In this document: positions 1-64,000 of the stretch, piece after piece
Layout: each line of letters starts with the position of its first letter
Numbering within the stretch: the stretch's first letter is position 1
NCBI GenBank assembly: GCA_963977015.1
Contig: CAXBMO010000004.1
Coordinates: 192,001 to 256,000 of the forward strand
DNA: 64,000 bases
Reading direction: 5' to 3'
From: an uncultured bacterium
Lineage (GTDB): Bacteria; Verrucomicrobiota; Verrucomicrobiia; Verrucomicrobiales; DEV007
Made by a program: the position numbers and the translations under genes
The notes under the pieces: generated by a model
What the model was told of the DNA's origin: nothing
Seen by the model: the letters and a program-made list of their open reading frames with translations, nothing else
Database searches by the model: none

Positions 1-83
1 GCCGGATCGGAGCGGCTCGTGGATGACCTCTCCGTGGTGGGCGTGGAAATCGTGGGGTGAGACGAGACTCGGATTTCGGTCGC

Positions 84-458
84 CTACCTCATCTCACCGC
101 TTCGGATCAACGCAATCACCTCATCCAAATCGATCGGCTTCATCATGAGCTCCACCTGTTGGTTCTCGCAGGCTCGCGCGAAGATGTGTTGATTGGCTTC
201 GTCCAGTGCTTCAGAAAACCCGGTCATCAGAATCACCAGGATTTCAGGTTGTTCGCGCTGGATCTCCCGGCAAGCTTCCATCCCGTTCAGATGCGGCATC
301 CGGATGTCCATGAGCAGGGCGTCGGGTTTCCAGTTCCTGCATTTCGCCACAGCTTCCCGGCCATCTGGGGCGGTCGCCACGTCGAAGTCGGCCAGTTGCA
401 GATTGCGCGCCAGTCCCGCAACCACATCGGGTTCATCATCAACAATCAGAATCTTCAT
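84..458 (-). CDS. Single-domain response regulator (REC)
   Basis: MKILIVDDE start, phosphoacceptor region LLMDIRMP, TG and KP motifs. Overlaps the kinase stop by 4 bp. Confidence 0.93.
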   Translation of the reverse strand: MKILIVDDEPDVVAGLARNLQLADFDVATAPDGREAVAKCRNWKPDALLMDIRMPHLNGMEACREIQREQPEILVILMTGFSEALDEANQHIFARACENQQVELMMKPIDLDEVIALIRSGEMR

Positions 459-2788
459 GCATCAAGGGGGGAATTTGAGTTGAGAACCAGGCGAAACGTC
501 GCCCCCGTTCCAGGCGTGCTCTGCACGGAGAGTCCGCCTTGGTTGAGCTCAGCATACCGCCGCGACACCGCCAGCCCAAGCCCAATCCCCTTTGTTTTGG
601 TCGTGAACAACGGATCGAAGACTTTTTCCAGGTTCTCTTCCGGGATTCCGCCCCCGGTATCGCGGACTTCGACGGACACTTTTTCGCTTTCGCGGCTCAC
701 GCAAATTTCCAATGCGCCGCCGTCCGGCATGGCCTGAACCGCATTTTGAATCAGATTCGTCAAAATGCGCGTGATCTGCTCCGGGTTGCCGTGAACCTCG
801 GCTTCACCCTCACCCTCCGGCCCCTCAAGGCGAATGCTTTCCGGGACGGGGACCAGATCCAGCGCCCGGTCGATCGTTTCGCCGATGGGAAAGAGCGAAA
901 CTTCGCAGGCAGGCTCCCGCACAAAGTCGAGCATCTCGCCAATGATGTGATCGGAACTGCCGATGGCCCGTTGCATTTCGTCGAGCACCTCGCGCATGAT
1001 CGGATCCCCCGGGGCCGCGGTCTTTTCCAGGTAATAAACGGCGTTGCGCAGCACCGTGAGCGGAGTGCGCAACTCGTGGGCGACGCCACCGGCCAGTTGG
1101 CCAAGGGTCGCGAGACGCTCGTTGCGCACCAGTTCATCCTGGGCCTCCCGCAGGCTTCGCAGCGATTCTTCCAGCTTCAATTCGGCCTGTTTGCGGGCGT
1201 CGATGTCGCGCATGACCGCAATGAAATATTCCGGCTCCCCATCCGGCCGGCGCATCAGCGAAACCGTGATCCTGATCCAGACGGCCGAGCCGTCCTTGCG
1301 AATATAGCGCTTGTCACTCGAATAATTCGGGATCTCACCGGAGAGAACGCGCCGCGATTGCTCCCAGTCGGCTTCCCGATGATCGGGATGGGTGATGTCG
1401 CTAAACATTTTGGTGATCAACTCCTCCCGACTGTAGCCGACAATCTCGCAGAACCGCTCATTTACTTGCAGCCAGTGGCCGTCCGGGGCGACGTGGGCCA
1501 TGCCGACCGCCGCGTTCTCGAAGGTGCCCCGGAACTGCGCCAAGGACTCGCGAAGTCCCTGCTCGGCGTGCTTGCGCGCGGTGATGTCCTGCACGATGCC
1601 TGCCACCGCGAGAATTTTCCCGCTTTCATCACAGATCCGCGAAGCCGTGATGTGGACCCAGACGAAGTTGCCGTCTTTGCGCAGGTAGCGCTTTTCCTGG
1701 ATGTAAACGGGGTCCTTTCCCTCGAAGAAGCGCTGCACCTTGCGCTTGTCGGCCTCGATGTCATCCGGATGATCCAGATCGGACGGCACCATACCCAGCA
1801 ACTCCTCGCGGCTGTAACCGGTGATCTCGCAATACCGGTCGTTGACCCGCGACAGGCGCCCCTGCGAATCGAGATACACCGCTCCCACGGCAGAGTCTTC
1901 AAAAAAGGCGCGAAAATGCTCGTCGCTGACGCGTTCGGCGGCTTGCAACGTGGCGGTGACGTCGTTGTGCACTCCCAGCATGCGTCGCGGCTTCCCTTCG
2001 GCATCGCGGATCGCGATTCCATAGCAGCGCACCCATACGGTGGAGTCGTCCTCGTGGCGGTAACGAACAAGCTGGTCGTAGGGATGCTCCGGGTCGGCGC
2101 AGTGCTTCTTGAAATTCTCCAGCGCAACCTCCAGATCTTCGGGAAAGATCATGTGCTGCCACTCGGAGGCGAAGTGCTTCTTTTCCTCCGGCTCATAGCC
2201 GAACGTGCGCCAGAAATTCGGGCTCATCCATTCGTGCTCGGGGTTGTCGAGATCCCAATACCAGATGCCGTCCAGCGATCCGGCCTCGAGAAATTCGATC
2301 ACCGACGGGTTTGAGCGCAGTTCCTCGTAGAATTCCCGTTTCAGATAGTGGTCCTGACTGGCGACGCGAAACCGGTCGTCGCTCAAGCGCCGGGCGTCTT
2401 CGACTTCCCGGCGCGGGCTGACGTCCATGATCGAGATCAAGGTCCGCTTCTCGCCGCCCCATTCCAGCGGGGTCAACCTGGTTTCCACGGGAATCTCGCG
2501 ACCGTCCTTGCGCCGGGCAGCAAGTTCGCGCCCCGCCTCCATGGGTTGCGCTTCAGGGGAGAGAACCGAGTCGGCCTGGCGAAAGAGTTCGGGCACGAGC
2601 CGTTCAACCGGCGTGGCGAGGACTTCCTCCCGGCGGTAGCCAAAGAGCCGTTCCGCCTCTGAGTTGAACAGTTCAATCTCACCGCCCGCCCCAAGCACCA
2701 CCATGGCAACCGGGACCGCTTCGACAATAGCTTCGAGGTCGCGCTCGCTCCCGGCGAGCACTTTACTTTCGCTGCCAAAGTCTTCCAT
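455..2788 (-). CDS. Multi-PAS sensor histidine kinase (about 4 PAS/PAC + HisKA + HATPase)
   Basis: Repeated PAS/PAC motifs (HPDD, RKDG..W). H-box VAHELRTPL, N-box NLIQNAVQA, G boxes DTGGGI and GIGLGL. No obvious TM segment. Confidence 0.95.
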   Translation of the reverse strand: MEDFGSESKVLAGSERDLEAIVEAVPVAMVVLGAGGEIELFNSEAERLFGYRREEVLATPVERLVPELFRQADSVLSPEAQPMEAGRELAARRKDGREIPVETRLTPLEWGGEKRTLISIMDVSPRREVEDARRLSDDRFRVASQDHYLKREFYEELRSNPSVIEFLEAGSLDGIWYWDLDNPEHEWMSPNFWRTFGYEPEEKKHFASEWQHMIFPEDLEVALENFKKHCADPEHPYDQLVRYRHEDDSTVWVRCYGIAIRDAEGKPRRMLGVHNDVTATLQAAERVSDEHFRAFFEDSAVGAVYLDSQGRLSRVNDRYCEITGYSREELLGMVPSDLDHPDDIEADKRKVQRFFEGKDPVYIQEKRYLRKDGNFVWVHITASRICDESGKILAVAGIVQDITARKHAEQGLRESLAQFRGTFENAAVGMAHVAPDGHWLQVNERFCEIVGYSREELITKMFSDITHPDHREADWEQSRRVLSGEIPNYSSDKRYIRKDGSAVWIRITVSLMRRPDGEPEYFIAVMRDIDARKQAELKLEESLRSLREAQDELVRNERLATLGQLAGGVAHELRTPLTVLRNAVYYLEKTAAPGDPIMREVLDEMQRAIGSSDHIIGEMLDFVREPACEVSLFPIGETIDRALDLVPVPESIRLEGPEGEGEAEVHGNPEQITRILTNLIQNAVQAMPDGGALEICVSRESEKVSVEVRDTGGGIPEENLEKVFDPLFTTKTKGIGLGLAVSRRYAELNQGGLSVQSTPGTGATFRLVLNSNSPLDA

Positions 2789-2867
2789 AGTAAATTCACC
2801 TACACGGATTTGGCGTTTTTCTCAACGCCCTTCATCGAATCGCCTGAAATCCGACCCAGCCCGATTC

Positions 2868-2972
2868 TTACAAGACCGGGGAGCAATTCGCATTGAGAAC
2901 CAGACGAAACGTCGTTCCCGTTCCAAGCGTGCCCTTACGAGAAAAACCGTCTTGGTGAAGACTGCATACCGC
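2868..2972 (-). pseudogene. Decayed copy of the 3' end of a histidine kinase paralogous to 455..2788
   Basis: 2893-2932 matches 480-519 at 36/40 nt. The translation GTGTTFRLVLNANCSPVL* mirrors GTGATFRLVLNSNSPLDA*. The stop codons align and there is a 1-nt indel. Confidence 0.75.
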
Positions 2973-3120
2973 ACTAGCGAACAACGATTTGTGGAACCAA
3001 ACTTCCGCATGGTGTATAATTGAGGCCGGAAATCGGACGCACTCCCGCGACCTTTCCCTTCACAAAACCCCAACTCGTTTGCCGCCGGGGCGCGAGTTTG
3101 CTTCCCGAGCGGCTGCCACC

Positions 3121-3372
3121 ATGAAGCCGACCTGCCAAAGTGATGCACTCCGGCAACTGGGCGAGCAAATCCGAAGCCGCCTGAAGCCGGGGATGACCTT
3201 TACGATAAGGCATCCGGTGGAGATCCAACTGCTGGCTCCGTTGAGTGCGGCGCGATTGCGCGAGTTCGCCGACTACCACGGACTCCACGCCGTACGCAAC
3301 TCCGATGGCCGGCAGATCCATTTTACTCCCAAGGCATGGCCGGTTTTTCTCGAACTCGGCCAGGCCGCCTGA
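3121..3372 (+). CDS. Small hypothetical protein (83 aa)
   Basis: ATG at 3121 with normal codon usage. Followed after 2 nt by another small ORF. Confidence 0.6.
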   Translation: MKPTCQSDALRQLGEQIRSRLKPGMTFTIRHPVEIQLLAPLSAARLREFADYHGLHAVRNSDGRQIHFTPKAWPVFLELGQAA

Positions 3373-3374
3373 CA

Positions 3375-3503
3375 ATGAACCGAAAACGAACCCGAACCAT
3401 GGAAGGTATCCTCTACCTCTTGTTCATCTCCCCAGCGATCATCTATTTCGCATGGATGCTGTGTTGGTGGGCCTGGTCACAAACGGCAAACCGATACAGG
3501 TAA
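3375..3503 (+). CDS. Small single-TM protein (42 aa; alternative ATG at 3399)
   Basis: Hand translation MNRKRTRTMEGILYLLFISPAIIYFAWMLCWWAWSQTANRYR*. One hydrophobic helix; below the ORF-track size cut-off. Confidence 0.45.
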   Translation: MNRKRTRTMEGILYLLFISPAIIYFAWMLCWWAWSQTANRYR

Positions 3504-3760
3504 CCAGGCCAGGGACCGGGCACCGGTCTTGAGGCGAAATTTTGCCGCTGCAATCAACCAGATTGCGACACCGCAAGATGGCTGGTCGGGGCGGCTTACG
3601 TCTCGCGCAACGCCGGGCCGGGAGCCGCTGAGTCACCCCTGCCCGTCAAAAAACGTTGACGAGCGGGCTGGCCTTCCTAGGCTCCGCTCACGCCAATTGG
3701 GCGCGGACTTCAGCCGGGACGGATGTCCTTGAGCGAATCAATCCCAACTCTACTTTTTTC

Positions 3761-5254
3761 ATGCAAAATCCCTTCCTTTCACGCTTCGCCGCGGCGCTCT
3801 GCCTCCTCCTGCCTTCGTTTGCCGGCGCTCAAGCCATCCACATTCCCGCCACGGCTCAGGAATCCCCCACCCTTCCCGTTCCTGGCAACCTCCGCATTCC
3901 CTTCAACTGGCCTTCCATCGCGATCGCCCCAGCTGACGCCGGCTCTCCAACGCTCGTCAAGTGGTCTGCCCAGGAGCTTCCTCCCGGCGAGACCATCCGT
4001 CTCCGGCTCGTCACGGCCCTCGATTCCCGCGAACCGCTGCTCCTGGAGATCCGCATTCCGTCGGATTCCGAGCCGCTTGAGAATATCAATTTCAACTTCG
4101 CCCCTGTCTTCCAGTTCGGTGAAATTTCGTTGACCCGCGCCCAGGCGACCCGCGTTTTGGCCGAGGGGATCGTCATCACCCGGACTGTCGGCAAAGCGCC
4201 CTTCCACATCTTTGGTCCGGCTCCTGACGGAAAGGCCACTCCCGCCCTGATCCAGCCTCACCTCATGGTCGCGGGCGAAACCGATCCCTGGGCCGAATAC
4301 CTGACCCGCCTCGAAGGGCTCGACACGATTCAGCCCTTCGGCTGGATGGAAGGCTCCCTGCTCGATGGCGTTTGGGATCTCAGCAAGATTTCCCCAAATC
4401 GCAAGTTTGCCCAAGGTTACTCCGACCGGATCGATCTCTATCTCCGTGGCGACGAGCTGATCTACGAGGACCCGAAAAGCCGACCTGCTGACGGCCGGGT
4501 TTGCGGCATTGAAGACTCGCTTCCCTTCGCCGCGATTGCGCGCACCCGCCCCGAGCACCCGAGCATCCAGATCGCGGTCGATTTTTGGAAGAAACACCGC
4601 CGTTCATCCGGTTTTGCCGAAGGTTGCATCCAGGATGGAGGAATGTGCAGCGCGGAAGGTGCCTACACCGTTGGTTACCCGCTCATGTACATCGCCGCAT
4701 TGCGCAATGACCCGCAACTCACCGCGCTCGCTCTCGATCAATTTCGCCTGCGCAAGAAGTTGCTCGTCGATGACGATGGGGGGATCTGGCTCCGAAACTC
4801 CAACGGCAGACGAACCATGAAAAACTGGGCTCGCGGCGTGACCTGGTATTATCTCGGCCTCATCCGCGGCATAGTCGAAGCGCCCGAAGGCACCGACACC
4901 ACCGATCTCCGCGCCGAAGCGGTTCGGGTCATGGAATTTGTGCTCCTTCACCAGCAGGAAAACGGCCTCTGGCGCAACCTCTTCGACATCCCCACGCAGA
5001 CCGTCGACACTTCCGGCTCCTCCGGCATCGCCGCCGCCCTCGCCATTGGAGCGAACGAAGGCATTCTCCCGGAAAAGGCGCGCGCCGCTGCGCAGAAAAC
5101 GAAAGATGGCCTCACCGCCTACCTCACCGCGGATGGTCTCCTCTCTCACGGCACTCCCAGCAACCGCTCGCCCGAAGCACAAAGCAATCGCCGGGTGATC
5201 TTTCCGGTTGGAATGGGCCTCGCCGCCCAACTTCTCGCCGCGCTGGAGGAGTAA
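3761..5254 (+). CDS. Secreted glycoside hydrolase, GH88/GH105-like (unsaturated glycuronyl hydrolase)
   Basis: Signal peptide from ATG 3761. The WARGVTW, QQENGLW and DTSGSS motifs are typical of GH105/88 (alpha/alpha)6 barrels. Confidence 0.75.
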   Translation: MQNPFLSRFAAALCLLLPSFAGAQAIHIPATAQESPTLPVPGNLRIPFNWPSIAIAPADAGSPTLVKWSAQELPPGETIRLRLVTALDSREPLLLEIRIPSDSEPLENINFNFAPVFQFGEISLTRAQATRVLAEGIVITRTVGKAPFHIFGPAPDGKATPALIQPHLMVAGETDPWAEYLTRLEGLDTIQPFGWMEGSLLDGVWDLSKISPNRKFAQGYSDRIDLYLRGDELIYEDPKSRPADGRVCGIEDSLPFAAIARTRPEHPSIQIAVDFWKKHRRSSGFAEGCIQDGGMCSAEGAYTVGYPLMYIAALRNDPQLTALALDQFRLRKKLLVDDDGGIWLRNSNGRRTMKNWARGVTWYYLGLIRGIVEAPEGTDTTDLRAEAVRVMEFVLLHQQENGLWRNLFDIPTQTVDTSGSSGIAAALAIGANEGILPEKARAAAQKTKDGLTAYLTADGLLSHGTPSNRSPEAQSNRRVIFPVGMGLAAQLLAALEE

Positions 5255-5340
5255 ATCGGCACAAGTCAAATCGGAGCGATTTGGAGACGAAACAAGGCCT
5301 TGGCGCCGATGGATTGGTGTAACCACACACCATAGCATCC

Positions 5341-6294
5341 ATGAAAAACTCGCCATTTCGTCCGTTTGCCAGCCTCGCCATCCTGATTCCTCTGTTCGCC
5401 ATCGGCAACCCCTTGCCCGAGGGTGATACCGGAATTGCGGCGCGGTATCCAGGCGATGCCAGAATCTCAAACGATCCCGAGGTGATCTTCGCCGACGATT
5501 TCGAGGGCCACGCCACCAAGGCGGACCTCAGCTCGATCTGGACCTCGGTTTTCAATCAGACCTCGCTCACCAAGGAAAAAGAAAACGTCTTTCGCGGCGA
5601 ACAAGCCATCGAATTCGCCGTCCCGGCGGACCGGATCATGGCGAGCGGTGCGGCCCGCTACCTTCTGCGGGAAGAGCAAAAACAGGATGTGGTGTTTCTG
5701 CGTTACTATTCCAAATTCGCCAGAACTTACGACGTGCTGGGCGGGGCTCACAACGGGGGCGCGATTTCCGCGAACATGTATGACAACCGCGGCCGGTCGT
5801 CTGCCGGAACCAGGGCGAACGGGAAGAACCACTTCGTCGCGGCGCTCGATCATGGACGCTGGCCGGGTTTCGGCGTGGAGAACCCGGGATTTCTCGGGAT
5901 ATACATCTACCATCTGGGTCAGCGCCACCAGTGGGGTGACGGCTTTTTCCCCACTGGCATGGTCATCCCGAATTCCAGCCTCAAGGCCGATTTCGGGCCG
6001 GATTTTGTCGCCCGCCCCAACATCGTGACCGAACTCGGCACCTGGCATTGCCACGAGCTGATGCTCCGGGCCAACACCCCGGGGAAAAAGGACGGACGCG
6101 CTGCGGCCTGGGTCGACGGCACCCTGGCGATGGACTTCCCCAACCTGCACTGCCGCGACATCGAATCGCTCAAAATCGATCACCTCCAGATCGGCCTCAA
6201 CATCAACACCAAGAAACATCCCGCGACGAAGAAGTGGTACGACAATGTCGTCGCGGCGACATCCTATATTGGCCCGGTGAAAGCCGCAGATTAG
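5341..6294 (+). CDS. Secreted polysaccharide-lyase-like / concanavalin-fold protein
   Basis: Signal peptide; motifs IFADDFE, FLRYYSKF, W.C.E.M..NTPG..DG...WVDG and WYDNVV. Confidence 0.6.
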   Translation: MKNSPFRPFASLAILIPLFAIGNPLPEGDTGIAARYPGDARISNDPEVIFADDFEGHATKADLSSIWTSVFNQTSLTKEKENVFRGEQAIEFAVPADRIMASGAARYLLREEQKQDVVFLRYYSKFARTYDVLGGAHNGGAISANMYDNRGRSSAGTRANGKNHFVAALDHGRWPGFGVENPGFLGIYIYHLGQRHQWGDGFFPTGMVIPNSSLKADFGPDFVARPNIVTELGTWHCHELMLRANTPGKKDGRAAAWVDGTLAMDFPNLHCRDIESLKIDHLQIGLNINTKKHPATKKWYDNVVAATSYIGPVKAAD

Positions 6295-6295
6295 G

Positions 6296-6601
6296 CGGAA
6301 TGGAAAGCTTTACATCATCAGCGGCGAACGCGGCGAGCAGGCTTCGGTCATTTGCCTCAATGCGAACACCGGCGAGGAGTTTTGAAAGTCGCCAGCTGCA
6401 AACTCCCACAGCACCCTCGCGGTCCTCGTCACTGAGCAGGGTGAAATGATCATCGGCCAGCCCTCCCCGGAGCAATTCGTCGAAACGCAACACGCCCAGA
6501 TTCACCGCCCTCAGGTCCGCAACGTCCCAGCGTATTGGGAAGGCAAACTCTACGCGCGCAACCAAAAAGGCGAGCTGATCTGCGTGCAGATCTCAAAGTA
6601 A
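6296..6601 (+). pseudogene. C-terminal remnant of a PQQ-binding-like (BamB-type) beta-propeller protein
   Basis: Frame from 6299 reads NGKLYIISG...VICLNANTGEEF*K...PAYWEGKLYARNQKGELICVQISK*. There is an in-frame TGA at 6383-6385 where Trp is expected, and no start codon. Confidence 0.7.
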
Positions 6602-6647
6602 CACGGAGGGACACCCAAAACGAAAATCGACCAGCCCCAAAAGGACT

Positions 6648-7493
6648 CTACCGGTCGAGTTTCGCCCAGCGGGTCAGCCAGACCTGGTAACGATCCCCGA
6701 CACCGGCGCTGTCGGGATCGCTGGAGTAATCAAGCTCAACGTCGCCAACCCCGGGCACGGTTTCCACCACCTCGGCGATCTTCTTGGCAATTAGTGCGTC
6801 TTCGGTCTTCCGAAAATAGCGCACCTCATTGTCGTTGACCCGGCGCACCTCGACGGACACAGCCGGCACGTCGAACCCAGCGGCGATGAGCTCCTTTTTG
6901 ATCTCCTCGCCCAGATCCCGCTGGCTTTCGCTGGCGAGATGCAGATAAACGCGAGAGCGGCGTTCGATTCCCGGCATGGCGCGGTCGAGTTGGGTTTCGA
7001 TGGAGGTCAGGCCGCTGCCGAGCTTGGCGCGAGCTTCCATAATCTTCGCTTCAGTGGCTCCGCTGTTGGAGAGCAGGTTGGCGCGCCACTGGGCGGTGCG
7101 TAGGTCATTGATCACGATCACCAGACTGTCCACTTCGCCGCGCACGTTCCCGAGAATCTCGTTGGTCTCGGCAATTTGCTTCTTGGCACTGGCAGCTTCC
7201 GCACGCACGGTCTTCTCTCGTTCCTCAGCCTCGGCTCTCAACTTCTCCGCATCCTCCGCGCGCTGTTTCAGTTCTGCCTCCCGTTTGCCTCGCTCGGCCT
7301 CATGACGATGAGCGGCGGATACTTGTGAGCGCCAGACCTCCACTTGCGTTGAAGAGTAGAGCAACCAGATGGCGCCAACCGCCAAGGGCAGCGCCGCCAT
7401 CATCAAAACGAACCAGCGCGAACGCTTCTCATTCAATTCCGCGCGATAAATGGACTGCTCGAGTTCGGTGTTTGCTATCCGGATGTCCGTCAT
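6648..7493 (-). CDS. Membrane protein: N-terminal TM, coiled coil, C-terminal LytR_C-like domain
   Basis: TM WFVLMMAALPLAVGAIWLLY followed by an E/K/R/A-rich heptad region. The C-terminus RVYLH...ELIAAGFDV...EVRYF...AKKIA resembles LytR_C. Confidence 0.7.
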   Translation of the reverse strand: MTDIRIANTELEQSIYRAELNEKRSRWFVLMMAALPLAVGAIWLLYSSTQVEVWRSQVSAAHRHEAERGKREAELKQRAEDAEKLRAEAEEREKTVRAEAASAKKQIAETNEILGNVRGEVDSLVIVINDLRTAQWRANLLSNSGATEAKIMEARAKLGSGLTSIETQLDRAMPGIERRSRVYLHLASESQRDLGEEIKKELIAAGFDVPAVSVEVRRVNDNEVRYFRKTEDALIAKKIAEVVETVPGVGDVELDYSSDPDSAGVGDRYQVWLTRWAKLDR

Positions 7494-7518
7494 GTGAATA
7501 TTTCTTACTTCATTGAGT

Positions 7519-8562
7519 TTAAAAGGTGCCGCCGCGCATCAATTGGGCCTTCTTCATCAGGATCGCTCGCTCGCGGGAAGGCAACGAATCGTCCATCAAG
7601 CCGGTCTTCACGTATTTCAGGGTGACGATGCCGGCGACAATCGCGCGAACGTGCTGGCGCAGTACCAAGGCAATGCTTGCCGTAAAGAGTGCCGCCCCGG
7701 CAAGACTGAAGAACAGCGGCTGACTCCAGCGGATCAGCCCCAGAAGCGCGCCCAAAACCAGCAGACCAGCCGCCACCAGCAACAGCTTCTGGATGCACTC
7801 GCGAAAAAGCACCAGGTTCTTCTGCCGCAACTTGAAGACCTGCTCGAGCCGAAGCGCCTGCCTCGCCGAGTCCTCCTCGGTCCAGGGATCCAACTGTTGC
7901 GGCGCGAAAATCGAGGCCGTTGCAGAAGAAGCCGCCAGCTCCACTTTACGCTCCGGGTTGTCCTTTTCCGGGGGTTCCTTGTGATCTTTGCTTTTGCTCT
8001 TCTCGCTCCTCTCGTTGTCAGCGTCGGATGACGCCTCCCCGTCACGCGGAGCCAAATCCCCCTCCTCATCATTGCCCGGCGCCAAGAGGGCCTGAATCTC
8101 ATCCGTCGCAATTTTGAAGACATCTTCGCCCTGCGAAAGGTTCAGGCTGTCGAGCGGACGTTGCAGATTGTGCAACGGCTCAAACTCCTTGAATTCTGAA
8201 TGCTCGTAAAAGCAATGTCGCGCCAGCACCTGCCGAACGCAGGCTCCGCGATGGCTGGCCTCTTTCAGCAGACGAGGCAGGTGGAGCCTGGATACCAACG
8301 GTGAAGCGAGCATATTCTCACTGGTCAACACCATGATGACGGCGGCGGCGTCGATCGCTGCCTTGATCTTCTCGCGACCGTTCACCTTGCGATACTCTCC
8401 CTCGTCGATCCGCGCCACGCCGCATCCCGTTGGCAGCCGCGTGCTCAGGGCCGTCCGAAGCAGATTCGCCCATTGCTCGTCACCGCGACTCGACAAGATG
8501 AGGATCTCGCCCCGATGGCCGTTCTGTGATTCGTTGAAAACGGAAAGGAAGGTGCTTTTCAC
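7519..8562 (-). CDS. TIR-like domain protein with charged linker and two C-terminal TM helices
   Basis: Residues ~19-160 follow the TIR_2 pattern (S..D..W...L; I..AI..A.V..VL.S..LAS; LP.LL; PL.SL). Two hydrophobic helices lie near the C-terminus. GTG start. Confidence 0.7.
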   Translation of the reverse strand: MKSTFLSVFNESQNGHRGEILILSSRGDEQWANLLRTALSTRLPTGCGVARIDEGEYRKVNGREKIKAAIDAAAVIMVLTSENMLASPLVSRLHLPRLLKEASHRGACVRQVLARHCFYEHSEFKEFEPLHNLQRPLDSLNLSQGEDVFKIATDEIQALLAPGNDEEGDLAPRDGEASSDADNERSEKSKSKDHKEPPEKDNPERKVELAASSATASIFAPQQLDPWTEEDSARQALRLEQVFKLRQKNLVLFRECIQKLLLVAAGLLVLGALLGLIRWSQPLFFSLAGAALFTASIALVLRQHVRAIVAGIVTLKYVKTGLMDDSLPSRERAILMKKAQLMRGGTF

Positions 8563-8816
8563 AGTTCGGGGCCACAGGCCAAAGTTGCCTGGAGTTGGGG
8601 GGGGAGAGAGGAGAACTCTTGAATGGACCTTCCACTTTGAACGGCCCGCCGGACAAATCGTTGGTTAGCGTGAAGGACCGGGTGCCTGAGCCACGGTCGA
8701 TCGTCAATCCAAAACGTCATGACTGACACCATAAGAATTCATCCGGGTGCCGTCAATGTTGTTCGGAAATTCGTCAGGATTACCTCTCCCCTCCTCCCCG
8801 CCGGAACAGCGGAAGC

Positions 8817-10094
8817 CTATCCAAACATCCCGGAAATCGGCTTCCCGCGATCGGTGATCGGAACCGGCCGGTCGCCGTCGTAAAGGTTCTTGCGATAGTC
8901 CACTCCGACAGCCGCGCAGATCGTCGCGAAAAAATCGGGAACGCCAACGGGGTTGGAGACGATCTTCTTGGTGAGATCATCCGTCTCGCCCCAGGCACCG
9001 TGATGCTTCAGACCACCACCCGCGAGAACGCAGGTAAAGGCGCTGCCCTGGTGACCGCGTCCGCCACCGCCGTCAAACTCCGGCGGACGACCGAACTCGG
9101 TGGTGATGACGAGAAGCGTCTTGTCGAGAAGCCCCTTCGATTCAAGATCGGTGATGAGAGTCGAAAACGCAGTGTCGAGTTCACGAATCAGCTCGTGCTG
9201 CTGAAGGATGCCCTCGTTGTGGGTATCCCAGCCGGTTCCGTTAAGGAAATTCAGGTTGTGGGAAACTTCGACGAAGCGAACGCCGCGCTCGACAAGACGC
9301 CGACTGAGGAGGCAACGCTGCCCGAATTCTCCACCATAACGGGTTCGCAAATCGGCGGGCTCTTCGTCCAGTTGAAAGACGCGATTGAAGTCCGGCCCGC
9401 TCAACTTGAGACTTTGCTCGATGGCTGCGTCGTAGCTCCGCAGTTCAGGATGGTTGGTCGGATCTGCATTGGCCCGAAGCGCGGCGAGAAACTGTTCGCG
9501 GCGCGTCTGGCGTTCGGCCGTAATTCCTTTGGGCCGCGAGAGCCCCGCCGGACCGCGGCTGGTGTCGGTCAGGTAAAGGTAACCGGATTGCGCTCCGAGA
9601 AACCCGGGTCCGCGGGTCACGTTGGGATAGCCGATGACGACGTAGGGCGGCGCGCCGTCGGCGGCAGCTCCTCGTTCGTGAGCGATGATCGAACCGATTG
9701 ACGGATAGCTGACGGTGCCGCTGATGGGACGTCCGGTGTGCATCCGGTTGGTGGCTGCGGCATGCTCATCGATCACATCATGATGAACGGTTCGCACCGC
9801 GGTGACGCGATCCATAAGGGGAGCCAGATTGGCGAAATGTTCACAAACTTGAACTCCCGGCACGGCGGTATCGATGGCCGGATAGTAGGAGCCGGCTTTT
9901 TTCGCTTTGGGATCTCCGAGCCGTTTGGGATCGAAGGTGTCAATCTGCGCCATGCCGCCTCCGAGCCAGATGGAAATCACGTGTTCGGCATTGCCGCTAA
10001 TGAGCTCATCCGCCGGATTGGCGAGGAGGGAATGGGGAAGCGCCAGTCCTCCCGCAAGGGAAGTTCCGGTTCCGAGAAATTGTCGGCGATTCAT
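8817..10094 (-). CDS. DUF1501 family protein (Tat-exported, sulfatase-like fold)
   Basis: MNRRQFL Tat motif; [34 protein letters not shown] and GRGH motifs. Confidence 0.92.
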
Positions 10095-10132
10095 AGGTGG
10101 GTCGTTTTTCAGGTGAATGATAGGTGGAGGGT

Positions 10133-13100
10133 TCAGGGCATCCAGACAAAATCGCGGTCGTTGATCAAACTCCAGATGACGTCCTCGTAGACTTCGCGCC
10201 AGGCGGCCTGGAGGCGTGGGTCGGGGCTGGGACCGCGCTGAACGCGCTTTTCGACTTTGAGCTGAATGGAATTGGCCTCCGGGCGAACGTGGTTGAGCCA
10301 GGTGGCGAGAGGCAGCGGCTCAGGTTTGGTGGGAATGATTTGTTCATCCCGGGGGACGAGGCGTTCGGCAAAGCCGGCGCGCAGGGCGGGGAGAAAGGCC
10401 TCGCGCTCTGCCGGACGAGGCGCGCGGGTGAGAAAGCGGAGGAACAGCTCCTCCAGCAGGATTTCCGGCGACTCCGCTTCGACGGCGAGGTCGGCCAACT
10501 CACTTTGATGCGAGGCTCGGGACAGCGATTGAACCAGCGTGCCGTTGGCGAGGACGCCCGGTTGCAGCACGTTGGGATCCTCCGCACGTTCGAAGATCGG
10601 CATCTGGCGGGAACCGTTCCAACCGAAGGCTTCGAGCACGTCCACCGTGGTTTGGGCATGCGGGAGCGCCAAGCTGGGGCGATCACGCTCGTTATTGAGA
10701 CTGGCAAACATCCAACCGCGCCGGGGAACTCCGAGCGTCTGTCGCCGTCCGAGGAGGTGGCGGCCATCGTGAACAAAGGTGAGTTCCTCCGAGTCAATCG
10801 GTTTGCCCGTAGAAGCGTGCAACGTGTCCACAACCTGCTCAGCACTGAGGCGGCGGCGGGCGGGAGCCGCGAAAAACCGTTCCGCGGCTGGCAACGAAAC
10901 CAGATCCAGATCGCCGGGTTCGCGTTGATACGCTTCGGAGCTGACAATGAGCCGGATGACGTGCCGCAAATCGTAACCATTGGCGATGAACTCGCCCGCG
11001 AGCCAGTCCAGCAGTTCCGGGTGACTGACGTCGCGGCCTTCCCAGTCGTAAACCGGCTCGACCATCCCCGCTCCCATGAGCCGCTTCCAGGTGCGATTGA
11101 TCAGGACCCGGGAAAACCGGCGATTTTCCGGCGAAGTGACCAAGGCGGCGAAGCGCTCACGCGAGTCACTCGGTTTGGTCACGAGTCTCGCGATGTTCTC
11201 CCCATCGGAAACCCCGGTCGTCGCCGCGAACGGCCATTTTGGAGCGATGACTTCGTCCGGCTTGAGCGTCACCTGGATGAGCGATTCCCGGCCCTTGTTT
11301 TCGAAGAACCCGGCCGGAACCCGGCTCGTTTCCGGAACCTGTGTCGGCTTGCGTCCCAGCATGGCCGCCAGGGAGTACAAATCGCGCTGGGTGGTGCTGT
11401 GATAGGGGGAATCGTGACAACGGGCGCACTGCAATTCGATGCCGAGGAAGGCCGAGGCAACAATGTGGCCCTTGGCCGCGAACGGCGCGTCATTTTCCGC
11501 CGCAAGCGCGAACCCGGCACTGCCGCCGTGAGCGGAATCTCCCCGCATCAGGAGCAGTTCCGTGACCATCCGGTCGAGCGGCTTGCCGTCACGAAGGGAA
11601 TCGTAGAGAAACCAGCGAAACGGCCCGGTGCTGTTGAGCGACGGATTGATCAGGGTGGGGTTTTCCGCGAGGAGATCGAGCCACTCACTCATCTGGTGAT
11701 CGGCCCAGCGTTCGTCGGCGAGCAGGCGGTCGATCAGACGATTTCGCTTGTCCGGGCTTGGATCGTCCAAAAACGCGCGGACCTCGCCGGCAGTCGGCGG
11801 AAGACCGATGATGTCGAGGGTCACACGGCGAAGGAAGGCTTCGTCGCTGGTCCGCGGAGTTTTGGCGACTTTCTCCGGACTCACTGGCGGAGCCGGCCAC
11901 TTGGCGCCTTTCTGAATCCAAGCCTCAAGCGCCGCGATTTGTGCTTCGGGCAGGGGATCGCCCGTCGGCGGCATGATCAGATCGTCGTCATCGCTGCGGA
12001 GACGCAGGATCAGTTCGCTGGATTCCGGATCGCCGGGTACGAGCGCCGGGATTTCCGAGTCGCCTCCGCTCAGGGCGGCCTCAAGGCTGTCCAACTTCAA
12101 GCCACCCTTTTCTTTATCGCCGTGGCAGCGGAAACAGGCTTCGCGAAGAACGCTCAAAACCTCGTGATCAAAGGTTTCGCCATCTTCAGAGGAAGAGGAT
12201 CCAGCCAAGCTGGCCGCCTCAATGCGTGCATCAAGAAAGGCGTCGACAGGATGCCCGGCACTTGGCGGTGCCGGCGGAGGATTCTGGGAAACCCATTCCG
12301 CCGCGAGCTGATGGCGCTTCTTCCAAAACTCATCCTGCGATCGGGATGCAGTCCGTCGATTGCGATCGTCCAACGCCGAAAGTTCGGATTCCAGTTGCGC
12401 GAGAACGGGTTCAACCGCCGCATCGGTCAGCGGCAGGGGCGACTCTCCACCTGCGCGGAGGACGGCAAAGGAATCTCCGCTCGCCGACTCGATCGCGACG
12501 CAAACCTCGCCCGTTTCGGTCCGCTGATTCTTGCCCCCGGCAACCAGTTCCAGCACCACGCGGGAAGGGCCATCCGCCCCGGTTGGAAGATCGACCATGC
12601 CGAACACCTCCTGGTGATGGTAGTCCTTGATGCGAACGCCGGGATGAGGCGGTTCTGCCAGTGGCGTGACCGGCTCGTGGCCGTTCGGCGTCGAGGCGCG
12701 AGCGGGCTTGGTCTCGGCGACGAGTTTGCCGTCGATCCAGAGCCGCGCCAGGCCGCGGGTTCGCAGCAGAAAACGCCGCTGTCCCTCCGGCAGTTCCACG
12801 TCCGCCGCCATCCGAATCAGCACCGGCGCTTTCCACGCACCCCGAATCCCCCAGCTGTCGTAGCGCACAGGCACGCGGGGAAGCAGGAACACGTCGCTCG
12901 TCCAACGCAGACTTTCTTCCGGAAGCGCGACGGCGTTGGGCCAGCGATTGTAGGTGGGCAGACCTTCGCTGAATTGAACGAGGACTTCCCCTGCTTCGAT
13001 CGGTCCCAAATCCGGCATCTCCGCGACGGCGGGCAACACCACCTGCGGCCCGTCCTTTCTCAGGAATCGGCCGGCCATCTCCTCGTCCGAGAGGCGAGAC

Positions 13101-13846
13101 CGGTGAATCGCGACCATGTCGAGCAACCCCTGAAAGCTGTTGACGGAACTCCCGTTCAAGGCGGAACCAATCCAGACATCGTCGTCATCGACCACAGGCG
13201 GATCGGTGGTCGGGCCATCGACGTCCCATTTGCCTTCCGTGGGCAGCCCGTCGATCCAGCCGCGCATCGTCTCCGGCTTCCCAAATTCATAAGCCAGGGC
13301 GATGTGATGCCAACCAGTCGAGATCTGGAACGCCGCCTCCGAGTTCCAGCGATGCCAGTGCTTCTGTCCAGTGTCGGAGATGCTGGTAAAGAGAAATCCC
13401 AATTGAGCCAGGCCTCCGTTGGCGCCGACGACCCGCATCGACCAGTTCTGGTTGTCCCGGCTGAAACGCGGATTGTGGGTGCGGCCCTTGCCGACGACGT
13501 AGGCAGGTTGACCGGGCCGGAGCGCTTCGACCAGCACCCAAGCTTCGAGCGTGATCGCGTCGCCATTGGTGAAATCGTACTCGCTCTTCGGCCCCGGATC
13601 CTTGACCTCGAAACGGGCGCCGTTGCCTTTCAGCTGCACCGCGGTGTTGTCACTTTCGAGATCGGGGAACTCCGGCGGACGCGGCCCGTCTTGATCGCGA
13701 ATCACGCCGCCGCGTGGAATCAACGGAGCGGGCTCTTCGGAATTGAAATCCCATTTCGCGGCAAGGTGCGAATCTGCGGCATTCACCTGAGACGCACAAA
13801 AGGCGATGAGGAGGATACAGTAACTGGCTGAGAAGAACTTGGTCAT
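10133..13846 (-). CDS. LamG + planctomycete cytochrome c + DUF1549/DUF1553 (PSD1) protein
   Basis: Signal peptide; LamG-like WHHIAL region; heme motifs CFRCH and [30 protein letters not shown]. Confidence 0.92.
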
Positions 13847-13865
13847 GGGTTTTGGAGAAAAAGGG

Positions 13866-15488
13866 TTAGTTGGAGGGCAGGCCGACGATCACCAACGGAT
13901 CCACCTGGTTGTCGTCGTCCATCGCGTCCTGAAAGAAGAGTGTTTGCACCGTCTCGTGCGGGCCGTAGCCGAGATCCGAGAGATCGATCCCGACCGCGAT
14001 GGCCTGGAAACGCAGTTGAGAAACGCTGGGCTTGACCGGCGAAGACTCCAGGTTGGCGAGAGAGGGAACCGGCTCCTCGCTTTGATACAAAATGCGACGG
14101 GAAACCGACAGGGCATCGGCCGAAGCCACCATCAAATCGTAGCGCGGCACGGTATGCGATCGCAGCCGGTCCTCCCAGGGCAGCGGGCTCACGTGAAAGG
14201 CGTCGCCCTCCGGCGGGTTTGACTGGTTCTGGATCTCGAAAAAGACGATATCGGGACCGGGACCATTCTTCACGGGTTGATGGAAGCGAACTGAGAAACC
14301 CGGCGTCTCGTTCGGATCAAAGGGCCCCGAAAGCGGCTGCGGACTTCCGCCCGGATTGATGACCCCGGTATCGAATCGGAAATCTTCCAACAACGTTGCG
14401 CGCCGTTCCGGCAGCCGGGTTCCTTCCGCTCCCACGAGGTGCCCGATGAGATGCTTCGTCGTTCCACCGTGAAACCCGGTCAGCTCAATCGGGATCAGCG
14501 ACTCGGCGGAGTAATGATGCTCCTTGCCGCCCCGCTGCACCGTGACACCGGCCAAGGTTTTCGCGAGCCCGTCAGGTCCCGCTTCCGCTTGATAGGAAAT
14601 CACCCGGTCCGGCAGGCCATGCCGGTAGGGCTTCGGCGAAAAGGGAACCGCGGCGGTGAAGCCATACCCAATCATCCGAGCCTCTCCATCCGTCAGGTGA
14701 AGTTTTTCGGCGGCGTTCTCCCCGCCGGGATGAACGTCGGCAGCACCTTCGACAACCTGCACTTCCGTTTCGCTCGCTTCCGAGACATTCACGAAAAAAC
14801 GCGTCCCCCGGTCCACCACGCGACCGTTCGGCGTGTCGACCCGGAATCCTTCGGCTCCATCCGGGGCATGAACCGAACAGCGCCCGACATCGAGCGCCAA
14901 GTGATCGTCGGAGAGGACCCGGAACACGGCGGGAGCCTCGACAATCGTCTTCGCTCCGGCCGGAAAGGCCAATTCCACCGATCCGGAAACGAGGGTGTAG
15001 TCCCGCTGCAATTCCGGGTTCGACTTCACTGACGGAGTCCGCTCACCGAAAAAATTGGCTTGTGCCAGACTCGAAAACTGAACCCGGCTTGTGGGGGAAC
15101 CCGCCTCGTCCGCTTCGTGGGTCATGAGGAACGCCACCATCAACAACGCGGCGACCGCCCATCCACCGAACTGGAGAATCTGCGGGAACAGGGCGATTTT
15201 CGAAGTCGCGGAGCCCTCCGGCTGAAGCCGCTTGATGACGCCCGCCGAAAAATCCTCTCCGCTATCGGGAAGGCACTGAAGGGTTTCCTCAACGAAGGCA
15301 TCCGACGAATCCCGCGTCGCCAGCACGCCAAGTAGACGATGCGTTTGAAACGTATCCGTGGCGAGCTCGAGGAGCTGTTCGTCGTCTGCCATCAGCCGCT
15401 GCAACTCGGCAATCCCGGCTTCATCCAGTTCACCTTCCAGGTAATCGGACCAGAGTTCGTCAAAGCGTTCTTCGTTCGGATTCGTCAT
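13866..15488 (-). CDS. FecR-domain anti-sigma factor
   Basis: N-terminal anti-sigma helices, one TM, and FecR motif GFRVDTPNGRVVDRGTRF. Overlaps the sigma factor stop. Confidence 0.85.
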   Translation of the reverse strand: MTNPNEERFDELWSDYLEGELDEAGIAELQRLMADDEQLLELATDTFQTHRLLGVLATRDSSDAFVEETLQCLPDSGEDFSAGVIKRLQPEGSATSKIALFPQILQFGGWAVAALLMVAFLMTHEADEAGSPTSRVQFSSLAQANFFGERTPSVKSNPELQRDYTLVSGSVELAFPAGAKTIVEAPAVFRVLSDDHLALDVGRCSVHAPDGAEGFRVDTPNGRVVDRGTRFFVNVSEASETEVQVVEGAADVHPGGENAAEKLHLTDGEARMIGYGFTAAVPFSPKPYRHGLPDRVISYQAEAGPDGLAKTLAGVTVQRGGKEHHYSAESLIPIELTGFHGGTTKHLIGHLVGAEGTRLPERRATLLEDFRFDTGVINPGGSPQPLSGPFDPNETPGFSVRFHQPVKNGPGPDIVFFEIQNQSNPPEGDAFHVSPLPWEDRLRSHTVPRYDLMVASADALSVSRRILYQSEEPVPSLANLESSPVKPSVSQLRFQAIAVGIDLSDLGYGPHETVQTLFFQDAMDDDNQVDPLVIVGLPSN

Positions 15489-16063
15489 GCCGCTCCTCCG
15501 TTCGCCAGTTCCATTCGGTCCAGAATGCAGTCGCGCAGTTTGCGGCGCAGTTTCCAGAGCACCTTCTTCACCGCAGCCACCGAGCGCTCGCTCCGCGTGG
15601 CCATTTCCTCGAGCGGAATCTCCTCTTCATAACGCCAGGTGAGAAAACGTCTCGACGGTCCCTCGATCTGCGAAAGGCAGGCTTCCAGGCAATCCAATCG
15701 TTCCAGAATCTTTTCCGGCGGATCCTCCTGACGGCGTTCCAGTTCCCGGCAGAGAATGTCCGGCGCATAGCGCGAATGGTAGTCGGCCACCCGCCGCAGC
15801 CGGGTCGTTTCGGTTCGCAACTGGAACCGCGCGATGGTGAACAACCATGCGGCGAAATCGGTTCCCGGCTGGTAGTCCTCAAGCTTGCTGTAGGCCACGA
15901 TGAAGCTGCGTTGCGCGATGTCATCCACGTCCACCCCCGGAGGCGCCTGGGTTGCGAGCCACGAGCGAAGGGCCTTTTCGAAACGACGCACCACCGGTTC
16001 AAACGCGGACGGATTCCCGTTCCGGGCGCGCTGGATGGAGATTTCGAGATTCTGGTCCTTCAT
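15485..16063 (-). CDS. ECF RNA polymerase sigma-70 factor
   Basis: Region 2 DVDDIAQRSF...FAAWLFTIAR and region 4 RYEEEIPLEEMA...AVKKVLWKLRRKLR. Confidence 0.92.
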   Translation of the reverse strand: MKDQNLEISIQRARNGNPSAFEPVVRRFEKALRSWLATQAPPGVDVDDIAQRSFIVAYSKLEDYQPGTDFAAWLFTIARFQLRTETTRLRRVADYHSRYAPDILCRELERRQEDPPEKILERLDCLEACLSQIEGPSRRFLTWRYEEEIPLEEMATRSERSVAAVKKVLWKLRRKLRDCILDRMELANGGAA

Positions 16064-16203
16064 GGTCGATGTTCACCAAGGAATGGCAGGAAACCGACAA
16101 AGGTTACCCCTATTTTTTGGGTTCTCTCGGATTTGTGGAATCCCAAGGAAAAATGGTAGATTTGTGAGGCAGATGGGCGATACCAGATCAACGCACACGT
16201 TGC

Positions 16204-17154
16204 ATGATCCAATTCAACTCCGTCAGCAAGACTTTCCCCAAAGGCCGGCGTCCGGCCTTGGTGAATCTGAGCTTCTCGGTCGAGAAGGGCGAGGTTTTCG
16301 GCTTGCTGGGGCACAACGGCGCCGGGAAAAGCACTGCACTTGGCGTCCTGTTGGGTTTGGTGCACCCCGATTCCGGCGAAGCCGTCATCAACGGAATTTC
16401 GGTCCAGAAAAAGCGGGAAAAGGCGCTTCAATCAGTCGGAGCCATTTTTGAGTCGCCCAAGTTTTACGAGTACCTCAGCGGTTGGCGAAACCTGAAGGTG
16501 CTGGCCAGCTATTCCGGATACTGGAAGCGCGCGGAAGCGGAGAAGGCGGTGGATTGGGTGGGGCTGACCGAGGCGATTGACCGCAAAGTCGCGACCTACA
16601 GCCAGGGGATGCGACAGCGACTTGCCTTGGCGCAAGCCCTTCTGCCGAGGCCGGAGGTGCTGTTGCTGGACGAACCAACGAACGGTTTGGATCCCGATGG
16701 CATCGTTGAGTTTCGGGAGCGGGTGCGGCGTTTGCGCGACGAATTTGGCATCACGGTGTTGTTAAACTCCCACCTTCTTTCCGAAGTTGAGCAACTCTGC
16801 GATCGCGTTGCGATTTTGCGGCACGGCGAGCTCGCGTTTGAAGGCAAGCTCGTCGAGTTGAGCGATGGAAACACCATTTACGAGGTCAGCGTCGACAACT
16901 GGGATTTGGCGCGATCGGTTCTGGAATTGCTCCCGGTGAAAATTTCCGGCGAAGGACGAATTGGCGTTCCTGACGGAATCGATCCGGCCGATCTCGTCGC
17001 CGGAATGGCGAAAGCGGGAGTCAAGGTTCGAGAGTTCCGGAAACGAAAGGCGTCTTTGGAGAGCATCTATCTCTCGGTCGGCAGAAACGCCGTCAGCCTC
17101 GGAACCGACAGTGTTTCGCCGGATGATCTGCAACTTCAACCCACAACGGATTAA
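16204..17154 (+). CDS. ABC transporter ATP-binding protein (exporter type)
   Basis: Walker A GHNGAGKS, signature YSQGMRQR, Walker B LLLDEPTNGLD, H-loop SH. Confidence 0.95.
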   Translation: MIQFNSVSKTFPKGRRPALVNLSFSVEKGEVFGLLGHNGAGKSTALGVLLGLVHPDSGEAVINGISVQKKREKALQSVGAIFESPKFYEYLSGWRNLKVLASYSGYWKRAEAEKAVDWVGLTEAIDRKVATYSQGMRQRLALAQALLPRPEVLLLDEPTNGLDPDGIVEFRERVRRLRDEFGITVLLNSHLLSEVEQLCDRVAILRHGELAFEGKLVELSDGNTIYEVSVDNWDLARSVLELLPVKISGEGRIGVPDGIDPADLVAGMAKAGVKVREFRKRKASLESIYLSVGRNAVSLGTDSVSPDDLQLQPTTD

Positions 17155-17163
17155 CCCCGGCCA

Positions 17164-18012
17164 GTGTTTCAGTTCATCCGCATCACCTCATCTGAATTGC
17201 TCCGCATGTTTGCCCGGAAGCGGACGTATGGCGGCTACGCGGCGTTCCTCGCTTTCAACCTGCTTTTCCTGGCGATTCTGAGCCGCCCCGGCCCTTCCAA
17301 GCTGTTTCGAAAACCGATGGAGAACGGCGGCTTCGCGTTTGAGGAATACTACTCCGCACTCACGCTTGCCTTCGCAATTCTCGGCCTCACCACCATTTTT
17401 CTGCTCATCCCCTTTCTCGCGCTCGTGGCGGGTGATGTCGTTTCCAAGGAATTGGAGGATGGAAATCTGCGACTCATCCTTTCGCGCCCGGTTTCCCGTG
17501 CCCGCCTGCTCCTCAGCAAGTTCCTTGCCTGCCATATTTACACGTTCACCCTGGTCGCGTTTCTGGCCCTGATCTCCTTTGGAACCGGCGCACTGCTGAC
17601 AACGTGGAACGGCAGCATGTTCGTGATGACGCGACCGCGAGAGGTATTGGGCGTCTTCGATTTCGAGACCGGCCTTCGGCGATACCTAATCAGCGCCGGG
17701 TTCCTGACGTTGTGCATGTCGACCATCTCAAGCGTCGCTTTTCTCTTCTCCTGCCAAAACCTCAAACCGGCCGCCGCGACGATCCTGACCATCTGCGTGT
17801 TCTTTATCGACCGGATTCTGTGGGGCGTCCCCTACTTTCAAGACTATCAGAACTGGTTTCTCACGCCGCATTTGCGGGTCTGGATCCAGGCGTTTGCCGA
17901 TCCCCTCCCCTGGGGAAAACTTGGCTGGCATCTGGGCATTCTGGTCGGGATATCGATCGGCTGCTTTGCCGTGGGCTGGTTGACTTTTCGCAAGCGTGAC
18001 CTGAAGGCTTGA
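17164..18012 (+). CDS. ABC-2 type transporter permease
   Basis: About 6 TM helices; ELEDGNLRLILSRPVSR motif; C-terminal FRKRDL. Confidence 0.88.
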   Translation: MFQFIRITSSELLRMFARKRTYGGYAAFLAFNLLFLAILSRPGPSKLFRKPMENGGFAFEEYYSALTLAFAILGLTTIFLLIPFLALVAGDVVSKELEDGNLRLILSRPVSRARLLLSKFLACHIYTFTLVAFLALISFGTGALLTTWNGSMFVMTRPREVLGVFDFETGLRRYLISAGFLTLCMSTISSVAFLFSCQNLKPAAATILTICVFFIDRILWGVPYFQDYQNWFLTPHLRVWIQAFADPLPWGKLGWHLGILVGISIGCFAVGWLTFRKRDLKA

Positions 18013-18020
18013 AGCAGAAC

Positions 18021-18869
18021 ATGATCGTTTGTGAAACCATTGAGCAAATCAGGGCGGAGCTGAATGCTTCCGCGCACCCCGTGGTTTTCGTCCCCACCAT
18101 GGGCGCCTTGCATGAAGGCCATCTCTCGCTCGTGAAGCGGGCCCGCGAATGGGGCGGCATCAATGCGAAAGTCGTCGTCAGCATCTATGTCAACCCGACG
18201 CAGTTTGCTCCCAACGAGGATTTCAAATCCTACCCGCGCGAGTTGGAATCGGATTTGGAGAAATGCCGCGAGGCTGGCGTGGACGTGATTTTTGCGCCGG
18301 AAGGCAGTTTGTTCCCCGAGTCCGCTTCCACCCACATCGTGGAGGACTCGCTCTCCGAAGGACTCTGCGGAAAAAGCCGCCCGCACTTTTTTGGAGGTGT
18401 CTGCACGGTCGTCGCCAAACTCTTCAATATCGTGCAACCCAATGCCGCCGTTTTTGGAGAAAAAGACTTTCAACAATTGGCGATCATCCGCCGAATGGTT
18501 CGCGATCTGGATTTCCCGATCGAGATTCTCGGAGCCCCGATCGTGCGCGAACCCGACGGACTGGCGATGAGTTCGCGAAATCAGTACCTTTCGGAGCGCG
18601 AACGCGGACAGGCAAAGGTGCTGAGCGAGGCGCTCGAAATGGCGAAGCAATACATGATTGCCGGCGAGCGCGATCCGGATGCGGTTGACTCCGTCGTCCG
18701 TTCCCGGATTCAGACCGCCCGGAGTGCACGAATCGACTATGTCCAAATTGTCGACCCGGAAGACCTTCGCGAACTTTCAAAAATTGAAGACCAAGCACTG
18801 GTTGCCATTGCCGTATTTTTAGGAAAAACGCGCCTCATTGACAACATTTGCGTTCGTGGATTGGCCTAA
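18021..18869 (+). CDS. panC: Pantoate--beta-alanine ligase
   Basis: PTMGALHEGH, VNPTQF, SRPHFFGGV, FGEKDFQQL, DGLAMSSRN and RLIDN motifs. ATG at 18021 (TTG 18009 possible). Confidence 0.97.
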   Translation: MIVCETIEQIRAELNASAHPVVFVPTMGALHEGHLSLVKRAREWGGINAKVVVSIYVNPTQFAPNEDFKSYPRELESDLEKCREAGVDVIFAPEGSLFPESASTHIVEDSLSEGLCGKSRPHFFGGVCTVVAKLFNIVQPNAAVFGEKDFQQLAIIRRMVRDLDFPIEILGAPIVREPDGLAMSSRNQYLSERERGQAKVLSEALEMAKQYMIAGERDPDAVDSVVRSRIQTARSARIDYVQIVDPEDLRELSKIEDQALVAIAVFLGKTRLIDNICVRGLA

Positions 18870-19086
18870 TTTGCGCCGATTTTGAAGAATTTCAGTGTCC
18901 CGAGACCTCTCCACACCCCTGATTTTACAGGGAAATGCTTATTTTACGGTCGAATGTGACAATTACGAGTACGCTCACTTGTTGCAACAGCATCTTTAAT
19001 GTGGCAATTTTATAAATCCCCCCTCAACGCGAGTCACCTGCCACGGCGCACTCGGGAGAGGCTACAAACCTGGAACATTTGGAAAG

Positions 19087-19767
19087 ATGCACAAAATCTT
19101 GACCCTCACCCTCCCCGCGGTTGCGATCTGTCTCAGCAGCTGCGTCAACGAGCCATCCCGCTACAAGAACAGTGGCGAAGTGGCTTCCATCTGGCAACGC
19201 TCACCCCAATACTCGGTGGCTCCTCCGGCGAGACGATATACCGAAGCGAACCAAGCCACCAATCGAGCACCAAGCCGCCCGAGCAGCACCGCCGCCTACA
19301 ACACCTACACCGGCATCAATCGCTACGGCTCGGTTCCCACTCCACCACGGAACTCTTACCAATATCCCTACAGTCCTCCACGCTTGAGCGCGGTTGCACC
19401 TCGATCCAATAATCAACAGCCATCCGCAAGCTCTGAACCCGCGGATCGACAGCCTCCTCAGGAACGCCGGCTTTCTCCAGACCTCGACAACATGCCTCCC
19501 GCCGGAGGCTACGAAACGCGGGAAGCCGTTGGAAGCAATGCGGAGAATCTGGCCAGCACCAAGCGCAACGAGACTCCCGCCCAGAGTGGCAGTTTCAGTC
19601 ATCTGCCCATGGCCGTTCCGGTTCCGGGCAAGTCGGGCTACGTTTCGCTTCCTGCCCCCTACACCAATTCTCCCGAGATCGATGTTCGCGGAATTCCGCC
19701 AGGGACTCCGGTTGAAATTCCAGACAGCAACAACCCTGGAAAAACCATCCAATTTCGGGTTCCCTGA
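19087..19767 (+). CDS. Lipoprotein with disordered linker and small C-terminal beta domain
   Basis: Lipobox LSSC; P/S/T/Y-rich linker; C-terminal PVPGKSGYV...IDVRGIPPG...FRVP. Confidence 0.75.
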   Translation: MHKILTLTLPAVAICLSSCVNEPSRYKNSGEVASIWQRSPQYSVAPPARRYTEANQATNRAPSRPSSTAAYNTYTGINRYGSVPTPPRNSYQYPYSPPRLSAVAPRSNNQQPSASSEPADRQPPQERRLSPDLDNMPPAGGYETREAVGSNAENLASTKRNETPAQSGSFSHLPMAVPVPGKSGYVSLPAPYTNSPEIDVRGIPPGTPVEIPDSNNPGKTIQFRVP

Positions 19768-19795
19768 GATTCGAATTTCCCAACCGGGGTTTTGA

Positions 19796-20674
19796 ATGCA
19801 GAGTTCGGCTCTGAACTCTGATCTGCACATCTGTATCGCTGGTCCCGGCCTCCTGGGAGGCTCGATCGCGCTTGGAATCCAAAAACACCTCCCCAACGCC
19901 TCCCTATCCATTTGGGCGCGGCGGGAGGAAGCACGCCAGGAACTGCGGGATCGCGGATTTGCGGAAAGCCAGGTTTTCGCGGATTTGTCCGAATCCGCCC
20001 ATGGCGCCAATCTGCTGATCCTTGCCACACCGATCGGCGTGATGGCCCATCTCGCCAAAGAAATCGTCGAGCATGCGGAGCTCGCCGAGGACGCCGTCGT
20101 CACGGACGTGGGAAGCGTCAAAGGAAGCGTGGTCGCCGAATTGGAGCCGATTTTCCACGATCGGGGAATCTGCTTTATCGGCTCCCATCCCATGGCGGGA
20201 TCGGAGAAAACCGGGTTGGAACATTCCGATCCGGAATTGCTGCGCGGTGCTCGCTGCATCATCACACCAACCGGCCAGCCGGACACCAAAGTCCAGTGCG
20301 TCGAATCATTTTGGCGGAGCCTGGGCGCATCGACGCACATCCTGACCCCGGCAGAACACGATCGCGTGGTTGCCCGCATCAGCCATCTTCCCCATGCGGC
20401 CGCTTCCGCGATCACCGCGGCAGCCATCGGTTCCGACACCTCGCCCATTCAGTTGAGCGGAGGCGGATTTCGAGACACGACCCGGGTTGCCGCGGGTGCA
20501 CCGGAAATGTGGGCGGAGATTCTCTTGGAAAATCAGGTCGAAGTTCTGGCCGCGTTAGAGGATTTGAGTGCGAATGTGAGCGAAATACTTGAGTTTTTGC
20601 GTAAAAGGGACCAAAAGAAGCTTGCCGCCTATTTGGCGCGCGCCAAAGAACTCCGCGATCTTCTCGCGGAGTAA
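19796..20674 (+). CDS. tyrA: Prephenate/arogenate dehydrogenase
   Basis: GPGLLGGS, TDVGSVK, HPMAGSE, HD....ISHLPH and GFRDTTR motifs. Confidence 0.93.
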   Translation: MQSSALNSDLHICIAGPGLLGGSIALGIQKHLPNASLSIWARREEARQELRDRGFAESQVFADLSESAHGANLLILATPIGVMAHLAKEIVEHAELAEDAVVTDVGSVKGSVVAELEPIFHDRGICFIGSHPMAGSEKTGLEHSDPELLRGARCIITPTGQPDTKVQCVESFWRSLGASTHILTPAEHDRVVARISHLPHAAASAITAAAIGSDTSPIQLSGGGFRDTTRVAAGAPEMWAEILLENQVEVLAALEDLSANVSEILEFLRKRDQKKLAAYLARAKELRDLLAE

Positions 20675-20764
20675 ACCAACTCCAAAATTTCGAAGTTGGG
20701 AACTCGGGTTCAGGTAAATCGACCTCCGAGTCTTCCGCTTCAGCTACTTCATCCCTCCCACTCA

Positions 20765-22165
20765 ATGGCGGAATTCAAGGTCAAGCGTTGTCGCCCGATC
20801 ACGGCGGAAATCACCGTGCCCGGAGATAAAAGCATCTCGCACCGGTCCATCATGATGTCGGCTCTCGCGAACGGCCCGTGCGTGATCGACGGTTTTTTAC
20901 CCAGTGAAGACTGTTTGGCAACGGTCAGCGCCTTTCGCCAGCTCGGCGTCAAAATCATCTTTGAAGAAGAAAACGCAGCCGGCCCAACCCGTCTCAAGGT
21001 TCACGGTCGAAAGGGACAACTGAAGTCCCCCGACGAGCCCATCGACTGCGGAAACTCCGGGACCACCATGCGATTGATGACCGGCATCCTCGCGGGCCAA
21101 CCGGTTGGTTTCAAAGCGGAACTGGTCGGCGACGAATCCCTCATGAGGCGTCCGATGCGGCGAATCATCGAGCCTCTCACGATCATGGGCGGACGCATTA
21201 CCGCCAAAGGCGAAGGCGACACGGCGCCCGTGGTGATTCGCGGATCACAGCTCCACGCAATCGATTATCAACTTCCCGTCGCGAGTGCCCAGGTCAAAAG
21301 CGCGGTCCTGCTCGCGTCCTTGTTCACCAAGGGAAAAACCACCATTACCGAACCGACACGGACGCGGGATCATACCGAGCGGATGCTCAACTTTTATCGG
21401 GTCAAAACGCTGCGGAACGAAGATCGCATCTCGATTTGGGGCGGTCAGACGCTTGAATCACGCGATTTCACGGTTCCTGGAGACATTTCCAGTGCGGCAT
21501 TCTGGGTAATCGCCGCCGCGGCGATGCCGGGCGCGCACCTCTCCATTCGAAACGTGGGTCTCAATGAAACGCGGACCGGGATTCTCAAAACGTTGATCCG
21601 AATGGGAGCCCAAATCACGGAAGTGATCGAGAACAGCGACCATGGCGAACCAATCGGGAGTATCGAGATCCACGGTGGCCGCCTCAAAGGCACGATCATC
21701 GAAGGAGAAGACATTCCCAACGTCATCGACGAGCTTCCCGTCATCGCAGTTGCCGGTGCCCTTGCCGAAGGAAGAACCACCATTCGCGACGCCAAGGAGT
21801 TGCGCGTCAAGGAATCGGACCGGATCGCCAGCGTCGCGAACAATCTGCGCCTCATGGGCGTCGAGGTTCAGGAGTTTTTCGACGGGATGGAAATTCAGGG
21901 CGGCGCGAAACTGCAGGGAGCGCGACTCAACAGCTTTGGAGATCACCGCGTGGGAATGGCCTTCGCGATCGCCGGCCTCTACGCGGATGGCGAAACCATC
22001 ATCGAAGACACGGACTGCATCAATACTTCTTACCCCGGCTTCCAGGAACAGCTGGGAAAGTTGCTCAAGACGCGGAGTGACAGCTACACTCCGGTCATTT
22101 CCTCGCTCAATCCCTCGATCGAGTTTGAACCGGACCACCGCTACATGCGCTCAGACGAGATGTGA
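20765..22165 (+). CDS. aroA: 3-phosphoshikimate 1-carboxyvinyltransferase (class II EPSP synthase)
   Basis: PGDKSISHR, CGNSGTTMRL, SAQVKSA, RDHTERM, ELRVKESDR and DHR motifs. ATG at 20765. Confidence 0.97.
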   Translation: MAEFKVKRCRPITAEITVPGDKSISHRSIMMSALANGPCVIDGFLPSEDCLATVSAFRQLGVKIIFEEENAAGPTRLKVHGRKGQLKSPDEPIDCGNSGTTMRLMTGILAGQPVGFKAELVGDESLMRRPMRRIIEPLTIMGGRITAKGEGDTAPVVIRGSQLHAIDYQLPVASAQVKSAVLLASLFTKGKTTITEPTRTRDHTERMLNFYRVKTLRNEDRISIWGGQTLESRDFTVPGDISSAAFWVIAAAAMPGAHLSIRNVGLNETRTGILKTLIRMGAQITEVIENSDHGEPIGSIEIHGGRLKGTIIEGEDIPNVIDELPVIAVAGALAEGRTTIRDAKELRVKESDRIASVANNLRLMGVEVQEFFDGMEIQGGAKLQGARLNSFGDHRVGMAFAIAGLYADGETIIEDTDCINTSYPGFQEQLGKLLKTRSDSYTPVISSLNPSIEFEPDHRYMRSDEM

Positions 22166-22227
22166 GGCCGTCAGTCTAAGATTTTGGTTTTCAGCCCCTT
22201 ATTTCTCGCTATGGGAAGCGCAAAGAT

Positions 22228-23523
22228 TTGAGCGCTCACAATCACATCGTTGTTGCCATTGATGGCCCCGCCGCTTCGGGCAAAAGCAGCGTCGCCAAGA
22301 TCCTCGCCCGCGAATTCGGATTCACGTTCGTCAATTCCGGAGCGATGTATCGCGCGATGACATGGCACACCCTCGAACAAGGGATCGATCCCGCTGATTC
22401 CGAGGCCGTCATCCGACTTCTGCACGAAACCAATTTCACCTGCGGCGTCCGCGATGGCGCCTCCACGGTCGCCGTCAACGGAAGAGAATTGAACGACGAG
22501 TTGCGCGAGCAACGGGTCAATGACGCGGTCTCCGCGGTTTCCGCCATTCCGGAAGTGCGCGTGCGCTTGGTCGATGAACAACGCCGCTACCAGGAACTGA
22601 CGGACGTGATTACGGAAGGACGCGATATCGGAACCGTCGTTTTTCCGGATACGCCCTACAAATTTTACCTCGACGCTTCCCCTGAAGTTCGCGCAAAACG
22701 CCGCGGAGCGGAAGGAGTCACCGACGACATTCGCCTACGGGATCGCCAGGACAGCAACCGCAAAACCGCGCCACTTCGCCCCGCGCCCGATGCCGAAATG
22801 CTGGATTCGAGCCACATGACGCTCGAAGAAGTTGCCTCACACATTTCGCTTCACCTTCGCACCCGTGGCATTCGCCGGGACCGCACCCGGAAGCAACAAC
22901 CCAAGTGCTCCTTTCTTTATCGTGCTCTCAAATTCAGCGCCCGGTGGATCTACACAGCACTCTATCGCTTCCAGATTCATTATCCGGAACGCGCTGAAAT
23001 CCCGGGCGGAGCACTCATCGCCTCCAACCACATCAGCTTCTTCGATCCGCCCATCGTGGGCTGCTGGATGAACGAGCCGATCCACTACATGGCCCGAAAA
23101 ACCTTGTTCAGCACTCCTGCCGCCGACTGGGTCTATCGCGAACTGAACTCGATTCCCGTCGATCAGGAACAGGCCGATATGTCGACCTTTCGAACGGTCA
23201 TCGGATTGGTGAAAAAAGGGGAGAAGGTCCTGATTTTTCCCGAAGGCGAGCGCACCAGTGACGGGAATCTGGGCAAAGGCCAGCGCGGCGTCGGCATGCT
23301 GATTGGCAAATCCCATGCGCCGGTCATTCCGATGCGCATTTTCGGTTCTTTCGAGATTTTTCCCCGCGGCGCCAAGTTCCCCCGCCCTCATGGCAAGCTT
23401 GACCTGGTCGTTGGCGAACCCATCTATTTCACGGATGAAGAACTGAACGCCAAAGGCAAAAAAGCGAGTCAGTATCTTGCCGACAAAGTGATGGAAGAAA
23501 TCGGGAAGCTGAAAATTCCGTAG
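22228..23523 (+). CDS. cmk: Fused cytidylate kinase / 1-acyl-sn-glycerol-3-phosphate acyltransferase
   Basis: N-terminal IDGPAASGKS and EGRDIGTVVFP (Cmk). C-terminal NHISFFDP and FPEGER (PlsC). One continuous frame. Confidence 0.92.
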   Translation: MSAHNHIVVAIDGPAASGKSSVAKILAREFGFTFVNSGAMYRAMTWHTLEQGIDPADSEAVIRLLHETNFTCGVRDGASTVAVNGRELNDELREQRVNDAVSAVSAIPEVRVRLVDEQRRYQELTDVITEGRDIGTVVFPDTPYKFYLDASPEVRAKRRGAEGVTDDIRLRDRQDSNRKTAPLRPAPDAEMLDSSHMTLEEVASHISLHLRTRGIRRDRTRKQQPKCSFLYRALKFSARWIYTALYRFQIHYPERAEIPGGALIASNHISFFDPPIVGCWMNEPIHYMARKTLFSTPAADWVYRELNSIPVDQEQADMSTFRTVIGLVKKGEKVLIFPEGERTSDGNLGKGQRGVGMLIGKSHAPVIPMRIFGSFEIFPRGAKFPRPHGKLDLVVGEPIYFTDEELNAKGKKASQYLADKVMEEIGKLKIP

Positions 23524-23546
23524 GGAGCGTTCCCGCCTGCCCGGCT

Positions 23547-24410
23547 TCAGAAACGGATCGTGATTCCCGTGAACAACTGAAGGTCGCGAGCCGCGTCGTT
23601 CAGTCCGGCAACAACACCGGCATCGAGAACGGTGTCATCATCCAACGCAAACGTCATCCCGCCACTGAAGTGAGCCTGGTAAGGAGAAAGCGGTGAGGCG
23701 ATGCCGATGTATTCGGTATAAAGCCCAAGTTGCTCAGTGACTTCAAAACCAAGCACAGCGGTGTGGAAGAACTCCAACTCGTGTTCGCCGGTGAAGGGAT
23801 CAAAAACGACATCGACCTCCGGCATCAGTCCCAACCCGACTCGGTCACAAAGATCGAGGGCGAAAGGAAAGGCGATCCCTCCCTCAATCTCGTCGTTGCT
23901 CAGTTGGCTCCCGGTGGGGATTTTGATGAATGGAAGCAGACCAAACGCGGTGCGTCCTCCGTCGTTGCCCCAAACGTTATGCTTGAGCCTCAATTGAACG
24001 TCACTCAGTCCTTCCACGGTCTCGGTGGGTGCGTCCGTGGAGCGGGTTTCCTCGTGAGTGTAGACATCGAAGACCACCTGAAGGTCCGTGTTCTCCCAAA
24101 GGCCGAATTTAAGATTCGCCGCCGCAAAAACATAGGCTTCGAATTCACCGCCATCGCTCAGATCATCAAATGCCCAATCCAGGAAGCTGATCTCCAATTG
24201 GAGATGCCCCGCATCAACGGTAATCGGACTTTCGGTTCCATCAGGGCGATCGGCAGAGAGGTCGCGAAGCTCGGAGTCCGGGACCGGATTAAACCAGTAG
24301 TGAGGACGAGCAGACTCCGCCGGGAGTTGGGAACTCTCAGGATCACCGGCAAAGAGTTGGATCATTCCGCAAACGAAAAAGCAGGTCGAATAGGTGTGAA
24401 TTGACTTCAT
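23547..24410 (-). CDS. Outer-membrane beta-barrel transporter, MetA-pathway/phenol degradation (COG4313-like) family
   Basis: Signal peptide; DRPDGTESPITVDAGHLQLE motif; alternating beta strands; C-terminal Phe (GITIRF). Confidence 0.82.
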   Translation of the reverse strand: MKSIHTYSTCFFVCGMIQLFAGDPESSQLPAESARPHYWFNPVPDSELRDLSADRPDGTESPITVDAGHLQLEISFLDWAFDDLSDGGEFEAYVFAAANLKFGLWENTDLQVVFDVYTHEETRSTDAPTETVEGLSDVQLRLKHNVWGNDGGRTAFGLLPFIKIPTGSQLSNDEIEGGIAFPFALDLCDRVGLGLMPEVDVVFDPFTGEHELEFFHTAVLGFEVTEQLGLYTEYIGIASPLSPYQAHFSGGMTFALDDDTVLDAGVVAGLNDAARDLQLFTGITIRF

Positions 24411-24515
24411 AAAATTAGGTAAGCCTAAATCTTATAGCCGCAACTAACTTTTGAGGCTGGAGAGTTTCGATCAAAAAACCGGAAAAACGGTGACTCAAAT
24501 CTTCGACACCCGATC
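24387..24515. repeat. Direct repeat copy 1 (first 8 codons plus upstream region of the transporter)
   Basis: cgaataggtgtgaattgacttcat is identical at 24387-24410 and 25887-25910. Similarity continues about 100 bp with indels. Confidence 0.9.
24415..24447. promoter_or_regulatory. Tandem DtxR/MntR-family-like operator boxes
   Basis: TTAGGTAAGCCTAA (24415-24428) and ATAGCCGCAACTAA (24434-24447) fit TTAG-N6-CTAA, the second with one mismatch. They lie immediately upstream of the transporter start codon. Confidence 0.55.
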
Positions 24516-24520
24516 AGCCC

Positions 24521-24545
24521 GTAGCGGAAGATGCAAAATCTTCCG
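24521..24545 (+). repeat. GTAG-family REP hairpin
   Basis: GTAG-CGGAAGAT-gcaaa-ATCTTCCG: a perfect 8-bp stem preceded by GTAG. Confidence 0.7.
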
Positions 24546-24621
24546 AAGAAGGCTGTTCGTTCGAAAAGATCCGGCAGGTTGAGAAAAGGTGAACATCCTG
24601 GTGCAAATCTTGGCCATCGGG

Positions 24622-24683
24622 CAGGTATCAGGCGTCAGGTAACAGCCGTCAGGTATCAGCTTCGAGCACTGACCGCTGTCACC
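24622..24683. repeat. Heptamer tandem repeat forming a fold-back
   Basis: caggtat caggcgt caggtaa cagccgt caggtat cagcttc, then ctgaccgctgtcacct, whose reverse complement matches aggtaacagccgtcag at 14/16. Confidence 0.6.
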
Positions 24684-24981
24684 TATAAACGGCGCCCCGC
24701 AAAGCCAAGCCATCCTAACACAATCCGAATCGACATGTCATGGGAACGTACGGACTCGTCCCGCAGAAAACACGCCATCCGCCATCGGTCCCACTGCCTC
24801 TCGCGTTGCTGGTGACAAATCGGCGGAGCGATTCGTCACGCAGGGCTGTGCGCATCACGTTACCGGGTCAACCCAGCGTTGCTTGCTCCGCAAGTCGCTC
24901 AACCTCAGCCTGAAATCGAAACCGCAAAGGAGGCACGAGGGCCCGTTCAACAACCGATAGCTCCGGGGCAAAGCACGGAAG

Positions 24982-25599
24982 CTATCTTTGGAGTTCTGCC
25001 TTGTTGTGGCAAGTCTTACATAGAGCTTCAAGACGAGCACTTCGATGTATCTCATCAAAGACTTCCTTAACCCTCCCCTCTGGCCTCACGCGAAATTCTT
25101 CAAGCTTAAACCAATCCCAGTGAGCCATCTCCTTTGCAATAGCTTCGTCTCCAGCAGTCCTCATCACCTCTACCACGATATTCTTCCACGTTGGTTCTTC
25201 ATGGTGGACGTCATCCGGCGGGACTAGTCCGCACCGTTCACAAAGTTCGTGTTGCTTGCGATAGGAGATTTTCTGGCTAACAATCTCGAGACGCAGAGCC
25301 TTGCTAAGAGCTTCCTTCTTCTTCCTACTCGTCTTCGACGCAGCATCACGCCAAGACACCGGATGCCACCCTATGCCCTCAAAGTCACCATAGAATCTAT
25401 AAGGGTTATCTTCGGAGGTCTTTTTGAATCTCCGCGGCCGCAGGCCCTGTGGGCCACAAACATAATGTCGCTCACTTATCAAGTCAGAGAGCAGTTCATC
25501 CTCGAATGGAGTATTCATCTGCTGAACGTTGACGCGAGATTGAACTTCGGCGACGAGCTTTCCAAAAGTTTTGAAACTACGCCAAGCATTCGACTTCAT
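24982..25599 (-). CDS. HNH-like endonuclease with possible DCL/DUF3223-like N-terminal domain
   Basis: CERCG...DDVHHEEP...LEALCKTCHNK (two CxxC pairs plus HH and H). Visibly lower GC than the flanks. Confidence 0.7.
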   Translation of the reverse strand: MKSNAWRSFKTFGKLVAEVQSRVNVQQMNTPFEDELLSDLISERHYVCGPQGLRPRRFKKTSEDNPYRFYGDFEGIGWHPVSWRDAASKTSRKKKEALSKALRLEIVSQKISYRKQHELCERCGLVPPDDVHHEEPTWKNIVVEVMRTAGDEAIAKEMAHWDWFKLEEFRVRPEGRVKEVFDEIHRSARLEALCKTCHNKAELQR

Positions 25600-25604
25600 G
25601 GATT

Positions 25605-25632
25605 TTTCAGCATAACAGTATTTGTCCGTACC
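25605..25632 (-). other. dif-like / attI-like tyrosine recombinase site
   Basis: Minus strand GGTACGGACAA-ATACTG-TTATGCTGAAA. Each 11-bp arm matches E. coli dif at 8/11 with a 6-bp spacer. It contains GTTATGC 10 nt before the HNH ATG. Confidence 0.5.
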
Positions 25633-25852
25633 CCCCCTGGGATCGCAAGGGTTTTGTCGGGATTAGTGCCTCTATCCAGGAAGATGAATGGGAGAATTTC
25701 ACGCGTCGGCGACGATCCGGATATCAGGACTCTTTGCATCTCGCCACGAACCGAGGGCTTCAAAAGAACAGTCTTGCTTGACCTTACTTTTCCACCGCGT
25801 TTGGATGCCTGTCATGAAGGCGCTTCGTGGCAGGGATCAGGAGCTTCGGGGA

Positions 25853-25876
25853 CGGCGTTTTGGCAAACGCCGCTAC
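25853..25876 (-). repeat. GTAG-family REP hairpin (inverted relative to 24521)
   Basis: Minus strand GTAG-CGGCGTTT-gcca-AAACGCCG, a perfect 8-bp stem. Confidence 0.7.
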
Positions 25877-25886
25877 AGTCGATGCA

Positions 25887-26007
25887 CGAATAGGTGTGAA
25901 TTGACTTCATGGAATTAGGTAAGACTAACTTTTGCCGCAGGAGAGTTTTGATCAAAAAACTTCAAAAAACTTCAAAAAACGGTGACTAAAATCTCCGTCG
26001 CCCCATC
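25887..26007. repeat. Direct repeat copy 2 (degenerate; 19-bp deletion and 10-mer expansion)
   Basis: Matches copy 1. Contains TTAGGTAAGACTAA (25915-25928) and three wtcaaaaaac units at 25951-25980. Confidence 0.88.
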
Positions 26008-26188
26008 TAAATAAGTGTCTGAACTGCACCGTTCGTGTGGTTCGTTCAACCAGCAACAACCTCCTCCTGGCCCGAGGGGCATTCCGGGGACGCAGCCGGG
26101 GTGCCCCTCAATTTTTTTGGGGAGCATCGTTCCCGGGTTGACCGGAATTGAACCTTGATTGGTGGCAATGTTAGGCCAAAATCCGGCC

Positions 26189-26872
26189 ATGCCCCAAGAT
26201 GCGCTCGAAGTCCGCCCCTCTGCAAAACCGAATCACGTCAAAGCGCTCGATGGAACCGAGCTGGCCATTCCTGAAGGCTGGGCGTTGCTCGAACCCGGCG
26301 ATCCCGCGCTCAGTCGCCGGATCAAGAAGGACGGACCCACCTGGACGGTGAAGGAAGCGAAGGGGCGCAAGATGTTCTCCCGCGGCATCTGGGCTCCCGC
26401 AGAACGCATCGAAGCGCTTCGCGCCGAGCTGGAAGTCGAACGTCAGGATCCCGCTTATCAGCGCAAACTCGACGCCGGCCGTGAGCGAAGGGAAAAGGAA
26501 CAGGAAGCTTACGCGAAGGAATTTCGCCGTGCCGTTTTCGAGTATCTGGATTTTGCTCCGGAGCATCGGGATTCCGCCGAGGCGTTGGCCACGGCGATCG
26601 CCACTCACGCCGTGCCGGTCGGAAGCGGAACCGTGGCGCGAACCCAGCGCATTCCGATCGAACGCCGGGCTGAGGCCGCCACGATTGCCTGGATGCGCCA
26701 CCAGACCACGGCCTACGATCACATGAAGATTCCCCGGGAGAAAGGTCGTCGCCGCGAGGTTCGCCGAATGCTGGCCCAGCACTCCAAGCACCTTTTGGGG
26801 TGCTATCGTCAAGGCGGGGAAATTCCGGAAACCTGCCCGCTGCGCCAAAGCCTCAACGGACTGCAGGCCTAG
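26189..26872 (+). CDS. DUF2293 domain-containing protein
   Basis: HAVPVGSGTVART and A.IAWMRHQTTAYD motifs. ATG at 26189. Confidence 0.8.
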   Translation: MPQDALEVRPSAKPNHVKALDGTELAIPEGWALLEPGDPALSRRIKKDGPTWTVKEAKGRKMFSRGIWAPAERIEALRAELEVERQDPAYQRKLDAGRERREKEQEAYAKEFRRAVFEYLDFAPEHRDSAEALATAIATHAVPVGSGTVARTQRIPIERRAEAATIAWMRHQTTAYDHMKIPREKGRRREVRRMLAQHSKHLLGCYRQGGEIPETCPLRQSLNGLQA

Positions 26873-26875
26873 GGC

Positions 26876-27097
26876 GCAGGGGGTTGAAAAACTCCGCGCC
26901 GCCGCGAAGACAGTTCATTGGGGTAGGTAAATATGGCTTCGCGTGGTTTCGGTTGTTGTCTTCCCTGCGGGCGCAAGCTGCTGAAGCTGTGGGCGTTGTT
27001 GCTCCTTGGGCACGAATCTCGATTCGCTTCCTCGTCGCGTCTAGCCCACAACTCCAGCAGCTAGCGCGCGGCAACACGGAGTTTTTCAACACCCTGC
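26876..27097. mobile_element. MITE-like non-autonomous element (222 bp) with 21-bp terminal inverted repeats
   Basis: Left gcagggggttgaaaaactccg versus right reverse complement gcagggtgttgaaaaactccg (20/21). Internal inverted repeat gctgctgaagctgtgggc / gcccacaactccagcagc. Lies between convergent genes. Confidence 0.72.
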
Positions 27098-27107
27098 TAA
27101 CCGAACT

Positions 27108-28469
27108 TCAAAGCTCGATGGGCTGCTCCGGAACTGGAATGATGATCCGGGAATCCGGCAATCGCACCTTCAATTCGGCCTCGAACCACGCCAACGCATC
27201 TTCGTCACCATGAACCAGGACGATGTTCTTTGGTTTAACGCTGACGAGGTAATCGCAAATGCTTTCCCGCGTGGCATGTCCGCTGAAATCAAAACGTTCG
27301 ACATCGCACTTTAGCGTTTGCTCCGGCGCATTTTTGCTGAGCTGAATGGTCCCGCCTGGTTCTGTTGCCAAAATCTGACCGGCCGGGGATTTGGGATCGG
27401 CGTAGCCGACAAAGAGGATGCCGCATTTCGGATTCTCGACCATCATCCGCGCGACCTTGTTCGACGGCGTGTGCTCCATCATCATGCCGCTGGAAAGCGC
27501 GTAGATGCAGCCCGGTTGATACTCGATCTGCCGGGTCCGCTTTTTGGACGAGGCCACCGTCAGCTCGATATCCTGCAAAATCTTGAGGTCCTGGAAATGG
27601 CGCCGGGTTCGCGAAGCCAGCTTGTCGTAAAGCTGGGTCATCTTGGTGCTCAATCCACCGATGTGAACGGCGGCGGACCGAAGTCGCCCCTGTTCCTTCA
27701 GTCGATGCAGGGTGATCAGGAGTTCCTGGGTTTTGCCCATCGCAAAAACCGGAACGAGCGCCGATCCGCCCCGCTCCAAAATCGCATTGAGGGAGTTGGA
27801 AAACCGGTCAATTTCACTTTCGCGCGTGTAATCAGGGCGCCGCTGCACCGCACCGCGCGTCGTTTCCACAATCACCGTGTCGAGCGGCCCTTCCGGCAAC
27901 TTCGCGCCGCGGGTCAGTGTCTGGTCCTCAAAATGAATGTCTCCGGTGTAGAGAATGCGGCGGCCCTCATATTCAAACAACGGCGAAACCGCCCCAAGGA
28001 TGTGACCGGCGTCGTAAAACTCGCAGGTCACGTCGTCCGTGTTGCTGAAGTAGAACGGTCGTTCCGAAGGACTCGTCTCCCAACGCGACGTCGCTTTGTC
28101 CAGCTCCCGATGGGTGTAGAGCGGGTAATCGCGGATCTCCAATTCGTCACGCTTCGAAGTCATCACGTTCACCGAATTGTGCAGCATCGCGTCGGCAAGG
28201 TGGCGTGTTGCCTCGCTCATGAACACGTTGGCATTCGGGTGCTCCCGCATCGCAACGGGGATCGCGCCGGAATGATCGAGGTGCGCGTGAGTTAGGAAAA
28301 TGGCATTCAGATTCCCATACCCGAGGGCTTTGAAGCGAGGCAACGTATCCGAGCCTTCTTTTTTGGGGTGCGTGCCAGCATCCAACAAGGCCCGGGTCTG
28401 ACCAAACTTGATGAGATAGCAATTCGAACCGATTTCGCGGCCCGCGGACAGATTAACAAGTTCGATCAT
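27108..28469 (-). CDS. MBL-fold beta-CASP metallo-hydrolase (CPSF/YSH1-like ribonuclease)
   Basis: THAHLDHSG, AGHILG, YTGD, PVFAMGKTQE, FSGH and VHGD motifs. Confidence 0.9.
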   Translation of the reverse strand: MIELVNLSAGREIGSNCYLIKFGQTRALLDAGTHPKKEGSDTLPRFKALGYGNLNAIFLTHAHLDHSGAIPVAMREHPNANVFMSEATRHLADAMLHNSVNVMTSKRDELEIRDYPLYTHRELDKATSRWETSPSERPFYFSNTDDVTCEFYDAGHILGAVSPLFEYEGRRILYTGDIHFEDQTLTRGAKLPEGPLDTVIVETTRGAVQRRPDYTRESEIDRFSNSLNAILERGGSALVPVFAMGKTQELLITLHRLKEQGRLRSAAVHIGGLSTKMTQLYDKLASRTRRHFQDLKILQDIELTVASSKKRTRQIEYQPGCIYALSSGMMMEHTPSNKVARMMVENPKCGILFVGYADPKSPAGQILATEPGGTIQLSKNAPEQTLKCDVERFDFSGHATRESICDYLVSVKPKNIVLVHGDEDALAWFEAELKVRLPDSRIIIPVPEQPIEL

Positions 28470-28559
28470 AGTCAGGTCAAGACGAGGCGAACCGTCTCAA
28501 CGGTCGCAATCCTCGTGTCAGGAAAAAAGCATGCAGCATGCATGCCTCTACGTCCACCG

Positions 28560-29822
28560 TCAAGAAGTCGGGTTCGAAGTTGAGGACCTCGGCAAAATGA
28601 CTCCAAGAATGGTGAGCACAATGCAAACGGCAATTGCGGCAACCGGCGGCGTCCAGCTCAGAGACGTTTGAAACGTAAGCAGACTGATGATCGCGTACAA
28701 GAGCAGGGCGAGCAATCCACCGATGATGCCGCGAAACCGGCTTCCCTTCAGCATGAAAGCCCCGACAGCCGTCAAGGCAATAAAACTGAGGATCCGTCCA
28801 ACCAACGGCCAATGCGTGATGTGTCGACCGCTCTGAACGGTCGCAATCGCCATGGCCTGAAGTTCGGCAAGCGAGATCTTGCTCCCCGTCGGAAGTTCGA
28901 AACGGTGCTCGGTCTCTTGATCATAACCAATCACGATGGTGTTTGTCTTGAGCGTATCCAGGGTCGCCTGACTCGATTCCCGCAATTCCTGCGTCAAATC
29001 TTCGAACTGGGAAACCGCCAGGGTCAGGGACGTCGAATTGATGTTGGGATAAATTCCCCGCATCCCGTGGTAAACCGTGAAATAGCCGCCCTTGTCGATG
29101 GGGATCTTGTAGTGATTGGCAATCCTGATGTTCCGCCCGAGATTCACTTGAACGTCATCCGTCGTCACGCCCTCATAGGCCAGAATCGAAGCGAGCACGA
29201 ACGAAGGAACCACCTTGTCACCCAATTTGGCCAGAAGCGGAACGCGAATCCCGTTTGGGCTGCTTTCCGGTTGTTCGCTCAAATCGATATGCGTGAACGC
29301 AGGATCTCCATTGCTCAACAAATCCTCATCCGGCAGCGCGATCACCTTCTTCGCAGTTGGTAACGCAGATTGATCTCCCGACACGTTCTGAAAACTCGCG
29401 AATTTCGAAATGGCGGGGTCTTCCCCTCCTTCGCCAGCCGCAGGCCCCAAAATGCTTCCCAGCACCATTCGCGGCATCAGATTGACGCGTTTCTTCAAGG
29501 CTCCCTTCGCCAAAACGTCATCACCTTCCCAATCCAAGGCAGGAACAATCCCGACCGCCTTCGGTTCAAACTCTTCCAGTCCTTTGAGGATGATCGCCCA
29601 GTCCAAACGCGGGTCCAGGTTGTGCTCGTCCAGCTCATCTTTATCAACCCGCAAAAACGTCACCGCCGGGTCCTCAATCTTTCCACTGGCGTTTCCGACC
29701 AGCCAATCCAGGTAACCTTGATTGAGCGCTTGAAGGGAATTCCGGCCCTCTTCGCGCTCGATTAAAACGACAGCGATGGTCGCCAAAACTAGGAAAATGG
29801 CGACTTTGATTGGGTATTTCAT
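28560..29822 (-). CDS. CHASE2-domain membrane protein without a cytoplasmic output domain
   Basis: N-terminal TM; periplasmic region with RVPLL...VPSFVL and IPIDKGG; ELQAMAIAT; three C-terminal TMs followed by the stop. Confidence 0.65.
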   Translation of the reverse strand: MKYPIKVAIFLVLATIAVVLIEREEGRNSLQALNQGYLDWLVGNASGKIEDPAVTFLRVDKDELDEHNLDPRLDWAIILKGLEEFEPKAVGIVPALDWEGDDVLAKGALKKRVNLMPRMVLGSILGPAAGEGGEDPAISKFASFQNVSGDQSALPTAKKVIALPDEDLLSNGDPAFTHIDLSEQPESSPNGIRVPLLAKLGDKVVPSFVLASILAYEGVTTDDVQVNLGRNIRIANHYKIPIDKGGYFTVYHGMRGIYPNINSTSLTLAVSQFEDLTQELRESSQATLDTLKTNTIVIGYDQETEHRFELPTGSKISLAELQAMAIATVQSGRHITHWPLVGRILSFIALTAVGAFMLKGSRFRGIIGGLLALLLYAIISLLTFQTSLSWTPPVAAIAVCIVLTILGVILPRSSTSNPTS

Positions 29823-29947
29823 GCAACAAATTCAGGTAAGTCAGGATGACATCCCAGAGCAGGGGACGCCCATCCTAGCAAGGCCTTTGACAAGGTCACG
29901 GACAAAAATCGTTCAAAAATTTATCCGGAAGCAACCCCACCCTCTCC

Positions 29948-30790
29948 TCAGTGCGTCATTGCATAGAACACGATGTTGATTCCCATGGGAAAAGACTTTT
30001 TCTCCGCAAATTCCCGGAAATACCATTCGTTTTCGCCTTCGCGCTCCCAACCGTCGCCAAGATCGGTGTTGTGACAGATGATCATCATCATGCGGCCTTT
30101 CTCGTCAAAAACGCCTTTGTAGTAAGCCGTTTCAGTGCCCGGCTTGTTCCATTCGTAAGTGATTCCCATGTCGCGACCTTGCAGCGCGTGGCCAATGGCC
30201 GGGACCTGCGGTTTTTCCTTGAGATCAAAGACGCAATGAAAAATGGGATGCTCGATCGGGAGTTCCTGAGGCTCAAATTTTGGCTCTGGAAAGATCTTTT
30301 TGAAGCCGTCGCGAATGAAATTTTCCCATTCGTGGGTTCCCCAGAAGTCATCCACCATGATGAATCCCCCATTCAGCAGGTAATCCCGCAGAATTCTCGC
30401 TTCCCGATCATTGAGGAAAATGTTCCCGGGCTCAATCATGTAAACGAAGGGGTGATCGGCCAGCTGTTGGGGGTCGATATCGACGACGATGGGATCGGGA
30501 TGAACCTCGAGAGACGTCAGTTCATGAAGGCGATAGGAAAAGTTAAGGTCGCTATCGGGAAAATCCGTCGCCCATTTTCCATGCCGACCATAACCGTAGT
30601 ATGAGTCATAACGCAGACGGGCAAATCGGAACACATCGTTCGGCATTTGCTCGTTCAACTTCCATTCCGGGAACGGGTTGTAGTTGCGCCGGCTGAATTC
30701 TTCCCGTGCGTCCGGATTGCTTTGCGAGGACGCAAAAAACGGCATCGCAGACAAGAGAAGAACGTAGCAAATCGCTTTCACAATCACCAA
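29948..30790 (-). CDS. DUF4159 domain-containing protein
   Basis: FRFARLRY, WATDFPDSD, LRDYLLNGGF.MVDDFWG, HPIFH, NTDLGDGWE and MGINIV.YAMTH motifs. Start uncertain. Confidence 0.85.
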   Translation of the reverse strand: MVIVKAICYVLLLSAMPFFASSQSNPDAREEFSRRNYNPFPEWKLNEQMPNDVFRFARLRYDSYYGYGRHGKWATDFPDSDLNFSYRLHELTSLEVHPDPIVVDIDPQQLADHPFVYMIEPGNIFLNDREARILRDYLLNGGFIMVDDFWGTHEWENFIRDGFKKIFPEPKFEPQELPIEHPIFHCVFDLKEKPQVPAIGHALQGRDMGITYEWNKPGTETAYYKGVFDEKGRMMMIICHNTDLGDGWEREGENEWYFREFAEKKSFPMGINIVFYAMTH

Positions 30791-31022
30791 GTAGGCACCA
30801 AATCAGAAGGCGAATCCAGCACCAAGCTTGCCAAACCGCGAAAAACTCAAGAAATTCCTACTTGGAATTTGCAAATTGCTCGCTACAATTCCGGCCCTTC
30901 CTGCCCCGGCTCGGACTGTCTTGCGCATAAGGACTTCGGTAAATCCTGTTTCACGGCAATTTACCAGAAGTGGGAAGGACCAAGAAACACACGTTACCGA
31001 CTTTTAGCAGCAACTCAAACCG

Positions 31023-31205
31023 ATGAGCAAACGGACCTACCAACCATCCAAGCGCACCCGCAAACGCCAACACGGCTTTCGGGCTCGTATGAGCACGAAA
31101 CAGGGTCGCGACTTGATCAAACGCCGCCGCCAGAAGGGACGCAAGCGTCTTATGGCCAAGGGCGCAGAAAAGCATTTTCGTCGCCACTGTCACCAGGATA
31201 AGTGA
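31023..31205 (+). CDS. rpmH: 50S ribosomal protein L34
   Basis: MSKRTYQPS...HGFRARM...[10 protein letters not shown], with a C-terminal extension. Confidence 0.97.
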
Positions 31206-31219
31206 CGCCTCTTCCCGGC

Positions 31220-31597
31220 ATGCGGCTGCCCAAATCCAGACGCATGAAGCGGAGTAGCGAATTTCGCCGCGTGCGGGAGAAAGGCGAAAGCTTCCGGGGA
31301 AGATACCTCATTCTGGGCGTTCTTCGGGACGAGAATCAGGAAACGACGAAAGTGGGCTTCATTACCACCAAACGTCTCGGCAACGCGGTAACCCGTGTTT
31401 TGATCCGACGGAGGCTTCGTGCGCTCATCACGGAGCTTGGAGATCAGATCAAACCCGGACTCAACGTCGTCACCATCGCCCGGCCGCTCGCCTCCAAAGC
31501 GAGCTATGAGCAGCTTCGAAAAGAGTGGAAATGGCTTGGTCACCGCGCGAAGCTTTTTCTCCCCAAGGAATCATGCGAACCATCGCCTGCCTCTTGA
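31220..31597 (+). CDS. rnpA: Ribonuclease P protein component
   Basis: EFRRV...G and [15 protein letters not shown] motifs; position after rpmH. GTG 31202 is an alternative start. Confidence 0.93.
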
Positions 31598-31851
31598 TCC
31601 GCTTTTACCAGATCGTCATTTCCCCTCCCCTTCATTTTCTTGCCGGGCCCCTGGGCGGATGTCGATTCTACCCTTCGTGTTCGCAATACACGCTCGAAGC
31701 CGTTCAGCATCACGGCGCTCTCAAAGGCTGCTGGTTGGGAGCCAAACGAATTTTACGCTGTAATCCTTGGGGAGGTTCAGGATTCGACCCTGTCCCCGGC
31801 ACCGAGGCCAACTACCCCACAGATCCCGAAAACTCACATTCTGACTCATGA
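31573..31851 (+). CDS. yidD: Membrane protein insertion efficiency factor
   Basis: [10 protein letters not shown] and [20 protein letters not shown] at 31573. Confidence 0.95.
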
Positions 31852-33869
31852 ATCTCGACCGTACCGGCTGGATAGCCGTCATCATTTGTTCCATAGGGCT
31901 CGCGCTCTGGTATTCCAGCTCCATGAAGGAGACCCAGAAGGCTCGTGAGGCAGCTGAGATTGCCGCTGCGGCCAAGAGAGCCGAATTGGAAGCGAATCCG
32001 GAACTTCAGCCCGCACCGGATACTTCGGAATCCACTCCAGCCCCCGCTCCCGATCCTTCGGATCAGGAAGAGCTGACCAGCATTCAGACCAATGGCGTCA
32101 TCTTCAATTTCACCAACGTCGGCGGCGGCATCGCTTCCACCGAGCTACTCAAGTTTGACAAAACGCTGGATTCCAAAGCGCACGTCGTTTTCAATCGCTA
32201 TGACGGAGCAAAACATCGCACCCCGATTGGCTCCATCGGGAAAGGATTCGGCGCATTGGGCTACGGTCGCGATTTCGAGAACCTCCCGTATTCCCTGCAA
32301 TCCAAAGAAAAGGAATCCGTTACCTATGCCGTAACGCGCCCTGACGGTCTCGCCGTTGAAAAGACCTACCGCGTTCATCACGATGCCGATGAGATCAAGG
32401 GTGAAGACGGTCACATCGTCGATTTGGAACTGCGCCTGACCAATTCCGGCGACTCCCCAATCGCGCTTCAACAATACTCACTGTATGGTGGGTCCGCCGC
32501 GCCCTTGAATGCTCGACGCGGCATGTGGAGCGGGTTTTTCTGGCAGAATGGGAAGAAATCCAACTACAAGCCGGTCACCTGGTTCAACAAGTTCCTCTTC
32601 TTCAAACAGGAGCAGGAATACATTGAACACCAGACGCCAGACTTGAAATGGGGTGGCGTCAGCAACCAGTTTTTTGCGAGCATCGTCCGCCCGGTTGAGC
32701 CAATCGATGGCGTGTATTGGTCCGGGCGATTCCCCTTCGTGGTTGATGGACAGGAAGCCGTCTCCCAAAAGATGCGCGTGGCCGGCGTGGAGTGTGCGCT
32801 GGGTTTACCCAAACAAGACCTGGCCCCGGGCGAAACTCGCGTCGTCAATTACGAAATTTACGTTGGTCCGAAGGAATTCGCCCGTCTTGCCCGCCTCCCT
32901 GCCGAGCAAAAGGCGGTTATGGGTTATGACAAGATCCCAGTCATGGGCCCCATTTTTGGCTGGGTGATCAAGCCCTTCGCCGAGACCCTGAACCGCATTC
33001 TGGTCTTCTTTGCCGACAAGACCGGCAATTTCGGCATCGCGATCATCCTGCTCACGATCGTGGTTCGCCTCTGCATGTGGCCGCTTCACGCCAAGGCCCA
33101 CCAAACCTCCAAACGAATGGCAGCGCTGACTCCCAAGCTGAATGAGTTGCGCGAGAAGTATCCCGATGATCCGCAACGCATGCAGCAGGAGCAAATGAAG
33201 CTCTGGGGGCAATACGGCATCAACCCCATGGGAGGCTGCCTCCCCGCCATCCTCCAAATCCCGATTTTCATCGGTTACTTCCGCATGCTGCTCAGCGCGG
33301 TTGAAGTTCGGCATCAGCCATTTGCCCTTTGGCTTAACGATTTGTCGATGCCGGACACCCTTGGCCACGTCTGGGAATGGGTCCCGATGATTGGAGGAGC
33401 TCCCATCAACCTGCTGCCGTTCCTCATGGCTGGAACCAGCTACCTTCAATTTGCGTTGATGCCCAAAACCGGGGACAAAACGCAGCGGATGATGTTCATG
33501 ATGTTCCCGCTCATGTTCCTTGTCTTCTGTTACCGCTATCCTTCAGCCCTGGCCCTCTACTGGACGATGCAGAACATCATTTCGATCTTCCAAACCTGGA
33601 TTCTCAACAAGCGCCCGGCTCCTGAGCTGAAAAAGGTCAAAAAATCCAACAAGAAGACGTGGTTCGAACGACTTCAGGAACAAGCCGAAGCCGCGCAAAA
33701 AGCGCAAGCAGCCCAGAAAAAAGGGCAAAGCCCAGCTGCAGCCAGCGCGGCAGCGTCGGGCGGTTCAGGTTCGACCAACTTCGGCGAAAAGGGCCCACGA
33801 AAGCAGAAGCCCAAGAGCAAGCAATCGCGCTCCCGGGCAAAGAGCAGCAAGCGAAAACGCAAGCGCTAG
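31848..33869 (+). CDS. yidC: Membrane protein insertase YidC
   Basis: N-terminal TM, large periplasmic domain, [22 protein letters not shown] and ALYW motifs; basic C-terminal tail. Confidence 0.96.
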
Positions 33870-34002
33870 TCTGGCCCAGGTGCGAAACGCACCGGTTTCA
33901 TCGTCTGCGCGACTCTGAATTTTTCACTCTGAAAGATTCGGGGGATCCGCATTCCGGGAACGCCGAGCCAATGGATACCGAGCGCTCCCGCAGAGCCAAG
34001 AG

Positions 34003-34157
34003 TGCGCCATTTTGACCCTTTTCTGGATTCAGAATTCGTGTCAGTTTGGCGCTAATTGCACTCCAACCCCACTCCTGAGGACGGTTTGAAATCGTCATAT
34101 TTCCCTCACAGTTAACGCCTTAAGCTTCAGGCCGCGAGCATTGGACTGGTTTATGCT
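34003..34157 (+). promoter_or_regulatory. Putative sigma54 (-24/-12) promoter with upstream inverted activator sites
   Basis: tGGactggtttatGCt (GG-N10-GC) at 34142-34157, about 60 bp before the hsp20 ATG. Inverted pair tgcgccattttgac (34003-34016) / tgtcagtttggcgc (34039-34052). Confidence 0.45.
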
Positions 34158-34216
34158 TCTTGAATGGCCAATTCGGATAACTCCGAACCTATTTCAAAAA
34201 CCAAACCCATAATCCA

Positions 34217-34648
34217 ATGACACTTCTAAGACCCGAATTGTATCGCTCCAATAGCCTTGAAAGCTTGTTGCATGATGTCTTCTCCAACGGAGACCCGTTC
34301 TTCAGCTACAGACCTGAAGCTGCCCGCTCGGGATTCTCGCGAAAAGACTGGTCAAAACTTCGAGCTGATTTCTTCGAAGGACCCGACGGCTTTCACACCG
34401 TCTTCGAGCTCCCCGGCGTCAGCAAAAGCGACGTGAACCTCGAACTCGAAAACTCGGTCTTGCGCGTCAGCGGCACCCTCAAGGAAAAACGCGGCGAAGA
34501 CGAAACCAACTATCAGTTCAGTCGTTCCCTGGCCGTTCCTGACGAAGTGGACCCGAGCAAAATCAGTGCCGAGATGAAAGACGGCCTCCTGACCATCAAT
34601 CTTCCGAAGCGCGAAGAAACGAAGGCCCGAACCATCGAGGTTAAGTAA
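34217..34648 (+). CDS. Small heat shock protein (Hsp20/alpha-crystallin)
   Basis: ELPGV, FSRSL and AEMKDGLLTINLPK motifs; C-terminal IEV. Confidence 0.93.
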   Translation: MTLLRPELYRSNSLESLLHDVFSNGDPFFSYRPEAARSGFSRKDWSKLRADFFEGPDGFHTVFELPGVSKSDVNLELENSVLRVSGTLKEKRGEDETNYQFSRSLAVPDEVDPSKISAEMKDGLLTINLPKREETKARTIEVK

Positions 34649-34708
34649 TCGAATCCAACCTCTCTTAACAACCGTAAATCACTTCACAGCAAACTGGAGG
34701 ACCCTAAC

Positions 34709-35083
34709 ATGAGTATACCCCTAGCTGAAAACGAGCTCCGGACTCAGGAGCCAACCCAAACCTTCCGCCGTCCCAATTATGACGTGAGCGAGTCGGAAGA
34801 CCACTATCAACTGCGCGTCTTGATGCCCGGCGTTCCCAAAGAGGGCGTCAACGTCGCCCTCAATGGCCGGCATTTGGAAGTCGGTGGAACCCGCAGCCAA
34901 AAGCCCGGCGAAGACTGGCGTCCCATTCTAAGCGAACTGAATTGGGACGATTACAAGCTGAACCTTGAGTTGAATGTCGCCGTCAACGAAGACGCGATTG
35001 ATGCCAATGTCAGCGATGGCTTGCTGAGCTTGACCCTTCCAAAACCGGAAGAGGAAAAGCCGCGAACCATCCCGATTCACTAA
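34709..35083 (+). CDS. Small heat shock protein (Hsp20/alpha-crystallin), second tandem copy
   Basis: MPGV and ANVSDGLLSLTLPK motifs; C-terminal IPI. Confidence 0.9.
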   Translation: MSIPLAENELRTQEPTQTFRRPNYDVSESEDHYQLRVLMPGVPKEGVNVALNGRHLEVGGTRSQKPGEDWRPILSELNWDDYKLNLELNVAVNEDAIDANVSDGLLSLTLPKPEEEKPRTIPIH

Positions 35084-35238
35084 CCTTGCCCAAGCCCAAC
35101 TGGCCGCTCCCGGCAACTGAATGTTCAGCGGGAGCGGCCACATTCCTCCATTCGAATCAATCTTCATGTTCTACTTGGTGGACGCGGGCAGGCGCTTGGT
35201 TCGGATTCTTGCTTTTCCCTTCCAGAGCCTGCCCGCCA

Positions 35239-35296
35239 GGGGGCGTTTGAAAATGATGACGGACGCGCAAGTTTTTCCTCATTTTCAAACACCCCT
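35239..35296. repeat. Short inverted repeat resembling IS terminal repeats (mini-MITE remnant)
   Basis: gggggcgtttgaaaatga versus the reverse complement of tcattttcaaacacccct (16/18). Confidence 0.45.
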
Positions 35297-35339
35297 AAGC
35301 TTTTGAAATCTTTCCCTGCCGTTTTCGTCTGAGAAACTG

Positions 35340-35789
35340 ATGAAGACTTCCTTCAGCAATCAACCTCACCATCCATCCAACATCGAGCTTTCCAGCGGTG
35401 TGACCCGACTCCTGGCAGCCAACCGCAAACTGGCAAACCAGCTCCAGCCGTCCGACCCCAGAAACGATCAGGCCCGCGACCGTCTCGAAACCGTGAAGGC
35501 TTCACTTTCCCCGCTTCTCAAAACGCTCAACGACGACCTGGCCCATTTTTCGGGTCTGGCCGCGATCCAACAACCCGGGACAAAATTGCATCTCCGCAGC
35601 ATCATCACTCGTGGTGAGCAGGCGATCGTCCGCCAAACCCGGATTTTGCGCGAGGAAACTGCATTTCGCCCACTGATTGCCTGCGTCGATGACCTGACCG
35701 AGCTCTATCTCGATTTTGCATCGGCATTGGGCTCCGCGCTGGATCCGCAAATTCCCGCTCAGGATCCGAACACGCGAAACGCCGCCTGA
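35340..35789 (+). CDS. Hypothetical helical protein
   Basis: 149-aa ATG ORF filling the gap before jag; no recognised motif. Confidence 0.55.
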   Translation: MKTSFSNQPHHPSNIELSSGVTRLLAANRKLANQLQPSDPRNDQARDRLETVKASLSPLLKTLNDDLAHFSGLAAIQQPGTKLHLRSIITRGEQAIVRQTRILREETAFRPLIACVDDLTELYLDFASALGSALDPQIPAQDPNTRNAA

Positions 35790-35862
35790 TTTCCGAGCTT
35801 TTTCGCACGGAGAGAAAAATCCCGTTTGGGAATCTCCCAAAATCTGTCTAGGCTGCTTGTCC

Positions 35863-36327
35863 ATGAATCACGTAGCTGCCGCGAAGCAAATTCTCGACAC
35901 GATGTTGGGCTACCTCGGCTTTGTCGTGGAAATCGAGATCGACACCTCACGCCCCGATCCCTGTCTTCAAGTCTCGACCAGCGAGGGCGATGTGTTGATC
36001 GGACGCTATGGCGACCGTCTCGATGACATCCAGTATCTCGTGAATCGCCTGCTGCAGAATCAGGACGCGACCGCACCGCGCATCCGCGTTGATATCAATT
36101 TCTACCGCTCGATGAACGAGGACAAGCTCGTTGAAGAGGCGGAAAGACTTGCCCAGAGGGTTCTTAATACCGGCAAGCCGGTCAAAACACGCCCCCTCAA
36201 TTCCTATCATCGGCGGATCGTCCACAATCACTTCGAAGGGAACGACAAGCTCAGCACCTTCAGTCCCAAAGGCCAGGAACGGCTCAAGCAGATCGAAATC
36301 TCGCTCAAGAAAGACGAGAAAGAGTGA
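35863..36327 (+). CDS. jag: Jag/KhpB family RNA-binding protein (KH + R3H, lacks Jag_N)
   Basis: LIGRYGDRLDDIQYL (KH) and PLNSYHRRIVH (R3H). ATG at 35863. Confidence 0.88.
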   Translation: MNHVAAAKQILDTMLGYLGFVVEIEIDTSRPDPCLQVSTSEGDVLIGRYGDRLDDIQYLVNRLLQNQDATAPRIRVDINFYRSMNEDKLVEEAERLAQRVLNTGKPVKTRPLNSYHRRIVHNHFEGNDKLSTFSPKGQERLKQIEISLKKDEKE

Positions 36328-37847
36328 AGCGTCTCGCAACGCTGGCAACGCGACTGCACACGCGAACGATCATCGTTTCGCTGATTCTCGTCGGGATCGC
36401 CATTTTTGCCTTCTGGCTGCAAAACCGCGATCCGTTTTACGCCTCGCCCAAGGCGATCCGCGACGATATGGCGTCGATTTTTTTGACGACCTGGCAGGCG
36501 TATCTGCACGAAAAACCTGACGATGTCCAACTCCCGAACGTTGCGGAGATGCCCGCCGCGATGGTTCTGGACTATCCCAAATCGAAGGTGGTGAATCTGC
36601 AAACCAACCCGCTGGTCGATCCCCGGACACCGCCGCCGATTACGGCGGTAATGGCAGACGAAAACGGACTGGCGAGCTTGCCGGGCGGGAGCAAACTCCG
36701 CCTCGAGGCCATCGCGATCAGCATTCCGCGTTCGGACGATCCTCTCACGCCGGAGAACGACTCTGAGGAAGCGCTCGCGTTTCGCACCCCGGCAGGCAAG
36801 CTGCTTTCAGCTCAGGAGCTGGACGCGCTTCACGTTCCTGTGGGAGGCCGGTCCGTTTCGCGAGCCATGCGCTGGTTTCCGATGATTCGCCTCGTCTTTC
36901 GGAGTGAGAATTTGGAATTTCACCGCGTCACCCAGTGGCGCGCATTCGACGAACGAACCCAGGCCAACGTCACCCAGGCTCTCGGGGTGGTTCCGGCCGA
37001 AGATCCGGCCTTGTTGATTCTCGATACCGACCTCAGCATTTGGCACGACACTCCGGTTCTGATCTCGCTGCAATTCCCCTGCGGCCAGCCCCGGATCATT
37101 CCTCTCGATCTCCGGCAAAGCTCCGACGTCGCGCTCGCTCCTCATGCCCGGTTTCAACTGGTCGATGCCGTCGACGGCAAGGTTTTTGGCGCGTTGCCGA
37201 AAGGTCGTGCGTTTCACCTTCCCATCGAACAACAGGGAACCGTCACCACCTTTGTCCATCGCACGTTTCCGCAGACTTGGGCCGAACAAACGATGTTGCG
37301 CGTGCGACGAAAACCCGGTGTCATCGATGATACTGAGCAATGGCTCCCCGCAGACGTGGCCTCGGATCTCGGGTTGGTCTCCGTCGAGTGGCCGCGGGAC
37401 GAAATCGAAGACCTGAGCGTCGTCTTTCTCCCTCACATGGCACGAGCGCTCTTCCGACTCCCTTCGCTTCCCGAAATGCCGAATTCGCGAGAACTGGGCA
37501 ACCTCTTCGACGCAAAGATCCCGCGCCTCTATCTACCTGGCGACGCCAACGATCGTCGCAGCCAGGACCTGGCCTGGATCATCCTCAATATCGTTGCCGG
37601 TGCGACCGAAACGGAAATGGATCACCTTACCGGAACTCCCGTCATGGATGTTCCGGACGACTACTGGCCCAAGCTCTTTCTCGACACCTCTCCACGCCAA
37701 TTATTGGCCGAATATCAACGTTATGCGCGGGATCCCTATGTCCATGTCAGTCGCCACGATCAGCAACTGCGTTTTCATCGGCCCGAACCGTGGATGCTCA
37801 AGGTGGAGCAATGGTGGTATGCCAATGGGCCGGATTGGTTGAACTGA
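36324..37847 (+). CDS. Hypothetical membrane-anchored protein
   Basis: GTG overlapping the jag stop; N-terminal TM; 507 aa; no recognised family. Confidence 0.7.
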   Translation: MKRLATLATRLHTRTIIVSLILVGIAIFAFWLQNRDPFYASPKAIRDDMASIFLTTWQAYLHEKPDDVQLPNVAEMPAAMVLDYPKSKVVNLQTNPLVDPRTPPPITAVMADENGLASLPGGSKLRLEAIAISIPRSDDPLTPENDSEEALAFRTPAGKLLSAQELDALHVPVGGRSVSRAMRWFPMIRLVFRSENLEFHRVTQWRAFDERTQANVTQALGVVPAEDPALLILDTDLSIWHDTPVLISLQFPCGQPRIIPLDLRQSSDVALAPHARFQLVDAVDGKVFGALPKGRAFHLPIEQQGTVTTFVHRTFPQTWAEQTMLRVRRKPGVIDDTEQWLPADVASDLGLVSVEWPRDEIEDLSVVFLPHMARALFRLPSLPEMPNSRELGNLFDAKIPRLYLPGDANDRRSQDLAWIILNIVAGATETEMDHLTGTPVMDVPDDYWPKLFLDTSPRQLLAEYQRYARDPYVHVSRHDQQLRFHRPEPWMLKVEQWWYANGPDWLN

Positions 37848-38001
37848 GAGGCCAGATTCCAAGTTCAGGGCCCGCCGAGGACCGACAATTCTGTCACTCT
37901 CCTCCCCCGTTTTCCCTCGAATGAAGTGAATCCCCTAAATTTGACCTTTACACACTGACTTAAATCTAGAGGATCAGCAACGGACTAACCGGGCCTAAAA
38001 C

Positions 38002-39894
38002 ATGGAACTCTACTACCCCAAAGCACAACAGAATCGCTTCGGCAAAATGAAGACGATCGGTAACTACCGAAACGGTCACCCTGAGGGTGCGATCGTCCAC
38101 TTCACGGCAGGCGCCCTCAATGGCGACAACGCCGTCAAGTATGGCGTCAATCAAAACAGCTACTGCTACTACGTGATCGGACCCGATGGGACCGTGTATC
38201 AGAACTTTCCGCTCAATCGCTGGGGATACCATGCCGGAAAAAGTTCCTATCCCGGACTTGGGAGCGGCGTCAGCACCAAGCTCGTCGGCATCGAGGTCGT
38301 GTGCGCGGGACGCGTGACCAAACAGAGCGACGGGACTTACAAACCGTGGTTTAACCTCAAACTGAGTGAGGATCAGGTTCGCAAGGTGAGTTCCCGGCAA
38401 AACGTCAAGGGGGGCACCTATCACAAATACACCGACGCCCAGGAAACCGCGTTGGTGGAATTGCTCCAATGGCTGAAGAGCAACGCTCCTGACATTTTCT
38501 CCTTCGAAAACGTTTTGGGTCACGACGAAGTGGCTCCCTCCCGCAAAGATGATCCGGGTGGGTCTCTTTCGATCTCGATGCCGGAGTTTCGGCGCTACCT
38601 GAAAAAATCCGCCGGTGAAGTCGTGGAATCCGACCAGCCCGAAGAGGCACTTCCCCGGTTGCGCTATGCACCACGGGATTATCTGCCCGACATCGAAAAA
38701 TTCCAGAAAGCTGCCAGTCAATACCCTGGCATTGATCTGAAGCCGGATGGCTATGGCGGAAAAAACACCTCGGATGCACTCTACATCATCACCGGGTACT
38801 ACCTGCGGGGTGACGCACGAGCGAAGAACGAACCCAACACCACTCCTCCCGCGGAGGAAAAGCCGGCAAGGCCGGCTTCAGGTCCCGTGCGCCTGCGGAT
38901 TGGCCGACAAATCGTCGATTGGGAAGCTCGCCGCGACAGCAATGGCAACATCAAGATCTACACGCTTCCTTCGAACGACGGAGGTGGAAAATACGAAGTC
39001 GCCGGAATCAACGACCGCTACCACAAGGAGACCGTTGACAAGTTGGTTTCGCTGATCAACGCCGGGCAATACAGGAAAGCGGAAGAAGCTGCCGCACTTC
39101 ACATTGCCACCTACACCGACAAAGTGACCGACTGGGTCAAAAATCCCGGTGTCGAAGCCTTCCTCCGCGACAGCGCCTTCAACCGTGGGCCGACCGGCTC
39201 AGCCCGCATTCTTCAGATTGCTCTCGGCGTAACCGCTGACGGCAAAGTCGGTCCCAAAACCAAGGCGGCCATTGCAATCCTTGAAAAGGATCCCGTCGCC
39301 CTGCTCCAAAAGCTGCGTGACGCCCGCGAAAGTTACGAGCGGCGCTACATGGGATACCGCGCCAACTTCTGGAAAGGGCTCGTCAATCGCTGGAACAAGG
39401 CCCACGCCTTTGGTCTGAGCCTGATTCGCGGCGCCAAAGACGAAACCAAGCTGGCGGAACTGAAGCTGACCGAGGAGGCCGATTTGATCACGAAAGACGA
39501 GGAAACCATCATCGCGGATCCGCAGGAACCACCCTTGTTCCCACCGCTTTGTTACGCTCCGGCAACGTTCACCGCCGTTGCTCAAAAATCTCAGATGTTC
39601 GGCATCAGTCTGGGCTATGAGTTGGAGGACGACGGAATGTCCGGAGAGAGCACGTCTGATTTCTTCAAAGATCTGACCGGCTACTACCTGGCCTACGATC
39701 CCCGCATCAATGGCGGCACCATCGAGCAGGCCGAACCGGATGCGGAAGCGGCCCTTCCCTCGACCGAAAGCGAAGACGCTCCCGCGATGCCTCCCAAGGA
39801 GGAAATCAAGGTGCCGGAAGCTGCAACCGTTCACCCTGATGAGGTCGCCGCTGCTCCGGAAGCATCGGCATCGACCTCCAGCGCGGTCGCCTGA
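38002..39894 (+). CDS. Peptidoglycan hydrolase: Amidase_2 + GH108-like lysozyme + repeated PG-binding-like domains
   Basis: Amidase motifs IVHFTAG, YHAG, GIEV and GHDEV...KDDPG. Lysozyme-like WEARRD...DGGG.YEVAGIN, D.AFNRG, ADGKVGPKT and KGLVNRW. Confidence 0.82.
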   Translation: MELYYPKAQQNRFGKMKTIGNYRNGHPEGAIVHFTAGALNGDNAVKYGVNQNSYCYYVIGPDGTVYQNFPLNRWGYHAGKSSYPGLGSGVSTKLVGIEVVCAGRVTKQSDGTYKPWFNLKLSEDQVRKVSSRQNVKGGTYHKYTDAQETALVELLQWLKSNAPDIFSFENVLGHDEVAPSRKDDPGGSLSISMPEFRRYLKKSAGEVVESDQPEEALPRLRYAPRDYLPDIEKFQKAASQYPGIDLKPDGYGGKNTSDALYIITGYYLRGDARAKNEPNTTPPAEEKPARPASGPVRLRIGRQIVDWEARRDSNGNIKIYTLPSNDGGGKYEVAGINDRYHKETVDKLVSLINAGQYRKAEEAAALHIATYTDKVTDWVKNPGVEAFLRDSAFNRGPTGSARILQIALGVTADGKVGPKTKAAIAILEKDPVALLQKLRDARESYERRYMGYRANFWKGLVNRWNKAHAFGLSLIRGAKDETKLAELKLTEEADLITKDEETIIADPQEPPLFPPLCYAPATFTAVAQKSQMFGISLGYELEDDGMSGESTSDFFKDLTGYYLAYDPRINGGTIEQAEPDAEAALPSTESEDAPAMPPKEEIKVPEAATVHPDEVAAAPEASASTSSAVA

Positions 39895-39925
39895 CCGTTT
39901 CGACAAATCATTTCTGTCATTTGAG

Positions 39926-39954
39926 AAAAGCCCCGGAATTTTCCGGGGCTTTTT
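39926..39954. terminator. Rho-independent terminator (bidirectional shape)
   Basis: aaaagccccggaa-tt-ttccggggcttttt just after the hydrolase stop. Confidence 0.85.
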
Positions 39955-40028
39955 GGTGCAAGGAACCGTTCCCTGCCCGCCAACTCTTGAAAAGTCGGCG
40001 AGGTTGCTTTCGTGGATAGGGCAAACCC

Positions 40029-42854
40029 ATGCGAAACCTTCTCCTCATATTCACATCGGTCTCTCTCTTAACTCCCCAAGTCCGTGCGAACGAAGGGATG
40101 CAGTTCTTCGAATCGAAGATTCGCCCTCTGCTGATCAACAGTTGCTACGAATGTCACAGCGAGGAAGCGGGAAAGCGAAAAGGCGGGCTTTGGCTCGATC
40201 GAAAGGCGGGCTGGGAAATTGGTGGTGATTCGGGCCCGGCCCTGGTCCCCGGCGATACCGAAGGCAGTCTGATGGTCGAAATGATTCGCTACGCGGATCC
40301 CGATCTGGCGATGCCGCCGAAAACGAAGCTCTCCGATCAGGAAATCGCGCATTTGGAACAATGGATCGCGATGGGCGCTCCCGACCCACGCGATGAAGGC
40401 GGAATCGTCGCAGAAAGCACCATTGATCTTGAAGCCGGCCGAAAGTTCTGGTCGTTTCAGCCCATTTCGAATCCAGCGCGCCCCCAGTTGACGGACAAAT
40501 CCTGGCCCAAAGCGGCCCTCGACCATTTCGTCGCCAATAAACGCGAGGCGGCCAACCTCCAGCCAGCCCCGGACGCCTCTCGAGACGCGTTGCTGCGCAG
40601 AGTGACGATCGCGCTCACCGGCTTGCCTCCGACGGTTGAGGAACAGGCCGAGTTTCGCTCGGGAAACGTCCAGTTCGAAGAGGTTGTCGATCGCCTGTTG
40701 GCTTCTCACGCATTTGCGGAGCGCTGGGGGCGGCATTGGCTCGATATTGCAAGGTATGCCGATACCAGTGGCGGAGGACGCGCCATGCCGATGCCCGATG
40801 CCTGGCGATATCGCGACTATGTGATTGAGTCCTTTCATCAGGACAAGCCGATCAATCAGTTGATCCGCGAACACATCGCGGGTGACCTCTTGCCCGCCGA
40901 AACCCGCGAGCAACAACTGTCCCAGCTGACCGCGACCGGTTTCCTCGTGTTGGGACCTCACAACTACGAAAACCAGGACAAGGACTTGCTGAATCTGGAG
41001 ATTGCCGATGAACAGGTGGATACGATTGGCCGGGCGTTTCTGGGGATGACAATCGGTTGCGCCCGCTGTCACGATCACAAGTTCGATCCCATCCCCACCA
41101 AGGATTACTACGCCATGGCGGGCATCTTCCTCAGCAGCAAAACGGTGGAGCATGCCAACGTCTCCAAATGGCATACGGAGAACTTTCCCCCAACCCCAGA
41201 GCAATCCGTCGCCCTTGCCGCTTACAACGCCAAGGAAAAGGCGGTGCAGGAGGAGATCGCCGCCGTGAAGAAGCAATTGCGGGCTCTGGGCCAGATGAAT
41301 GTGAGCCTGAAAGGGAACCAGGTTTCCCAGGGCGAGCTTGGCGGAATCGTGGTGGATGACGTGGACGCGGAATTGGTCGGCGAATGGAAAAAGTCGACCA
41401 GCCAGCATCGTTGGGTGGATGCCGGATACGCCCACGATCTCAACAAGGAAAAAGGAGCCAAGTCGGCAACGTTCCGGCCCAACGTGGACAAGGCCGGACG
41501 CTACCACGTCCGGCTCGGCTTCTCCCAAGGCTCCAATCGTGCAAGCAATACGCCGGTGAAGATTCGCCACGCCGACGGAGAGATTGAGCTGAAAGTCGAT
41601 CAACGAATGCGACCTCCGATCGACAATTTGTTTTTGGAACTGGGAACCTTTCGCTTCGAAGCCGGAACGAAAGGGTTCATCCAGATTTCAAATCGCGGAA
41701 CTCAGGGCGTTGTCATTATCGATGCGGTGCAGCTCCTGCCGGAGGGGAGCCAATCCGGCAAACGCGAGAACGTCGCCAAAGCGGCGGATGCTCCAAAACC
41801 CGATCTGGAACGAATCGCGGCGCTGGAATCGGAGGAAAAACAGCTCAACGCCAAGCTCAAGAATCTCCAAAAGTCGAAACCCAAGTTGGGAACCGTGATG
41901 AGCGTGGCTGAAGCTGAGAAACCGGCTGACACGCCGATTCGGATTCGCGGTGTGGCACGGAATTTCGGCCCGGTTGCCCCCCGCGGATTCCTTCAAGTTG
42001 CGATGCAGCCCGACCAGAAACCGCGCATTGAATCGGGTAGCGGGCGACTGGAACTCGCGAATTGGGTCGCCAGTTCCGACAATCCGCTCACGGCGCGAGT
42101 CATGGCGAATCGCATCTGGCTCAAGCTCTTCGGAACCGGAATCGTCACCAGTCCGGACAACTTTGGAACGACCGGAAACCTGCCAACGCATCCAGAATTG
42201 CTCGACCATTTGGCGACCCGTTTGATCAAACATCAGTGGTCAACGAAAGCGCTGGTGCGCGAAATCGTGCTGAGCCGAACCTGGCAAATGGCCACGACAT
42301 CGAAAAACTCCGAGGATCCCGGAAACAGGCTCTATCACCACTTTCCGTTGCAACGCATTGATGCCGAGACACTTCGGGATTCGATTCTCGCAATTTCAGG
42401 CAATCTGGACGCGACGGCGGGCGGCCCATCGCTCCCCGCCGGGTTCCGAAGCGAGTTCGGCTACCAATTCAAAAGCCTTAAGCGCAGCGTCTACATTCCC
42501 TCGTTTCGCAATACGCTTCACGAAATCTTCGGGAAGTTCGACTTCGCGAACCCCAATTTCGTCGTCGGGCAGCGCAGTCAGAGCACGATTCCAACCCAGG
42601 CGCTCTACCTCACCAACAGTCCGTTTGTCCACGAACAGAGCCAGTTGGCGGCCAAGCAATTGCTGGAAAAAGAGCCAGAAAATCCAGATGCACGCCTGAC
42701 ATTGGCCTATCAGCTCGTTCTGGGCCGTGAACCGACTCCGCAAGAGGCCGAATTGAGCCGGCAGTTTTTTGCCAGTCACGAAGACTCGTTGGAGGCATGG
42801 TCCGGTTTGGTTCGCGGACTCTTCTCCTGCATCGACTTCCTTTACATTCGCTGA
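40029..42854 (+). CDS. Planctomycete cytochrome c + DUF1549/DUF1553 protein with inserted carbohydrate-binding-like (golvesin/xanthan-lyase type) domain
   Basis: CYECH, CARCHDHKFDP, ERWGRHWLD and THPELLDHLA motifs. Insert VDD..AELVGEW...NRASN...DAVQL. Confidence 0.9.
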   Translation: MRNLLLIFTSVSLLTPQVRANEGMQFFESKIRPLLINSCYECHSEEAGKRKGGLWLDRKAGWEIGGDSGPALVPGDTEGSLMVEMIRYADPDLAMPPKTKLSDQEIAHLEQWIAMGAPDPRDEGGIVAESTIDLEAGRKFWSFQPISNPARPQLTDKSWPKAALDHFVANKREAANLQPAPDASRDALLRRVTIALTGLPPTVEEQAEFRSGNVQFEEVVDRLLASHAFAERWGRHWLDIARYADTSGGGRAMPMPDAWRYRDYVIESFHQDKPINQLIREHIAGDLLPAETREQQLSQLTATGFLVLGPHNYENQDKDLLNLEIADEQVDTIGRAFLGMTIGCARCHDHKFDPIPTKDYYAMAGIFLSSKTVEHANVSKWHTENFPPTPEQSVALAAYNAKEKAVQEEIAAVKKQLRALGQMNVSLKGNQVSQGELGGIVVDDVDAELVGEWKKSTSQHRWVDAGYAHDLNKEKGAKSATFRPNVDKAGRYHVRLGFSQGSNRASNTPVKIRHADGEIELKVDQRMRPPIDNLFLELGTFRFEAGTKGFIQISNRGTQGVVIIDAVQLLPEGSQSGKRENVAKAADAPKPDLERIAALESEEKQLNAKLKNLQKSKPKLGTVMSVAEAEKPADTPIRIRGVARNFGPVAPRGFLQVAMQPDQKPRIESGSGRLELANWVASSDNPLTARVMANRIWLKLFGTGIVTSPDNFGTTGNLPTHPELLDHLATRLIKHQWSTKALVREIVLSRTWQMATTSKNSEDPGNRLYHHFPLQRIDAETLRDSILAISGNLDATAGGPSLPAGFRSEFGYQFKSLKRSVYIPSFRNTLHEIFGKFDFANPNFVVGQRSQSTIPTQALYLTNSPFVHEQSQLAAKQLLEKEPENPDARLTLAYQLVLGREPTPQEAELSRQFFASHEDSLEAWSGLVRGLFSCIDFLYIR

Positions 42855-42932
42855 TGAGCCCATTTTGGAGAACCCTGGGGCCTGTTTTTTGCTCTGGCAT
42901 TGTTCCCAAAACCACGTTTTAGTAGCGGCATT

Positions 42933-43412
42933 GTGGAATTTGAAGAGAATCCTCTCAACCCAGCAAATGTGAGGGAACCCGGCGCGCCGGTCACCCAGCT
43001 TTCCGTATTTCTTGAGAACCGCGTGGGAGCCCTGCTCTCCGTCCTGCGGCTTATCAACGAAACCAAGGTCGAAGTCCTCGGTTTGAGCGTAATCGATTCC
43101 GTCGATGTCACCATCGTTCGGATGATCCTGACCGACCCCGATCCCGTTTGCACGTTGTTCATCGAGAAAGGCATCGCATTTACGGAAACTCACATGGTAG
43201 TGGTTCAACTGGATGAAGGCGCTCATGGATTGACGGACTGCCTTGCCGCCCTGCTGGGAGGCGAAACGAACATCCATTTCAGCTATCCGCTGCTAACTCG
43301 ACCTGGCGGCAAGGCTGCTCTCGCCATGTGCCTGGAAGACACCGACTTCGGAGCTACCGTTCTTCGTCAATCGGGCTTCAAAGTGCTCTTTCAAGATGAT
43401 TTGAGTCGGTGA
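42933..43412 (+). CDS. Tandem ACT domain protein
   Basis: QLSVFLENRVGAL and NIHFSY motifs. The GTG 42933 start is tentative. Confidence 0.82.
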   Translation: MEFEENPLNPANVREPGAPVTQLSVFLENRVGALLSVLRLINETKVEVLGLSVIDSVDVTIVRMILTDPDPVCTLFIEKGIAFTETHMVVVQLDEGAHGLTDCLAALLGGETNIHFSYPLLTRPGGKAALAMCLEDTDFGATVLRQSGFKVLFQDDLSR

Positions 43413-43455
43413 AGTGGCCCGATTTGCGTTGACCCTGGCCGCGACTTCCCACTAA

Positions 43456-45006
43456 GTGGGTGGTATCTCCCCGCCCCTCCAACGCCAACCTCACTTGAAG
43501 GTAGCGTCTGCCCTTTTTGTTGCAATTTGGTGCAGTGCTTCGGCTCTCGTGTTGGGAGCAGAGAAAGGGACAGAGATCGCGACGCGCTTACTTTTGGCTG
43601 AGTTTCAGAATGAGTTGCTGGCTTCCAAAGCCCAAAACACGCGTCCCGCCTCAACAGAGACCATTCGCGCTCGCCCTCTCAATCTGGATGCGAAGCAGAA
43701 TCGGCCCACAACGCCTGATCTGCAGCAGCTCCAGGATTTATTGACCCAATTTGGGCGTCATGCAGATCTCCTCGTGCGGGATCTGCGAAATCAACTCAAG
43801 GACCAGCCCGAGCTACGAACCCTGATGGCCGATGCCATCGCCAATCAAGTGCGCGGCTCGGTGCTTTCCAGTTGGTGCGCCTCCTCCCCGAATCTCGACG
43901 CCATTCGGCCCAATTGCCGCTCGCTTGACTATGAATGGAGAGCAATCGCGCAGCGACTTCAGGAAGTGAACGCTCCGGAAAGCGTGCAGGGTTCGGCCCG
44001 CGCCATCGATCGCGAATTGGCAAAGGTCCGCGCGTTGTTGGACGTTGAAATTTCGATCGACCGAGAGCGCTTGTCCGATCAATTGCGAACCACGACCGAA
44101 GAACTTCAGGATCTGCGCGAGCGCATTCGCCAGATCCTCGCCCACGAGGTTTCCGTTTCGGATTGGGAGCAACAAATCGCCTGGCTGGCGGCATCAACCC
44201 ATGTCGCTTCAGAGTTCTCTGAGACATGGGAACCGCCTCGGCTTCAGGAAGCCGTGGTCGCCTTGTGGAAGGAATTCACGGAGCTGCGCCTGGAATGGCG
44301 GGACAAATCAACGTTTCAACTTGATGCCGCGATTGAGAACGTTCGTTCCAGCTTTCGCGAAGCCCTGCGCCTGGTCGACCGTGATCCCTGGGTTGAGTCT
44401 GATGAGCTTCCCGCCGCCATCGCCCGGTTCCAGAACAGCTTGACTCCGGTCCGGGGAAACCTCGCCACCGGAAAATTGGTCACGATTCCTCAAAAGAGTC
44501 GCGATGAACTTTTGACGGAAATCGATCAGCTCAGCGAGGAATGCCGGAGCCTCCTGAATGACTTTGCGACTGAGAAATCGGGGAAACCATCCGAGATTCG
44601 AAGCAGGGTCAACCAACTCAGTCTCAGTTGGCGGCTCGTCGCCTCGAAACTCAAGCCGCTTCGAGCGCGAATCTATGTCGACTCCCAATCGCGCCTGGAG
44701 TTTTACGAAGGTCAAATCCGGGCACTGGCCGGCTTGCACAATATTTCGGAATCCACATTTTTGACCGAAGTCGCCACCGAAATCCGGGCGCACGCAAGCG
44801 CCCTGGAGTTGAACGATCTCGCGAAAGCTTCTCAGGAATTGGCGGAACTGGCTTCCGAATCCGAAAGTTCCGATTCCTCAACAATCCGCGCGCAAGTCGA
44901 ACGAGCAATCCGGAGCAGCCAACCAATTCTCGACGCCCCCGGAAACGCCATCAGTTCCTCCTTGCGACGGAAAATCGCGATCCTGAGTGCAGGATGGTAT
45001 CCCTAG
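43456..45006 (+). CDS. Hypothetical all-helical, probably secreted protein
   Basis: 516-aa ORF with a hydrophobic N-terminal segment and amphipathic helices. Start uncertain. Confidence 0.65.
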   Translation: MGGISPPLQRQPHLKVASALFVAIWCSASALVLGAEKGTEIATRLLLAEFQNELLASKAQNTRPASTETIRARPLNLDAKQNRPTTPDLQQLQDLLTQFGRHADLLVRDLRNQLKDQPELRTLMADAIANQVRGSVLSSWCASSPNLDAIRPNCRSLDYEWRAIAQRLQEVNAPESVQGSARAIDRELAKVRALLDVEISIDRERLSDQLRTTTEELQDLRERIRQILAHEVSVSDWEQQIAWLAASTHVASEFSETWEPPRLQEAVVALWKEFTELRLEWRDKSTFQLDAAIENVRSSFREALRLVDRDPWVESDELPAAIARFQNSLTPVRGNLATGKLVTIPQKSRDELLTEIDQLSEECRSLLNDFATEKSGKPSEIRSRVNQLSLSWRLVASKLKPLRARIYVDSQSRLEFYEGQIRALAGLHNISESTFLTEVATEIRAHASALELNDLAKASQELAELASESESSDSSTIRAQVERAIRSSQPILDAPGNAISSSLRRKIAILSAGWYP

Positions 45007-45024
45007 CGAAGCGCCTTTTTGCAC

Positions 45025-45897
45025 CTAACCGACTTCGCGGTCGTGTTTGGAAATCGGCTCGATATGCGCCGTGATGATCTCCGGTTCCACTTCCACCTCG
45101 ATGTCGATATCGCTTTCTCCCTCGACCTCGTCATCTTCGATTTCGTGAACCCATTTCTTGGAAATCATCGGGCGAATCAGTCCGTAGGTCAGGTAGCTCG
45201 TGCAGAGCACCGCGGGCATCCACTCCCAGAACATCACGGTGCAGACAATCAGGAGAATCGCCAAAAAGACCCACAGTTGGGAGCGCTTGGTCTTCACATT
45301 GATCTTTTTGAAGCTGGGATATTTGAACTCGCTCAGCATCATGAACGAAGTCAGCACCATCAGGAATGGGAGCACGAACCTCCAGCCACCGAGATCGCGC
45401 GCATCATTGTTCAGCCAGATCAACATCAGCGTCAGCGATGAAATCACCGCCGCTGCCGCCGGGATCGGGAACCCCACAAACTCTTTCGAGTTGGATTGCA
45501 TCACGTTGAACCGCGCCAACCTCATGCCACCGCAGCAGAGGTAAATGAAGGCAATGACCCAACCCAGTCTCGCGAAATCGACCAGCACGATGTCCATCAC
45601 CAGAAGTGCTGGCGCCACTCCGAACGAAACGATGTCGGCAATCGAGTCAAACTCGCGCCCAAACTCCGATTCGGAACTAAAAACCCGCGCCATCCGGCCA
45701 TCGAGGAGATCAAAAATACACGATCCAAAAATCATCGCGATCGCGTAATAAAATCGATCCATGCTATCCGGAGCGACTCCCACAATCGGGATTTGCTCCG
45801 TGATGAGCAGAATTGCGAGAAACCCGCAAAAGAGGTTCCCGGCCGTCATCAAATTCGGCAGAAAATAGATACGTGGGCTTTCCTTAAAAACCGCCAT
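45025..45897 (-). CDS. pssA: CDP-diacylglycerol--serine O-phosphatidyltransferase
   Basis: LPNLMTAGN, DLLDGRMAR...G.EFDSIADIVSFGVAP and RLARFN motifs. ATG at 45897. Confidence 0.93.
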   Translation of the reverse strand: MAVFKESPRIYFLPNLMTAGNLFCGFLAILLITEQIPIVGVAPDSMDRFYYAIAMIFGSCIFDLLDGRMARVFSSESEFGREFDSIADIVSFGVAPALLVMDIVLVDFARLGWVIAFIYLCCGGMRLARFNVMQSNSKEFVGFPIPAAAAVISSLTLMLIWLNNDARDLGGWRFVLPFLMVLTSFMMLSEFKYPSFKKINVKTKRSQLWVFLAILLIVCTVMFWEWMPAVLCTSYLTYGLIRPMISKKWVHEIEDDEVEGESDIDIEVEVEPEIITAHIEPISKHDREVG

Positions 45898-46036
45898 AGC
45901 GGGGACTATGTCGAAAAAAACAACCAACCGCAATCAGCGATCTCGGTTCTTTGCAGACCTGAAATGAATTGGAATTCGAGTTTGAACTGAAAGCCGGAAC
46001 GAGAAAGGGTCGTCCAATCGCAAATCCGTTTGCCCA

Positions 46037-46597
46037 ATGACTACCGAATTGCCTTCCATCACCGCAGAAACCACCATGGGAGAACTGCTAAAGCACTACC
46101 CCGGCGCGCAGCGTGCCCTCTTTGCCCGCTATCACATCGGCGGCTGCCAGAGTTGCGGATTTTCGCCCGAGGAAACCCTGGCTCAGGTTTGCGAGCGCAA
46201 TGAGAACGTTCCGGTCGATGAAGTGGCTGCCCACATTCAGGAGTCTCACGACTCGGATCGGCGCATCCTGATTGAACCGTCCGAATTGAACGAGCTTCTC
46301 GGCAGTGCCTGTAAACCGCGCCTGATTGACATCCGGACTCGCGAAGAATACGAAGCCGTCAATATTCCCGGCGCTCAACTTTACAGCCAGGACCTCCTCC
46401 AGGAAGTTTTTGGAAGTTGGGACAAGGAAGCAACCATCGTGTTTTACGATCACACCGGCGAACGCAGCTTGGACGCAACGGCCTACTTCATTGGGCACGG
46501 TTTCGCCAATGCAAGGGCTCTCCGCGGTGGAATTGATGCCTACAGCGCAGAAGTCGATTCCAGCCTTCCGCGGTATCGCGTTGAGATGGAGGATTAG
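46037..46597 (+). CDS. Rhodanese-like protein with N-terminal CxxC (DUF1858-like) domain
   Basis: N-terminal IGGCQSCG; rhodanese motifs IDIRT.EEY and L.GGIDAY. The active-site loop reads YDHTGERS. Confidence 0.8.
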   Translation: MTTELPSITAETTMGELLKHYPGAQRALFARYHIGGCQSCGFSPEETLAQVCERNENVPVDEVAAHIQESHDSDRRILIEPSELNELLGSACKPRLIDIRTREEYEAVNIPGAQLYSQDLLQEVFGSWDKEATIVFYDHTGERSLDATAYFIGHGFANARALRGGIDAYSAEVDSSLPRYRVEMED

Positions 46598-46615
46598 GAC
46601 GGAATTCCTTCGCTG

Positions 46616-47191
46616 ATGAGTCGCCAATTGATTCTTGCTTCGGCCTCCCCCCGCCGGACCGACCTCATGAATGAGGCCGGGCTCACGTTTAAAGTGATTC
46701 CTGCTGATGTGGAAGAACTCGAGGATACGAGGCTCGGAATCGAGCCGCTGGTTAGTCAAAACGCGGCTCTCAAGGCACGAGCGGTTTCCAAACAACATCG
46801 CGAAGCAATCGTGATTGGGGCCGACACGCTCGTCGCGCTTGACGATCATCCCCTCGGCAAACCGAAGGATCTCGATCACGCGTTTGAAATGCTCAGTTCG
46901 TTGGCCGGCAGAACCCATGTCGTTTGCACCGGAGTTTGCCTAAGTTTGGGAGAATCGGGAACTGATGTTCAATTCATCGAACAAACCGAAGTGACGTTTC
47001 GAAATCTGGATGCAACCGCGATTCGAGAATACCTCGGCCTGATCAACCCTCTCGATAAGGCGGGTTCCTACGCGGCTCAAGATCACGGGGATCGCATCAT
47101 CGCCTCCACCAACGGGAGTTGGACCAACGTGGTGGGGTTACCGATGGAGCGGCTTCTTGCTGAATTGGAGAAGCTGCGTCTCTCCCATTAG
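46616..47191 (+). CDS. maf: Maf family nucleoside triphosphate pyrophosphatase
   Basis: ILASASPRR, GADTLV, GKP, DKAGSY and NVVGLP motifs. Confidence 0.94.
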   Translation: MSRQLILASASPRRTDLMNEAGLTFKVIPADVEELEDTRLGIEPLVSQNAALKARAVSKQHREAIVIGADTLVALDDHPLGKPKDLDHAFEMLSSLAGRTHVVCTGVCLSLGESGTDVQFIEQTEVTFRNLDATAIREYLGLINPLDKAGSYAAQDHGDRIIASTNGSWTNVVGLPMERLLAELEKLRLSH

Positions 47192-47374
47192 AGCGCGAAC
47201 ATAAGCAATTGGCGGAATCCCTCAATTGAAGGGTTGCGCCACAGCTGTGCGCTTCAATCTCTCAAACGGGCCCATCAGGCCCACATCGTAGCGATCCAAC
47301 GCAACATTTGAGAGTGATGCGCCAATCAACGCGCAGCGTGAATTCCAAAGTTCACTAGTTTCCCGCACAACATT

Positions 47375-47542
47375 ATGGAAGTTCTCTTGCTGACCATCTT
47401 TTTGAGCCTCGTTCTGGCCGCCGGATTCGTCGCCTGTTTTGTGAATGCCGCCCAACGGGTTGCCGAGCGAAGCATCGACCAACAGAGCCTCATGCCGCTC
47501 GATGAAACGGAATTCATCTCCGACCAGGAGGACCACTCATGA
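47375..47542 (+). CDS. ccoS: cbb3 oxidase maturation protein CcoS-like (55 aa)
   Basis: Hand translation MEVLLLTIFLSLVLAAGFVACF...SLMPLDE. The stop overlaps the ccoN ATG. Confidence 0.7.
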   Translation: MEVLLLTIFLSLVLAAGFVACFVNAAQRVAERSIDQQSLMPLDETEFISDQEDHS

Positions 47543-49923
47543 CCGACGGGGAGAAAATCACGATCGAGTACGATGACCGTACCGTGCGATGGTTCACGAT
47601 TGCGACCGTATTCTGGGGTGTCGTCGCGATGTTGGCCGGTGTCTACATCGCCTTTCAGCTCAATTTCTGGCAACTCAACCTCAAGCTTCCCTGGCTGACC
47701 TTCGGGCGCCTTCGCCCCCTCCATACCAATGCCGCGATTTTCGCGTTTGTCGGCAACATGATGTTTGCCGGCATCTACTATTCCACCCAGCGCCTTTGTA
47801 AAGCCAGGACCGCCTCCGACCTCCTCTCAAAGATCCATTTCTGGGGTTGGCAGGGCATCATCGTGGCTGCGGCCATCACGCTGCCCCTGGGCCTGACCCG
47901 CGGCAAGGAATACGCCGAATTGATCTGGCCCATCAACCTGGCCGTTGTCGTGATTTGGGTCGTCTTTGCCGTCAACTTTTTCTGGACGCTGGCCAAGCGC
48001 AATGAGCCCTCCCTCTATGTTGCCCTCTGGTTCTATATCGCAACGATCGTTACGGTCGCCATGCTTTACATTGTAAACCACCTATCGATCCCCACGAGCT
48101 TTACGCATAGCTACCCGGTTTTCGCCGGAGTTCAGGATGCCCTCGTCCAATGGTGGTATGGGCACAACGCGGTCGCCTTCTTCCTCACGACTCCCATCCT
48201 GGGAATCATGTATTACTTTATCCCGAAGGCTGCGGGACGCCCCGTCTACTCTTATCGACTTAGCGTGGTCCACTTTTGGTCACTCGTCTTCATCTACATC
48301 TGGGCGGGCCCTCACCACCTTCTCAACACAGCCCTCCCCCACTGGCTTCAGGCCTTGGGAATGTGCTTCAGCCTGATGCTGTGGGCTCCATCCTGGGGAG
48401 GAATGTTGAATGGACTTCTTACGCTTCGCGGGGCTTGGCACAAGCTTCTGGAAGACCCCGTTCTCAAGTTCATGGCCGCCTCCGTCACATTCTACGGAAT
48501 GGCGACGTTTGAAGGACCGCTTCTCGCCATTCGCGGCGTCAACTATCTGTCTCACTACTCTGATTGGACGATCGGACATGTTCACAGCGGAACGCTCGGC
48601 TGGAACGGTTTCATGGCGGCCGGAATGATCTACTGGCTCGTTCCTCGCCTCTGGGGCACCAAACTCTACTCCACCAAACTGGCGGACTATCACTTCTGGA
48701 TCGGCTTTATCGGCATTCTTCTCTACGTCGCCGCGATGTGGACGTCCGGAATTCGCCAGGGCCTGATGTTGAACGCGATCAACGAAGACGGGATGGGGCT
48801 GAAATATGCACAGTTTGTCGAAACCCTGACCGGTGTCTGGCCCCTGCTCCTCTTCCGCGCCATCGGCGGCACCTTCTACCTCACTGGCTTCATCCTGCTG
48901 GTCTACAATGTGTTCATGACGATTCGCGCCGGGAGTCCGGCAACCTCCAAGCAGGAAGTCGTCTCTTGGAATGCCCCTGATCCAAAGTCTCGTCCAAAGT
49001 TGATGGAATTCATCGAGGGAGACCCATTCGCCGCCACGATCGGGATCATCTTCTCCGCCTCCATCTGGATGTTGGGCGGCCATGTCGTCGAATGGATCGG
49101 TCTCGGTCTCACCATCTTCTTTTCGATCATCGCCGTCCGTAGATTCAAGAAAGACACCAAGTCCTGGGTCGAATGGTATGATCGTCTCAGCGAGAACTGG
49201 ATGCCTTTCACGGTCCTGGCCCTCATCGCGGTTGCGATTGGTGGCGCCATTCAAATCATCCCCACGGTAACGGTCAATCGCGCTCACAACATTGAGGATA
49301 GAATCCAGACCCTCTACACTCCCCTTGAGTTGGCGGGACGGGATATCTACGTCAGTGAAGGCTGCTACAATTGCCACTCCCAGATGATCCGCACGATCAT
49401 GCCCGACGTCATGCGATACGGTGACTATTCCCGACTGGGGGAATCGATTTTTGATCATCCCTTTCAGTGGGGATCCAAACGGACGGGGCCGGATCTCGCT
49501 CGGGAAGGAGGCCAGCGTTCCAACACCTGGCACTACAACCACCTGGTGAACCCCCAGATGCAGGAAAACTCCATCATGCCGCCCTATCCCTGGTTGCAGG
49601 ATCAAAAAGCAGACCTGAAGGCTCTTCCCAGAAAGATCGCGGTCATGAACAAACTGGGTGTTCCCTACCCACCAATGACGCAACACGAGATTCAGCAGCA
49701 CGCGATCGAACAAGGGATGCAGATTGCGGAATCCATGAAGATCGATGGCGTTCTCGTCGATCACGAAAGCAAGATGGTAGCCCTGATCGCCTACCTCCAG
49801 AAGCTGGGTCAATCCGAAGAACCGGGGGACAATCCCGCCGAAGCCGCCGCCGCTGAACTGACGGCTCAACTCGAAGCCGCCCGCGAGGCCAAAGCCAAAG
49901 TTACCACCACTCAGAAGCCTTAA
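47539..49923 (+). CDS. ccoNO: Fused cbb3-type cytochrome c oxidase subunit I/II
   Basis: GRLRPLHT, WWYGHNAV, GPHHL and IGHVH (CcoN). EGCYNCHSQMIR and WGSKRTGPDL (CcoO). Confidence 0.96.
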   Translation: MTDGEKITIEYDDRTVRWFTIATVFWGVVAMLAGVYIAFQLNFWQLNLKLPWLTFGRLRPLHTNAAIFAFVGNMMFAGIYYSTQRLCKARTASDLLSKIHFWGWQGIIVAAAITLPLGLTRGKEYAELIWPINLAVVVIWVVFAVNFFWTLAKRNEPSLYVALWFYIATIVTVAMLYIVNHLSIPTSFTHSYPVFAGVQDALVQWWYGHNAVAFFLTTPILGIMYYFIPKAAGRPVYSYRLSVVHFWSLVFIYIWAGPHHLLNTALPHWLQALGMCFSLMLWAPSWGGMLNGLLTLRGAWHKLLEDPVLKFMAASVTFYGMATFEGPLLAIRGVNYLSHYSDWTIGHVHSGTLGWNGFMAAGMIYWLVPRLWGTKLYSTKLADYHFWIGFIGILLYVAAMWTSGIRQGLMLNAINEDGMGLKYAQFVETLTGVWPLLLFRAIGGTFYLTGFILLVYNVFMTIRAGSPATSKQEVVSWNAPDPKSRPKLMEFIEGDPFAATIGIIFSASIWMLGGHVVEWIGLGLTIFFSIIAVRRFKKDTKSWVEWYDRLSENWMPFTVLALIAVAIGGAIQIIPTVTVNRAHNIEDRIQTLYTPLELAGRDIYVSEGCYNCHSQMIRTIMPDVMRYGDYSRLGESIFDHPFQWGSKRTGPDLAREGGQRSNTWHYNHLVNPQMQENSIMPPYPWLQDQKADLKALPRKIAVMNKLGVPYPPMTQHEIQQHAIEQGMQIAESMKIDGVLVDHESKMVALIAYLQKLGQSEEPGDNPAEAAAAELTAQLEAAREAKAKVTTTQKP

Positions 49924-49925
49924 CG

Positions 49926-50108
49926 ATGTTTCACCGAATCGACTACGAGCAATGGACCACCATGGTCCCATTCGCCGCCTTCTTCGTCACCTTTATTGTC
50001 TTTATCTACTTTGTGGTGCGGGCAATCAGACTCAAGAAGACGGAAGCTGAATACATGGCGCAACTCCCCCTTCAGGAGCAACCCGAAACCAACGATTCCA
50101 CCAAATGA
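49926..50108 (+). CDS. ccoQ: cbb3 oxidase subunit CcoQ-like
   Basis: Single TM, C-terminal MAQLPL, position between ccoO and ccoP. Confidence 0.8.
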   Translation: MFHRIDYEQWTTMVPFAAFFVTFIVFIYFVVRAIRLKKTEAEYMAQLPLQEQPETNDSTK

Positions 50109-51172
50109 GCACTGAGCCCAAGCAATCTACCGATGATGGTCCCGTTCTCAGGGAACACGTCTTCGACGGGATCGAGGAATATGACCAGAAGCTCCCAAAC
50201 TGGTGGCTGTTTACCCTCTGGATCACCGTCGTGTTCTTTGTCGTCTACTGGCTGGGATTCTATGGTTTCGACCTCCTGACGTCCGACCAGGACCGGCTCG
50301 ATCCAAAGATCGCCGCCCTCCGAACCAAAGAGAAGGAAGCGATGCTTGCCATGCTCGACGATGAGAATCTTTGGAAGATGAGTCGTCAAAAGGGGCCGAC
50401 CTCCGCCGTCCTCGCGGGAAAACAGATTTACAACCAGAACTGTCTCGCCTGCCATGGTCCGAATCTCGGTGGTTCGAGTGAAGGCCCCCAATATATTGGC
50501 CTGAATCTTACGGACCAGGAATGGAAGTACGGCGGCAAGCCTTCGTATGTTTACCAGACCGTGTTCAACGGATCCCCGGACCCAACGAAAGGGATGGTCG
50601 CGTGGGGGCCCCTTCTCGGCGCCGAAAAAGCAGCCCAGGTGGTTGCCTTTGTCCTGAGCAAGCAAAACACCATGCCAACGGCAGAACCGGCCGAAGCTCC
50701 TGCCACAAGCCCCACGTCCACCGGAGTTGGCACGGCCGAAGTCAAGGAATTGCCGAAGATCGAAGGAGAAGATCCGGAGGTTCAAAACCTGATGACTGTC
50801 GGGCAAACGACCTACAACACCTTCTGTATCGCCTGCCACGGCCCTGACGGAAAAGGGATCGTTGCCAACCTCGCGCCACCGCTGGCGGGCTCAAGTCTCG
50901 CCACCGGCCCCAGCGAGCGACTCGCCATGATCGTGCTGAACGGCATTCAGCCGGAAGGAAAGTTCACCGGCGTCATGGTGAGCTGGAAGGCCAGCCTCAG
51001 CGATGAGCAGATCGCCGGAGTGCTTACCTATGTTCGCAATCAATTCGGCAACAGTGCTTCGCCGGTCTTCACCGATCAGGTTGCGCATGCCCGCGAGAAA
51101 TACAAGGACACCAGCGCTCCTCACCGCCGGGCGGAACTTGAGTCCATTACTTCAGACCTGCCCCGAAACTAG
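50105..51172 (+). CDS. ccoP: cbb3 oxidase subunit III (diheme)
   Basis: HVFDGIEEYDQKLPNWW; heme motifs CLACH and CIACH. Confidence 0.92.
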   Translation: MSTEPKQSTDDGPVLREHVFDGIEEYDQKLPNWWLFTLWITVVFFVVYWLGFYGFDLLTSDQDRLDPKIAALRTKEKEAMLAMLDDENLWKMSRQKGPTSAVLAGKQIYNQNCLACHGPNLGGSSEGPQYIGLNLTDQEWKYGGKPSYVYQTVFNGSPDPTKGMVAWGPLLGAEKAAQVVAFVLSKQNTMPTAEPAEAPATSPTSTGVGTAEVKELPKIEGEDPEVQNLMTVGQTTYNTFCIACHGPDGKGIVANLAPPLAGSSLATGPSERLAMIVLNGIQPEGKFTGVMVSWKASLSDEQIAGVLTYVRNQFGNSASPVFTDQVAHAREKYKDTSAPHRRAELESITSDLPRN

Positions 51173-51183
51173 GAACCAACCCG

Positions 51184-52590
51184 ATGCCTTCTGTTCTCAA
51201 AAAACCGAATCTGGATTCGGTTACCACGATCAACGAGGATGGAAGTCGTTACTATCTGCATCCGGCTGACGTTCGCGGCAAGTTCACCTTTCTGCGATCG
51301 ATTACCGCGTGGATCCTCCTGGCGGTCTATGTCCTTCTTCCCTGGATTCCCATCAACGGACATCCCGCGGTGTTTCTGGATGTCGCCCACCGCCGGTTCC
51401 ATATTCTTGGCCTCACCTTTGCCCCCCAGGATACCTGGCTCCTCTTTTTTGTGATAACAGGGCTCGCCTTCTCCCTCTTCTATATCACTTCACTGTTTGG
51501 CAGGCTCTGGTGTGGGTGGACATGTCCTTACACCGTCTTTCTGGAGCACCTCTACCGCAAGGTCGAGCGATTGATCGAAGGCGATGCACCGAAACGGAAG
51601 AAACTCGACGCAGCGCCATGGACCCTCAACAAGATCTCGCGGCGGGGCCTCAAACACGGCGCATTCGTCATCATCTCCCTCGTCATCGCGCACGTCTTCC
51701 TCTCCTACTTTGTCTCCATTCCCGGGTTGTGGGCGATGATGGGAAACAGTCCGCTCGATAACCTGAAGTCGTTTGGCGTGATTCTCTTCTTCACCGGTGC
51801 GCTCTATTTCAGCTTCGGCTGGTTTCGGGAACAATTCTGCATCATCCTCTGCCCTTACGGCCGGTTCCAATCTGCGATGACCGATCCCAACACGGTCGTA
51901 ATTGGCTATGATGCGGAACGGGGAGAACCACGGGGAAAAGCGAACGATCCAAAGGCCGGAGATTGCGTCGACTGCAATCGTTGCGTTCAGGTTTGCCCGA
52001 CAGGAATTGACATTCGCAACGGACTCCAGATCGAATGCATTGGCTGCGCCGCCTGTGTTGATGCCTGCAATGAGATCATGACCAAGCTCGACCGTCCCAA
52101 GGGGCTGGTTCGCTATGATTCTCAGAAGGGTCTGGAAGGAAAGAAGACGCAATGGATTCGCCCTCGAACCCTGATCTATTCCGGCTTCCTCGCTCTCGGC
52201 CTCACCGTGATGAGCATCAGCGTCAACCAAATCACACCACTCAAAGCGGGGATTCTGAGAATGCAGGGATCGCCCTATTATATGACGGAGACTTCGCTCC
52301 GGAACCACTTCCAACTGCGGGTGATCAACAAGACCATGCAACCCAGCCGTTTCCGAATTGAACTTTCGAATGCGCCTGCGGCCCTCCACCTTACCGGAGC
52401 AGATGGGATTCATGAGCTTGCAGCCATGGACGAACAACTCTTCACCACCCTCGTTGAGCTTCCCAAGAAGGATTTCGACGGCACGTTCGAATTCGACCTG
52501 GTGGTCACTTCGGAGGAAGATGGCTCAACCCTCGCTACCGCGAGCGGCGAGTTCATTGGCCCTAACCCACAACTTTTGAAAGAACAATAG
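51184..52590 (+). CDS. ccoG: cbb3 oxidase accessory protein CcoG/FixG
   Basis: WCGWTCP, CIILCPYGR, CVDCNRCVQVCP and CIGCAACVDAC motifs. Confidence 0.95.
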   Translation: MPSVLKKPNLDSVTTINEDGSRYYLHPADVRGKFTFLRSITAWILLAVYVLLPWIPINGHPAVFLDVAHRRFHILGLTFAPQDTWLLFFVITGLAFSLFYITSLFGRLWCGWTCPYTVFLEHLYRKVERLIEGDAPKRKKLDAAPWTLNKISRRGLKHGAFVIISLVIAHVFLSYFVSIPGLWAMMGNSPLDNLKSFGVILFFTGALYFSFGWFREQFCIILCPYGRFQSAMTDPNTVVIGYDAERGEPRGKANDPKAGDCVDCNRCVQVCPTGIDIRNGLQIECIGCAACVDACNEIMTKLDRPKGLVRYDSQKGLEGKKTQWIRPRTLIYSGFLALGLTVMSISVNQITPLKAGILRMQGSPYYMTETSLRNHFQLRVINKTMQPSRFRIELSNAPAALHLTGADGIHELAAMDEQLFTTLVELPKKDFDGTFEFDLVVTSEEDGSTLATASGEFIGPNPQLLKEQ

Positions 52591-52595
52591 ACTCC

Positions 52596-52745
52596 ATGAA
52601 ACGCTGGTTTAAGAATCGCCCCTGGATCTGGATTGTCCTCTTTTTCATCACCTTCATGGTGGCGTGGACTTGGTTCATTGTCATCGCGGTGAAGAACAGT
52701 CCGCAAACGGTTCCGATGGAGTCTGCACAACTCGCCCATCCATGA
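52596..52745 (+). CDS. Small TM protein in the CcoH/FixH position (49 aa)
   Basis: Hand translation MKRWFKNRPWIWIVLFFITFMVAWTWFIVIAVKNSPQTVPMESAQLAHP*. The stop overlaps the next ATG. Confidence 0.65.
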   Translation: MKRWFKNRPWIWIVLFFITFMVAWTWFIVIAVKNSPQTVPMESAQLAHP

Positions 52746-53407
52746 TCCCTGAAACCACCATCACCACGTTGGGAGCATTTGTCGCGGGATTGGCGACCAG
52801 CATCCATTGCCTGGGGATGTGTGGGCCGCTTGCCTGCCTGGCCTGTCAATCCAAAGGAAGCTGTTCAACCACTCCCCTGGCATCGGCCTATCACGGAAGC
52901 CGGTTGGGCGCCTACTCCGTTGTCGGAGCCATGGCCGGCGGAATTGGAGGAGTGCTGCTGGAAGTCATCCCTCCAGCGGTAACCAACGTGCTCCCCTGGG
53001 TTGCCGGGGCATTCCTCATCGCGTGGGCGGTTGGCTGGAGCTTCAATTGGTTTCCGAACTTTGCGCGCCTTCCCTTTGGCAAGCTCACGAAGAACGCCCC
53101 CACCCTGCTGGGACTTGCCACGCCGTTGATTCCCTGCGCGCCTCTCTATCTGATTTTCGGCCTCGCGGCGCTTTCCGGTTCAGCAGTTCGCGGTGCCGGC
53201 ATCACCCTCGCCTTTGGCCTGGGCACTGTTCCCCTGCTTTGGTTGGCGCAGCATCAACTCGCCAACTTTCGCGCCAGATTCGGTCAGCGAGGCGTCCTCA
53301 TCTTGCAGCGAATTCTCGTCTTCTCCGCGTCCGCCCTGGTGCTTTGGCGCCTTGGCGCAACCGCCATTGCCGGGCAACCGACCTGCTGCGACCAGATCTC
53401 CCCATGA
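52742..53407 (+). CDS. Sulfite exporter TauE/SafE / DsbD_2 family protein (cbb3 assembly)
   Basis: SIHCLGMCGP, YHGSR, LIPC and FGLGTVP motifs. ATG at 52742. Confidence 0.88.
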   Translation: MIPETTITTLGAFVAGLATSIHCLGMCGPLACLACQSKGSCSTTPLASAYHGSRLGAYSVVGAMAGGIGGVLLEVIPPAVTNVLPWVAGAFLIAWAVGWSFNWFPNFARLPFGKLTKNAPTLLGLATPLIPCAPLYLIFGLAALSGSAVRGAGITLAFGLGTVPLLWLAQHQLANFRARFGQRGVLILQRILVFSASALVLWRLGATAIAGQPTCCDQISP

Positions 53408-55767
53408 GTTCAGCCGCGATCGCCTGCCGCCACTGTGGAACGTTTTTTTCTCCTCAACAGCCGTCCGAGGAGTTCTGCTGCAACGGCTGTCGCTTTGTCT
53501 ATGATTGGATCAACAAGGAGGACCTGGGAAAGTTCTATGAACTGAAAGGGAAGCGGATCACGGACGCGATCGGCAACTCCGTGTTCGAGCCGACCGATTG
53601 GGATTGGGTTGATCGGTGGCTTTCGGACGCCGAACAGGACTATGCCGGAGAAACCGCAACTGCGGAGATTCATCTTCAGGGCATCTCCTGTCTTGCCTGC
53701 GCCTGGTTGATCGAAAAACGCTTTGCGGAACAATCCGGAAGCCTTCGCATCAACCTTCAGACCGACCGCGGAATTGCCCACCTCAGTTGGCGGACCGGAG
53801 CTTTTGACGCGAAAGAGTGCTTTCAAGATTGGGCTCGATTTGGCTACCGCGCCTCCGAAGCGGCGTTCCAGGGGGAATCCAACTCTCGATCCGACCAAGG
53901 CTTTTTGACGCGACTGGGCGTCTGTGGTGCGTTCGCCCTCAACACGATGGCCTTTACCCTGCCTTCCTATTTTGGGTTGGAAGCCGACACGGAACTCGGC
54001 TCGTTGTTTCGGTTGATTGCTTTCGTGTCAGCCACCTTTGCGGTTCTCACCGGTGGAGGGTATTTTTTCCGCCAGGCATGGAACAGCCTTCGCAGCAAAA
54101 TTCTGCATATCGACCTTCCCATTGCCCTGGGAATCCTTGTTGCCTATATCAGCTCGATCTTCAGTTGGTTGCTCGATATGGAGGAGCTCTTCTATATTGA
54201 TTTTGTCGCGATCTTCGTCTTTCTGATGCTGCTCGGACGCTGGGTCCAACAACGCGCATTGGCTCAGTGCCAACGGCGCCTTCCCGGCAACATTCAGACC
54301 CTCCGGGTATTGAAGCAGTCTCCGGAGGGCGAGATGATTGAGGCGCCTTCCAGTTCGATTGAACGGGATGAGGTCCTTCAGATTCGGCCGGGAAACATCC
54401 TGCCGGTGAGCTCATTTGTTCAGGATGATTCCGTCAGTGTCAGCCTGGAATGGATCAACGGGGAATTGGAACCCATCACCTTTGACAAGGGCCAGGAAGT
54501 TCCGGCAGGAGGACGCCTGGTGAGTCGCTCCCCCGCCCTTTTCCGCACGGCCGGTTCATTTGAGGAAGGTCTGCTTGGCAGACTGCTGGAGCAAAGTGGT
54601 AACCAGGATCGTGATCCGCTTCTGGAGCGAGTCCTCAAATTCTACCTGGGCACGGTTCTTCTCCTCGCGATCGGAGGGTTCGTGACTTGGACCGTCCTTG
54701 GCAGCGTCTCGACCGCGCTCCAGGTTTTTGTCTCCATCCTCGTCGTCTCCTGCCCTTGCGCTCTGGGCGTGGCCATCCCGCTCCTCAATTCCTGGACCAC
54801 GCGGCGCCTGGAGCGATTCGGCATTTTTGTGCGCAACTCCAATCTTTGGCCGCGGCTGCTCAAGGTCCGGCAACTCGCGTTTGATAAGACCGGGACCCTG
54901 ACCTTGCCCAGTCCGCGACTGGTCAATCCGCAGGCCATTGCATCTCTGGATGACCAGGAACGGCAGATTCTGGCGCAATTGGTGGAAAACAACCGCCATC
55001 CCTTTGCCCGCGGTCTGCACGAGGTTCTCCAAACCCATACTCCCGACAATCAGAGCCAGGTTACTGAGGAACCCGGCAAGGGTGTCACGTTTTTGGATCC
55101 GAACCACCAAGTCTGGAGCCTGGGGAAAAACGGCTGGAAGGGAACGGGCGAAACGGGCCATCAGTTGGTCTTCAGCCGGGCAGAGACACCGATCGCCTCC
55201 TTTCAATTCGAGGAAGCGATTCGTCCGGACGCAATTCGTGAGATTCAAGCTCTGGCCCGCCAGTTCTCCAGCTTCGCGATTCTGAGCGGCGACAAGCAAC
55301 CTCAAGTCGCGAAAATTTCGGACAAGATCGGACTCGCAAATGCGATGGTGTTAGGGGAGCAGAGCCCTGAGCAGAAAGCGGATTGGTTGCGCGAGCATGA
55401 CGGGGAACAAACCCTCTTTCTCGGGGACGGGGCCAACGACAGCCTCGCCTTTGATGCGGCACTTTGTAGCGGAATGCCCGCTCGAGACCAGAGCGTTCTG
55501 GAAGCCAAGGCGGACTTCTGTTTCCTGGGGCAGGGACTTCGCGTGTTGCGGGAACTCTTCGCCGCGGCACGCCATCGACAGCGCATCATGCATCAAATTT
55601 TTGCCTTTGCCATCACCTACAATGTGGCTGCGGTCACCCTTTGCCTGGCAGGGCTCATGAACCCACTTTGGGCCGCCATTCTGATGCCGCTGTCTTCGCT
55701 GGCAACCATCGCCCTGGCCGCATCTTCCAATCGGGGCCAAGATGTGCGCACCATCAACCAAACCTAG
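53404..55767 (+). CDS. ccoI: Heavy-metal (Cu) P1B-type ATPase CcoI/FixI
   Basis: N-terminal CRHCG...FCCNGC, then ISCLAC, SCPCAL, DKTGT, HP, GDGAND and YN motifs. The true start is ATG 53404, not 52807. Confidence 0.9.
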   Translation: MSSAAIACRHCGTFFSPQQPSEEFCCNGCRFVYDWINKEDLGKFYELKGKRITDAIGNSVFEPTDWDWVDRWLSDAEQDYAGETATAEIHLQGISCLACAWLIEKRFAEQSGSLRINLQTDRGIAHLSWRTGAFDAKECFQDWARFGYRASEAAFQGESNSRSDQGFLTRLGVCGAFALNTMAFTLPSYFGLEADTELGSLFRLIAFVSATFAVLTGGGYFFRQAWNSLRSKILHIDLPIALGILVAYISSIFSWLLDMEELFYIDFVAIFVFLMLLGRWVQQRALAQCQRRLPGNIQTLRVLKQSPEGEMIEAPSSSIERDEVLQIRPGNILPVSSFVQDDSVSVSLEWINGELEPITFDKGQEVPAGGRLVSRSPALFRTAGSFEEGLLGRLLEQSGNQDRDPLLERVLKFYLGTVLLLAIGGFVTWTVLGSVSTALQVFVSILVVSCPCALGVAIPLLNSWTTRRLERFGIFVRNSNLWPRLLKVRQLAFDKTGTLTLPSPRLVNPQAIASLDDQERQILAQLVENNRHPFARGLHEVLQTHTPDNQSQVTEEPGKGVTFLDPNHQVWSLGKNGWKGTGETGHQLVFSRAETPIASFQFEEAIRPDAIREIQALARQFSSFAILSGDKQPQVAKISDKIGLANAMVLGEQSPEQKADWLREHDGEQTLFLGDGANDSLAFDAALCSGMPARDQSVLEAKADFCFLGQGLRVLRELFAAARHRQRIMHQIFAFAITYNVAAVTLCLAGLMNPLWAAILMPLSSLATIALAASSNRGQDVRTINQT

Positions 55768-55809
55768 CATGGCGTGGGCGGTTCTCCTGTTCGACGATAC
55801 CCTTACCCT

Positions 55810-56868
55810 ATGAACGCTCACGAAATCCACTGCCAATACTATTCTCAGGAAGACTTGCTCGCCTCGGGATGCCTCGATCTCAATATGGCGATGGACGCCG
55901 CGGAGGAGGCCATGAAACTGTATGAATCCGGGGATGTTCTGTTTCCGGAAAAGATCGTCCAGATTTTTAACGACGACACCCAAGAGCGCATCAACTGCCT
56001 CCCCGCGACCTTTCGCTCCAAGAACGTTTGCGGCGTGAAGTGGGTTTCCGTCTTCCCTCCCAACCCGGTAAAACACGGCATCCAAAACCTCTCCGCCGTG
56101 ATCATCCTCTCCGAAATCGAGCACGGCTTTCCGATCGCCTTCATGGAGGGAACGCTCTGTTCAAACATGCGAGTCGGAGCGATGGGCGGACTGGCCGCCC
56201 GGCATCTGGCCCGCCCGGATTCTGAAACGATCGGGTTTATCGGCGCGGGCGAGCAGGCAAAGATGCATTTAATCGCGATGAAGACCGCGTTTCCGGGATT
56301 GAAGTCCTGCCGGGTCGGAGCGAAAACTCCCGACGAAGAGCAGCAATTCGTTGAGGAAATGGGGCCGATCTTTGAAGACATGGAAATCAGCGGGGCGATG
56401 ACCAAACTGGAGGACGCGGTTTCTGATGCCGACATTATTGTAACGGCCACCAGTGCCCAGGCGCCACTCCTGAAGGCCAAATGGATGAAGCCTGGTGCCT
56501 TTTACAGTCACGTTGGAGGCTGGGAGGATGAATACGAGGTCGCCAAGCAATGCGACAAGATCGTTTGTGATGATTGGGAGACCGTGAAACACCGAACCCA
56601 GACGCTCAGCCGGATGTACAAGGATGGCCAACTATCGGATGATGACATTCATTGCAATTTGATCGACATCCTCACCGGCAAGAAGCCGGGACGGGAGAGC
56701 GACGAAGAACGAACCTACTTCAACGCCGTTGGACTGGCTTTTGCCGATGTGGGAATTGCCAACGCCATGTATGAGCGCGCCCTCGAAGTCGGCATGGGTC
56801 AGGATCTGAAGATTCAGAAGAAAATGATCTTCGAGCACCCCGAGCTCAAGGACTGGGTAAAGCTCTAG
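55810..56868 (+). CDS. Ornithine cyclodeaminase / mu-crystallin family protein
   Basis: GVKWVS..P.N, GFIGAGEQA, DIIVTATS, GR....ERT.F and GLA..D motifs. ATG at 55810. Confidence 0.88.
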   Translation: MNAHEIHCQYYSQEDLLASGCLDLNMAMDAAEEAMKLYESGDVLFPEKIVQIFNDDTQERINCLPATFRSKNVCGVKWVSVFPPNPVKHGIQNLSAVIILSEIEHGFPIAFMEGTLCSNMRVGAMGGLAARHLARPDSETIGFIGAGEQAKMHLIAMKTAFPGLKSCRVGAKTPDEEQQFVEEMGPIFEDMEISGAMTKLEDAVSDADIIVTATSAQAPLLKAKWMKPGAFYSHVGGWEDEYEVAKQCDKIVCDDWETVKHRTQTLSRMYKDGQLSDDDIHCNLIDILTGKKPGRESDEERTYFNAVGLAFADVGIANAMYERALEVGMGQDLKIQKKMIFEHPELKDWVKL

Positions 56869-56873
56869 ATAGA

Positions 56874-59843
56874 CTAACGAAGCGACGTTAGATAAGCCAC
56901 CAGATCCACGAGTTCCTGCTGCTGGAGAGAATGGACTTCAGGCATCAATGATGAATCGAGAGTTTCCTGGCTCGCAATATCATCCTCTTCCACCCGCTGA
57001 CTAACGCCTCCGGGTAATCGCAAGGTCAGCGAATTGGTCGACTTCGCGGTTTGATATCCGACGTATTCCTGCCCATTCTTCAGCTTAACAGCCACTCCTT
57101 CGTATCCTTCCGCGAGATTTCGGCTCGGGTTCAGAATCGCTTCGATTAGGGCAACCGCATTCATGCGGGATCCAATCGCCGAAAGGTCGGGACCGAAATT
57201 GATGTAGCGCCCGGCGATTTGATGACATTCCGCGCAGCCTGCTTGGAGGAAAACCTCTTTTCCACGCGCCGAATTTCCGGGGAGCTTTGCAAGCTCGTCA
57301 GCGGAAACGGCTTCGCCAACCGGCATCGCGATTGGAGTTGCACCCAGCTCCCGAATCGCACGTCCCCGAATGGCATCCCAGGGAGCCCGCGCCAGGCTCG
57401 CAATCGCGGCATCGAGCACCGTTCCCTCTACTTTCTCGTCTTTCGCCAACGCAAACACCGCGTTTGCTCCTTTGGCATTGAGACAAAGCGCCTCAACAGC
57501 CGCCACCTGATTTGCGACCGGCTCACTCCTGTCCAACGCCAGAAACGCCAGTGTTTCATTCGCAAGGGGATCGTTGCACCGCCCCATGAGCCGGATAAAT
57601 TCCCGGGCTCGCAGCTGAGGACCTTTGAGCAGGCTCGAAACCAGCTCCGAATTCTTCATCAGCAATTGAACCGCGCGAAGAGATTCCGAAGAATTGGGAT
57701 GAGCGAGGGCGTATTCCAAAAGTTCACGATCGGCCGTGCGAATGTTCAGGGCATCCACCAGGCGAACCAACTCCGGCTTTCCGCGTTTCGCGCTGATCAG
57801 ACTGCGAATCCTTCCGATACGTTCCGGCTCGCCAGCGAGGTCCTCATATCGCAGATCAACCGCAGCTGCATAAGTCAGCTTGAGGTCGCTGGAATCAAAC
57901 ACCTTGAGAAGCGCCAAACGCGCGGCATCCGGATCCTGAAAATGCATTGCTCTTATATAACGCTCAAAGGGATCGACGGCTGGATCACTATCGAGCGCCA
58001 ATTCCGCGAGCAAATCCGGCGTGCGAATGGAGCGGCTCCGCCAGACAATATCTCGATTCGGCCCCGAATTCCAACCTGGACCCACACGATCCAACCAAGC
58101 CGAAAGACGGCGATCCCAGTGGAGGTCAGCGCCAATCCCCAACGCCTCCAAATACCACCGATCATTGGCCTCGTATGCGAGCGCCAACTCGGCCCAAATT
58201 CTATCGGCAGAGCGCCCGCTTTGATCTCTCAGTGCAATGGCACATTCGCGGCGAACCAAACTGGATTCATCACCTGAAAGCGAACTTACGGTCGCCAAAA
58301 CCGATACGCCACAGGACCGCGCCATGCGGGGGGCCATCGCCCGTATATTCGGATCACGATCCAAACTCGCCAACGCGACCGCCTCGCGAGCTTTGCCGGG
58401 AAGCGCCGAATGAAGCCAAAGCCCCCGTGCCCTCAATCGCGAATTTGGGTGCATGAGCAAACTGCCCAAAGCCGCCTTTTCTCCAGAACCAACCAGTGTC
58501 GCCCATCCCCGGAACCGGGTGGCCAGGTTAGGGCTCATCAAAGCCTGGAGCACTCCCTCCGGTGTGTCGAAATCATACATGATCCGGATGTAGGGTTTAT
58601 CCTTGGCGGCCACTCGATAGATACGACCGCGCTTCAGATCACCGACGCCATTCTCGATCGGCTCAGGATCGTACCAATCACAGACAAACAATGAACCATC
58701 TGGAGCCGCACAAACATCGACCGGTCGAAACCAGGGATCGTTTTCGCCACTCAGCAATGGTACAACCTCCCCGCGATACCCCGCGCCCAGATTTGCCACG
58801 GGAACCGCACTTACCTGGCGGCTACTGACGTCACACAAGATCATCTGGTTCTGAAAAAGTTCCGGCAAAGCACCTCCTTCGTAGACAAGCATCCCAGCAG
58901 GTGTCCCGCCGCCCAAGATCATTAAATTGGGAACGACACCGGGATCATTCTGGTGCCAATGCTGTTCTTCCAAAGAGCTGGCTTTCCCAAGTCTCCAGTC
59001 ACGCCAGCTTCTGCCATCCTTTTCGTCACGATATCCAAAATTGCCGTATTCCATGACATAATTGATCCGCGTCGAAGATTTGCCATCGTCGCCAATATCG
59101 CCTTGCCACACCGTGCCAAACGAATCGACCGCGACCTCCATATTGCCACGAAAGTTGTGGCCGATGACTTCCAAATTTTTCCCGTCAGGATCACAACGAA
59201 ATACCATCCCCCCCCAATAAGGCTTTCCATCGTCGATTACCGGGTTTCCCGCTTTATCGACAACGATTTTCCCATCCGGGCCACAGACTTTTTCTCCCGT
59301 ATTTCCAAAGCTCCAATAGAGCTTCCCATCCGGCCCAAAGACAAACGAGTGAACGGAACGGATACTGTGCTCCAGCCCGGTATTGGTAAACATGATTTGC
59401 TTTGAATCCGCACGATCGTCTCCATTGGTATCCGTGAAGACGATGACATTGGGCGAACACACAACGATGACCTTGTTGCCCAACACCGTTATACCCGTCG
59501 CGGAATCGATATCCGGCCCTTGATAGAAAACGGTCGTTTCATCAGCCTTTCCATCCGCATCGGTGTCGTCCAGGATCAAGATGCGATCTCCGGCGGGGCG
59601 GTGACCTTTCTCGTTTTGATAATTCGTGACTTCGCAGACCCAGACCCGCCCCCGTTCATCGACATCAATACTCGCCGGATTCACCAACATGGGTTCGGCC
59701 GCGAATAAGGTTACCTCCAGTTCATCGGCCGGCAGCAATGCTTGAACCGTCTCCTCAGGGGACAATTGACCTACTACACTGTTCGCCTCAAATAGAGCTA
59801 GTACAACGATGAAGAAGGCGATGAGGTGGTAGTTCGTTTTCAT
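56874..59843 (-). CDS. PVC-type heme-binding CxxCH protein (membrane-bound dehydrogenase domain + HEAT repeats + cytochrome c)
   Basis: LFAAEP, DERGRVWV, FRPVDV..APDGSL...DWY, CAECH, GPDLS and SLMP motifs. ATG at 59843. Confidence 0.9.
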   Translation of the reverse strand: MKTNYHLIAFFIVVLALFEANSVVGQLSPEETVQALLPADELEVTLFAAEPMLVNPASIDVDERGRVWVCEVTNYQNEKGHRPAGDRILILDDTDADGKADETTVFYQGPDIDSATGITVLGNKVIVVCSPNVIVFTDTNGDDRADSKQIMFTNTGLEHSIRSVHSFVFGPDGKLYWSFGNTGEKVCGPDGKIVVDKAGNPVIDDGKPYWGGMVFRCDPDGKNLEVIGHNFRGNMEVAVDSFGTVWQGDIGDDGKSSTRINYVMEYGNFGYRDEKDGRSWRDWRLGKASSLEEQHWHQNDPGVVPNLMILGGGTPAGMLVYEGGALPELFQNQMILCDVSSRQVSAVPVANLGAGYRGEVVPLLSGENDPWFRPVDVCAAPDGSLFVCDWYDPEPIENGVGDLKRGRIYRVAAKDKPYIRIMYDFDTPEGVLQALMSPNLATRFRGWATLVGSGEKAALGSLLMHPNSRLRARGLWLHSALPGKAREAVALASLDRDPNIRAMAPRMARSCGVSVLATVSSLSGDESSLVRRECAIALRDQSGRSADRIWAELALAYEANDRWYLEALGIGADLHWDRRLSAWLDRVGPGWNSGPNRDIVWRSRSIRTPDLLAELALDSDPAVDPFERYIRAMHFQDPDAARLALLKVFDSSDLKLTYAAAVDLRYEDLAGEPERIGRIRSLISAKRGKPELVRLVDALNIRTADRELLEYALAHPNSSESLRAVQLLMKNSELVSSLLKGPQLRAREFIRLMGRCNDPLANETLAFLALDRSEPVANQVAAVEALCLNAKGANAVFALAKDEKVEGTVLDAAIASLARAPWDAIRGRAIRELGATPIAMPVGEAVSADELAKLPGNSARGKEVFLQAGCAECHQIAGRYINFGPDLSAIGSRMNAVALIEAILNPSRNLAEGYEGVAVKLKNGQEYVGYQTAKSTNSLTLRLPGGVSQRVEEDDIASQETLDSSLMPEVHSLQQQELVDLVAYLTSLR

Positions 59844-59934
59844 CACACTGCGGAGATTATAACGAACTCCCTGCTCACGTAAACAGGTAACCGCTTCACA
59901 TGTTCGACTCAATGTTGCGAAACCAGGGAAAAAT

Positions 59935-61413
59935 CTACTCCCACAAGCCGAGACGGACCAGTTGGCTAATCGTCACAACCCATTCCCGGGGATCCACCTC
60001 GCTGGGCTGCCACTTCAACTCAACGACTGCAGGAAGGTCACCTTCATGGCGGAAAAACGCGTTCTGCAATTCTTCCAGAACCGGAGAATCGACCGGGACG
60101 GCCACCATCCCGGGTGCCCCTGGAAAAAAGGGCAGGCGCGCCTCGAAGAAGAGAGCTGGTTCCTTGAAATTCGCACTGACGGCAGCAACATCCCGATCCG
60201 TCTGTCGCAGCATCACCCGAAATTGCCGGGAACTTCCGCTGTCCGGTCCGGCGAGAAACCGGTGCAAGGCGTTCTCGCGCATTTGCCGATACAGCCCAAA
60301 ATCGACCTTTGCTCCGATCCCGTCCTGATGAACAACCAATACTCGATGCGGCAGTGAAGCCGACAGAAAAACGTCAAAGAGACTGATCCATTGTCCCTTG
60401 TCGGTCTGTCGAGTTTCAACATGCTGGACCTCTGGCTCTCCGGGATGAACCAGCGCCTCCATAAAGTAGAATTCACGCAATTGCGGCTGATTCTCAGCGG
60501 GTTTCAATATCCATCGCGCCTTCGCATCGAGATTATCCGCAGCCAAAAACGCCCTTACCGTCGCTTCTCCCACCTCTTCACGGGTTGGCCCCTGTTCCGG
60601 TTCATGTTCGATGGCAGACGTGGACGTGGGAGCCAACTCGACTTCCAAAACCGGTTCTGGAATCAATTCCGAAATTTCCGGAAGTTGAACGCCTTTAATC
60701 ACCTCATCTTCCACATGGGAAGCCGATTCCATGGATTGCGGCTCGACTGACGCATTGCTGACCTTCGCCAACAATGGCTGCTCGCCCCCTTCCTCTTGTG
60801 CCGCAGCCACATTCGAAGACTCGTTCTGGTTTCCTGATTGGCTGACCAGAGCCGCGGCGATGCCGGCCAGAATCAATCCCGCCGCAATTCCCGCCACCTT
60901 GAAAATCTGTCCTCGCCCTCCTTTTTTCATGGTGACCATGGCGGGCTTCACATCACTCGGGTCCACCAGATACTCCATTCTCACGAGGTTCCGCTCCTGA
61001 GAAGCTGGAAACTTTGAGGCGGGCAACGGTTCACCTGTTGGTGAAGTGCTGGTTTTGAAACCGCTCCGAGCACTGAAATACGATGGCCATTCCAACAGCG
61101 AGGGCGGAGGACAAAATTGACCGGTCATTCGAGCCTGGACACTTCCGTCACCATCCTGATCGGCGACAATTCTCGTTCCGCAGGTCGGACAAGGCCCCTC
61201 GACGCCAAAATTGGCCCTTCCGATCGAAAGCTCCTCATGACACCCCGGACAAAGAACATAGAAAACTTCTGCCGTGCTTTCCTGCGACTTCGCCGCTGAA
61301 TTGATTACCCCCGCCTGAAATCCCAATGCCTCGAGAAACCGGGCGGTTGCTGCATCGGGCACTCGATGAGCATCCCCATCCTTGCGCGAGAAATTGTGGT
61401 CCGGAATTGACAT
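59935..61413 (-). CDS. Hypothetical protein with Zn ribbon, one TM and a periplasmic domain
   Basis: CPGC...CPTC and TM VAGIAAGLILAGIAAALV. Confidence 0.72.
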   Translation of the reverse strand: MSIPDHNFSRKDGDAHRVPDAATARFLEALGFQAGVINSAAKSQESTAEVFYVLCPGCHEELSIGRANFGVEGPCPTCGTRIVADQDGDGSVQARMTGQFCPPPSLLEWPSYFSARSGFKTSTSPTGEPLPASKFPASQERNLVRMEYLVDPSDVKPAMVTMKKGGRGQIFKVAGIAAGLILAGIAAALVSQSGNQNESSNVAAAQEEGGEQPLLAKVSNASVEPQSMESASHVEDEVIKGVQLPEISELIPEPVLEVELAPTSTSAIEHEPEQGPTREEVGEATVRAFLAADNLDAKARWILKPAENQPQLREFYFMEALVHPGEPEVQHVETRQTDKGQWISLFDVFLSASLPHRVLVVHQDGIGAKVDFGLYRQMRENALHRFLAGPDSGSSRQFRVMLRQTDRDVAAVSANFKEPALFFEARLPFFPGAPGMVAVPVDSPVLEELQNAFFRHEGDLPAVVELKWQPSEVDPREWVVTISQLVRLGLWE

Positions 61414-61650
61414 AATAACTAGAAGTTAAAGGCGGCTATCCAACCACCCTGCTTATCATTATTATAGCTGCAAGGTAAATTTTTGTAAAATTTAGTTATT
61501 CTAAATCTTTAAGTTTGGCTTACTAAATCAAAAATAAACGGCAAATCGCCCTGACTTTGCCCGGTCGGCAAGCTCTCAAAAGGGTTGATTTGCTAGTGAG
61601 GCAATCCAACTTTCCCCGAGACAACCCTCCAAAACTCCGTCCAATTCATC

Positions 61651-62487
61651 ATGCAATATCCCCGACTCCTTGCCCTCCTCGCATCAAGCCTACTTCTTTC
61701 AAGCTGCGTTGGCGAAGAGGAACCGGGTTCCAGCAGCGGGGTAGCAACCGGCCGGCAAATTACCCTCAGCCAGGATGCGAAACAGAAGATCGGACGCAAA
61801 ATCTGGGTCAACGAGTGTAGCGGAACCGTCGAAGGCTTAACCAGTTGGAACAAGAACGAATATTTCGCGAGCTTGGGAATTGGGCACTTCATCTGGTACA
61901 CCGCCGAGAGACCCGGGCCTTTTGATGAGAGCTGGCCAAAACTGGTGGCCTTCATGAAACAGAAGAACGTCGCGATGCCAACGTGGATCGCGACCACCAA
62001 GGATTGTCCCTGGAACAGCTACGATGAATTTCATGCCGCCAAAAACAGCGCTCAAATGAATGAGCTCCGGGGATTTCTCAAACAGACGATCGACGTTCAA
62101 ACCGACTTCATCGTCCATCGCCTTCAAAGCGCCTTGCCAAAAATGAAGGCCCACGCCGCGACGACTCCGGCCGAACGGGCGAAATTGGAACACAATTTCT
62201 ATGCGGTAGCCAGCAGTCCCCAGGGTGTTTATGCGTTGATCGACTACGTGAACTTCAAGGGAGAAGGCATTAAGAAGGAGGAACGTTACAAGGGACAAGG
62301 TTGGGGCCTCGCTCAGGTTTTGCTGGAAATGGAGGGGGAGCCGACAGGAGTGGCAGCTTCGGTTGAATTTGGAAATTCCGCGAAACGGGTTCTCACGCGC
62401 CGCGTTGCAAACGCCAAGCCGAAGGATGAATCCATGTGGCTGCGGGGTTGGTCGAATCGGGCCGAGACCTACAAGCGCCCACTCTAA
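61651..62487 (+). CDS. Conserved hypothetical lipoprotein, possibly lysozyme-like fold
   Basis: Lipobox LSSC; IWVNE...SLGIGHFIW; DYVNFKGEG; WLRGWSNR. Confidence 0.7.
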   Translation: MQYPRLLALLASSLLLSSCVGEEEPGSSSGVATGRQITLSQDAKQKIGRKIWVNECSGTVEGLTSWNKNEYFASLGIGHFIWYTAERPGPFDESWPKLVAFMKQKNVAMPTWIATTKDCPWNSYDEFHAAKNSAQMNELRGFLKQTIDVQTDFIVHRLQSALPKMKAHAATTPAERAKLEHNFYAVASSPQGVYALIDYVNFKGEGIKKEERYKGQGWGLAQVLLEMEGEPTGVAASVEFGNSAKRVLTRRVANAKPKDESMWLRGWSNRAETYKRPL

Positions 62488-62529
62488 AAGAGACCGGGAA
62501 GTGACGACTCCGTGATCGAATGCTAGTCC

Positions 62530-63129
62530 TTGGGCGTGTCCGTCACTCCAACCATCCATCAAAGCGCCTCTGAACTTCGCGAAGAGCAGCTCCTCAAGCT
62601 CCCTCGCCAACGGTTCGAGAGCGATTGGTTTGGCAAGCCGCTCGATTTCGTGGCGGAATTCTGTCTCGCCGTGAGTCCTCGCGGACTTTTCTTTCTGATT
62701 TCCGCTAACAATTCTCCAAAATTTTCCAACCACCCACTTGGCCAGTTCACCAAAGGCCTTTGGGAAGAAGATGTGGGAGAATTGTTCATAAGCCACAGCG
62801 AATCCTCCGTTTACCAGGAATGGAACCTCAGTCCGTCAGGGGCGTGGTGGAGCCAGCGCTTCACGGAGGCCCGCAAACCTGATTCCCAATTTGCCCCTGA
62901 CTCTGCCCCCTCCATCAAGAATCACGTTCACGATGATGGTTGGTGGTCTTGGATTGAACTCCCCTACAATGCGAGACTTCTGGAAGCATCCAGGGTCGAT
63001 ATCACCATGATTTTGACGGATCCGCGAGGCGATCGCCGTTTTCTGAGCTGCTGCCCGGAACCTGGCATTGCTCCCAATTTTCATCGGCCGGAATCCTACC
63101 AAACCCCAAAGGTCATCAGTTTTTCCTGA
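62530..63129 (+). CDS. DOMON/CBM9-like domain protein
   Basis: LWEEDVGELFI...YQEWNLSPSG and PNFH motifs. The TTG start is uncertain. Confidence 0.65.
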   Translation: MGVSVTPTIHQSASELREEQLLKLPRQRFESDWFGKPLDFVAEFCLAVSPRGLFFLISANNSPKFSNHPLGQFTKGLWEEDVGELFISHSESSVYQEWNLSPSGAWWSQRFTEARKPDSQFAPDSAPSIKNHVHDDGWWSWIELPYNARLLEASRVDITMILTDPRGDRRFLSCCPEPGIAPNFHRPESYQTPKVISFS

Positions 63130-63348
63130 TTTTTTTGAAAATGAGATTGCACTCATTCCTGAGACCCGTATCATACGCGACAACCAAATTTGCAAAAACC
63201 TCGCCTCCAGACTTGCCACAGTCCGGTAATTTTTTGAATCCTGCTTTTAATTTGGCGTCGCGTTGGCGCGCGATGCCTGTCTGTGGTGTAACTGGGTTAA
63301 CTAGCGCCGCTGCACGGGCGAGTGGTTGTGCAGCGGAGCACGCTCGCA

Positions 63349-63384
63349 GTCTCGCCATCGGAAACGGTGGCGAGGCTCTTTTTT
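63349..63384 (+). terminator. Intrinsic terminator / attenuator hairpin upstream of rnhA
   Basis: ctcgccatcg-gaaa-cggtggcgag followed by gctctttttt. Confidence 0.75.
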
Positions 63385-63430
63385 GCCTTCGTCTCAGCTC
63401 GAACGCCGAATTTCAAGCCATGCCAGCCCG

Positions 63431-63904
63431 ATGAAGAAGGTCACGGTATATACGGACGGCTCAGCGTTGGGTAATCCTGGTCCCGGTGGCTACGGTGCGG
63501 TTCTCATCTACGGGAAACATCGCAAAGAGCTGAGTTCCGGCTTCCAGCATACGACCAACAATCGCATGGAAATCATGGCCGCGATTGCCGCGCTGCGGGC
63601 CATGAATGAACCGTGCGCCCCCACCATCCATTCCGACTCACAATATGTCGTGAACGCGATGAGCAAGGGCTGGGTCGAAGGCTGGAAGAAACGGGGCTGG
63701 AAACGAAAGGACGGTCCCTTGAAGAATGCCGATTTGTGGCAGGAACTCCATGATCTGGCCAAAGTCCACGAAGTCACTTGGCAATGGGTCAAGGGACACG
63801 CCGGCAATCCCCTCAATGAGCGGTGCGATCAACTGGCTGTGGGAGCCGCCAAGTCGAAAAACCTGGCCGAAGACGTCGGCTTTTCGGCTTCAGGCGAAGC
63901 GTAG
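63431..63904 (+). CDS. rnhA: Ribonuclease HI
   Basis: YTDGSALGNPGPGG, TTNNRME, SDSQY, KNADLW and WVKGHAG...NERCD motifs. ATG at 63431. Confidence 0.97.
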   Translation: MKKVTVYTDGSALGNPGPGGYGAVLIYGKHRKELSSGFQHTTNNRMEIMAAIAALRAMNEPCAPTIHSDSQYVVNAMSKGWVEGWKKRGWKRKDGPLKNADLWQELHDLAKVHEVTWQWVKGHAGNPLNERCDQLAVGAAKSKNLAEDVGFSASGEA

Positions 63905-64000
63905 TTTTTGGCTGTTAACCGCAGCTCATTCCGGCCTTCGGCCAGGTCTAGTCCAACGTATGGACAAACAATCCTGATCGAAGCTTGGGCTCAAACCAAG

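Follow-up and report, generated by a model that had tools for sequence, protein, structure and literature searches.

To our knowledge, every function worked out so far for a bacterial TIR domain rests on NAD cleavage by a conserved glutamate. Scaffold-type TIR signaling is regarded as a feature of animal immunity; in Hydra, a TIR protein pairs with a separate LRR membrane protein. A bacterial system that brings a TIR protein together with membrane proteins is found in the phage AC1, and we take its name in DefenseFinder to be Rst_2TM_1TM_TIR. It belongs to the defense hotspot of this P2-like phage and comprises a TIR protein and two transmembrane proteins, the latter proposed by its authors to act at the membrane (Rousset et al. 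2022, PMC9122126). The Hydra TIR protein is membrane-anchored and has no ligand-binding domain (PMC7075850). At the cell envelope, LytR_C proteins take part in cell-wall homeostasis and bind each other through the LytR_C domain; in VirR, the domain mediates binding to LCP proteins, and VirR has an effect on the integrity of the wall (PMC11832169).

Here we describe a two-gene locus, found within a 64,000-nucleotide stretch of DNA (the window), that encodes a TIR protein with a histidine where the catalytic glutamate would be expected and a membrane partner predicted to extend into the periplasm.

Layout of the locus and of the two proteins

Both genes, and all features given below, lie on the minus strand. 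Gene 1 (7519..8562; GTG start, stop codon at 7519-7521) encodes protein A, of 347 aa, with a TIR domain, a linker, a two-helix transmembrane (2TM) hairpin and a conserved tail. Gene 2 (6648..7493; ATG start) encodes protein B, of 281 aa, with an N-terminal peptide, a TM helix, a coiled coil and a LytR_C-like domain. The reading frames run from 8562 to 7519 and from 7493 to 6648, which confirms the co-oriented pair, 25 bp apart, that an earlier interpretation made from the letters alone (the sequence-only reading) had described. The spacer occupies 7494..7518; at homologous loci, the locus coordinates give spacers of roughly 10-45 bp. The genome of the window has only one copy of gene 1. Within the 254-bp gap 5' of gene 1 is a promoter-like site (TTGACG, 17 nt, TATGGT; 8728..8756), a weak consensus match of a kind found once where shuffled sequences led us to expect 0.7. 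A terminator-like hairpin (6633..6647) immediately follows the stop codon of gene 2 and is suggestive by its position alone, as four such hairpins were found in the region against 2.9 expected.

The N-terminal domain of protein A (residues 17-160, 8083..8514) is a genuine, divergent TIR domain, established by both fold and homology. Its AF2 model has a mean pLDDT of 85, rising to about 97 over residues 20-160. When this model was searched against 48,161 PDB chains, the top seven rows were all TIR structures (Z 12.4-14.9), led by RPS4/RRS1 (Z 14.9, rmsd 2.3, 136 aligned); RPP1 (Z 13.9), MAL (Z 13.2) and the TIR domains of Hydra TRR-2 (Z 13.0) and MyD88 (Z 12.2) were also among the best matches. 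The sequence-only reading had called the domain TIR_2-like, and homology agrees. Exhaustive phmmer with protein A gave 1253 matches at E ≤ 1e-3, reaching many TIR_2 proteins at E 1e-10 to 1e-12, and TIR_2 was detected at E ≤ 0.01 in 42 of the 47 matches scanned (the best 47 of the 1253). Such a search was needed: a word-index search recovered only the protein itself for gene 1 and one to three relatives for gene 2. The Pfam TIR_2 model (PF13676) scores protein A at 14.5 bits (E 0.053; cut-off 28), and clade members P0007, P0009 and P0013 at 33.5, 38.8 and 31.2 bits against the same curated cut-off. No match to protein A was returned by phmmer among PDB sequences, and a Foldseek search of the PDB with the model of either protein produced nothing at E ≤ 0.001. 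In the alignment, the family retains the box motifs and hydrophobic core of the TIR domain; the window's own copy is without several aromatics conserved in the family (W52I, Y24S, F84M, F89L).

The remainder of protein A also matches the expectation of a charged, disordered linker followed by two TM helices. The acidic linker (residues 161-228, 7879..8082) has a pLDDT of about 50 and a net charge of -8, and differs in length among homologs, such that the alignment is gapped there. The helical hairpin (residues 229-323, 7594..7878) is laid out as a cytoplasmic stalk, TM1, a short periplasmic turn, TM2 and a second stalk. AF2 models it as two helices (229-277 and 281-323, pLDDT 91-98), and hydropathy marks two hydrophobic segments, TM1 at about 255-280 and TM2 at about 282-302. 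The hairpin leads into a conserved cytoplasmic tail (residues 317-347, 7522..7614) with the motif Y-x-[RK]-[TS]-G-L-x-D-x-x-L-P-x-R-Q-R, in which P328 and R330 never vary and 32 of 33 aligned members keep G321 and D324. SLATT models gave nothing at E ≤ 1 for protein A and nothing at E ≤ 0.01 for 16 clade members; DUF6703 appeared in one homolog at 22.1 bits against a cut-off of 23.8. An atlas feature search related the hairpin to clusters without names (0.88-0.89) and, within the chance range, to a CyanoTRADDas_TM cluster (0.81).

Protein B begins with a cytoplasmic peptide (residues 1-26, 7416..7493) bearing the motif N-x-[DE]-L-E-Q-x-[LI]-[FY]. Across 19 members, N8 and Q13 do not vary, and L11, E12 and R26 hardly do. 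The basic residues ahead of the single TM helix (residues ~26-48, 7350..7415; hydropathy 2.21; P36, W43 and L44 invariant) imply an N-in orientation, and the predicted topologies of both proteins are supported by their TM segments and flanking charges. A periplasmic, coiled-coil-like helix rich in Ala, Glu and Arg follows (residues 49-172, 6978..7349), in which hydrophobic residues fill a fraction of 0.63 of the a/d positions against 0.39 overall, and which draws only coiled-coil noise from Pfam.

The protein ends in an alpha/beta domain (residues 173-281, 6651..6977; AF2 pLDDT 68). The sequence-only reading had proposed one TM helix, a long coiled coil and a LytR_C-like domain; the first two hold, and the third holds as a recurrent sub-threshold similarity and not as a family match. 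LytR_C (PF13399) has no Pfam match in the window's protein and appears below threshold (E ≤ 0.01) in 7 of 19 relatives, with a best E of 4.1e-4; P0003 reaches 20.0 bits against a curated cut-off of 22.2. Atlas models of the domain align with LytR_C clusters at TM 0.62-0.64, the atlas feature search placed it nearest unnamed clusters (0.90-0.91), and the C-terminal domain of Rv0431 (2m5y) matched it with a Foldseek E of 0.23. We thus use the label LytR_C-like tentatively, for a similarity that recurs among relatives. A POTRA-like identity was considered and rejected, its PDB rows reaching only Z ≤ 6.7, within the noise range. A Ser/Thr kinase of one genome (G034) carries the same distal domain, again outside the membrane.

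Loss of the catalytic glutamate and conservation of the pair

Known defense TIRs need a conserved glutamate for catalysis. Protein A has His94 in that column (codon CAC, 8281..8283), within the motif LASPLVSRLHLPRLL. In a profile alignment, this column is shared by the glutamates of PdTIR (QKELDGL), the 4lzp chain (ARELDGL) and the 7uxr TIR domain protein (EYELNG), which we take to be the catalytic ones. The claim that a histidine stands where the catalytic glutamate belongs is therefore upheld, and it extends to the family: the column holds Lys in 26, Arg in 8, His in one and Ser in one of 36 members (33 aligned, with K25, R6, H1 and S1, and three more, with K, R and R), and Glu in none, whereas 77 of 79 related TIR_2 domains carry Glu there. 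This is the sharpest difference between family and relatives in the whole TIR domain, the fold core being otherwise conserved. A glutamate elsewhere in the domain would have overturned the argument; in the alignment, no acidic residue conserved specifically in the family appears elsewhere. That a basic residue is kept in 35 of 36 members argues for selection and not decay. The family forms one clade (35 rows, SH-aLRT 95) and, on this tree, has one origin. Judged from the aligned sequences, this TIR clade has lost the catalytic glutamate and has retained a basic residue in its place.

One distant two-gene relative, in the genome G684, keeps the catalytic glutamate, so the architecture itself needs no inactive TIR. 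Among 301 genomes of its order, a search for further copies of the partner of this Glu-bearing protein recovered only G684 itself. A SPOR-like label for the extra C-terminal part of that partner was rejected, as Pfam gave no match at E ≤ 0.05.

The two genes occur together. A gene 2 homolog lies directly downstream of gene 1, on the same strand, in all 17 genomic loci recovered by a profile search with one subgroup alignment; searching with a four-sequence alignment returned nothing in genome contigs and only the identical scaffold L030 in metagenome contigs. In one family of 151 genomes, the gene 2 profile matches 26, all among the 28 with gene 1 and all adjacent to it. In the window's own family, the pair is present in 3 of 134 genomes, always together, and a phylum-wide sample yielded one genome with the pair among 401. 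Wherever either gene was found full-length, the two are adjacent and co-oriented, and their homologs occurred together in every case checked (17/17 loci, 26/26 and 3/3 genomes), in agreement with the sequence-only reading. All named records of the pair are from Verrucomicrobiota. The pair is a conserved two-gene unit in Verrucomicrobia and recurs beyond chance. In five genomes, gene 1 is split or interrupted (L046, G554, G631 and G632, and G630, with a TGA inside the match), which could reflect the turnover usual for defense genes or assembly error.

Structure prediction weakly suggests that the two proteins may touch. A complex of full-length protein A with residues 1-110 of protein B had a median score of 0.45 (runs of 0.01, 0.57 and 0.45; best control 0.00), to be read against a mark that 116 of 157 solved complexes attain, as do 2 of 215 mismatches; only 18 of the 157 solved complexes, but both passing mismatches, attain it at 0.60 or under. 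At least 62% of contacts are common to the runs, and the pLDDT of the partner is at least 77.

Possible roles of the pair

We favor, with a probability of about 40%, the reading that these proteins form an envelope-sensing membrane pair in which the TIR domain acts without NADase chemistry. Protein B, oriented N-in, would extend its LytR_C-like domain into the periplasm and close to the wall on a coiled coil of ~120 residues. Protein A would be held in the membrane by its hairpin, with the TIR domain, on its flexible acidic linker, and the conserved tail facing the cytoplasm. A change in the wall or periplasm would be sensed by the distal domain of protein B and passed on through contacts of its TM helix and N-terminal peptide with the hairpin and tail of protein A. 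This would alter the self-association of the TIR domains, which would serve as an assembly or binding module, like animal TIR adaptors, and not as an NAD-cleaving enzyme. The contact between the two proteins, the sensed cue, the assembly role of the TIR domain and the output of the pair are steps that we infer, and the probability given covers the reading as a whole. A bolder form of it, which we regard as rather doubtful, would make this the first prokaryotic TIR clade to work as a non-enzymatic assembly switch, a "split Toll-like receptor" coupled through its partner to the state of the wall and descended from membrane TIRs that bear the glutamate, as the G684 variant does. If true, the passage from enzymatic to scaffold TIR signaling would have a living representative.

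The patchy distribution (26/151, 3/134 and 1/401 genomes) fits an accessory system such as defense at least as well, and nearly all characterized bacterial TIR proteins are members of conflict systems. The alternative that survives best is phage defense by abortive infection: protein B would sense an attack on the envelope, the TIR domains of protein A would cluster, and the 2TM hairpins would breach the membrane and stop the infected cell. The unit would then be a fused, two-gene counterpart of the AC1 system. We consider this scenario, including the equivalence with AC1, rather unlikely. The unit is accessory-like and sits in differing chromosomal places, gene 1 is split or interrupted in the five genomes above (by turnover or assembly error), and G684 carries a Glu-bearing two-gene relative. 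CBASS, Pycsar and Thoeris systems typically contain TIR domains and 2TM effectors (PMC9122126; 10.64898/2025.12.03.692087), and the TIR protein of AC1 with its two transmembrane proteins protects against phages (PMC9122126).

The surroundings of the pair speak against defense, as does the absence of the catalytic glutamate from all 36 members. Flanking genes are mostly housekeeping and vary between loci (the window, G102 and 11 other loci), and no defense island was found at the loci of the pair. Neither the window nor G102 shows defense or mobile-element genes in its flanks, and the 40 flanking ORFs of the 11 other loci hold none apart from one Uma2 nuclease-like gene, one SNF2 helicase and a LigD pair, along with two glycosyltransferases with a sub-match to a conflict-system GT4 family. 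No nucleotide cyclase was found among the window's neighbors or these 40 ORFs. Since the gene caller took antisense shadow ORFs in GC-rich loci, the neighbor clusters show only that no third gene is widely shared next to the pair. PADLOC gave only weak hits, to ThsB1 with gene 1 (E 0.0077) and to LmuB with gene 2 (E 0.073), and searching 50,697 phage and 72,556 plasmid records by tblastn yielded nothing. The defense context raised by the sequence-only reading was accordingly not borne out.

A second alternative, clearly less probable, is that the TIR domain is a receptor or an enzyme of altered chemistry, in which the Lys, Arg or His now occupying the former active site would bind an anionic ligand such as an NAD-derived signal. 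The ligand would come from other TIR proteins of the cell and its binding would gate the hairpin, with protein B tuning or localizing the complex. We are aware of no earlier case of a TIR domain serving as a ligand receptor. The basic residue in 35 of 36 members and the preserved remainder of the pocket-forming core would suit such a role, but the window's TIR has lost the family aromatics at residues 24, 52, 84 and 89. Possible sources of a signal exist, as other Glu-bearing TIR_2 proteins are present in these genomes (in G552, one adjoins a NACHT protein), yet no signal-producing gene was linked to the pair in any locus examined. SLOG, a related Rossmann-like fold, is a nucleotide sensor (PMC7159879).

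Least probable is a structural envelope or division-type scaffold without signaling, in which protein B is a periplasmic strut, protein A its anchor and the TIR domain only oligomerizes: the layout of protein B (N-terminal peptide, TM helix, coiled coil, small alpha/beta domain) resembles the bitopic divisome proteins FtsB/FtsL/FtsQ, one of the weak POTRA-like rows is the FtsQ periplasmic domain (6h9n_A, Z 5.5), DivIC weakly matches one homolog (E 0.0054) and the neighbors are housekeeping genes, but presence in only 26/151 and 3/134 genomes is ill-suited to a core structural role, all the fold similarities are within the noise range, and anchoring needs no TIR domain.

Comparison with known systems

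On the favored reading of an envelope-sensing pair, the locus may represent bacterial TIR signaling without enzyme activity. A monophyletic Glu-to-basic clade that is membrane-anchored and always accompanied by a partner predicted to span the periplasm makes such signaling testable in bacteria. It likewise makes testable how a non-enzymatic TIR arises from enzymatic ancestors, for which the Glu-bearing G684 relative is a natural comparison. Two families for which Pfam has no model also emerge, one being the hairpin-plus-tail module and the other the partner protein, along with a weak connection of LytR_C-like domains to the biology of diderm envelopes. The sequence-only reading knew of no described system with this architecture, and the literature that we searched likewise contained no published description.

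The bacterial TIR NADases (Thoeris ThsB, CBASS and Pycsar effectors, AbTIR, PdTIR and BtpA) share the fold with protein A and are connected to it through intermediates by TIR_2 homology. In contrast to them, the glutamate is here replaced by Lys, Arg, His or Ser in the 36 members, the TIR domain is fused to a membrane hairpin, and there is neither a linked cyclase nor an effector with a known ligand-binding domain. Thoeris places a TIR gene beside an effector with a signal-binding domain, whereas the neighbor here is a TM/coiled-coil/LytR_C-like protein without such a Pfam domain. As in SLATT and other 2TM pore effectors, a hairpin with cytoplasmic helical extensions is attached to a signaling domain, but no SLATT model matched at the thresholds given above.

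Like AC1, the locus has one TIR, one 2TM element and one 1TM element in a single small operon (PMC9122126). There they are three separate prophage genes, and here two genes of the chromosome, one of which joins the TIR to the 2TM element. The 1TM protein here differs in bearing a long periplasmic coiled coil and a LytR_C-like domain, a comparison made by description, with no match in the phage collection. Gene 2 shares with LytR_C proteins (the C-termini of LCP enzymes and VirR and Cei, solo-domain proteins of mycobacteria) a small, membrane-anchored, extracytoplasmic alpha/beta domain; it differs from them in its sub-threshold match, its diderm hosts, the lack of an LCP catalytic domain and the coiled-coil stalk of ~120 residues that comes first.

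With animal Toll-like receptors and their adaptors, the pair would have in common a part that senses the outside, a segment crossing the membrane and, in the cytoplasm, a TIR domain without NADase chemistry, although it lacks an LRR or Ig ectodomain, and downstream kinases or death domains are not known for it. As in Hydra, the sensing and TIR parts would be split over two proteins. The likeness to Toll is one of design and not of descent, judging by the nearest sequence relatives of this clade, which are bacterial TIR_2 domains.

Gene 1 and its predicted TIR domain

The pair lies on the minus strand of the window, where gene 1 (7519–8562; 347 aa, GTG start) and gene 2 (6648–7493; 281 aa) are co-oriented and separated by 25 bp, with both open reading frames present as the sequence-only reading had described. 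A 254-bp gap with one promoter-like site precedes gene 1, and a terminator-like hairpin starts right after the stop codon of gene 2; both are weak consensus matches. GC content is flat over the locus, the 6.9-Mb genome has one copy of gene 1, and the neighbours are ordinary chromosomal genes: those for a PAS histidine kinase, a GH88-like hydrolase, a PL14-like protein and an ABC transporter, panC, tyrA, aroA and cmk, and a run directly upstream of the pair (8817–15488, minus strand). This run is typical of Planctomycetes and Verrucomicrobia and encodes a DUF1501 protein with a Tat-like signal, a 1237-aa Laminin_G_3, PSCyt1, PSCyt2 and PSD1 protein, and a FecR-like protein. A metagenome scaffold (L030) matches full-length gene 1 at 100% identity, and DNA runs labelled marine metagenome contain as much as about half of the words sampled from the locus.

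The Pfam TIR_2 match of the gene 1 protein (E = 0.053; 14.5 bits, cut-off 28) is unconvincing alone, and the predicted TIR identity is settled by homology, modelling and structural comparison. Searched exhaustively with phmmer, 1.84 billion representatives yielded 1253 matches at E ≤ 1e-3, 32 of them at E ≤ 1e-10. Among the best 47 of the 1253, which were scanned, 42 carried TIR_2 at E ≤ 0.01, and many of these were STAND, ROCO, TPR or multi-TIR proteins. The AlphaFold2 (AF2) model, built from 100 aligned sequences, had a mean pLDDT of 85, rising to about 97 at residues 20–160. When it was compared with the entire PDB, TIR domains filled the first seven places: RPS4/RRS1 (Z = 14.9), RPP1 (13.9), MAL (13.2), Hydra TRR-2 (13.0), IL-1RAcPb (12.7), AtTIR (12.5) and TIRAP (12.4). 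SARM1, MyD88 and AbTIR followed, interspersed with flavodoxin-like proteins; Foldseek alone gave weak rows only. The N-terminal domain thus has the TIR fold that had been proposed.

The charged disordered linker and two transmembrane (TM) helices of the earlier description were also recovered. An acidic linker (residues 161–228, net charge −8, low model confidence) leads into two long helices (229–277 and 281–323) that hold hydrophobic segments at about 255–280 and 282–302, followed by a final helix (329–344). The basic residues at either end of the hairpin lie on one side of the membrane, which predicts a cytoplasmic TIR and tail and leaves a few-residue turn alone facing the periplasm. No Pfam model matches the hairpin and tail, a family-specific module whose tail motif is Y-x-[RK]-[TS]-G-L-x-D-x-x-L-P-x-R-Q-R; P328 and R330 are invariant, and G321 and D324 are each kept in 32 of 33 members. 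Hydrophobic segments also follow the TIR in nine Glu-bearing proteins of the same TIR_2 subgroup among the phmmer matches (P0034, P0036, P0040, P0063, P0064, P0075, P0077, P0101 and P0108). This clade is therefore not alone in being membrane-anchored, and bacterial TIRs of that kind may form a wider, undescribed group.

Replacement of the catalytic glutamate

A profile of the 100-sequence TIR alignment was aligned to PDB sequences, which placed three Glu residues established as catalytic, those in PdTIR (QKELDGL), the 4lzp chain (ARELDGL) and the 7uxr TIR domain protein (EYELNG), at the consensus "e" of "..neLPpLL". His94 of the window protein (LASPLVSRLHLPRLL, codon 8281–8283) falls in the same column. 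The 17 TIR-2TM rows of the alignment have Lys (10), Arg (5), His (1) or Ser (1) at this position, and Glu occupies it in 77 of the other 83 rows. The six exceptions comprise two fragments lacking the TIR (P0023, P0042), two further TIR-2TM members with Arg (P0065, P0092), one Gln (P0066) and one Tyr (P0098). Adding 16 genomic members gave 25 Lys, 6 Arg, 1 His and 1 Ser among 33, and the whole family of 36, which also includes P0028 (Lys), P0065 and P0092, has 26 Lys, 8 Arg, 1 His, 1 Ser and no Glu; the sole Ser member has a five-residue deletion at the column and its alignment there is uncertain. By alignment, the predicted loss of the Glu to His94 hence extends to a family-wide replacement.

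In a tree of 114 TIR segments, the 33 family rows, P0065 and P0092 formed one set of 35 (SH-aLRT 95), so a single origin of the replacement is not contradicted. Compared column by column with its relatives, the family shares most TIR core positions, and position 94 is the sharpest difference (Lys in 25/33 versus Glu in 77/79). The position stays basic, whereas a site merely without function should drift. The same comparison revealed no family-specific conserved acidic residue in the TIR domain, which argues, at the level of alignment only, against a catalytic Glu relocated elsewhere. The window protein itself is divergent, with family-conserved aromatics replaced (W52I, Y24S, F84M, F89L).

Gene 2 and the distribution of the pair

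Nineteen members of the gene 2 family align over their full length, at 29–41% identity to the window protein. They share a cytoplasmic N-peptide (N8 and Q13 invariant; L11, E12 and R26 nearly so), a single TM helix (26–48), about 120 residues of helix rich in Ala, Glu and Arg and hydrophobic at 63% of a/d positions versus 39% overall, and a C-terminal alpha/beta domain. One TM helix and a long coiled coil were therefore correctly anticipated, and the LytR_C-like C-terminus was partly borne out: the window protein has no Pfam match there, and LytR_C is the only family that recurs among the relatives, seven of the 19 matching it at E ≤ 0.01 (best 4.1e-4), with P0003 scoring 20.0 bits against a cut-off of 22.2. 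An Atlas model of the domain matched two LytR_C clusters (TM-scores 0.62 and 0.64), and Foldseek retrieved, at E = 0.23, the C-terminal domain of Rv0431, described as the LytR_C protein VirR (PMC11832169). The AF2 model, with five sequences only, was mediocre (pLDDT 68). A domain of this type is also found at residues 395–501 of an 814-aa Ser/Thr kinase (L016, G034:C24, 322–2763, plus strand), between a TM helix (354–378) and an RCC1-like region, and hence outside the membrane. Because of this position and the weak but recurrent matches, we label the domain LytR_C-like and extracytoplasmic, which is short of proven LytR_C membership. The best PDB rows of the AF2 model were POTRA domains (Z ≤ 6.7), which lie inside the aligner's stated noise range and were treated as noise. 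One homolog (P0155), whose termini are abruptly unlike the family alignment, is probably a frameshifted gene call.

The two genes occur together, as the earlier reading expected. Among 134 genomes of the window's taxonomic family, full-length homologs of both were confined to three (G000, G101, G102), adjacent and co-oriented in each; in G102 they are surrounded by unrelated genes (ABC transporter, coaX, ROK kinase). A phylum-wide sample of 401 genomes contained full-length gene 1 in the window's genome only. A pattern scan, with one genome per species, identified 17 loci in records named Chthoniobacter, Chthoniobacterales, Chthoniobacteraceae, Verrucomicrobiae or Verrucomicrobiota, and in all 17 gene 1 is immediately followed, on its own strand, by a gene 2 homolog (E = 1e-19 to 7e-75); a contig end cuts two of these loci. 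Of 151 genomes in the taxonomic family of one of these carriers, 28 matched the gene 1 profile (E ≤ 1e-30) and 26 the gene 2 profile (E ≤ 1e-20). All 26 were among the 28, with the two genes adjacent by coordinates in every one; as most of the 17 loci are probably among these 26, this count and the previous one overlap. Five genomes have an intact gene 2 and a gene 1 homolog that is broken into two frames, stop-interrupted or divided across contigs (L046 3965–4836, in two frames and one of the 17 loci; G554:C4; G631:C407; G632:C108/C156; G630:C8); pseudogene formation and assembly error are both possible causes.

Flanking genes vary between loci, most of them having housekeeping roles (tadA-like deaminase, thioredoxin, RF-2, MgtE, glycosyltransferases, LigD, purK, RNase HII). 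Possible hints of defence are limited to a Uma2-like gene, an SNF2 helicase and two glycosyltransferases that have a sub-hit to a conflict-system GT4 family, and crude gene calls revealed no third gene widely common to the loci.

Two of the 28 genomes, G552 and G684, matched the gene 1 profile only. In G552, a short TIR-only protein that carries the Glu and is close to the family TIR overlaps or abuts a zinc-ribbon NACHT/STAND protein (L049, G552:C24, 1877–4499), which looks like a conflict-system arrangement. G684 encodes a distant two-gene relative (L048, G684:C17, 649–2915, minus strand). Its 299-aa protein (TIR_2 47.4 bits) can be aligned with the family across 268 columns, hairpin included (hhalign probability 99.7%, E = 1.8e-25), lacks the tail motif and has "ETEFP" at the family's "KAKLP", keeping the catalytic Glu. 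The stop of this gene overlaps the start of that for a 457-aa partner with an N-peptide, a TM helix, a coiled coil and a domain alignable with the LytR_C-like domain of the family (91.7%, E = 7.9e-7); it also has about 110 additional residues at its C-terminus. This single case, with no second copy in 301 genomes of its order, suggests a two-gene design that predates the loss of the Glu.

Predicted function and known systems

A complex prediction of the full-length gene 1 protein with residues 1–110 of its partner, each with its own alignment, had a median score of 0.45 (runs 0.01, 0.57 and 0.45; best of three controls 0.00) and was rated "weak support", on a benchmark in which 116 of 157 solved complexes and 2 of 215 mismatches passed the mark, only 18 of those complexes and both mismatches doing so at ≤ 0.60. 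The runs had at least 62% of contacts in common and a partner pLDDT of at least 77. The prediction adds mildly to the genomic pairing and is not proof.

Judged from sequence, the pair is most likely a complex in the membrane, linking a cytoplasmic TIR unable to use the usual NADase chemistry with a domain in the periplasm that probably faces the wall. Its function may be that of an envelope-sensing relay of split Toll-like design (probability roughly 0.4), in which the periplasmic domain would sense the envelope and the TIR would respond by regulated assembly or binding. The main rival, abortive infection with clustered TIRs driving the hairpins to break through the membrane, agrees with the patchy distribution of the pair and with the general tie of bacterial TIRs to conflict systems; it is nonetheless less likely given the missing catalytic Glu, the lack of defence neighbours, a weak PADLOC result and the absence of the pair from the phage and plasmid collections searched. 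A receptor-type TIR seems improbable, and a purely structural role is the least probable of these readings.

As the earlier reading held, we found no published description of this pair in the literature searched, which was mostly non-subscription and main text only, and our claim of novelty is limited accordingly. A similar defence system is that of the P2-like phage AC1, in which a TIR protein and two transmembrane proteins protect against phages (Rousset et al. 2022, PMC9122126); that system comprises three prophage genes and is likened to our pair by description, not by sequence. Kaur et al. (2020, PMC7159879) place TIR and SLATT within NTPase-centred conflict systems, and a TIR survey includes a Hydra membrane-anchored TIR protein that has no ligand-binding domain (PMC7075850). 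A 2025 preprint broadens Thoeris to include TIR genes adjoining SLATT and other TM effectors; those TIRs are enzymatic, as they make cADPR-type signals (10.64898/2025.12.03.692087). A TIR-domain membrane module is of a kind already known; what is real and new here, as far as the sequences indicate and with its function predicted, is the conserved family-wide replacement of the catalytic Glu together with an obligate periplasm-spanning partner.
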